Shown here: in pieces, positions 1 to 40,287 of the stretch | Numbering within the stretch: position 1 is the first letter of the stretch | Layout: every line of letters starts with the position of its first letter | Assembly: GCA_030167865.1 (NCBI GenBank) | Contig: JALAGF010006036.1 | Coordinates: forward strand, 1-40,287 | From: Craspedostauros australis | Lineage: Eukaryota | Reading direction: 5' to 3' | Length of the DNA: 40,287 bases | Program-made: the position numbers and the translations under genes | The notes under the pieces: generated by a model | The model's database searches: none | Told to the model about the DNA's origin: nothing | Seen by the model: the letters and a program-made list of their open reading frames with translations, nothing else

Positions 1-167
1 CATTTGCCGTCAGCGATTGGGTGGACAGAGATCTTATCCTGATCACCGACGTGCCTTCGGACCTCAATGCCGCGGACGTGTGCACCAAACAGACGCCTGT
101 GGTTCTGTTCTATCGGCATACGGATCTGCTCATGGGACGCATACCGCCTTTCTACGTACAGCCATGA
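1..167 (+). mobile_element. 3' end of a Ty1/copia pol (RNase H C-terminus), truncated by the window edge
   Basis: Frame 3 (not in the ORF track) reads FAVSDWVDRDLILITDVPSDLNAADVCTKQTPVVLFYRHTDLLMGRIPPFYVQP* with TGA at 165-167. This matches the copia RNase H end motif N-x-AD-x-x-TK and is followed by a PPT and a TG-start LTR. Confidence 0.85.
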
Positions 168-243
168 GTGCTCCCCATGGAGTGTGGTGATCCCTGTCTT
201 CTCTACGACAGAGTCGATTATTTCCGCTAGCTTACGCCAGCGT

Positions 244-403
244 GGGGGGGGGGTGTTGGCATCCGTACACCCGTACGATGACAGACGTCATCAGCAGCAG
301 CAGCAGCGAACACAACAAAAGTCATCACCACTCTGTGGCCATAAATCCATCATTAGCACCAAAACACACACATCACACTCTCACGATACTGACAGACACA
401 ACA
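244..403 (+). repeat. Polypurine tract (G10, 244-253) and probable 3' LTR of the left-edge copia element
   Basis: The G run is followed directly by TGTTGGC at 254. Candidate CA ends are at 394 (TACTGACA) and 403 (CAACA, an inverted match to TGTTG). The right end is uncertain because the partner LTR is outside the window. Confidence 0.6.
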
Positions 404-947
404 AGGAGACAAAGGATGCTGTTGCCTCCGATGCGATTTGGCGACCTTTGAAGTTGGTGATTGCCGACGACTTCTTCGTTGGTTGGGGCTGTGCTGACGT
501 GATGATTTCTCGCGTGTTCTCATTGTGGGGCTTCGCACAATTGCGCACATCGCCAGAACTTCAATTTGTTCGCGTGTCTCTGTGTTCTGCGAGAAGAAAT
601 AAGGGCCTTTGTAAGTACTTTTTCGAGTTGTGACCATGACCCTGCGGAGACGAATCGGGGAGAACCGGCCATGGGCAACTGCATCTGATGTAAAAGGCTG
701 TGCTCCGGCGAGCAGCTTCCTTCCATCTGCGCATGGCGAAGCAGAGGAGTGCTCCCGAGTACTCTATGATGATGTATTAGATGGCATTCTCATAATACAC
801 CATTCTATTGCAGTATGTAATGTTACACTACATTGTTGTAAGTACATCTGTCAACTGCGCACTCAAGAGCTGATTTGTCGATGGCCAATGACTGCCCGAT
901 GATGGTTGTTCACACGGGAGATCTGAGACTGGCATCGGACACTACGA

Positions 948-2183
948 CTACTTGTGCCGGATGTAGGCCAGCGTATCCTCCTTGGAGGTTTGCTCTGCGT
1001 TAAACCTGCTGTGAAGTGGATACCCCGTGATGATCTTCTCCTGATACCACTCCATCGTGATCTGCTGCAAGACGGCCTGATCACAAACGGTGTGGTTCGA
1101 CTGCAGCATGCGGCGGTTCATCTCCTTCACCAACGGGATGACGATCGACCGATGTCCGCCGATGATGCCGGCGTTCACGAAGAGGTGGAAGTCGAACGGC
1201 TTGCCGAGACATTTCATCGTGGTGTCTCTTTGCCATCCCAAACCCAGCTTGTTCGGTTCGAATTCGCTGCCGACGAACAGATGGTGCTTGCCCTCCGTCA
1301 ACTTGTCCATCTCGATCATGTATCGGAACGGGTTGCGGTAGATCATGACGTCTTGCACATCTGTGAGCAGGATGTAGTCCATGTGTTCATCGTGCTTCTT
1401 GTCTCCCTTCGACTCCGCCTCAATTCGCTTGTCGAGATAATCCTCGATGAAGAAGAAGCGCTGATTGTTCAGGGACTGGTTGGCACACTTTTGGAACACC
1501 GGACCCTCCAGGTCCACTTGGACGAAGCTTATGGCATCTGTCGTGCGTTCTTTCACGAACTGCTCGCCGTACATGGAGTTCAAGATGACCCCTTGGACGT
1601 CCGTGTGCTGACTCACGGATTTGTACCACGGATTGATGAACTTCGTCTTTGCCTGGCGCTGTACATGGAGTTGGTGCGTGTCCTCCTTGTGGTTGAATAT
1701 GCCCACGATGGCGGTTCCGGGGTATCTCTGTTCTTCTTTCTTCTCTTCCTGCTTCTCGTCTTTGGCTACGACTACGACTTCTGGCACCGGCACTGGCGGC
1801 GGAGGTGGCGGCGTCTCTGCTTTGCGTGCAACGGACTCGGTCAGCCTGGAGAGCTGAGACTGCGCGTCCGTCTGAAACTGCTGCAGCAGGCTCTTCAGCG
1901 ATCCGCATTGCTGCAGAACTCGCGTTTCCATCTCCTTTTGCTGTTCCTGTTGTTGCTGCTGGTGCTGCAAATGTTGCTTTTGCAGTTCCAGGAGTAGGAC
2001 CTGCTGCGCATCCTGTCTGACATCTTTCGCATCGTAACTCTGGTATGATGAAATCTGCATCAAGAGCTGGACGAGGACGATCGTCAACACCGCCAATACC
2101 ATCACCACCTTCCCCTGCACACCCAAATTGCGAGGCGCTCGCGCAGTCTTCGGCAGGCCTGCCGTGTGTACGAAATTGGACAT
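948..2183 (-). CDS. Putative type II membrane GT-A glycosyltransferase-like protein, paralog 1 (411 aa from first ATG)
   Basis: N-terminal hydrophobic anchor (VVMVLAVLTIVLVQLLM) and a Q/P-rich stem. The catalytic-like domain has YILLTDVQDV, FVGSE, NAGIIGG and CDQ motifs, resembling the lysyl-hydroxylase (PLOD) glycosyltransferase domain. Strongly similar to 3711-4790 and 20439-21653. Confidence 0.8.
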   Translation of the reverse strand: MSNFVHTAGLPKTARAPRNLGVQGKVVMVLAVLTIVLVQLLMQISSYQSYDAKDVRQDAQQVLLLELQKQHLQHQQQQQEQQKEMETRVLQQCGSLKSLLQQFQTDAQSQLSRLTESVARKAETPPPPPPVPVPEVVVVAKDEKQEEKKEEQRYPGTAIVGIFNHKEDTHQLHVQRQAKTKFINPWYKSVSQHTDVQGVILNSMYGEQFVKERTTDAISFVQVDLEGPVFQKCANQSLNNQRFFFIEDYLDKRIEAESKGDKKHDEHMDYILLTDVQDVMIYRNPFRYMIEMDKLTEGKHHLFVGSEFEPNKLGLGWQRDTTMKCLGKPFDFHLFVNAGIIGGHRSIVIPLVKEMNRRMLQSNHTVCDQAVLQQITMEWYQEKIITGYPLHSRFNAEQTSKEDTLAYIRHK

Positions 2184-2185
2184 GG

Positions 2186-2208
2186 TTCTCTCTCTCTCTC
2201 TCTCTCTC
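2186..2208. repeat. (CT)n microsatellite immediately upstream of paralog 1 ATG
   Basis: Visible tctctc... run. Confidence 0.9.
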
Positions 2209-3710
2209 GAAGTGGATCCTGGAATGCTCGTTGTGCTTTTTGTGACCTCTCGCTGGTCGTCTCTCACAATCCGCATCGGTCATAATAATGATGGCACCAG
2301 CCTCCTCAGCGACCAGAATCGCGGTGATGCTTGGAAAACTTTGCCCACGATTTTGGCGCCGATGCCCACCACGGAAAAACTTGTTGCGCTCAGACGTCAC
2401 GCATCAGAACGACGACGACAGCAAATTCACTGCTTGCGTGTGTTCACGTGATTCATTGCCACCAGGGTGACGGAACCAATCGCCTGCCAATCAAATCTCT
2501 CAATATGCACGACTTGTTTATTCGCCACCGACATCTGCGATTGTGAACAAAGCAGAATGAGAGTTGGAATTCGCGTGTTGTCGCCATACGATCCGGAGAA
2601 CTGCCGGTTTCAGAGAGACCGTTTGATGCAGTTCAAGAGAGGTGAACTTGTTGAAGATGTGTTACTGTAACGATGAGTAGAGTAGTTCTGTTTGTACTAA
2701 TCTTGGCTTGTGATACTTTGAGTTAGTTAGTAGTCTTGGTAGGATGAAGAAACGATGCCACACAGTTGATACGGCTCTGCACTGATCCACATGGTTCAGT
2801 GTTGAGGGTGGGCATTGCTCCTTGCTCTTGTTCATCTCTCTGTGTGCTGTTGCTTGTAGTGTAGAGCATAACAGCTCAGCACTTTATTGAAGTTGAGACA
2901 AAGATGCAGCAGCAGTTGTGGTTGGAATTCACCATCGGATTCCCTGCTTGGGTTGAAGTAGGTTGGATATCCATGCTGTGACTGTAACAACAAGGTGGTT
3001 GTCATAGTCAAAGAGGGAATTGAGACAAGTTGCAGTTAGTAAGATCTGAGGAGCATAGTTCCAAGGACAACTGGAATCGGGTTGATCATGGCATTGAGTC
3101 AGCAATGGCTCGTGAATGAAAGAGGAGGGGAAAAGAAGAAAGGGGGGTGTTGCGTTCGTTGAAGTCGGAAAGTTACGCGCGAATAGTGAATTTCAAGCAT
3201 CGGCGAGGGACACCATAATTGGGAGGTAGCCTGTCCCTAATTGAAGTTCAACTATGAGAAAAATAGTGTCCCAAGATGTTTCCACAGTTTCTCAGAAGCA
3301 CGTTTCAACCTGTCTCCGAAGTCGCACCTTGCGGAACGAGGAACACCCAGTTGAGTCCAATGGATCAAGAATATGATTCACGGATTGTCAGTCCGGCAAT
3401 GTCACTGGGACAAACTCTGGAGGCTGCTTGGACACAAACCAAGCACCTGTGTTCCAAGTTCGCCAGGACGCACTTCAGCGGCTGGCGCAACTTGATCCAG
3501 GTCCGATACGACCCACAAAACGGAGCATGGTCTATGAGTACATCTGACACACGGTACTTCTTCTGATGCCATACGCTATGCACGAGTGAGTACGGCAAGA
3601 CTCCACCAGTCGGATGATCATTTCTCTCTAGAGAGAGTATTGGGTTGAGCACAGATCTCCTCCCTTACATGCCTAACCAGCATGTGGCATGTTTTGCGCC
3701 ACCATGCATC

Positions 3711-4790
3711 CTATTTGTGCCGAATGTACGCCAACGTGTCGTCTTCGGCCCGCTGCTCCTTCTTGAAACGGCTGTTCCACGGATATCCCGTGATGATCCT
3801 CTCCTCGTACCACTCCATCGCGATCTGCTGCATGACGGCCTGATCGCAAACGGTGTGATTCGCCACCATCATGCGGCGGTTCATCTCCTTGACGAGAGGG
3901 ATGACGATGGAGCGATGCCCTCCGATGATGCCGGCGTTGAGCACCTCACGATATAAGAAGGGCTTTCGGAAACAGCGTTTCCAGTTGTTGTTCTGCCATC
4001 TCAAACCGTCCTTCCATGGCTCGAATTCGCTACCGACGAAGAGGTGATGGGTGCCCTGCGTCAGCTTGTCCATCTCGGCCATGAACTTGAACGGATTGCG
4101 ATGGAAGGTGACATCTTGGGCATCGGTGAGGAGGATGTACTCCAGCTCTTCGTCTTGTCCCGATGCCTTGGCTGCTTCCGCCTCGACGCGTTTGTCCAGG
4201 TAGTCCTCGATCACGTAGAAGCGTTGGTTGTTGAGGGATTGGTTGGCACCCCTGAGGTAGGCCGCGCTGTTGAAGTCGACGTTGATGAATTCAATGTGGT
4301 CCGTGGTGTACAGTTTGATGTCGCTCTCGTCGTACATGGTATTGAAGACGATGCCATGGATTTCAGGGTATTTCTTGACAGATTCGTGCCATGATTGGAT
4401 GGACTTGTACTCGACCTTCCGCTTCGCACCGCGCATGTGGGTGTCATTCTGGTGGTTGAAGGCCGCGATGATGGAAATCCCGGCATACGTCGTTTCTGCC
4501 GGTGTTGCTGCCTCCGCGATGGCAGGCAGGGGCGCTGGCTTCCCGTTCGCGATCGCCGCCGTCAAGTTCCACAACTGCCACTGAGCCTCGTTGTGCTGCT
4601 TCTGGATCAGAGTCTTGATCTCCTCGTACTGCTTCTGCTCTTGGGCCGACTGCGGTCGCGCGGACAGCTGGAGGAAGGCGAAGGCAATCACCAGAAGCAC
4701 CGCCATGTAGCTCTTCTGCGTGCTCGTGCCGCCTGCGGGGGATGGCGCGATTGCAGAACCTCGTGCGGCTGTTAATTTCGTTGTGGTCAT
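3711..4790 (-). CDS. Putative type II membrane GT-A glycosyltransferase-like protein, paralog 2 (359 aa)
   Basis: TM anchor YMAVLLVIAFAFLQL; motifs YILLTDAQDV, HHLFVGSE, NAGIIGG, CDQ; ends TLAYIRHK like paralog 1. Confidence 0.8.
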   Translation of the reverse strand: MTTTKLTAARGSAIAPSPAGGTSTQKSYMAVLLVIAFAFLQLSARPQSAQEQKQYEEIKTLIQKQHNEAQWQLWNLTAAIANGKPAPLPAIAEAATPAETTYAGISIIAAFNHQNDTHMRGAKRKVEYKSIQSWHESVKKYPEIHGIVFNTMYDESDIKLYTTDHIEFINVDFNSAAYLRGANQSLNNQRFYVIEDYLDKRVEAEAAKASGQDEELEYILLTDAQDVTFHRNPFKFMAEMDKLTQGTHHLFVGSEFEPWKDGLRWQNNNWKRCFRKPFLYREVLNAGIIGGHRSIVIPLVKEMNRRMMVANHTVCDQAVMQQIAMEWYEERIITGYPWNSRFKKEQRAEDDTLAYIRHK

Positions 4791-5639
4791 GGTGAAACGG
4801 CTCGTTTTCTTCTATAAGACCCTGATGCAGATAAACCCATAAGTAGCCATCGAGAGCCGTTAAAGACGTTAAATCACGTTTTAGCGTATAAACCACCCAC
4901 CCCTATAGAATAAAGTGAGAAACTAACTATGGTGTCAGTCTGGGCTTCCAGATCGGGGTGGTTGCAAAGATATAGATGCTTAAACCTCGGATGGCATCTA
5001 CGGGGTAGAGGCGTACGCAAGCGCAGACGGATAGTTTTGCTAGGGTTCCGACCGTGAGGTTTGCGTGTTGCCGTCGCGTTGGTGGGGTTTCCAATGTTTT
5101 GGGGGACCCTATGCGCAAGATGTGATCGTTTGTTCCTTCGGAGATTGCATTGCTATTAGTATTTGGCTTGCTATCAGACGACAGCGATGTGGTTCTATAN
5201 GGCGTGCAGTCGTATTGTGACGGAGTGCTGTACGNGGCCAGTCTCCNGTATCATGTTTGCATTCTTTTCTTCCTCCCTGCTTCCCTTTCGCGACGTGTTG
5301 AGGCCCATCGCATCGCTGGCATATGCTTATCCCGTGGGACTTCACCAACCACTACCAACAGTAATAGGTGATATNNNNNNNNNNNNNNNNNNNNNNNNNN
5401 NNNNNNNNNNNNNNNNNNNNNNNNTTGGCTTGCTATCAGACGACAGCGATGTGGTTCTATACGGCGTGCAGTCGTATTGTGACGGAGTGCTGTACGGGGC
5501 CAGTCTCCAGTATCATGTTTGCATTCTTTTCTTCCTCCCTGCTTCCCTTTCGCGACGTGTTGAGGCCCATCGCATCGCTGGCATATGCTTATCCCGTGGG
5601 ACTTCACCAACCACTACCAACAGTAATAGGTGATATGGT

Positions 5640-8600
5640 GTGGGTCTACTTTCATCCTCTTTCATAATGACAGCAACCCCAACACAGCAAACAAACGAAA
5701 ACACTAGTAAACCAAAAAGAGAACACCAATCAACAATCCTCCAGTACGAATTCTACACGCTCAACCAGTAGGAAGAGAAAACGAAAGATCGACAATGGTG
5801 ACCAACAATGACCCAACTTCAAGATCTCTCAACGGCGATGAGAGGAATTCCCAGGACAAGGAGGCAACAGCGACAGACATAGGAAAGCCCAAGCCTCCTC
5901 CAGAGCCGGATCCGAAGCTCAACGAGTACGAAACAATCACACTACAAGGAAAAGTATCCACCAAGGTGAGAGAGCCCAAAACCAACNNNNNNNNNNNNNN
6001 NNNNNNNNNNNNNNNNNNNNNNNNNNNNNNGTTCAAGGAATATGAGGTCTTTGGAGAACAACGGCACCACAGGCACGACCAGTTGAAGAGCACGCTGTCC
6101 AACAAAGTGCAGTGAGAAGGTGGCAAAGTCAGTACAGTGTCAGCAGGAGTGCTGAATGTGCTGGAGTTGGCAAAGCTTTCCCAACGAGTGATGCATGACA
6201 GAAAAATCAATGTTGGAGTGGCCAAAGTGGCATCGGACGATCTACAAAGAGTCCAGATCAAGCAACTGCTAGCGAACTTGTCACAAACTGATCCCAGACG
6301 ATGCTTCCAACACACCATCCACTACAACCTCATCACACTTGTCAAAGCTTAAACTCTGTGCCAAACATCCATCACTGCCCACTCAGTCAATCCCAATGCA
6401 AAAGGAAAAGCCTGTTTTGCCAACAACATCGGAAAATCCACAGCAACAGAGGAAGAGAGAAGCCAGGACAAGGTGCAAGGATAGACGACAGCAGAGGCCA
6501 GAACAGAAGCACGAATGGCAACACCTCGACGCTGGTACAAAAAGAGGTTTAGCATGCAGCTCAGCATCAACAAGGGATCCAGTATGCCTAGAAAAGACTT
6601 CCAGGCAAGGTTCAAGCTACGGTCTGACAAGGAACTCGCACAAGGCCCAAAGCTAGTCATCTACCTGTGGTACAAGAGGCACAAGGAAACAGGAACCATC
6701 AAAACAACAGATGGCATCCCCCCTCCCCCAAGACTGGAACCAGTTCAAGAAATTTGCGTGTTGGGCCAAGCCAACTGCCAAAGACCCAAATGTGTACANG
6801 CAATTGAGCATGGGATCCAACGTCAACATGGAGGCCTTCACAAGCAGGTGCATGGAGATGGAAGGAGTGTATGCTGAAAGTGAATATTCCTGCATTCGGG
6901 ACCTCCACGAAGCAGAGAACATCTTGGAGATTGGGGTATCTTGCATACTCAGGGAACTTCATGAAAGCTAAGCAGACACTGGCAATCATCAACGGACTCC
7001 TTGACGATATGGATGCCAAGGTAAAGGTGGCGGAAGAGTCAAATTCATGGGAGCAGTCTCAGACAAAACAAGAGACCAACACAGGAAGAGCGGAGGCACT
7101 TGGACCAACATGCTGTGGGTGGCACTGCACTTGCACGCCAACACAGGTAAAGCACGATGGGTGACCAAAGCACTTGGACAAGTATTCAACACAAAGAACT
7201 CCAACCAAGGATATCTGAACTACCAGTATGTGCCTAACTCAGGCATGTCCACAATGGTGGCAGCCACCACAGAGAAGCTCCAAGTCATGGCAAGAAAGCA
7301 CAGAAGCTACATTTGGCAGCTGTGCCAACTTCGACTGGACAGGGACTTCCAATTGGACATGCTGGACGGCCGCTATGGAACGACCACTCTTGGGCAGTTC
7401 TTGGCAACACAAGTCACTCCAGAAGGCAACCCATACATCCATGACGTTCAAACAACGCACATGTTGGATGGAGACAAGGATGCCATCCACATAGTGGCTT
7501 TCGAAGACCGTTTCGACCAAGCACGGGCCATCATCAACTCGATCACAGTTCTGTGCTGCACAGAAATAAACTTGTTCACAGACGAGTGGTTCTCTGACAA
7601 AATCATTGACATGATCAGAGGCTACGCCAAGGAAGAAGGCAGGGACGGCTATATGGACAAGGAAGTTGAAGGGTTCCTAGGCTTCATCATGGATGAGGAC
7701 ATGGGCGTGGTGGTCCTTGAGGGGATGTAAGGCATGGAAGACGATATGGTGGCAACAAAACAGGAATGCGAGGGCGGTCCTCCAGACCGGCCAAAAAAGA
7801 AGAAGCTGGATGATGAGAGCTTCTGCACGTTCATCACAGAATGCGGGAAGCCACTTACGTCTACAGTATATAGTGTGGCAACTTCAACAGAGGGCATGAA
7901 TGGTGAGGGAACAGAGACAGAGCATGCAATCTGGGNNNNNNNNNNNNNNNNNNNNNNNNNNNNNNNNNNNNNNNNNNNNNNNNNNNNNNNNNNNNNNNNN
8001 NNNNNNNNNNNNNTGCAACAAGAAAACAGTGGAGGAACAACAACAACAACAACTTATCGAGCACGAACGTATCATCAAGGAGCTCCAAGCACAGCACACC
8101 AAAGCTGCGCCCAAGGACTCCAACCCTCTTGCCTCAAGCACAGGCAGGGGGCAAGGCTCTGAATAGCGCAAGGCTGGGGGTAGGCAAAGCACCAATAACC
8201 GCCCCTGCAAGCCCAACATATGCACAAGTGGAGGTAGTGGGTCNNNNNNNNNNNNNNNNNNNNNNNNNNNNNNNNNNNNACAACCCACATGACAAAGGGA
8301 GCCACACAACATGGCTTGGCGCACTGAACATTGGATGTCTCCCTGTGGAAGCTGGACACTGGAAGAAAAGAGAATTATGGCAACAGATCAAAACGCAAAA
8401 AATGGACATATCTCTGCTCTCCGAGCTTGGGCTGAACTGGGCAAACGTTCTGTGCCAGTACTCCTGGCAAATGTTGACGAAAGGCCACTTCAGCTCTAGC
8501 CGCCATGTAAAGGCGCACAGCACACATAAAACCGTCAGGCCAATACGTCAGTGTGTGTGTGAGGGGGACTACACCGACATCACACATGGCTAGCCCTGCA

Positions 8601-11184
8601 CACCACCATCTCCAGGACGTTGGAGTACCCTCTGGCGAGCTCCACGTTCACCAAGGAAGAGGCAGAGCACATCATGAGGCCAATGCTTCAAGTGGCACTG
8701 CCTGCAGCTGAGATACAATGCAACGTGTTGAGGAAACTGGTTTTTGGGCCACAGCAGTGTCTTGGAGTGGGGTCAAGCATCTCTACCTGGCACAAGTCAC
8801 AAAGCATGTGGGAGAAATAGCCAAACACTGGGGAAGTCTCTCAGTCACTGGGAAGCTCATGAGGAATGCAATGAGCTTGGTGAAGCTTCAAGCAGAGATG
8901 ATGCAGGTCATGCAGCAGGATCCAGCAAAGTGGGCCAACATGGTGCAGCAACAATGCAGCAGTGAATCTCTGCAGGATGTCAAAGTAGATGCTGTGGTTA
9001 TCAGACACCATATCAGTTCAAGGAGATTGATTACATGAGGAACCAACCAGTCCTGGCCTCATCCCCTTGTGAAGCAGCATGATCAAGTGGCTGGAAGTCG
9101 GGCAATTGACCCAGCAGGATTGGGCTCAATGGAAGCAAGCAATCATCATGCAATACCCGGCGAGCAGGGCGCGAGAGAGGCGACTGCGGTTGCCATTGGG
9201 ACCATGGCAAAGGTTTACATCGCTCCAACCAGACTACCAGTGGGAACCAGAAACCAAAAGACTCACCTGCCATGGACAAGAAGGTGTCCACTACAGGTGA
9301 ACTTTGCGGCGAAGATGGCAGAGGGAGTATCACGAGGTGCAGGAGCTATCGACAGCAGTTCTCACCTTGTGGATGGCTACGAGTATCATGAAAAAAAAAT
9401 GGTAACACGGACAGGAAAGGAAGGTCCAAGGCTGGCAGCTGCGATGGCGGCTTCGGCAGCCCCAGGGATACAAGTCCTGCCAGAGTCAGCGGCATGGGCG
9501 ACTGAGATACTCACATTCATGGGAGCAGAGTCAACTCTANNNNNNNNNNNNNNNNNNNNNNNNNNNNNNNNNNNNNNNNNNNNNNNNNNCCCAGGGATAC
9601 AAGTCCTGCCAGAGTCAGCGGCATGGGCGACTGAGATACTCACATTCATGGGAGCAGAGTCAACTCTAGCTCACGTGGCAAGGGCTGGCAAGCTCAGAGC
9701 GTGCAGTGATAGTCGGTTGCGCTGGGAAACAGGGCGGCCGGGGCAGGCATGGTCGGAGAGCATGAAGGGTTGACAGCGAGAGCCTGGATGGCGTGTCAAG
9801 CGCCGCGCGGCAGCGATGTCATGCAGTCACATCGAGCAGAACTCGCAGATTTGTACAGCGTGGTGACAACCGTTGCAGCGCTGCGCGCAGCTCACAATGT
9901 ACTTGAAGGGAAGATCACCATCGGATGCGACAACATCGGGGCTCTCAGAGCCCTAGATCCGGAGTGGCAGCTATTACCATGGTAGTCTGATGCCAATCTT
10001 CAACGAGCAGTGCGGAAGAAGGCCAATCAACTGCCATTGCAAGTTGTGGGTGTCTATGTCAAAGAGCATCAGGATGATGGCAAGGCATGAGAAGATCTGG
10101 ATGAGTTGGAACGGCTCAATGTGGAAGCCGATGAACTGGCAGGAGCGTGCCAGCGCACCACGCAAGGTCGAGCGCCGTACGACGGGATCATAGCAGGAGA
10201 AGGGGTGTCCCTCAGGTGGGGCACCAAGATAATCTCTGTGCGATGTTCTCATATCGCGGAGGAAAGTCTGGCCTGCGACAATCTTGACGTACTCTGGCAG
10301 AGGAAAGTGATACGCGATGCGAAGCAAATCGAGTGGACAGCGGTGGATAAGGCAATCGGAGGTCTGGGACGAACGAAGGCCATGATGACTTTACATTGGT
10401 GGTAGGCGAGGCTGCATTTGGGAGGCGCATGCTCCAGTGGGGTCACTGTCTGTCCCATGTGTGCCCTAGCTGCGGCCATGAAGAAACCGTGGAACACTTT
10501 TGGACCTGCAAGGCCGACAGTCGGCGCCAAATCGCGTAACAAGGAGTGCAAGGCATGCGGAAATGGATGCTGAAGTACCCCTCCAACCCATGGCTGGCGA
10601 GGGCAGTAACATCTCTGCTACGCAGTCATGCTGACAGCAGTGCATACCTCCTGGCCCTGGACGAAGCACCAGACATAAAGGACACCACACAATGACAGCT
10701 AGCAGTGGGGACGTGGGCACTACGGTTTGGACTATTAAGCACGAAGTGGGTGGAACTGCAGGCGCTCTTCCTCACGTTGCAAGGATCCTGCCAACCGAAT
10801 GCCAATTGGGACACGGAGGTTATACAGAGAGTATGGCGCGCCGCATGGAATCAATGGTTCTCGAACAATGAAGATATGCATACGAATCAAGCCTCTGTGG
10901 AAGGATCCATGATGTTGGCCATGACAACAACACACACAGCCACGCCAAATCTACGTATCCAGGCTGCCAAGGTCCCGCATCGGGTCTGGTGGTATGGATG
11001 GAGTAGGCAGCAGCCATACTACAGGTGACCTGTTGCTGGTGGGACATTGTACAAGTGGATGAAGGTGGCCGCGGCCAATGGCTTCCGGACCGCACAGGGG
11101 CGGTCAACACAGGCGCCAGCACAAAATTCAGGAACGCAACAGACCCGAGTCCGTGCCCCCTTCGCATGCCACGCGAAGTTAAAA
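5640..11184 (+). mobile_element. Decayed non-LTR retrotransposon (Ambal-like LINE) nested in the TIR element; boundaries approximate
   Basis: Fragmented ORF1-like frames at 5795-8162. ORF2 remnants: APE N-terminus (LNIGCLP...SELGLNW, ~8310-8520), post-RT region (TWLALHTTISRTLEYPL...LVFGP, ~8585-8820) and RNase H (CSDS...SHRAEL...GCDN...VKEHQD...LNVEADELA, ~9690-10150). A Zn-knuckle remnant (CPMC...EETVEHFWTC, ~10450-10510) and a W-rich C-terminus follow. Confidence 0.8.
8300..10890 (+). pseudogene. LINE ORF2 pseudogene (APE fragment, thumb, RNase H, Zn knuckle); RT core deleted
   Basis: Motifs are spread over several frames with stops. The APE N-terminus joins the post-RT region directly at ~8550-8565. 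Confidence 0.75.
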
Positions 11185-13755
11185 GGAGGCGGCGAAAAGC
11201 ATTGTCAATGCAGCCATAGATAAGGAGCGGTTAATCAGTGGGCTATTTAGTTCTGTACGTTTATCCTCTTCCTGCGATGTATGGCGCAATTTCTTTGTCG
11301 TATCTCTGTCTCTTTTGTTTGTTGTCATCCATGTTTTGGGATCCTCCCCTGCAAGCAAATAGGTCATGTACTGGGACAACTGGTGGTGACAGCCATGAAC
11401 TGCCAGTGCGCGGAGAATCCAGAAGTGTGGGTACTTCCATGGGCCAGTGCATGCAAGCAGTACAGTAGGGGGCGCTGGTGGTAGACATCTACAGGCAAGC
11501 ACGGTGGAGCTCAAACCGCAAACGGAAACCAAACGTAGTGAATGGAGACGTAGGACTGTTTGGCGACAATGAAGTGAATGACACATCATGGGCAGGAACA
11601 TTGGCGCTGCACGAGAGACCGATGCCTCCAGAGTACAACGAACTTCCCCCTGGGAGAGTTGCCGATATAGGACGATTTGTTGATTGACAACTCGTGGCGC
11701 CAGTGGTCCACCCGTNAATCTTAGATGGAATTACATGTTGCACTTCTTGGCTCAAGCNACCCTACGTCGGCACGCAACCAACAGCGGCAATCATCCAAAG
11801 GCCTACTCACAACCAGATCTCTTTTGCTCTTTTTGCATCTTTTGTTAGTCGCTGCCTCTCTTGAAGCACATATAGACATCCGTTGCGGCGCTACCATGTA
11901 CTCATTGCATGAGACTTCACGCAGCACTATCTCAAGTGATCAGTGGTACGGTTTGAATCTCCCTTGCCCCTCTGCTGCGGTGCATTGCGTGTTTCTGTGC
12001 TCGTATCGATGGTTCCTTGTGTACGCATTCTTTCTCTGGAGTAAACATTTGGCAACAGCTGGATCCTGAACTGGTACGGCTGGTGACGATGGGCACCCAG
12101 CTGCCAGTGTGCGAAGAATCCAGGGGTGCAGAGACTTCTGCAGGTGGGCGCATGCAAACAGTTGCATAACAATTGACTTCTACTTTTTTCTGTTTACTCT
12201 GATCGCATCAGTGCTCATATGCAAACAATCCATCACACATCGCACTCCCCGCACGCGAGGAAGCAGAGAGAACAAAGGATGGACTGGGGATTGATTTGAA
12301 GAAGTGGCCTCCTTTGAAGCACGTACTCCATTGGTTCTGTTAGTTGTGAAGGACACACAGACCCTACAACAAAGAGTGCCCAGATCGCGCCATGAAGCAA
12401 CTCCCAGATGCCTGAGACGAGATGCCAACGATTGCAATCGTCAGGTGCAGGAATGCTTTTGTTGCCGCCATTTCGGAATGCGTTCAGGATGCTGGTATGC
12501 AACCCCAGCANNNNNNNNNNNNNNNNNNNNNNNNNNNNNNNNNNNNNNNNNNNNNNNNNNNNNNNNNNNNNNNTACTTCGCAGGATCTGCGTGCTTGATG
12601 GTTCGAGAGGACTCAGCGTTTCCGCCATACTTCCTCGTTGTATCACGCACAGCACAGGGACATCGTCAGGATGATAATCCCAATCGTAATCGCAACAGTC
12701 ACGATCGTTGCCGTCGTCGCCATTGTCCCAATCCAGGAGCACGTTGTTGTCTGTATTCATGTCATCACTACAATCAGGGATGATGTTGTCAACGCCATCC
12801 TGTACCAACGGAAACAGCTGAGCACCTTTCACCGATCGGAGACAAGTGGAACCATGGGAAGAATCATGGACGGAACGACGGGGCGAACGAGAGAGAGGCG
12901 ACATGATGCGATACTACGAGGAGGATGAGAGTTAAAGGAGGCTGTGTACAACGGGGAGTGCGTCGTGGTTGAGGATTGGGAGAATGGCTAGAGGCAAGGA
13001 AGAAGCAAACGCTGAGGGGCTCCACTCCGCCAGCAACAGTACATGTTTACAACACACAACATCCATGTACGAAATGTGATGTGTGATTTTGAGAGCAAAG
13101 CAGTTTCGGCCACCCAGGATTGATTGGAAGGAGGTGGAAAAACCGAAGTCTGGACACCCACCCGTCAAAATCCCCGTGAATGCGAAACACGAACCAAGCA
13201 CACAACGCGGAAAACTGCGAGAGGGGAAGGCTAGGGGCATCAAAATAAGTTATATCATATCTCTTGAACCACATCTTCTATGAAGCTCAAAGTCTCCAGG
13301 TATAGGTTTTAGAAGGTTATGAAGACGTCTATGTGGTTTATATTGTGTTTAGAGACAACAAACCTCGAGCTCCTCACGAGGTCTCTCGATGGGGCATATG
13401 TGGTTTATCTGCAACAGGGTCATAATATAGAATAATAGCCACAATGCTTGGCTCCGTCAAGAGGGTGGAATGTGGAATGTGGATTGTGGATGTTGGTGTG
13501 GGATGGGATGGGACGGTGTAATAACACGAGTGAGTGCGCGTTGCTAAGATTTTCGTCTTTGGCTACCAAAGAACGGCCGCAGCAGTTACTGTTCCCAACG
13601 TCAAAGGATACAACAGTCCAACGCGTTCGCAGAACAGCTGCGTTTCGCGTGACCTTGAGTGATCACGGGTTTGGCCACGTGCGAAAGAACTTTGCGAAAA
13701 AGATGCCCAACGTCCGCACCGAGTCGAAGGACGGACGGAAACTTCGGCAAAGGGG

Positions 13756-13930
13756 CAAACCGGGATACGTACGAAACCGTTGAAACGGCGTTACACGATA
13801 GCCGCCACTACCAATCATGCACAACACAGCAATAAGACAACTGCGCTGACGCATACGACATCGATAAGACTCATAATCTGCATCTTTACTCTTTTTCACT
13901 CTAAATCAGTTTCACGTGTGTCGTAACTTG
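13756..13930 (+). repeat. 5' LTR (175 bp, CAA...TTG)
   Basis: Identical to 19976-20150 by eye. Confidence 0.95.
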
Positions 13931-14406
13931 GTTTATCATTCTCATCCGCTTATGCGGGCATGTGCGAGCGTGCAGGGACCGCCTGAAGAGGCGACGATAA
14001 CACTGGGACCCCGCTCCGAGGGTGGACCGTCACCAAGCCGGCACTGCTTGTATTGTGCTGCATCCTCTTTGACCATGGTGTGTTGATGCAGAGTGACCGG
14101 CATCAACGGGATGCAATCCTGCCGTTCGCATTGCGAGGTTTGGATGACACCGGTGGACGCACCGACCGTAGGTCACACGGAGATCCCTACTGAGACACAC
14201 GCTGTTATCAGCGAAAAGATCGTGTGCCTTGTTGCCCGGTCTGTGCTTCTCATCGTGGATCGACACCGCGAAAACACACGTTGAAACGCTTTTTCACGTC
14301 GAAAACACACCATGTCCCAGTGTGATTTTCTTGACAACACAATCTCTCTCCCTTCACTACTTCTCTCTCATCCTCATCAACAACACTATACACGAACATC
14401 AACAAC

Positions 14407-15900
14407 ATGGCAGCCGCTGCAAACCCCAACGTCAACGAGATACGTGATTATTGCAAGAACGTACTCAGCTTTCCTGATGATGACATCGTCGACGCCTTGG
14501 AGGATCAAGGTCTGACCAAATTCGACGATTTCCTCTCCATCACTGACGAAGGCGTTACTGCCCTGTGCAAGCGCATCTGTGACGGTAGCGGATTCATCGA
14601 AAATCCTGCATACAAGGCGGGAGCCAAGGGCAACATACCACCGCAAATCAAGGACCCAGGCATCAGCGTTGGTTGGGTTCATGAAACGAAACTGCGCCAA
14701 CTTCGCTATGCACGATTCCACTTCCAACGTATTCAACGCCCCTTTACGGCAGCAGAGGCGCCCATGGATCGCCTCGTTGCGCTGTGGGAGCTCTTCCTCG
14801 AAGAACAACGTATCAAGAAGGAAACCGAGATGGACATGCCAGAACGGCTGGTCAAAGTTGACCGTGTCCGTGACAGCCTCGAAGACATTCAGAACTACTT
14901 GGAGAACACACATGGTGCACTCGACGCTCCGCTTTCCTATGTGATCCGTGAGGATTCACGTAAACCTGAAGACCGCACACCAGCCATCAATGACGGGTTT
15001 GGTGTACCCACCATGAAGGAGGAGCTGATCGATCGTGCAATCCATGAAGGCATCCGCTACGATGCTGACAACGCAAAAGTGTGGCAGGTCGTTCGCCATG
15101 TCACACATGGCGGACCTGCATGGGCTTGGGTCCAAGGCTTCGAGCGCGCACGCAATGGCCGTGCAGCATTCATTGCTCTCAAGGAACACTATCACGGCGA
15201 CTCCTTTCAGGCGCGCACCAAGGCAGCAGCATCCAAGACGATTGCCACCAGTTTCTACGACGGCAAATCACGCCAGTTCTCATTCGAACGATACGCACAG
15301 ATCATGAAAGGCGCATTCGAAGACATGGCAAGATGTGGTGAACCACTTGTGAACGCGGCGAAAGTGCGCCACTTCCTCGACGGTATCCGTGATTCTCGTC
15401 TCGACAGTGCATGCGTTGCTATCAAGATCAACAAAGCCCTTCGTGAAGACTTGCCCGGGGCCATCAATGTCCTGAGCGAAGTCATTGACCACAAGCAAAT
15501 CGCGTCACCCAGACGTTCTATTGGCTCGATGGACCGTGGCAAGGGCGGTCGTGGCAACCGCAACGGAACACCAAGCAAGGGTGGTCGTGGAGGCCAAGGC
15601 AAACCCAAGAAATATGATCCGAACATGGTCATCACCGATCGCCACTACTCACCCGACGAATGGTCGGTCATGTCATCCGCACAGAAGACCAAGGCACTCG
15701 AGATGCGTGCGGAACGAGACAAGCGCCGTGGGGTTATGTCGGTGGGCAGAAACACACCTTCGAAGCGTCCGCATGAAGAGACGGCTGGCCATTACGGGCC
15801 AACTGATGCTGCTAATCAAGGCGGTAGTCCATCTGGCACCAACAATCAAGCTGGAATCGGCAGCATGGCCACTCGTCGCAACCAACAAGGACGTTCTTGA
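14407..15900 (+). CDS. gag: Gag-like protein of the copia element (497 aa)
   Basis: First long ORF after the 5' LTR. Contains PLSYVIR, GPAWAWV...NGRAAFIALKEHY and KVRHFLDGIRD, with an RGG-rich C-terminus. Confidence 0.9.
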   Translation: MAAAANPNVNEIRDYCKNVLSFPDDDIVDALEDQGLTKFDDFLSITDEGVTALCKRICDGSGFIENPAYKAGAKGNIPPQIKDPGISVGWVHETKLRQLRYARFHFQRIQRPFTAAEAPMDRLVALWELFLEEQRIKKETEMDMPERLVKVDRVRDSLEDIQNYLENTHGALDAPLSYVIREDSRKPEDRTPAINDGFGVPTMKEELIDRAIHEGIRYDADNAKVWQVVRHVTHGGPAWAWVQGFERARNGRAAFIALKEHYHGDSFQARTKAAASKTIATSFYDGKSRQFSFERYAQIMKGAFEDMARCGEPLVNAAKVRHFLDGIRDSRLDSACVAIKINKALREDLPGAINVLSEVIDHKQIASPRRSIGSMDRGKGGRGNRNGTPSKGGRGGQGKPKKYDPNMVITDRHYSPDEWSVMSSAQKTKALEMRAERDKRRGVMSVGRNTPSKRPHEETAGHYGPTDAANQGGSPSGTNNQAGIGSMATRRNQQGRS

Positions 15901-15936
15901 CCGCAAGGTCACACACGGCGGCTTACATCCATCAGC

Positions 15937-18900
15937 ATGTCTCTGCCATCTGATACCCCACGGGCAGAACTCGATTCGCATGCGGATACATGCTGTTTTG
16001 GTAACACTGCGTACATTGTGCATCAGACCGACCAAACCGTCACTGCAACCCCTTTTATTGACTCACTTGGGTCCATCGATAATGCACCAATCGTCACAGC
16101 TGCGATAGCATACGATGACCCAATTACATATCAAACATTCATTCTTTTCTTTCCACAATCGATCTATTTTCCTCGTCTTGAACATCCTTTGTTGTGCCCA
16201 AACCAAATGAGGGCTGCGGGTATAGTCGTGAATGATGTTCCTCTGCTCATGATCAAAGAGCACGAACGGAAGCCGGAAGACCACTCTGTGGTCTCATCCG
16301 ACGACGACCTACACATCCCTCTACGATTGCAAGGCACTGTATCCTACTTCCACATGAGGAAGCCAACACAACAAGAAGTCCAATCCGATCGTGACTGTAT
16401 ACACATCACGATGACACAAGAGGCCACATGGGACCCCTCCCAGTGGTCGTCAGGGGACGACGAAGATGCCATCCGTGCGTCTCTCTCATCACAACGAACC
16501 ATATCGTCCATTCACATCCACGGTACACACACGTCCAACCGAAAGGGGACTATCACACCCGACGTCCTCGCACAACGCTGGCGCATCGGAACAGAAGCTG
16601 CATCACGCACGCTGGACGCCACCACACAATTGGCCATTCGTGACTTTCGTCATTCATCAGGTACACGTCGTCTCAACCCATATGCCATGCAACTACGATA
16701 TCGTCGGCTCAACACCCAACTGTACGCCGATACCATGCACGCAAAGACCAAGTCGATTCGTGGCAACAAATGCGCCATGATATACTGTACACCGTTTCAC
16801 TGGGTCCGAGTGTACCCAATGGCGGAACGCAAGGAAGCACATCGCACACTTGACGAACTGTTTCGTGACCACGGCATCCCACACACCATCATTCCTGATA
16901 ACGCCAAGGAGCTCGTCGCTGGCGAATTCCGTCGCAAACTACACAAAGCACAAGTTTCCATCCGACCGATCAAAGCATACATCCATAATCAGAACAAAGC
17001 AGAAGCAACCATCCGTGAGCTTTGACGTCACTATCGGCGGCTGATGACCTCGACCGATACACCAGAGTACCTGTGGGACTACTGCTTCGAGTACTGTGCC
17101 GAGATACGCAGTCACACTGCACTCGCCATCCATGATCTTCACGGCGAGACACCGGCCACCATCTTGTCCGGTGACACTGCTGACATCTCTCACATTGCTG
17201 AATTTGGCTGGTTTGACTTCGTGTGGTACATCAATATCCAAGATGCATCCATGAACGTCAAGCAGCTTGGTCGATACCTTGGGCCAAGTCGCTCTGTTGG
17301 TGATGCAATGTGCTCGTACATCCTCACTGCCAATGGCGTTGTTGTTTCCAAATCCTCTGTTTTGCCTCTCTCTCACGACGACACACACAGTGATGTAATC
17401 GCGTATAAATGTAATGAGTTCATGGACACACTTCGATCCAAATGGAAGCAACGAATGGAGGGCATCACAATCGACGATGACGGCGACGACATTGACGATA
17501 CTGCAGCAGACATCGCCATTCTGCAGAACACTGAACCATTGGAACAAATCGTGGAACCAGACGATGTTGACAGCGCGACCTTCGACAAATACATTGCAAC
17601 TAAAGTCATTCTACCGACAGGGGACGAAATGCAACATGGAACAGTCAAACAACGCAAACGGGACACAGAAGGCAACCTCATCGGTCGCTCTCATCCGAAT
17701 CCTATGCTTGACACCGCCCAATACGAAGTCGAATTCCTTGATGGACACCACGAAGTGTTCAGCGCCAACCAAATCGCGGAGAACATCTATGCGCGCATCG
17801 ATGACGACGGATATACGACTATGCTGATGGACGAAATCATCGACCACAAACGCTTGCCCTCTGTTTCTTCTCCTTCTCCCCATTCCAAATCCACAAAAGG
17901 CTGGAAACTCTGCATCCGATGGAAGGACGGGTCCACATCCTGGATTCACCTACGCGATGCAAAAGAAGCCGACCCAGTACGCGTTGCCGAATACGCTGCA
18001 GACAACAAGCTCGTCAACGAACCCGCATTCAAATGGCGGGTACCACACACCCTACGCAAACGACAACGCATCATCATGGCAACGAAGCGACGACACGTCC
18101 GAAAGAACGAGATGTTCGGCGTGGAGCTTCCTACATCAGTGCGTCACGCACTCGCGATTGACACAGCTACAGGCACGGATCTGTGGCGACAGGCCATTGC
18201 GAAAGAAATGAAGGCCGTGCGACCAGCATTCGATATCAAGGAACTGGATACTCCCGATCCTGTGGGCTACCAATACATGGAATGCCACATGATATTCGCC
18301 GTCAAGGTGGACCTCACCAGAAAGGCGCGACTTGTCGCTGGGGGACACATGACGGAGACACCTGCAACAATCACATACGCGAGTGTGGTGTCACGCGAAA
18401 GCGTACGCATCGCGTTTTTGATCGCCGCACTCAACGACTTGGACATCCTTGCTGCGGATGTGCAGAATGCATACCTCAACGCCCCATGTCGAGAACGCAT
18501 ATACACGCGATGCGGTCCGGAGTTTGGATCCGATCAGGGGAAGATCGCAATCATTTGTCGGGCCCTGTACGGATTGAAGTCGAGTGGAGCAGCATGGAGA
18601 GCACACTTGGCAGAGACACTGCGCGATTCGTTGGGATTCACATCCTGTCGTGCTGACAGCGACGTCTGGATGAAGCCTGCTGTTGCGAGCGATGGGTCAG
18701 AGTATTACGAATACGTGCTCGTGTACACCGATGACATCCTGGCTGTATCCAAACAACCACGACGCATCCTCGATGCGATTGACTCACACTTTTTTCCTCA
18801 AACCGAGTTCCATTGGCCCGCCTACAACATATCTTGGATCGACCATCTCGCAATTTCACCTCACTGCCGATCCGTCATGTCCCAAATGGAGCATGGGCTC

Positions 18901-19804
18901 ACAAGAATATATCAAGTCTGCTCTCAAGATCGTCACCAAATACCTCAACGACCACAATCTGCGACTCAAGACCAAAGCACCCAGCGTCCTACCGAACAAG
19001 TACCGACCTGAATTGGATGGATCGCAACTGTGTGACTCCGAGCAAACAACCTTCTATCAGCAACTCATTGGTATACTGCGCTGGACTGTGGAGCTTGGAC
19101 GAATCGACGTTTGCTGCGAGACCTCGATGATGGCATCGTACTGTGTCGCGCCACGAATTGGTCACTTGCATGCTCTCTTTCACATGTTCGCATACCTCAA
19201 ATCTCACGATCGTTCTCGCCTTGTTTTTGACGATGCATACATTGACAAACCGCCTGTGATGCAACCCAACTGGAACGATTTCTACCCTGACGCCCATGAG
19301 CAAATGCCTGCTGACATGCCACCGCCTCGCGGAAAGGAGGTTCAAATGACATGCTTTGTTGATGCTGATCATGCAGGTGACCGCGTCACGCGACGCTCAC
19401 GCACTGGTGTGCTTTTATTCCTGAATACATCACCGATACTGTGGTACAGCAAGAAACAGAACAGCATTGAGACATCCACATTCGGCAGCGAGTTCACAGC
19501 ACTCAAGGTTGCAACCGAGATCATCATCGGCATGAGATACAAGCTCCGCATGATGGGCATTCCACTTGACGGTCCAGCGGATGTACGGGTCGACAACCAG
19601 AGTGTGGTGTACAACTCCTCACTACCAGAATCACAATTGCGGAAGAAAGCCAATGCCATCGCATATCATTTCGTCCGAGAAAGCATCGCCGCGGGCATCT
19701 TGGTGGTCCAACATGAACCGTCAGAGACCAACTTATCCGACATGCTCACGAAACAACAACAAGGACCGAGACGAAAAGAACAAGCACAACGGGTCCTCTT
19801 CTGA
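15937..19804 (+). pseudogene. pol: Pol (protease, integrase, chromodomain-like, RT, RNase H), interrupted by one nonsense codon and one frameshift
   Basis: PR ELDSHADTCC; IN YADT...IIPDNA...AEATIREL; RT KARLVAGG, DVQNAYLN, ALYGLKSSG, YTDDIL; RNase H FVDADHAGD...SRTG, SEFTAL, NLSDMLTK. In-frame TGA at 17023-17025 and an extra T in the T6 run at 18790-18795. Confidence 0.93.
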
Positions 19805-19975
19805 CCTCGGCGCTGCACAATAGTACCCATGGGTGGTCAGTCATGGGCTCTGCTCATGACTGGTGGGATGAGCGCCCTGTGGTGTCCACATGCGGGGCAT
19901 GCAGCAGGTACATCCCGAATGCAACCAAAATGTGACGATACGACGGCTAGCACAGCCACCGCGCATCGAGGGGAC

Positions 19976-20150
19976 CAAACCGGGATACGTACGAAACCGT
20001 TGAAACGGCGTTACACGATAGCCGCCACTACCAATCATGCACAACACAGCAATAAGACAACTGCGCTGACGCATACGACATCGATAAGACTCATAATCTG
20101 CATCTTTACTCTTTTTCACTCTAAATCAGTTTCACGTGTGTCGTAACTTG
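19976..20150 (+). repeat. 3' LTR (175 bp, CAA...TTG)
   Basis: Identical to 13756-13930; preceded by PPT GAGGGG plus AC. Confidence 0.95.
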
Positions 20151-20438
20151 GGGGAAAAGCGAAGATGGCGCCGAACCCTGACACAGTTGTTGTTCTTTTC
20201 AGAGGATGGACATTGGTCAATAGAATGCACTACTCTACCTATGTATCAGTTTATCTCTGCATTGATAAAATCCTCCTGATCATACCCACTCGTGGATCTC
20301 CTTGCTTCTGTTTGGGCACTACCACCTATTCCCGACCTTGTATCTACGTGCGTGAATCTCCCGCCGTATCGTAGCCCGTGCGCACCTGGCCCCATTCGAT
20401 ACCGAATACGCGTCCTGCGCCTGCGCGAGAGCGGGAGC

Positions 20439-21653
20439 TCACTTGTGGCGGATGAACGCCAGCGTGTCGGTCTTCTGCTTTTGCTCGGCCTTGAACTTGC
20501 TGTGCAACGGGTATCCTGTCACGATCCTCTCTTCGTACAACTCAAACACAATCTGCTGCAGCACGGGCTGATCGCAGAAGGGGTCCTTCGCCGTGAGCAA
20601 TCGGCGGTTCATCTCCTTCACCAACGGACCGATGACGGATACATGCCCGCCGATGATACCCGCGTTCACCATCTGTTGATTGGTGAACCTCTTTTTGAAG
20701 CATCTCCTCCAGTTGTTATTATTCCATCTCAGACCCGTCTTCCATGGCTCGTACTCGCTGCCGACGAATAGATGGTGATTATCGCCGTCCGCCGTGGCGT
20801 CCACCTCGATCATGTATTGGAACGGGTTTCTGTGGAACGTGACGTCTTGCGAATCCGTCAACAGGACGTATTCCAACGGCTCATCGGGATTGGCGGTCCC
20901 CTTCGACTCCGCCTCGAGGCGCTTGTCCAAGTACTCCTCGATGAAGAAGAACCGCTGGGCATTGAGGGCCAGGTGGGCGGATTTGGCCCCAGCCGGACCT
21001 TTGGTGTCCACGTTCAGGAATTCGATGTGATCCGTCGTGTATTCCTTGATGAATTTCTCGGGGAACATGGAATTGAGAATGAGGCCATGGATATCTGGGA
21101 ACTGCTTCACGGATTCGTACCATGATTTGATGGCCTTGAATTCTGGTTTGCGCACACCCAAGTTCCTGTGCGCATCTTCCATATGATTGAAGGAGGCGAC
21201 GATGGAGAGACCAGGATATCTCTTCTTCTGTGCCTGCACTTGCACTTGCACCTGTGCCTGTGCTTGTGGTTGCTGTTGCTGCTGTTCCTTTGGTGACTGT
21301 TGTGCCTTTGATGACTGTTCTGCTAACAACTGTGCCAGTTGTTGCTGTTGCTGCTGAAATTGGGTTTGCTGCTTTCGTTGCTCCTGATGATGATGTTGCT
21401 GCTGCTGCTGATGTTGTTGCTGTTGTTGTTGCTGCTGCTGAATGAGCTCCTTCAGCTCTTCCAACTGCGCCATCGTCACCGAGTTCTGTTCATTGGACAT
21501 GCTGCTGAACGATCCCAGCCCGACAGACAGTTGCACCACGATGACCGCAAGTACCAGCAGACCCATCAAGTTCGTGATTTGGATGTTGGATCGAGAGGAT
21601 ACCACCGACCGCAGTGGCGCGGCAGGGTGCCCGTTGGTTTGCGTACCTCCCAT
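20439..21653 (-). CDS. Putative type II membrane GT-A glycosyltransferase-like protein, paralog 3 (404 aa)
   Basis: TM anchor LMGLLVLAVIVVQL and polyQ stem; motifs YVLLTDSQDV, HHLFVGSE, NAGIIGG, CDQ; ends TLAFIRHK. Confidence 0.8.
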   Translation of the reverse strand: MGGTQTNGHPAAPLRSVVSSRSNIQITNLMGLLVLAVIVVQLSVGLGSFSSMSNEQNSVTMAQLEELKELIQQQQQQQQQHQQQQQHHHQEQRKQQTQFQQQQQQLAQLLAEQSSKAQQSPKEQQQQQPQAQAQVQVQVQAQKKRYPGLSIVASFNHMEDAHRNLGVRKPEFKAIKSWYESVKQFPDIHGLILNSMFPEKFIKEYTTDHIEFLNVDTKGPAGAKSAHLALNAQRFFFIEEYLDKRLEAESKGTANPDEPLEYVLLTDSQDVTFHRNPFQYMIEVDATADGDNHHLFVGSEYEPWKTGLRWNNNNWRRCFKKRFTNQQMVNAGIIGGHVSVIGPLVKEMNRRLLTAKDPFCDQPVLQQIVFELYEERIVTGYPLHSKFKAEQKQKTDTLAFIRHK

Positions 21654-22805
21654 GTTCAGGGTGCAGAGATGCTCGTGCTCGCGTGGATGCTGGGGAACAA
21701 GTGCGTGCCGTTGGTTGTGGTGCTCGTTGTGGTGCTGGTTGAGGTTGTGGATGTGGATGTGTCCGTATTTGTGATTGCGATTGTAGTCTCCAGCGATGGT
21801 TGTGATTGTGGTTGTGATTGTGGTTGTGATTGCGGATGTGCGCGAGCGGCGGTGTGATGTGGTGGGAGGTGGTGTGACGCGGGACGATGGGAGGCTGCGA
21901 TTGGAGCCTGCTGTTGTTTTGTGATGAGGTTTGAGTCATTCGCGGAGTGCGGATTGTGATGACCGAAACCCAAGACCAACCACCTTGTCGCCAACACGCC
22001 CAGGGGCTTTTGTGTCGCCAAGTACCTCAATTCCTGTTGTTCGTCAGAACTGTCCGGTCATTTCTGTCCGCGTGGACAGAAACGGACAATACATGGAATT
22101 TCCGCAATCGAGAGTTTGTGGTTCGAGCATGTCGTCAACAGACAAATTCTGGTTCAACTCCCGCACAGACAGCCAACAGAGAGACGGAGACAGACAAGCG
22201 CAGTCGTCGGAGGTTGGGGCAAAGGAAGCACCATCGCGGCTGCGCGGGAGCAAGCTCTTTCCCTCTATCAACGCTCATCTTCATTGCGATGACGAGCGTG
22301 ATGCTGCGCAATACAAGTTACAGTTGGTTTCAGTCAGGGTTCATTCCATTCTTGGAGAGTAGGTGGACCGGCGGAATTCGGTCTGCGGTTGGGAGAAGAT
22401 GCAAATGGAGCCATGGAGTCCGCATCCCAGCACCGCTTTCCGTCTCCATCTCCTTCTCCTATCTGATATGCCTACAAAGTCACGAACACAGACGGCCTGC
22501 TTCTTTCTTTTCGGAAAAGTAGACGAATCCAATTGGGTTTGTTGGTTTGTGTTGTGTATTTATTGTTCGTTTTGAAAGTTTACAGGTCTGGCTACGGTGC
22601 TATGGTATGCAATAGTACCGATTGGAGATATTCTTCATCTGTGGGCAGCTGGTGTCATTGCTGCTGCTGCCGATGCTACCGCTGTTTTTCAGGTCTCACC
22701 AACGGTGACATCACTTCCGTCCACAACGAGTTGGCGCGGAGTGGTGATGCGGCGACGCGGCGACGCATGGATGGATGAATGGAAAGATCATGAGAAGGAG
22801 GTGGC

Positions 22806-23261
22806 CTACTCCTTTGTGCTGCTGGTCTTCATATATTCGTCCTTCTTTGCTTGCCACTGCTCGTGGTCAATGCCAAGTCCCTCCGCCTTGGGTCGGCCGA
22901 CCAGGTTGGCGTAGCTCTCCGTGACACCGACGTGCTTCTCGTGTCCCCACGTCTGCAGGGAGGATCCCTTCTTGTCTGGAAGGATCTTGACGTCCTTGTA
23001 GAACAACAGCGCGTTGGCGCCCATGCCGACCATGAAGGTCATGGCGCAGCCGAGGACGACCATGATGGGGTACGTGGATGGGTCGGAGAGCCAGTTCTTC
23101 TTGAAGGCGTCCTTCTGCTGGTATCGCAGCTGCGGGGCGGCGATGCCCTTCTTGATTTCTTGGCCTGATCCGGATGACATGGTGGCCTTGGTGCGGAACT
23201 GCTGCATTGTGGTGCGCGCGAATGCGGATCTGAAGAGGGATGCGGATCGGAGAGCGTTCAT
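22806..23261 (-). CDS. Mitochondrial NDUFA4/B12D (MLRQ)-family protein
   Basis: Arg/Ser/Ala-rich presequence-like N-terminus. WLSDPSTYPI, then one TM helix, then DVKI is the typical B12D/NDUFA4 pattern. Confidence 0.8.
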   Translation of the reverse strand: MNALRSASLFRSAFARTTMQQFRTKATMSSGSGQEIKKGIAAPQLRYQQKDAFKKNWLSDPSTYPIMVVLGCAMTFMVGMGANALLFYKDVKILPDKKGSSLQTWGHEKHVGVTESYANLVGRPKAEGLGIDHEQWQAKKDEYMKTSSTKE

Positions 23262-23273
23262 GTTGATTGGCTT

Positions 23274-23325
23274 TTGTTGTTGTTGTTGTTGTTGTTGTTG
23301 TTGGTAGTGGTGGTGGTGGTGGTGG
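23274..23325. repeat. (TGT)n/(TGG)n microsatellite in the 5' region of the NDUFA4-like gene
   Basis: Visible trinucleotide runs. Confidence 0.9.
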
Positions 23326-24919
23326 TGAGTTGTTTTGAGGTGGGTGGATGCGTTTGGATGATGTTTGATTTTATGACAACATCGACAACCTCGAAGCCAA
23401 AGCCATTACCAACCCCGAGTGTTAGCAACAACAACAACGGTAACAACAACAACGGTAACAGCAACAGCGACGACAGCACGAAAGCATTGGAGATCAGACG
23501 CGATGAGGCAGACATGGAGACAAGAAGAGACGAACAGCGAGACAGAGAGAGATGGGGAGAGAGATGAAGAAGAAGTTGTCGCCTTGCTTCGCGGTTTGCT
23601 TCCTCTCCCAGATGGCACGCCATGTTGTGTTCTTGATGATGGTGTCGCGGAGTTCGGCTTCAAGTTGTGCCGGAAAAGAGAACACCGCTGAGTTCGGTTT
23701 GGGGGTGGATCTGGCGTTGATTTTCTGTCTGCGATGCGCCACCACATTTGGCACAATCTGCTTCATCGAGAGTAGACCCATCGTGGTCCTCCCATTAGCA
23801 GTTACAAGTGTTATAGTTATCAACATTCAAAATTCTCTCTGTACATCTACATCTACATCTCATTGATCAGCTAATGGGGTTTGAAATCAAGCTGGATGCA
23901 CGTGTACCCTACTCAAATGAACTGCTGCAAGTGACGATGAAGATTCGGTTCAATGGCCAGTCCGCGATGAGATGTACTGAAGAAAGACATCCGTGTTCGG
24001 GTTGGCAAAAGAGGAGCATGTTGTCGCGCGCTTCCGTACCTACTGTCCAGATTCCGCTGTTCCTTCCACAGAACAATTCTCGCCGCGCTGCGACCTCCCT
24101 CCGCAGACATGGCAGACGATGGAGGGAAGGAGACGGCCGAATCCGAACAGGAAACAACGAATCGAGAACACGCAGGGAGCAGTTTCGCAACACCCACACA
24201 TGCATGCACACATGTCGGAATTGATGTAGGCTGGACTTGCAGGTGAGATCCTCGGTCGTCGTCAAACGGTGATGTCTGCCAGGTGTCAACAACGCAGGCA
24301 GCACCCAGAGAGGGCATCTGTCTGGAACATTCTCTTGTGCGGAAGAGGTTGACCAAGGGAGTGTGTCGAATTGGTGTGGTCGCAGCCAATTTGATCGTGA
24401 CCAACTCTCTCAATACTCCACATCGGTGGCATCATGATGCACGTGAGGGATGGCGCTGAGCACTGAACGTCAGTTGACCATGATGATGAGAAGATGTTGC
24501 AAGGATGATCGCTGGTCGGTTCGGAAATGGACCGCTTCAGGTTGATCCATCGGCTGAAGAAAGCAGCTGGCGCAGCGCAAACCTCGTTGGTTTCTCGTGA
24601 CTCAATGGTGTAGAGCAGCACCCGCTGTCCATGTCCTCGCATTCGGGATACCATTGCGAGGAGCAATTCTCATCTTGGGGCTGTTGCGATCGAGCCGAAA
24701 CATCGATGGTGGGCATTGGCGATGCCTCAATCTGATTCCATGAACTCACGCACAGATACCATGTCTCATCCGACGCTCCGTTTTTCTGTGCACGCATGCA
24801 AATGCCTGTGGAAATCCCCCGTCCCAGCCTTTGCACAACGACACGCGCATTGAAATCTCGGGAGAAGACCAGAGCAGGTCACTCTACTTGTGCGCAGCCA
24901 GGCAATCAACGAATTCAAG

Positions 24920-25201
24920 ATGCCAACCATGGCCGGCGGCTACACCGCAAATGCCAAGCCTGTCACGCCAGAAATTGCGGACCTGGTCGCCAAGCACCGA
25001 CAAGACGCGGAAACAAAACTTGGAGAAACCTTTGATGTATTTGAGGCGGTGGAGTACACGCAACAAGTTGTCGCCGGAATGAATTACAAAGTCAAGGTGA
25101 AGATTCGCAAGGATGACTCATTCATTGAGGTCGACATCTTTCAAAGTCTGCCATGCAACGGCGGTGACACGAAGCTGAAGAAGGCGACCAAACTCAATTG
25201 A
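24920..25201 (+). CDS. Stefin-type (cystatin A/B-like) cysteine protease inhibitor, 93 aa
   Basis: N-terminal GG, canonical QVVAG followed by NY-x-VKV, and FQSLP; no signal peptide. Confidence 0.95.
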   Translation: MPTMAGGYTANAKPVTPEIADLVAKHRQDAETKLGETFDVFEAVEYTQQVVAGMNYKVKVKIRKDDSFIEVDIFQSLPCNGGDTKLKKATKLN

Positions 25202-25402
25202 CGGTGAACAGATCAAAGACTCGCCTTCATCGTTTGCAAGACGGAATGTGATTCATCACGAGACTGGTCATTGACTGCTGCTACAACGTAATAGCGTACA
25301 CTATGAAAATGCTTCACAACTGCTCCCATTTGCTCTATTGGCACACGTACTTTGCTGAGCCGTCATTATATGTTGCAGCACACTTGCTGGAAGCGGCATT
25401 CT

Positions 25403-26797
25403 TTATTCACCACCGTTCTGCTCTTCGCACCAAATGCTCCCAACCCTCTCCAACGATTTTCTGCACACAGGCCAAGGCAGATGCCCAACCCCATGTACCT
25501 TGCGCAAGAAAGAGAGCGCAGTTGGCTCGCATATATCCAGACCAGCATTGCGTTTGCTTTGCACGTTGCCCCGCAGTCCATTGACGTAGTGAATGCTTGG
25601 CATGGCCTTGCCGCGCTCGATGGCCGTGCGGACACCATGAAACCAAATCCCGCATCTCGTGAAATCCGAACGACAAAAGTACATGAACCAATACCACGCC
25701 TTGCCCTGTCGGTATGACAATTGGAAGCAAACGAGTTGACGTGGATCCCCGTCGACGTAGTACAAATCCAAAACGGCAAACGGCGTCATGAACACCACCA
25801 AAAACCTCTCCACAAAGCAAGACAGCACCTCCATGAAGGACACCGCGTCCTCCGAATCCTGCTGACACATGCGGCGTTGGTGCTGCCAAAGGATCGGCAC
25901 GATCTGCGACAGCTGCAACGATGACTCGCTGTACTGCCATTCATGATGAATGCGCGCTCGTTGGAAGGTCCGCTTCATCTGCTGCTGTCGTCGTCGCAGA
26001 TTTCGACGTCGTTTGCCATTGCCATGCGATGATTCATTTGTCGGCGAACTCTGTGATCGCGATGGTAACAGCGGCGTTCGTAGACCTGCTGTGTGTGCGG
26101 TATCGTTGGCGGATGATCCCGATGTTGTTGGCGGCGGCGGCAGCGGCACACTGTTGCGTGTTCCTCCCGTATTGGATGATGGTGCGTTGGGCGTTTCATT
26201 CGCATTCGCATTATTGGGATTGGCAGTGCGGACAGGAAGGCACATGGTCTCCTTGCCATCTCGTATGGACTCCATCATGACTAGCCACACGACGATCGGC
26301 ATCAGAAAGAACCGGATTGGCAATACGGTCGTTCGCATGATCCGTAGGTACATGACGTTGTACCAAACCAGAACCATATGGATGACTTGCACGGCTGCGA
26401 GCAATGCCAGGTTGATGGTCCACAGAAAAACCGTTTCGGAAGCAAGTGACGATGTCCAGCGATGCATCCCTCCCTCAATTCCCTGCCGTTGTCCATCATC
26501 GTTGTCGCTGTCGTGATGCCCGACCAACATCCAATCCTCGTTGACGGAACGGACGATGAAGAAGATCAGGATTGGCAACAACGCAATGCCGATGACCAAG
26601 CCAACGCCAAACAGGATGACCGTGGCGGTTGCGAGACCCAGCCACGCGGATTGCAGCAGCGACAGCGGCGCTTCGTTGGAAGTCGCTTGCACTTCCGATG
26701 TCGGCGATGGATTCGAGGATGACGGATCCTGTTCGTTGGGTTGGCCGCGTTGCAGTCCGCCACCATGGGCGTCGTTGCGATGATCTACGGTCGGCAT
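25403..26797 (-). CDS. Membrane protein with N-terminal TM helices and a C-terminal GNAT-like domain (464 aa)
   Basis: Three to four hydrophobic segments, then a low-complexity linker. The C-terminal LYYVDG..LVCFQL...YWFMYFC...GIWFHGVRTAIERG...YVNG...SKRNAGL resembles the FemAB/Acetyltransf_6-type GNAT fold. Confidence 0.6.
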   Translation of the reverse strand: MPTVDHRNDAHGGGLQRGQPNEQDPSSSNPSPTSEVQATSNEAPLSLLQSAWLGLATATVILFGVGLVIGIALLPILIFFIVRSVNEDWMLVGHHDSDNDDGQRQGIEGGMHRWTSSLASETVFLWTINLALLAAVQVIHMVLVWYNVMYLRIMRTTVLPIRFFLMPIVVWLVMMESIRDGKETMCLPVRTANPNNANANETPNAPSSNTGGTRNSVPLPPPPTTSGSSANDTAHTAGLRTPLLPSRSQSSPTNESSHGNGKRRRNLRRRQQQMKRTFQRARIHHEWQYSESSLQLSQIVPILWQHQRRMCQQDSEDAVSFMEVLSCFVERFLVVFMTPFAVLDLYYVDGDPRQLVCFQLSYRQGKAWYWFMYFCRSDFTRCGIWFHGVRTAIERGKAMPSIHYVNGLRGNVQSKRNAGLDICEPTALSFLRKVHGVGHLPWPVCRKSLERVGSIWCEEQNGGE

Positions 26798-27086
26798 GTT
26801 CGGGCAGCCACTGTTCGCATGGAGTATTACAGAATATTATGCGAGCTAACCGTGGACGGCAATCAGAGAATGCTAATGGTGCGCTTTGCTTCTCACGATC
26901 GTGTGAATGAAGGAATGGGAGCACTTGATGGACAACCGAAGTGATGCGAGTCTGTGAGTGAGTGTGTATGTATGGACAGATGCTCTTGTGATGGAAGCTT
27001 GTGCAGAGGATACACACCATGATGGTCAGTCACTTTGTTGTTGCCGTCCAAGAAAGAAGGAAAAGAAGCGAAACGAAAAAGAACGA

Positions 27087-27098
27087 TGTGACGTCACA
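27087..27098. promoter_or_regulatory. Perfect palindrome TGTGACGTCACA (CRE/bZIP-type site)
   Basis: 12-bp palindrome ~290 bp upstream of the 26797 start codon. Confidence 0.35.
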
Positions 27099-27526
27099 CG
27101 GTTGAGCTTCGCCTGATGCTTGATTCATGCGATTAATCCAGATGCTCTAGCCTGCGTGGGAGTAGATGCAATGGGATATTGGAAGACTTCAGAGTCGATA
27201 CTATTACAATGTTAGAGTACGCAACGAGAAACTCCACACAGGAACCATGATGGATTGGAATGAATTCAGTTTACTTGCCCACGACACGAATCGCCAGTCT
27301 CGCGATATGCGAGATGCGATGGGATGCAATTGCTCCACTCGTTTTGAACGAAGTCAACTCGACCGAGAACAATCGCACTTCGGCTTTCGTAGCGCTTCAC
27401 CTTGTACAAATAATCCACTACCCCCTGTCCTTGCGTCCTAATACTCGTCTTCAGTGCGACGCCTTGTGGTTCATTGCGCAAGCCTGCCAAATCACTCGCA
27501 TTGAGCCACCCAAACATCATTCTCGT

Positions 27527-28768
27527 TCACATCCCCGCCAGATACTCCGACAACAAGGTGAACGCCGTCACGTACGCCCCATGCAATTCCCAAATGGCAT
27601 TCCACTCCCCCTTCGGAACATGCTTGGGATGCGGCCCCTCCGCAAATTCCTGCAATCCCCTCAATTCGTCCTCCACGAACGCCACGATACCTTCCATCGA
27701 TCCGCCAGCATGCAGAACGATCTCCATGTCTTCCGTCACGTCAAAGATCAACCGCCCATACAACAACACGAACCGCTGCGGATACGCCTCGACGAATCCA
27801 TAATCGCGAAAGAGATGCGGCGTGCCGAAGGTCCAGTGCCGTCCGCCGCACGCCGTGCATTGATTGTAGCTCGTCGTGATTTCGTCGCCATCCCGAATCT
27901 GCCGCGCCGCGACGATACGAAAGAACGTCTCGTCATGCCGCGTGTTGAGACGACGCCCGTTGGCGTGACTCAGCAGATCGTAGAGCGGCACCATGACGAT
28001 ATCGTCGGCGCGCGATGTGACGAGTTGCCACGCGGCTTCGGAATGCCCGCAGAGTTCCACGACATCGCAATGACGCTCGAGGTCGTAGTCGGCCGGAACG
28101 AGGGTCTCGGCGGCGAGCTGGTGCATCATTTCCTTGCCTTGTCGCGACCACAGGGCGGGCAGGAATCCGGGTTGATGCGACGCGCGCAGGTATCTGTCGT
28201 AGGGTGTGCGCGGGTTGTGGAGTGCGTCATGGACGGTCTGCAGGATGCCGCAGTACTCGTGGTCGGGGTTCGTGTGGGCGGTTGTCGTTGTGTTGGGTTG
28301 GAGGATAATCTCCGATGGGATCGTGAACAAGACCTCGTCCTCGTCGATGTCCTGCGTGGCGAAGACGCCGAAGGATGCGTGCGTGGCGGCAGTATGGCGT
28401 CGCACCGCGATCTTGTCGGAGATGTACGATCCCGGAGTGGAGCGGATCCATTGCATCATGTCTTCGACCAGTCCTTCCATGTGGTCGTTGTTGTCTTGGC
28501 TGCTGCCATGAATCTCGCCATTCTGTGGCCGTCCTTCATCTGCGAGAATATGACAGACATCCGAGGACAGCTTGCCTGTTGCATGAGGATGGATGATCGG
28601 TTCAGTTTGGATGTTGGCGTGGATGACATCAGCAGCGCAGTTGTCCGCCAATGCTGCTGATTTCAACGGAAGATCCGATGCCCCGCAACACGACACATTG
28701 ATCCAAAGCATCCACGCGATGGATGAGGGCAGCAGAATCGAAAGACGGAAACGAGCCTTGATCGACAT
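27527..28768 (-). CDS. SET-domain (SETD6/LSMT-like) lysine methyltransferase with N-terminal signal-like peptide
   Basis: GVFATQDIDEDEVLFTIP, MVPLYDLLSH, IVAARQIRDGDEITTSY and LFRDYGFVE motifs. Hydrophobic N-terminus. The ORF track start is a non-ATG call 3 codons from an ATG-compatible region, so the exact start is uncertain. Confidence 0.85.
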   Translation of the reverse strand: MSIKARFRLSILLPSSIAWMLWINVSCCGASDLPLKSAALADNCAADVIHANIQTEPIIHPHATGKLSSDVCHILADEGRPQNGEIHGSSQDNNDHMEGLVEDMMQWIRSTPGSYISDKIAVRRHTAATHASFGVFATQDIDEDEVLFTIPSEIILQPNTTTTAHTNPDHEYCGILQTVHDALHNPRTPYDRYLRASHQPGFLPALWSRQGKEMMHQLAAETLVPADYDLERHCDVVELCGHSEAAWQLVTSRADDIVMVPLYDLLSHANGRRLNTRHDETFFRIVAARQIRDGDEITTSYNQCTACGGRHWTFGTPHLFRDYGFVEAYPQRFVLLYGRLIFDVTEDMEIVLHAGGSMEGIVAFVEDELRGLQEFAEGPHPKHVPKGEWNAIWELHGAYVTAFTLLSEYLAGM

Positions 28769-30066
28769 CTTGCTTGCATGGAGTGACTGGGTGAGTCATT
28801 CAGTGGCGTTCTTGTGATTATGCAAGGCACGGCACCTGAGAGGAAGCCTATGATACTCTATGACTGTTGCCTCTCAAGCAGCGCACGATCTCCAGCCAGC
28901 AAGAAAAGAAGCAAGAAGGAACCGATCCGCTTCCGTTGTTGTTGTTGTGGATGGATCTGTGATTCGTGGCGCCAATCGTTGGCGGGATTGACCACCTTCT
29001 TCTCGTGACAGTCGCCAAAAAGAACAATTCCATTCGATGGAGTCCATTTCATGACTAGAAGAGGAAGAAAAATTCGCGACTTGCGCCAAAAAAGGCACTT
29101 CGGAATTTCTCCGTTACTTGTGGTGCCTCATGTCGAAGGGCAGTGTCGTGGTTGTTGTGTGGTACAAGATGAATCTTGTTGTTGTGGGACGCGTGTTGTG
29201 GTGACGTGCTGCGTGTGATGAGAATGGATGGAGGACGGCACGAACAGAACATCTCCCTATCTCGGCCAACTGAATAGAGCCTGAACGATCGTTTACTATG
29301 CTATATACATTCTGTAGCCAGCCCTCTGTTGACGCATCCCATGTTGTGCAACCTCAAAAGTTCGGCGACAACGCGATCGATTGAGAGAAAACGTGAGAAT
29401 GGACTAAATCGTGGAGGAGGCGGCGACCATAGTTATCCCCCGTTCCGTTGTGTATTACACCGGGCGAGTCGATCCCGCCAATTCGTTCATTTATGGCTGA
29501 TTTTGTTCGTGATGTGACTCGGATTTGTGTCGTCGCGCAACAAAAAAGGACATACGATCATCACACACAAGGCCTTCTTGTCCATCGTTGTTGTCGTGGC
29601 TGTTGTTGGAACTGCAAAAGGAATGGAAAGAGGCACACAAACGCGGAGCGGCGGTGCAAAAGAGGAACGGAGCAAACACGAGCAACGCGAGAAGATCGCA
29701 AAGTGCTGATACCGAAAGTGTAACAACAACAACGAGCACAAGCACAACAACATCAACATCAACAAACACAACAACACTCAAACCCATGGTCACACACAGA
29801 GACAGAGACGTTGAAAGTTGAACAAGAGCGACGCAAAACGGAACGAACCAAAGGAGTGGAGAAGCCGAGCACAATCCATTCCAACCACAACCATTGCGGC
29901 ATCGGAAAGACGCGAACATACCTCCATCGCTTGTGCCTGGGAATACGGAAGCCATCGCAACAACAAGTCAGCACTCGATCTGCTATTCTTATCCGCACTA
30001 CAAGATTGCTCGCAGAGAAGAATACGACCGCGAGTGCGAATGCTATTATAATCGTATTCTATTATA

Positions 30067-30104
30067 CAATAGCACAATAGCGCAATAGCACAATAGCGCA
30101 ATAG
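30067..30104. repeat. Short tandem repeat (CAATAGCA/G)n
   Basis: caatagcacaatagcgcaatagcacaatagcgcaatag. Confidence 0.8.
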
Positions 30105-30299
30105 GCTGAAGTCAGACCAACCTTTGTGACCCATCACAAAAGCCCGCTCGGAGTTACACCAACAAAGCATTCGTGCGAGTATCATATTATACATCGCAAC
30201 TCCATTCCCTGCGGAACACACGACAGCAGAGGCACTGCCGCGCTCCTTCCATTCGTAGCATCAGCGTGCGCACGAGGCACCGCAGATCCGAAAGGAGTC

Positions 30300-33200
30300 A
30301 TGACCGCCATGGCGTCTGCATCCGCTTCAAGCCATCGGCAACAGCAGAAGCAACAGCAAAGACGGAAGTGCAGAGGAAGGAGGAGAAGAACGCTGGCTGC
30401 GCCATCGCTTGCGCCATCGCTCGTGTCGTCGATGCCGATGTTGCTGCTGTGGACACTGTTCGTTGGGATCAATCTCAAAGCATCTCCCAACAGCGTTCTA
30501 TTCTGCGAAGCATCGACCAACGCCACATCGTCAGCTCCATCGGCATCACCTTCCTTGAGGACTTCGCAGCCAACCGCAGTCCCAACATCATTGGCAGACG
30601 CAACCATGAACGTCACTTCGCCGCCGTCGGTCGTTCGCAACATCTTCGATCAGGACAACAGCAACAGCAACGCCACGCAGCACAACAACAGCACCACCGA
30701 CAAACCTTCGCAGGCACCAACCATCGACCCCCTCTCCACCAGACAAACCACGGAGGCGCCCACAAGGATCGATGACGGCTTCACCCTACTTAACGGCAAC
30801 GTCTCCGAGGCGCCAACCAGCGAGGGCAACATCTTCAATCCCGGAACAACCTCGGCACCATCCGCATCACCATCGGAAGCCACAATGGGATGCTGCTCCC
30901 GCAACTGGCGCGACTGCGATGCCGGCGACTGCGGCAACTCGGAGGCCGCCTGCGACACCTGCTCCGATGCATCCGTCATCTGGCTTGTCAACGGCACGCT
31001 GCCCAGCGATTCTTGCATCGTCCGCGGCGGCGACTGTTCCGAAGACATCAACGGATGCTGCGGTGGCAGCGTGGGATTGTGTTTTGCAAGTCCCGGAGCT
31101 GGCAGGACCTGCGTGCATCCTCTCGATTTCATCATCACGGCGCCGCCGGCCACGCCTCCACCCACGATCGATCCCTCTTCCATCGTCAGTCCGTCGCCGT
31201 CCTTCATGCCCAGCGCCACGCCGTCGATGCGACCCAGCGCCACGCCGTCGCACCAGCCCAGTTACGCGCCCAGCGTTGCACCATCGTTGCGGCCCAGCGC
31301 GGTCCCGACGAACGCGCCCAGTATCGTGCCGACGGAACTTCCCTTCATCGCGACGCCGTTTCCCACCGAGACGAAGAACACGCAACTCTCCGACGGCGAT
31401 GACAGCAGCGACGACGCTTTCTCCACCGGCATCATCGCGGCCATCGCCGGTATGTCCGTCGTCCTTCTTCTGCTGTGCTGCTTCTTCTGTTACGTCCTCA
31501 ATCTCTACTTCCATTCGGTCGATCGTCTCGACGACAGCGACGACGACGACGATGTCGAAAAGGGCAAGCGCGGCGATCAGTTCGAAGATGAACCTGCGGG
31601 CAAGTCCAATCATCAACAATCCTCCGGCAGCGACACGGACGACGATGGCAGTTCCCACAGCGACGATTTGCAAGGCGAAAGAAAATCCCTCATCGACAAC
31701 AAGAAAGATCTCAGCGTCATTGACGAGATGAGCAACGAGGATATGACGGACGACGAGTTGTTAAGACTCAAGGAAGACTTTGAAGATGAATACGATGAAA
31801 AGACCGATGACAACGCGTTGGGTCCCATGGTCGATGATCCAGATGATCCCTACGCGTGGGGACGTAGGGATCCTGCGCCCATGGAGTCGACGCCGCCCGT
31901 CACGCCCGTGCCAGCACCCAAACAAAGGGCGGTGCAACCGGATCCATCGCCTTCCGTGACCAACACCAGCTACGTCGATCTCATGGACGAGCGGCCCAAG
32001 TTGCCGGATCCCAGCGAGCGGGGTTTGTCGGGTCTCGACGATGCTTACGACGAAGACGATAGCTCGGTGGAGGATCTCTACGATCAATACAACGACGTCA
32101 AGAAGGATGACGCCAAGCAACCGGATCCCAGCGAGCGTGGTCTGTCGGGTGTCGACAACGATGTCACGCAGGATCCCAGCAGCTGCAGCATCCAACTCAC
32201 GCCGCAATCGCCCTTCGGCGTGGATCTCTCCAAATCTTCGCCACACGCAAGCGAACGCGATCGCCAAGACCTCGACAAGATGTCGACCGATCAAAAGAAG
32301 GCAGCGCTGGATTCCAAGATGCTGCGGTTGATGGAATTGAGTCAAGGTTCGTTGCATGTGCCCGATGAAGAAGTGAAGCCGCGTGAAAAGAAGGAACCGG
32401 ATGCGCCGGCGACGACGTTGGCATCCGTGGGGAATGAACCCACGAAGGCGGCAAAGGCATCATCGCCGTCCAAGGTTTCTCCAAAGCAAGAGGAGCCAAA
32501 GAAGGAAGAGCCAAAGAAGGACTCACCACAGAAACCAACACAGGAAGAGGAGGAAGAGATTCATGTAGAACCGGAGGAACCAGCCGCACCGGAGGAACCA
32601 GAGCCGGTGGAAGCCTTGGATTCGCTGTCAAGAGCGGTGCGGGCGCTGCAGGATAAGGTGGATGCTGCGCCAGATGTCGCGGAGCAGAGCGTCGTCCGAA
32701 CACCGTCGATGGAGAAGCCTGGCGAGCCGGAACTTGCTGTGGCGGAACCAGAAGATGGTCTTGCACGGGAGATCAAGGGAAGTTTGAAGCCACCACCACC
32801 GGGTAGTTCGGCAGAGGCACCAGCACCAGTATCAAAGCATTCCGATGGCGACGATGATGAATCCACTGTGAGAGAAGAGGTCGAAGCGCTGGCCTTGATG
32901 GTGGATTCAACAAAGAAGGACTTCATCCGCCAACGTCTCGCCGAGTCCAAGCAAGAGGAAGACGACGATCCGGAAGCAGACACGAAGAGCAGCAAGTTCA
33001 CCAAGGCACCGCTGGCAGATCGCCTGAAGGCGTGGGAGAGCAGGATCGCATCGGTGTCCAATCAGATTGACAAGAATCCGTCCAAGAGCCCAAACCTTTC
33101 GCCCAAACCGCTGTTGCCAAAGCAGTACCTGGCTTCGTCGCCACGAAGCAATCCGCCACCGCCGTACATGCCCACAGCCAGTCCTGAAAAGGAAGAGCCG

Positions 33201-33611
33201 AAGCCACCGACGATCACGAAGCAGATGGACAGCCTGACAAACAGGATCAAGGCCTTGAGCAACCTCGTCGATTCGCAGCACAGCGCCAACGTGGCAAAGA
33301 GGCAGGAGCCAGAACCAAAGCAGAGAGATGCGCCGGCGACGGATGGCAGCGACAGCGATGGCGAATTCGCATCCGAAAAACCCGATGCAACACCCGCGGC
33401 TCGCCCTGCGCCAAGTCCCAAGAGCAGCAGTGACGATGACAAAGCACCCGAGATTCCACCCGAATCCTCCAAATCCTTCGACAGCGTCGACACCAATTCG
33501 ATCGACTTCGACACGGACGATGGCGATGACGACGGCGACGACTGGTCCAGCGGATCCAGCTCCATTGAGGATTATGACTTTTCCGCCGTGAAACCACCGA
33601 GTTTCCGATAG
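30300..33611 (+). CDS. Large type I membrane protein: signal-like segment, Ser/Thr/Pro (PSxxPS) repeats, Cys-rich module, TM helix, long acidic disordered tail
   Basis: Open frame of over 1100 aa. LLLWTLFVGI hydrophobic segment; GCCSRNWRDC...C module; PSATPS repeats; TM GIIAAIAGMSVVLLLLCCFFCYVL. Confidence 0.85.
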   Translation: MTAMASASASSHRQQQKQQQRRKCRGRRRRTLAAPSLAPSLVSSMPMLLLWTLFVGINLKASPNSVLFCEASTNATSSAPSASPSLRTSQPTAVPTSLADATMNVTSPPSVVRNIFDQDNSNSNATQHNNSTTDKPSQAPTIDPLSTRQTTEAPTRIDDGFTLLNGNVSEAPTSEGNIFNPGTTSAPSASPSEATMGCCSRNWRDCDAGDCGNSEAACDTCSDASVIWLVNGTLPSDSCIVRGGDCSEDINGCCGGSVGLCFASPGAGRTCVHPLDFIITAPPATPPPTIDPSSIVSPSPSFMPSATPSMRPSATPSHQPSYAPSVAPSLRPSAVPTNAPSIVPTELPFIATPFPTETKNTQLSDGDDSSDDAFSTGIIAAIAGMSVVLLLLCCFFCYVLNLYFHSVDRLDDSDDDDDVEKGKRGDQFEDEPAGKSNHQQSSGSDTDDDGSSHSDDLQGERKSLIDNKKDLSVIDEMSNEDMTDDELLRLKEDFEDEYDEKTDDNALGPMVDDPDDPYAWGRRDPAPMESTPPVTPVPAPKQRAVQPDPSPSVTNTSYVDLMDERPKLPDPSERGLSGLDDAYDEDDSSVEDLYDQYNDVKKDDAKQPDPSERGLSGVDNDVTQDPSSCSIQLTPQSPFGVDLSKSSPHASERDRQDLDKMSTDQKKAALDSKMLRLMELSQGSLHVPDEEVKPREKKEPDAPATTLASVGNEPTKAAKASSPSKVSPKQEEPKKEEPKKDSPQKPTQEEEEEIHVEPEEPAAPEEPEPVEALDSLSRAVRALQDKVDAAPDVAEQSVVRTPSMEKPGEPELAVAEPEDGLAREIKGSLKPPPPGSSAEAPAPVSKHSDGDDDESTVREEVEALALMVDSTKKDFIRQRLAESKQEEDDDPEADTKSSKFTKAPLADRLKAWESRIASVSNQIDKNPSKSPNLSPKPLLPKQYLASSPRSNPPPPYMPTASPEKEEPKPPTITKQMDSLTNRIKALSNLVDSQHSANVAKRQEPEPKQRDAPATDGSDSDGEFASEKPDATPAARPAPSPKSSSDDDKAPEIPPESSKSFDSVDTNSIDFDTDDGDDDGDDWSSGSSSIEDYDFSAVKPPSFR

Positions 33612-34193
33612 ATCGTCGGATGGTGACACAATGGAGTTGGCACACTGCCAATACGAACGTCGCACATCACTGCAACAAGTGTAGAATAGATTGCTCTAGA
33701 ATACTTGAAAGAACGTACTGTTGTTGTTAGCAAGTACATTGATGCCTTCTGATACGCACTACGTACTATTGGACTCTGCAGCCGAGATCAGGCCGTTCGG
33801 TGGCACGATTAGAGTGGTTGGTCCACGCGCCAACCCTTGGTCAACATTCGTCTAGTTTTGATGGGTACTCTACATAATAGTACCTAAATAGACCTTTACT
33901 GCTTCTAGTCCATGGAGTCGTAAACGAAAGTGGCGCGAAACTTTGTCCATGCCGAAAGATGCAGCCAACAAGAAGCTCAAAACAACAGCGACAAAGTCGG
34001 AACGCGCCACCGCCGTCGTCCTCCAACTTCATTTTTGGGATGGAAAGCATCCACCACAACAAGAGATCCCTCCCCAAGCATCACCACAATCCAGAACAAG
34101 AACAACAAGAACAACAAGAGCAACCACTCCTCCTTCTATTCCCCCATCCCTTTCTCAACCCCAACACGCCACCCACCGAACAAGACCACGACA

Positions 34194-35315
34194 ATGGACT
34201 GCGTGATTCCAGGACCATCCGTGCGGCCATTCTGCGCCGCGATTACGTGCCTCTCGCGCATCGGCAAGGAGCTGTACATCGACTTCGATGTCCTGGACGG
34301 ACTGACGTTGCGCTCGCTGAACGACGCCAAGTCTGTGTTCGCCTTCTTCCAGTACGAGCCTTGCTTCTTCGATCGCTGCGACGCGCTGGACGACATCTCG
34401 CGCAAGCGCAACCGCGCAGCACACGACAGCAGTATGACGCAGCAGAACCGGTACTGCGTGCGGCTGGCGTTGAAGGCCCTCGTGCCCGTCGTGAAGCCGC
34501 GCAAGAACGTCATGTCGCTGCGCATCGTGTCGAGCGAGAATTGCTTGCAGTTCGAATTTCAGTACTATAAGCAGCAGGAGGCCATCGTGCGCGTGACGCA
34601 TCGCATCGGCGTCGCGGATGCGCAGGGCGTCGAAGCCGTTGTGCCCAAGGACCGCGCATCGGAGCTCGTGGTGTTGCCCAGCGTGTTGCTGCGCATGTTG
34701 GAGCCGTTGAAGCGCACGTCGGAGCTGGCGCTGATCGTCAACGACACGCATCAGCTCGTGACGACGGTGACGTTCCATGCGGAGGACGTGCAGCTGATGG
34801 CCAACGCGGATGCGGAGGATGCACAGAAGAACGCCAACGCGACGATCAAGACGGAGACCAGCATCAACTACGACGATCTGATCGAGCACGAATACAACGG
34901 GCATCCCGATGAGGATCTGGATGAGAATGATCCCAATCCGCCGCCAGAAGACATCAGCGACCAGACCGTCCTCGTGCTGAACATGAAGGAATTCCGAGCC
35001 ATGCTGCAGTTCTGTTCGCAAGCGCACGTCGATCAGGAGCTGCAGGTGTCCATCAACTTCTTCTGGGGCGGCAAGCCGCTGGTCATCGAAGCGTCGTCAA
35101 GCAACGTCGGCAGCAGCGGCGTGTTGGATACAACCACCGTTGGTGGTGGCGGTGGCAATGGCAGGGCCTTTACGTGCCAGCTGGTGATGGCGACATTGGA
35201 TCACACTCTGCTGCGTGCCATGCAACCGGCGTCGACACGAGGCACGAACAGCGGCAGCCACTCTCCCAGCAATGTCGCCACAGGCACGAATACGAATACG
35301 AACACGCCGACGTGA
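34194..35315 (+). CDS. RAD9: Cell-cycle checkpoint clamp protein Rad9 (9-1-1 complex)
   Basis: MDCVIPG.SVRPFCAAITCLSRIGKELYI...LTLRSLNDAKS.FA.F.Y...FF N-terminus; KEFRAMLQF...F...GKPL...LVMATL C-terminus. Confidence 0.92.
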   Translation: MDCVIPGPSVRPFCAAITCLSRIGKELYIDFDVLDGLTLRSLNDAKSVFAFFQYEPCFFDRCDALDDISRKRNRAAHDSSMTQQNRYCVRLALKALVPVVKPRKNVMSLRIVSSENCLQFEFQYYKQQEAIVRVTHRIGVADAQGVEAVVPKDRASELVVLPSVLLRMLEPLKRTSELALIVNDTHQLVTTVTFHAEDVQLMANADAEDAQKNANATIKTETSINYDDLIEHEYNGHPDEDLDENDPNPPPEDISDQTVLVLNMKEFRAMLQFCSQAHVDQELQVSINFFWGGKPLVIEASSSNVGSSGVLDTTTVGGGGGNGRAFTCQLVMATLDHTLLRAMQPASTRGTNSGSHSPSNVATGTNTNTNTPT

Positions 35316-35856
35316 TGATTCCAAGATGCAACAGTTGGGAGCCAGAGGGAGGGTGACTGATGGCTGGAAAGTGCAATGTTGCAATGTTGCAATAGTGCAT
35401 GGGGTGGTTGCGTTGCGCTGTATGGTACAAACATTCCAACCATAATTGCTATTGTAATTGTAATTTCAGCATAACAAAGGAATGTAACAGAATCTCACAC
35501 AAACATCATGGCTGGAGGTTGAAGAATGACAGCGGAACTGTTGTGGATCATGAAATCATGTCTCGTTCCGTGTGGCGCTCTTTCCTGCCTTGTTCTGCGC
35601 ACCGTGTTGTATCGAAGACGATCACAGAGAGACCAACCAAGAAACATTTTGCGCAGGTCGCCAAAATGCAATCGCGGTGGGACATGCACCCTAATTGCAA
35701 GGAGCGACAGTGGTGTACGTTGCAATGGTGGCAATCATTTTTGGCGCGAAAATCTTTGCGTCCGAACTCTTTCTTGGTCGGTTGCTTGTCTCATGATCCG
35801 CGTGTTCTGTGTTCGTGGTTGTGGTGGTTGTGTGTCTTGTCGTGGTGACGCACTGC

Positions 35857-35907
35857 GTTGTTGCACGGTTGTTGCACGGTTGTTGCACGGTTGTTGCACG
35901 GTTGTTG
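35857..35907. repeat. 11-bp tandem repeat (GTTGTTGCACG) x4.6
   Basis: Directly visible, ~115 bp upstream of the 36023 ATG. Confidence 0.9.
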
Positions 35908-36022
35908 GAAGTGACCCTCTGTGTTGTGCCACGATGGTCGCTGTCACTCTTCACACTTCAGCAAGAATCAATCGATCAATCATTCATCCGTAACTATCAT
36001 AATCATAATCAGCATAGTAAGC

Positions 36023-38830
36023 ATGAACGTGATCATGGATGCACCAATGAAGACAGCATCGCGAGTGTCGTTTGCTGTGTCGGAACAGGCAAGCTCCGTG
36101 CAATCCTTCATCCTCGAGCGCAGCGCTTCTTCCTTTCGTTTCAGCCGAACGGACAGTCACACCAGCAGCAAGAACAACAAGAACAACGACAACCATGTCC
36201 ATGACATCAACAATCTACGGCCAGGCAGCCTCTACACCAGCAGCTACCGCAACAGCATCTACCGCAACATCAACCAAGAAGAACAAGACGAAGAAGAGCA
36301 CGATGCCACCCTGAACGGCCGCTCGCCATCCTTCGCGCGCCGTCTGATGATGCACCAACAGCAGCACAACCAGCAGCAGCAGTCCTCCTCGTCGCTGCTC
36401 TCCTTGGCCGTGTCCCTGTCCACCGCATCCTCATCGCTGGCATCCATCTACTCCCACCGCCCCAAACTGCGACGATCCGTCATGATCCCCTTCCCCCAGC
36501 CGCCGCGCCAACTGCAGGACATCATCTCCATGGACGACCTCCTCAGCAGCACCGCGTCGCGCGTGCGCGAGGCCTTGCACTCCTTGTGCAGCCACTGTCG
36601 CGGCAGCGGTCGCAGCAACCCCACACACGCCGCCGCCAACTGCGATGCCATGCACCGGGCCTGCGCGCACGACTTCATCGTCCTGGCCATGGTGCAGCAT
36701 GCGTCCGACACGGTCGTGCAGTGCATGGGATTGGGGCTGCTGCAGAACATGGCGCATTACTTGCCGCCGGCGTGTCGGCCCGAGTTGGGACAGGACGGTG
36801 GTCTCGATTACATCGTCATGCTGCTCGAGATGCAGTGTCGGCGGTTTGCGGACAGCGATGATCATGAGATTCTCTGCTGCGAGAAGGTTCTCGTGCGCGC
36901 GTGCGGCGCGTTGGCGACGCTCACGACGGATTGTGCCGAGAACGTGACGACGCTCGTGGATGGCTTGAACGGCCTTCCCATCTTGGCCATGATCATGGTC
37001 AAGTGCGTCATGTCGTGCACCATCCAACAGCACGTCGCGCATATCCTTTACAACGTCTGCAAGGCGTCGTGGCAGTATCGCCATCGATTGATCTTCCTGT
37101 GGCATTTCATTTCCGATGATGGCGATGCATTCAACGAAGGCGAGCACAACACGGATGTGCAGCGAGCGACGGTCCTCTTCGCTTGCTTGGAGAACTTCCA
37201 CATCTTGGATGTTCTGGGTGACAGACTCTTCCTCTACTCGTCCAACCCCATCCTGCGCAAGAAGGCGCGCAGAGTCGAGGAGTACATCAAGGAATACACG
37301 GAGGCGTGGATCAGCAAGGTTCTGCGTGAGGATCTCACTCTTCGCACCGCCTCTCTTGCGAGCGCATCCAGCAAACGCAGTTCTCGTCGTCGGCGTCGTC
37401 GCAGTCGGCAGCAGTCTCACCACGAAGGTTTCCGCATTGCCGAAGTCATCAACCTCGTTGGCAGACAGTGCCGCAGTTTCAAGACCAGCGAGATCTTCCT
37501 CCTGCAGGATGGCGTCACGCAGCTTTTGCACTTGATGCGTCGGTGCACGTCGTCCAAGCAAGAGCGCGATACGCAGAAGGCTCGCCGCAGCAATGCAACC
37601 CCATCGGGAGCAACACCATCAGCAGCAGCATCTGCCCTGCCACCGTTCCACAACATGCACACCATCTTCACTGCCACCATGTCCATGATGGGGACTTCTT
37701 CATCGTCCCAAGTCAATGCGGACACAACTCGGGATCCACAACCTCATGCGCAATCGCAGCTGCGACGTACCCTGTCACCCCAGCTGTCTTTGGCAGGGAT
37801 CACTTCGCTTCTGTCAAGAGCTTCGTCCGGAAAGACTCCGACGTTGCAGCCGTCATCAAGCTCCACATCCACGTCCACATCCACATCTTCTTCATCGTCA
37901 TCATCGTCGTCCGCGTCGGTAACACCGGTAGACGCGCCATTGCCACCAGCCGCCTTGGAGGTGGCCATCGCGGGCACGTTCGCCTTGTACAAGATCTCCA
38001 ATCACCGCGAATTCCAGAGCAAGTCCAGCAACGACATCAAGAACCGCATCGGCGGCGACGTCATCCGCACGCTGCTGCTAATGATCGAGCGATTTCCCGA
38101 TCAGTACGAGATCCACATGAACGCGTGGTTCACCATCGCCAACCTCATCTGCGAGTGCAAGCGCAACGCCCACGTCCTCGTGCATCGCCTCAACGCCATC
38201 CCGCTTCTCATGAAGGGCATCGTCAAGTACACGGCGCGCGTGCGGGCCAACTATCATGACAAGAAGAACCTCATGATGCGCACCATCATTGGCCAGGAAC
38301 CATCTCCGATTCCGTTGGATGAGAACGAGGTGGCCGCCAAGATGAATGAAAGCCATGGATGCAACGCCCGCGCATCATCCTTCACCGACAGCAAGATGGC
38401 GGGCCACAGTCCAAGTCCTTCCCAACTCACCAAGGAAAATGTCAAGAGAGACGCATCCTCTCCATCGAGATCTCCCAGTGGCGGCGGCGGCGGCAGCAGC
38501 ATCAGCTCCATGACGCGAAGCCACAGCAGCGGAAATCACGGCAGCCGCAAGGCCTCACCCGGCAGCGAGCTGTCCTCCTTCTCTTCCATGATCATGGCAT
38601 CTCCGCTCCAAATCCAATCCATCGGATTCTGGATCCTGAAGCACGTCTGTCAGTGGGATGAGTTCCAGACCACCATCCAGAAGACGGAAGGCGTCATGAT
38701 GACGCTGTCCACCTTCCTCAAGATGGAGACGAAGGCCAACCAGCTGCATCGCGATGCACACTACGCGGTGGCCTTTGATGGATGCCGAAAGCTCATGGAG
38801 CAGTTGGGATATCTCGTTCTGATGGAGTAG
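36023..38830 (+). CDS. Armadillo/HEAT-like helical repeat protein with Ser-rich linkers (935 aa from first ATG)
   Basis: ARM-like segments (IVLAMVQH..D..VQCMGLGLLQNM; VRACGALATL; LLLMIERFPD...IHMNAWFTIANL); function unknown. Confidence 0.7.
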   Translation: MNVIMDAPMKTASRVSFAVSEQASSVQSFILERSASSFRFSRTDSHTSSKNNKNNDNHVHDINNLRPGSLYTSSYRNSIYRNINQEEQDEEEHDATLNGRSPSFARRLMMHQQQHNQQQQSSSSLLSLAVSLSTASSSLASIYSHRPKLRRSVMIPFPQPPRQLQDIISMDDLLSSTASRVREALHSLCSHCRGSGRSNPTHAAANCDAMHRACAHDFIVLAMVQHASDTVVQCMGLGLLQNMAHYLPPACRPELGQDGGLDYIVMLLEMQCRRFADSDDHEILCCEKVLVRACGALATLTTDCAENVTTLVDGLNGLPILAMIMVKCVMSCTIQQHVAHILYNVCKASWQYRHRLIFLWHFISDDGDAFNEGEHNTDVQRATVLFACLENFHILDVLGDRLFLYSSNPILRKKARRVEEYIKEYTEAWISKVLREDLTLRTASLASASSKRSSRRRRRRSRQQSHHEGFRIAEVINLVGRQCRSFKTSEIFLLQDGVTQLLHLMRRCTSSKQERDTQKARRSNATPSGATPSAAASALPPFHNMHTIFTATMSMMGTSSSSQVNADTTRDPQPHAQSQLRRTLSPQLSLAGITSLLSRASSGKTPTLQPSSSSTSTSTSTSSSSSSSSSASVTPVDAPLPPAALEVAIAGTFALYKISNHREFQSKSSNDIKNRIGGDVIRTLLLMIERFPDQYEIHMNAWFTIANLICECKRNAHVLVHRLNAIPLLMKGIVKYTARVRANYHDKKNLMMRTIIGQEPSPIPLDENEVAAKMNESHGCNARASSFTDSKMAGHSPSPSQLTKENVKRDASSPSRSPSGGGGGSSISSMTRSHSSGNHGSRKASPGSELSSFSSMIMASPLQIQSIGFWILKHVCQWDEFQTTIQKTEGVMMTLSTFLKMETKANQLHRDAHYAVAFDGCRKLMEQLGYLVLME

Positions 38831-40287
38831 CGAGTATGGTGCAGTGCGCAGCTCATGCATTGCGACCTGCAGATCGCATTTGATGCACCAACGGTAACAA
38901 TAGTTGTAGAGTTTTGGCCCCTTGTTGCGACTGGTTTGCTTGCTTTTGGGAGAAGCGGCGATTGTATATTTATATCTATTTCGTGTTGTCTATCTTCGAT
39001 CCGTCTTCTACGTCACAGCGCACGGATTCCACGTCATGCAAAACCACTCACAACACAGCGAGTGAAATTGTCCTACAACATGTGACTCTTCCTCCGCAAC
39101 TCAGCAAGGTGGCTGCGCAGCACACACCAGTAGTGCCACAACACTAGGAGGACGGTTGCAAGGTGCCTTGTACCATGCACTCTTTCCTCTGTGGGAGGGC
39201 CACAGTCATTCTACATTGTTGTACAAGCGACAACTACAAGCAGCAGAGAAACAGGTGCAGCTCGTTCGAGATGCACAGCGTTTCATGTTTCACTTTGTGA
39301 GGAGAATCTTGTTGTCGTTGTGGAATGGATTCGCAATTCGGGACTCGCAAGTGATCTCGTTGTTGGGCACATTTGGTAGAATTGTGGCTAATCTCCACGT
39401 CCCCCAATAACCAATACTGGTCGAGAACACCAAACACAACACAACAACACGACAATGGAGAAACACAACAAAACTCCACAAACGCCGTCGAACGGCATCA
39501 TCGACACTGCCACAACCAGCGGTCCAGTGCAAGATCTGAGCACATAGGCGGAACCGCCATGTAAATATTGGTGGATGAGCGAGAGGGGGATGCCATAGTG
39601 GTCGATTTGGGACCGTGGCAGGCCCACGCGCAAACAAGACAAATCGGAGGAAAATTTGCTCGTTGGATATGGTCTCTGACTGGAATGCACAGGCCATCCC
39701 AACGACCATGGATGGGCAAGACGCGTCCAGGAGGATACTATGAAGGTGACCACGAAGTTTGAGGCTCGAAGGTGGCCTGGAAGGTGGGGAGGGCAAGAAA
39801 CAAGTGGAGGGCAAGAGTTTTTGGTGGGTGGCAGCGGACACATCACATGACTTCGCTGGTGATGGGTGCCAGGCACAAGTCACCCAAATCGCCAAGTCAC
39901 CCATTCAAGATGTGTCCAGAATCAACTCAAGATGACCATGGCAACGTATCCTGCGCGTATATTGGCTGGAAGAGGATGCAAGCTGGGAAGCACACAAAAG
40001 GGTCACTTTTGGTGATTGCAAAACAGTACGATGGCATGATCATTCGGAGGTGAACCTTCCAAGGTATGAACGCCCCACTCATTATGAATGCATCATTGAG
40101 TCGCCAGGGAATGTGGGAACGCATGAGGGTCATGTGGAGGGGCTGCAAGGGTCGTATCGACGAGACACGGATCCAAATACGAACGTCATCTGTATGGAAA
40201 ACGTTTTTTTCGAAATTGCTGCGTTTCAGTGCAGGGAGGCTTTGGGGTGTGCAATGCACATCGAACTTGGAGTGCTTCATGGAGTGG

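What the first reader, a model, noticed from the sequence alone, without database searches (positions are those of the whole stretch)
13752..20154. Copia element with reversed LTR termini (5'-CA...TG-3'), AC/GT processing dinucleotides and a 4-bp TSD
Seen: both LTRs begin CAAACC and end AACTTG, and GGGG flanks the element. Internally the 3' LTR is preceded by PPT(GAGGGG)+AC and the 5' LTR is followed by GT, so the predicted linear cDNA ends are ACCAA...TTGGT, a perfect 5-bp inverted repeat. Established: LTR elements almost always end TG...CA, integrase joins a CA-3'OH (HIV removes GT from CAGT), and copia usually makes 5-bp TSDs. Inference: this integrase trims 2 nt and joins a TG-3'OH with a 4-bp stagger, meaning altered end specificity. 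Such elements would be missed by TG..CA-filtered LTR finders. I cannot confirm whether this is already described for CoDi-I.
Basis: partly seen in the sequence, partly recalled or inferred. Interest (0 to 1): 0.8.

Follow-up and report, generated by a model that had tools for sequence, protein, structure and literature searches.

The report
Diatom Copia retrotransposon with CA…TG ends
A recently inserted jumping gene, probably of a diatom, whose end repeats read CA…TG instead of the near-universal TG…CA in essentially every copy; it belongs to a wider lineage whose integrase apparently joins DNA ends ending in G, and it most likely starts copying itself from a cut isoleucine tRNA.

Summary
Observation confirmed. 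The 6,395-bp Copia element has identical 175-bp LTRs reading CA…TG and a GGGG duplication. Across three families in this genome, 80 of 80 LTR hits start CA and 78 end TG (two truncated); duplications are 4 bp. The 4-bp duplication and non-TG…CA ends are already published for diatom CoDi3/CoDi4; CA…TG was not found in print, but this scan noted CA…TG and CG…CG elements in other genomes. The 'processing dinucleotide' reading is doubtful: the GT is the start of a primer-binding site pairing with inosine-edited tRNA-Ile from nucleotide 40, flush with the LTR, and AC looks like the end of the polypurine tract (also kept in a central copy). Best model: flush cDNA, joined at TG-3'OH without 2-nt trimming (about 0.6); trimming remains possible. 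The ends are not 'reversed': the families nest in a supported clade (UFBoot 100) of mostly C-starting elements (CG, CA), sister to TG…CA elements, and this clade carries Asn instead of Trp in the integrase active-site loop. New variant of a known kind.

The parts
13752..13755 (.). left target-site duplication GGGG
   Evidence: 4-bp length fixed by other copies
13756..13930 (+). 5' LTR, 175 bp, 5'-CA…TG-3'
13931..13950 (+). primer-binding site flush with the LTR: GTTTATCA (13931-13938) pairs with tRNA-Ile(IAU) nt 40-33, plus a second box near 13943-13950; 14-nt perfect match in sister copies
14407..15900 (+). gag-like ORF (497 aa from ATG), ends in a TGA that is in frame with pol and shared by other copies; no Pfam hit at threshold
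15901..19804 (+). pol, order protease (motif at 15967), integrase (D 16720-16737, D 16888-16905, loop and E 16978-17004), RT (18322-18735), RNase H (19355-19753); this copy is broken by a stop at 17023-17025 and a frameshift near 18790
16543..16550 (+). central polypurine tract AAGGGGAC, just upstream of the integrase core
19968..19975 (+). 3' polypurine tract GAGGGGAC, flush with the 3' LTR
19976..20150 (+). 3' LTR, identical to the 5' LTR
20151..20154 (.). right target-site duplication GGGG

Best explanation
A young Ty1/copia retrotransposon of the diatom CoDi type. Minus-strand synthesis is primed by a 5' half of inosine-edited tRNA-Ile cut after nt 40, annealed flush against the 5' LTR; plus-strand synthesis is primed at GAGGGGAC flush against the 3' LTR (with a central copy). 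The linear cDNA therefore most likely ends at the LTR ends themselves (5'-CA…TG-3'), as Ty1 cDNA does, and the integrase joins TG-3'OH at both ends to target DNA with a 4-bp stagger, without removing a dinucleotide. The terminal rule was lost in an ancestor of a wide clade (left ends CG or CA, i.e. joined 3' base G), together with a Trp-to-Asn change in the integrase active-site loop; CA…TG arose from TG…CA by transitions, probably through CG…CG. Shown by sequence: ends, duplication, primer complementarity, clade, loop residue. Inferred: primer cleavage, flush cDNA, causal role of the loop, order of changes.
For: Ends and 4-bp duplication. Primer: of 43 tRNA 5' halves, Ile(AAU read as I34) pairs contiguously from leader nt 1 for 8 nt (window), 14 nt (L004, L164, L177); next best tRNA 3 nt; best duplex for the window leader, -25.4 vs -19.1 kcal/mol. 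27 of 79 metagenome loci show the site, 25 as the exact 14-mer. Same flush register for half-tRNA-Lys, 15 nt, in a TG…CA family. Precedent for edited half-tRNA-Ile: Bianca. Jatropha Copia: families with a 2-nt spacer before the PBS have extra bases after GGGGGAG, those without have GAGGGGGAG flush. Ty1 ends flush and needs no processing. Central tract: 13 of 42 rows keep the G run at that place and all 13 keep AC, although the encoded residue varies in the wider family (Thr 30 of 62). Last two PPT bases vary to AG, GC, CG in relatives that still have GT after the LTR. Tree. Loop: Asn in 18 of 18 rows of C-starting elements, Trp in 23 of 23 T- or AC-starting rows of the surrounding clade; retroviral-type integrase fold; the matching PFV/RSV loop separates the end strands and stacks on the penultimate pair.
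Against: No cDNA end or 2-LTR junction was seen, so flush ends are inferred. AC is the exact complement of GT in most of the clade, and all three TSD-verified families with strongly altered ends (CA…TG, AG…CG, TG…GA) have AC/GT outside, as a trimming model predicts. RNase H may leave primer bases or cut before AC. For two leaders (L042, L146) another tRNA gives the lowest duplex energy. Asn in the loop also occurs in distant TG…CA (L107) and TA…TA (L050) families, the correlation rests on about two independent origins, and the loop is one residue shorter than in PFV, so residue matching is uncertain by one. Metagenome ends were read from PPT/PBS position, not from duplications; 16 of 79 loci were unreadable. 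The own-genome CA…TG group is the first branch of the clade, so the tree does not show CG coming first.
Confidence: 0.6

Rival explanations
1. One reading: the cDNA carries AC…GT outside the LTRs (GT copied from two primer bases left by RNase H or from a primer cut two bases earlier; AC left by cleavage after the G run), and integrase trims GT as HIV integrase does. The integrase may then read the invariant outer GT, which would free the inner dinucleotide to drift.
For: GGGGAC before and GT after the LTR are clade-wide while inner ends vary (TG, CG, CA, AG, TA, CC, AC left; CA, CG, TG, TA, TT, GA right); inverted repeats extend through AC/GT; canonical members read ACTG…CAGT, as HIV-1 does (HIV ends recalled).
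Against: GT is forced by tRNA pairing; AC is kept at the central tract; symmetry is absent in AG/GT, GC/GT, CG/GT and CG/GA relatives; no spacer between LTR and PBS in any family, unlike Copia families with extra bases.
Confidence: 0.25
2. Asymmetric ends: one end flush and the other trimmed (one leftover primer base at the right end, or AC at the left end), as in foamy virus, where only U5 is processed.
For: Foamy virus precedent, also with a 4-bp stagger; the data at the two ends are independent and do not require symmetry.
Against: No direct evidence; Copia families have extra bases at both ends or at neither.
Confidence: 0.12
3. The ends are tolerated rather than recognised: the copies were inserted by another family's integrase or by host repair.
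For: The window copy's pol is broken although its LTRs are identical, so this copy may have moved in trans.
Against: Precise ends and 4-bp duplications in dozens of copies of three families; several copies of the same family have uninterrupted 1,300-aa pol frames; CG/CA ends track the pol phylogeny.
Confidence: 0.03

Closest known systems
CoDi3 and CoDi4 families (CoDi-I lineage) of Phaeodactylum tricornutum and Thalassiosira pseudonana (Maumus et al. 2009, PMC2806351; Filloramo et al. 2021, PMC8147415, Suppl. Tables 10, 11)
   Same: Copia domain order; 4-bp duplications; about 6.4-6.7 kb with short LTRs (CoDi4.2/4.3: about 162 bp); at most one stop between gag and pol; TG/CA missing in CoDi3.2, 4.2, 4.3.
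   Different: Listed non-canonical motifs are TATA, TACA, TGTA, TTCG, TGAG, TGGA, TGAT; all start with T and CATG occurs in none of the 14 supplementary files. No primer is named in the passages read. Placement against the named references was not tested.
Bianca lineage of plant Copia (Neumann et al. 2019, PMC6317226); Osser/Bryco and, from recall, Drosophila copia and Ty5
   Same: Primer-binding site complementary to a half tRNA cut in the anticodon stem; Bianca uses A-to-I edited half-tRNA-Ile.
   Different: Different host and lineage; that survey kept only TG…CA elements.
Non-canonical plant LTR elements (Tos17 TG…GA, AtRE1 TA…TA, TARE1 TA…CA, TGTT and AACA; LTR_retriever survey 10.1101/137141; PMC5659011)
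   Same: Copia elements with short LTRs and non-TGCA ends.
   Different: They keep one canonical end or the first T; CA…TG differs at all four positions, symmetrically, across a clade.
Zam/errantivirus LTRs (AGTTA…TAAYT; PMC3601003)
   Same: A whole clade without TG…CA.
   Different: Gypsy superfamily; joined base is T, not G.
Ty1 integrase (PMC8487063)
   Same: Flush cDNA ends without 3' processing (proposed here).
   Different: Ty1 integrase needs terminal CA at physiological metal levels.

Membership tests
Ty1/copia LTR retrotransposons | pol order protease-integrase-RT-RNase H | tested here: met
   motif positions; RVT_2 E 3.3e-16, rve E 0.02 (below cut-off); integrase model matches intasomes, best E 8e-10
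Ty1/copia LTR retrotransposons | direct LTRs, PBS, PPT, target duplication | tested here: met
Ty1/copia LTR retrotransposons | usual (not obligatory) TG…CA ends and 5-bp duplication | tested here: not met
   CA…TG and 4 bp; accepted exceptions
CoDi-I (CoDi3/CoDi4) | RT clusters with the named CoDi-I references | not testable with these tools
   no named CoDi protein among the 240 listed homologues; Maumus supplement unreadable
CoDi-I (CoDi3/CoDi4) | diatom host | tested here: inconclusive
   named homologues are diatom proteins, atlas clusters mostly Bacillariophyta with few records; host not named
CoDi-I (CoDi3/CoDi4) | 4-bp duplication, gag-stop-pol, size like CoDi4 | tested here: met
CoDi4.2/4.3 or CoDi3.2 specifically | TA…TA or TA…CA/TG…TA ends | tested here: not met
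half-tRNA-primed Copia (Bianca/Hemivirus-type priming) | PBS complementary to a tRNA 5' half ending in the anticodon stem | tested here: met
half-tRNA-primed Copia (Bianca/Hemivirus-type priming) | cleaved tRNA is the primer in particles | not testable with these tools
   needs primer mapping
retroviral-type 3'-processed ends | cDNA carries extra dinucleotides that integrase removes | tested here: inconclusive
   no junctions found; indirect evidence leans against
CMCT/CACTA DNA transposons (CA…TG ends, 2-5 bp duplications) | DNA transposase, no RT, no direct LTRs | tested here: not met
   RT/RNase H and direct LTRs present; CMCT ends

The most novel reading that the evidence does not exclude
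A diatom Copia clade has switched, not merely relaxed, the most conserved rule of retroelement integration: its integrase joins G-3'OH ends (CG, TG), through a Trp-to-Asn change in the end-contacting loop that arose at least twice (C-starting clade and the AG…CG family), possibly while reading an outer GT that is dictated by the tRNA-Ile primer rather than by the LTR.
Probability: 0.3. Interest if true: 0.75.

Novelty: new variant of a known kind. Interest (0 to 1): 0.56.

Why it matters
Terminal CA-3' is described as invariant for retroviral integrases and required by Ty1 integrase. A clade with natural series of ends (CA, CG, TG, GA, TA, TT) and matching integrases makes the question of what reads the terminal dinucleotide directly testable by comparison. 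Practically, diatom LTR annotation with TG…CA or T-first motif lists will drop or mis-trim several abundant young families (at least 40 LTR hits each for three families here); the 14-nt half-tRNA-Ile site and GGGGAC tract are better anchors.

Tried and rejected
Chance GGGG match, 3-, 5- or 6-bp duplication, or TG…CA boundary: rejected. A tRNA-Ile gene with a GAT anticodon as primer: the pattern search gave one hit, equal to control; the nuclear AAT gene read with inosine explains the site. 2-LTR junctions: none in the genome by pattern or among 297 loci (56 short-motif hits, none continuing as LTR). Sequencing runs: none was listed, so no reads were laid. Named CoDi references: none listed. 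Sequence-level match of the integrase to solved structures: only weak (best E 0.016; none relevant), so loop residues were matched by motif and paper numbering, not by a printed structural alignment. Literature: ten searches; the PBS 14-mer occurs in no paper; CA...TG/CA..TG with retrotransposon and LTR gave one paper, on DNA transposons. Not seen and possibly relevant: Maumus Additional file 1, LTR_retriever Table S2, Neumann supplements, parts 2-4 of Filloramo Table 12 (no motif column), Repbase, GyDB and subscription papers. 'Reversed TG…CA' by inversion: rejected as unnecessary, the LTR is in normal orientation and relatives show intermediate ends. DNA transposon: rejected. Earlier findings by sequence: none.
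Full report
Observation. The window holds two identical 175-bp direct repeats at 13756-13930 and 19976-20150, starting CAAACC and ending AACTTG, with GGGG on both outer sides, GTTTATCA after the first and GAGGGGAC before the second. Between them lie a gag-like frame, an in-frame TGA shared by other copies, and a pol with protease, integrase, RT and RNase H motifs in Copia order. This copy's pol has a stop at 17023-17025 and a frameshift near 18790; several other copies have uninterrupted 1,300-aa frames. A model of the integrase from another copy (pLDDT 88) matches retroviral intasomes (best E 8e-10).

The boundaries are family traits. The LTR search gave 41 matches; all 30 fetched start CAAACC and 29 end AACTTG, one running into N. 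Two sister families were searched the same way (40 matches each, 30 and 20 fetched). Together 80 of 80 start CA and 78 end TG, two being truncated. Nine of 13 LTRs scored as solo have a 4-bp duplication and four have none; none has 5 or 6. Pairing left and right flanks gives 11, 4 and 4 four-base matches against 0.6, 0.5 and 0.2 expected, and 1, 0, 0 five-base matches. Some loci are duplicate assemblies. Against: two full elements lack a duplication, and one old copy among 20 further stretches ends TA. Target sites lean to C first (16 of 39) and G last (17 of 39).

What the GT is. The genome's nuclear tRNA-Ile(AAT) genes have the anticodon arm TGGGTCTAATAAACCCA. With A34 read as inosine, the complement from nt 40 backwards is GTTTATCAGACCCA, which is the sequence immediately after the 5' LTR in sister copies (14 nt) and, for 8 nt plus a second box, in the window. 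Among 43 tRNA halves the next best pairs 3 nt in that register; Ile is the best duplex for 7 of the 9 GT-starting leaders. In 79 metagenome loci of relatives, 27 show the site and 25 the exact 14-mer. A distant TG…CA family in this genome has a 15-nt match to half-tRNA-Lys(CTT), again from nt 40 and flush with the LTR, with GA and CG as flanking dinucleotides. Edited half-tRNA-Ile priming is published for plant Bianca elements (PMC6317226, passages); that Drosophila copia and Ty5 use the same register is recalled. So GT is primer-binding sequence, and appears on the cDNA only if RNase H leaves two primer bases or the primer is two bases shorter.

What the AC is. GGGGAC is the clade's polypurine tract, also in TG…CA members; variants end AG, GC or CG with GT still after the LTR. 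A central copy at 16543-16550 is kept in 13 of 42 aligned rows, always with AC, although the residue it encodes varies in the family (Thr 30 of 62); these rows are related, so this is few independent events. In Jatropha Copia families, a 2-nt spacer before the PBS goes with extra bases after GGGGGAG, and no spacer with a flush GAGGGGGAG (PMC3852365, Table 1 passage). Ty1 ends flush and needs no processing (PMC8487063, passages). This favours flush ends (0.6). The trimming model stays alive (0.25) because AC complements GT across most of the clade, and because the three duplication-verified families with the most altered ends, CA…TG, TG…GA and AG…CG, all have AC/GT outside. Foamy virus shows that one-sided trimming exists (PMC6784120, passages). 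No junction sequence was found to decide.

Evolution of the ends. A tree of RT-RNase H (81 sequences, 296 columns, FastTree; 57 of them in IQ-TREE with a shortened search; rooted on the half-Lys family; L043 dropped as too short) puts the own-genome CA…TG families in a clade with UFBoot 100 whose 26 metagenome members start CG (15, one unsure), CA (5), CC (1), AG (2) or TG (3). Its sister is TG…CA (L164, L172). Of 37 labelled metagenome loci outside, none starts with C (31 TG, 3 TA, 2 AC, 1 unknown); 16 of 79 were unreadable. These ends were read by eye from PPT and PBS position, not from duplications; L166 and L177 give self-consistent CG…CG inverted repeats. CA and CG interleave, as repeated transitions (for example at methylated CpG; diatom CG methylation recalled) would give; the own-genome group branches first, so the order TG, CG, CA is a mutational argument, not a tree result. 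AG…CG and AC…TT arose separately.

Integrase. In the loop before the catalytic Glu, all 18 rows from C-starting elements have Asn where all 23 T- or AC-starting rows of the surrounding clade have Trp; the AG…CG family also has Asn. In homologue sets the position is Asn in 74 of 86 parsed (120 listed) near this family and Trp in 94 of 101 parsed (120 listed) near the TG…GA family. In PFV, Pro214-Gly218 separate the end strands, and RSV Gln151 (PFV Gln215) stacks on the G opposite the C of CA (PMC6784120, PMC7955051, passages). The match is by motif and uncertain by one residue, and Asn also occurs in distant TG…CA and TA…TA families, so this is a lead.

What is known. Maumus et al. (PMC2806351; abstract, passages, first third of Results; supplement unreadable) report TG/CA missing in CoDi3.2, 4.2 and 4.3. 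Filloramo et al. (PMC8147415; passages, methods section, Tables 10 and 11 whole, Table 12 part 1 of 4) list 4-bp duplications for CoDi3/CoDi4 and motifs such as TATA, TACA, TGTA, TTCG; CATG is in none of 14 files. In plants only the first T of TGCA was invariable (10.1101/137141, passages), with AA…CA as an exception (PMC5659011, passages); Zam elements lack TG…CA as a clade (PMC3601003, passages). PMC4139406, PMC7773854, PMC10959353, PMC12130899 and PMC12730594 were read as passages for background. Searches found no description of CA…TG LTR ends or of this PBS; the library lacks subscription papers, Repbase and GyDB. Named homologues are diatom proteins but none is a named CoDi, so CoDi-I membership is by resemblance only. 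This scan has noted CA…TG and CG…CG Copia elements with 4-bp duplications in other genomes; those are unchecked notes, not support.

Verdict. Real feature; works like a half-tRNA-primed CoDi3/4-type Copia; new variant in that all four terminal bases differ from TG…CA across a clade that joins G-ended DNA. The 4-bp duplication is ordinary for the group and the processing claim is unproven and probably unnecessary. Interest 0.56.

Noticed in passing
L107 (also L112, L118, L120), right after the 5' LTR: TG…CA Copia family with 5-bp duplications whose PBS matches the 5' half of tRNA-Lys(CTT) for 15 nt from nt 40; the papers read name only Met, Ile and Arg internal primers.
   Followed up: partly
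L121, L134-L148: Family with AG…CG ends, about 294-bp LTRs, 4-bp duplications, half-Ile PBS and the same HNQN integrase loop as the CA…TG families despite a separate position in the tree.
   Followed up: partly
L042, L122-L133: Family with TG…GA ends, 244-bp LTRs and 4-bp duplications.
   Followed up: yes
L048-L050: Single-ORF (2,250-2,580 aa) Copia families with TA…TA ends, PPT AAGGGGCG, half-Ile PBS and a 5-bp duplication (one case).
   Followed up: partly
window 15898-15900: gag ends in a TGA in frame with pol in all five other copies shown, including the distant L042 family: likely stop-codon readthrough.
   Followed up: no
window about 16560-16650: The helical region before the integrase core shows no HHCC zinc motif in the family alignment.
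   Followed up: no
L152, upstream of the integrase core: GGGGAC occurs a few codons upstream of the usual central tract and in another reading register (Gly-Asp), a hint of DNA-level selection including AC.
   Followed up: no
window 948-2279, 3711-4811, 20439-21935 (minus strand): Three paralogous host genes (about 70-74% DNA identity) with a hydrophobic N-terminal segment, Gln-rich linker and a shared C-terminal domain with a D-x-x-D motif; glycosyltransferase-like by eye, not tested.
   Followed up: no
window 4799-4837 and 13402-13440; 5163-5374/5425-5636; 9461-9539/9590-9668: A 39-nt imperfect inverted repeat pair 8.6 kb apart enclosing two near-identical short duplications, just left of the element; possibly another mobile element or assembly duplications.
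   Followed up: no
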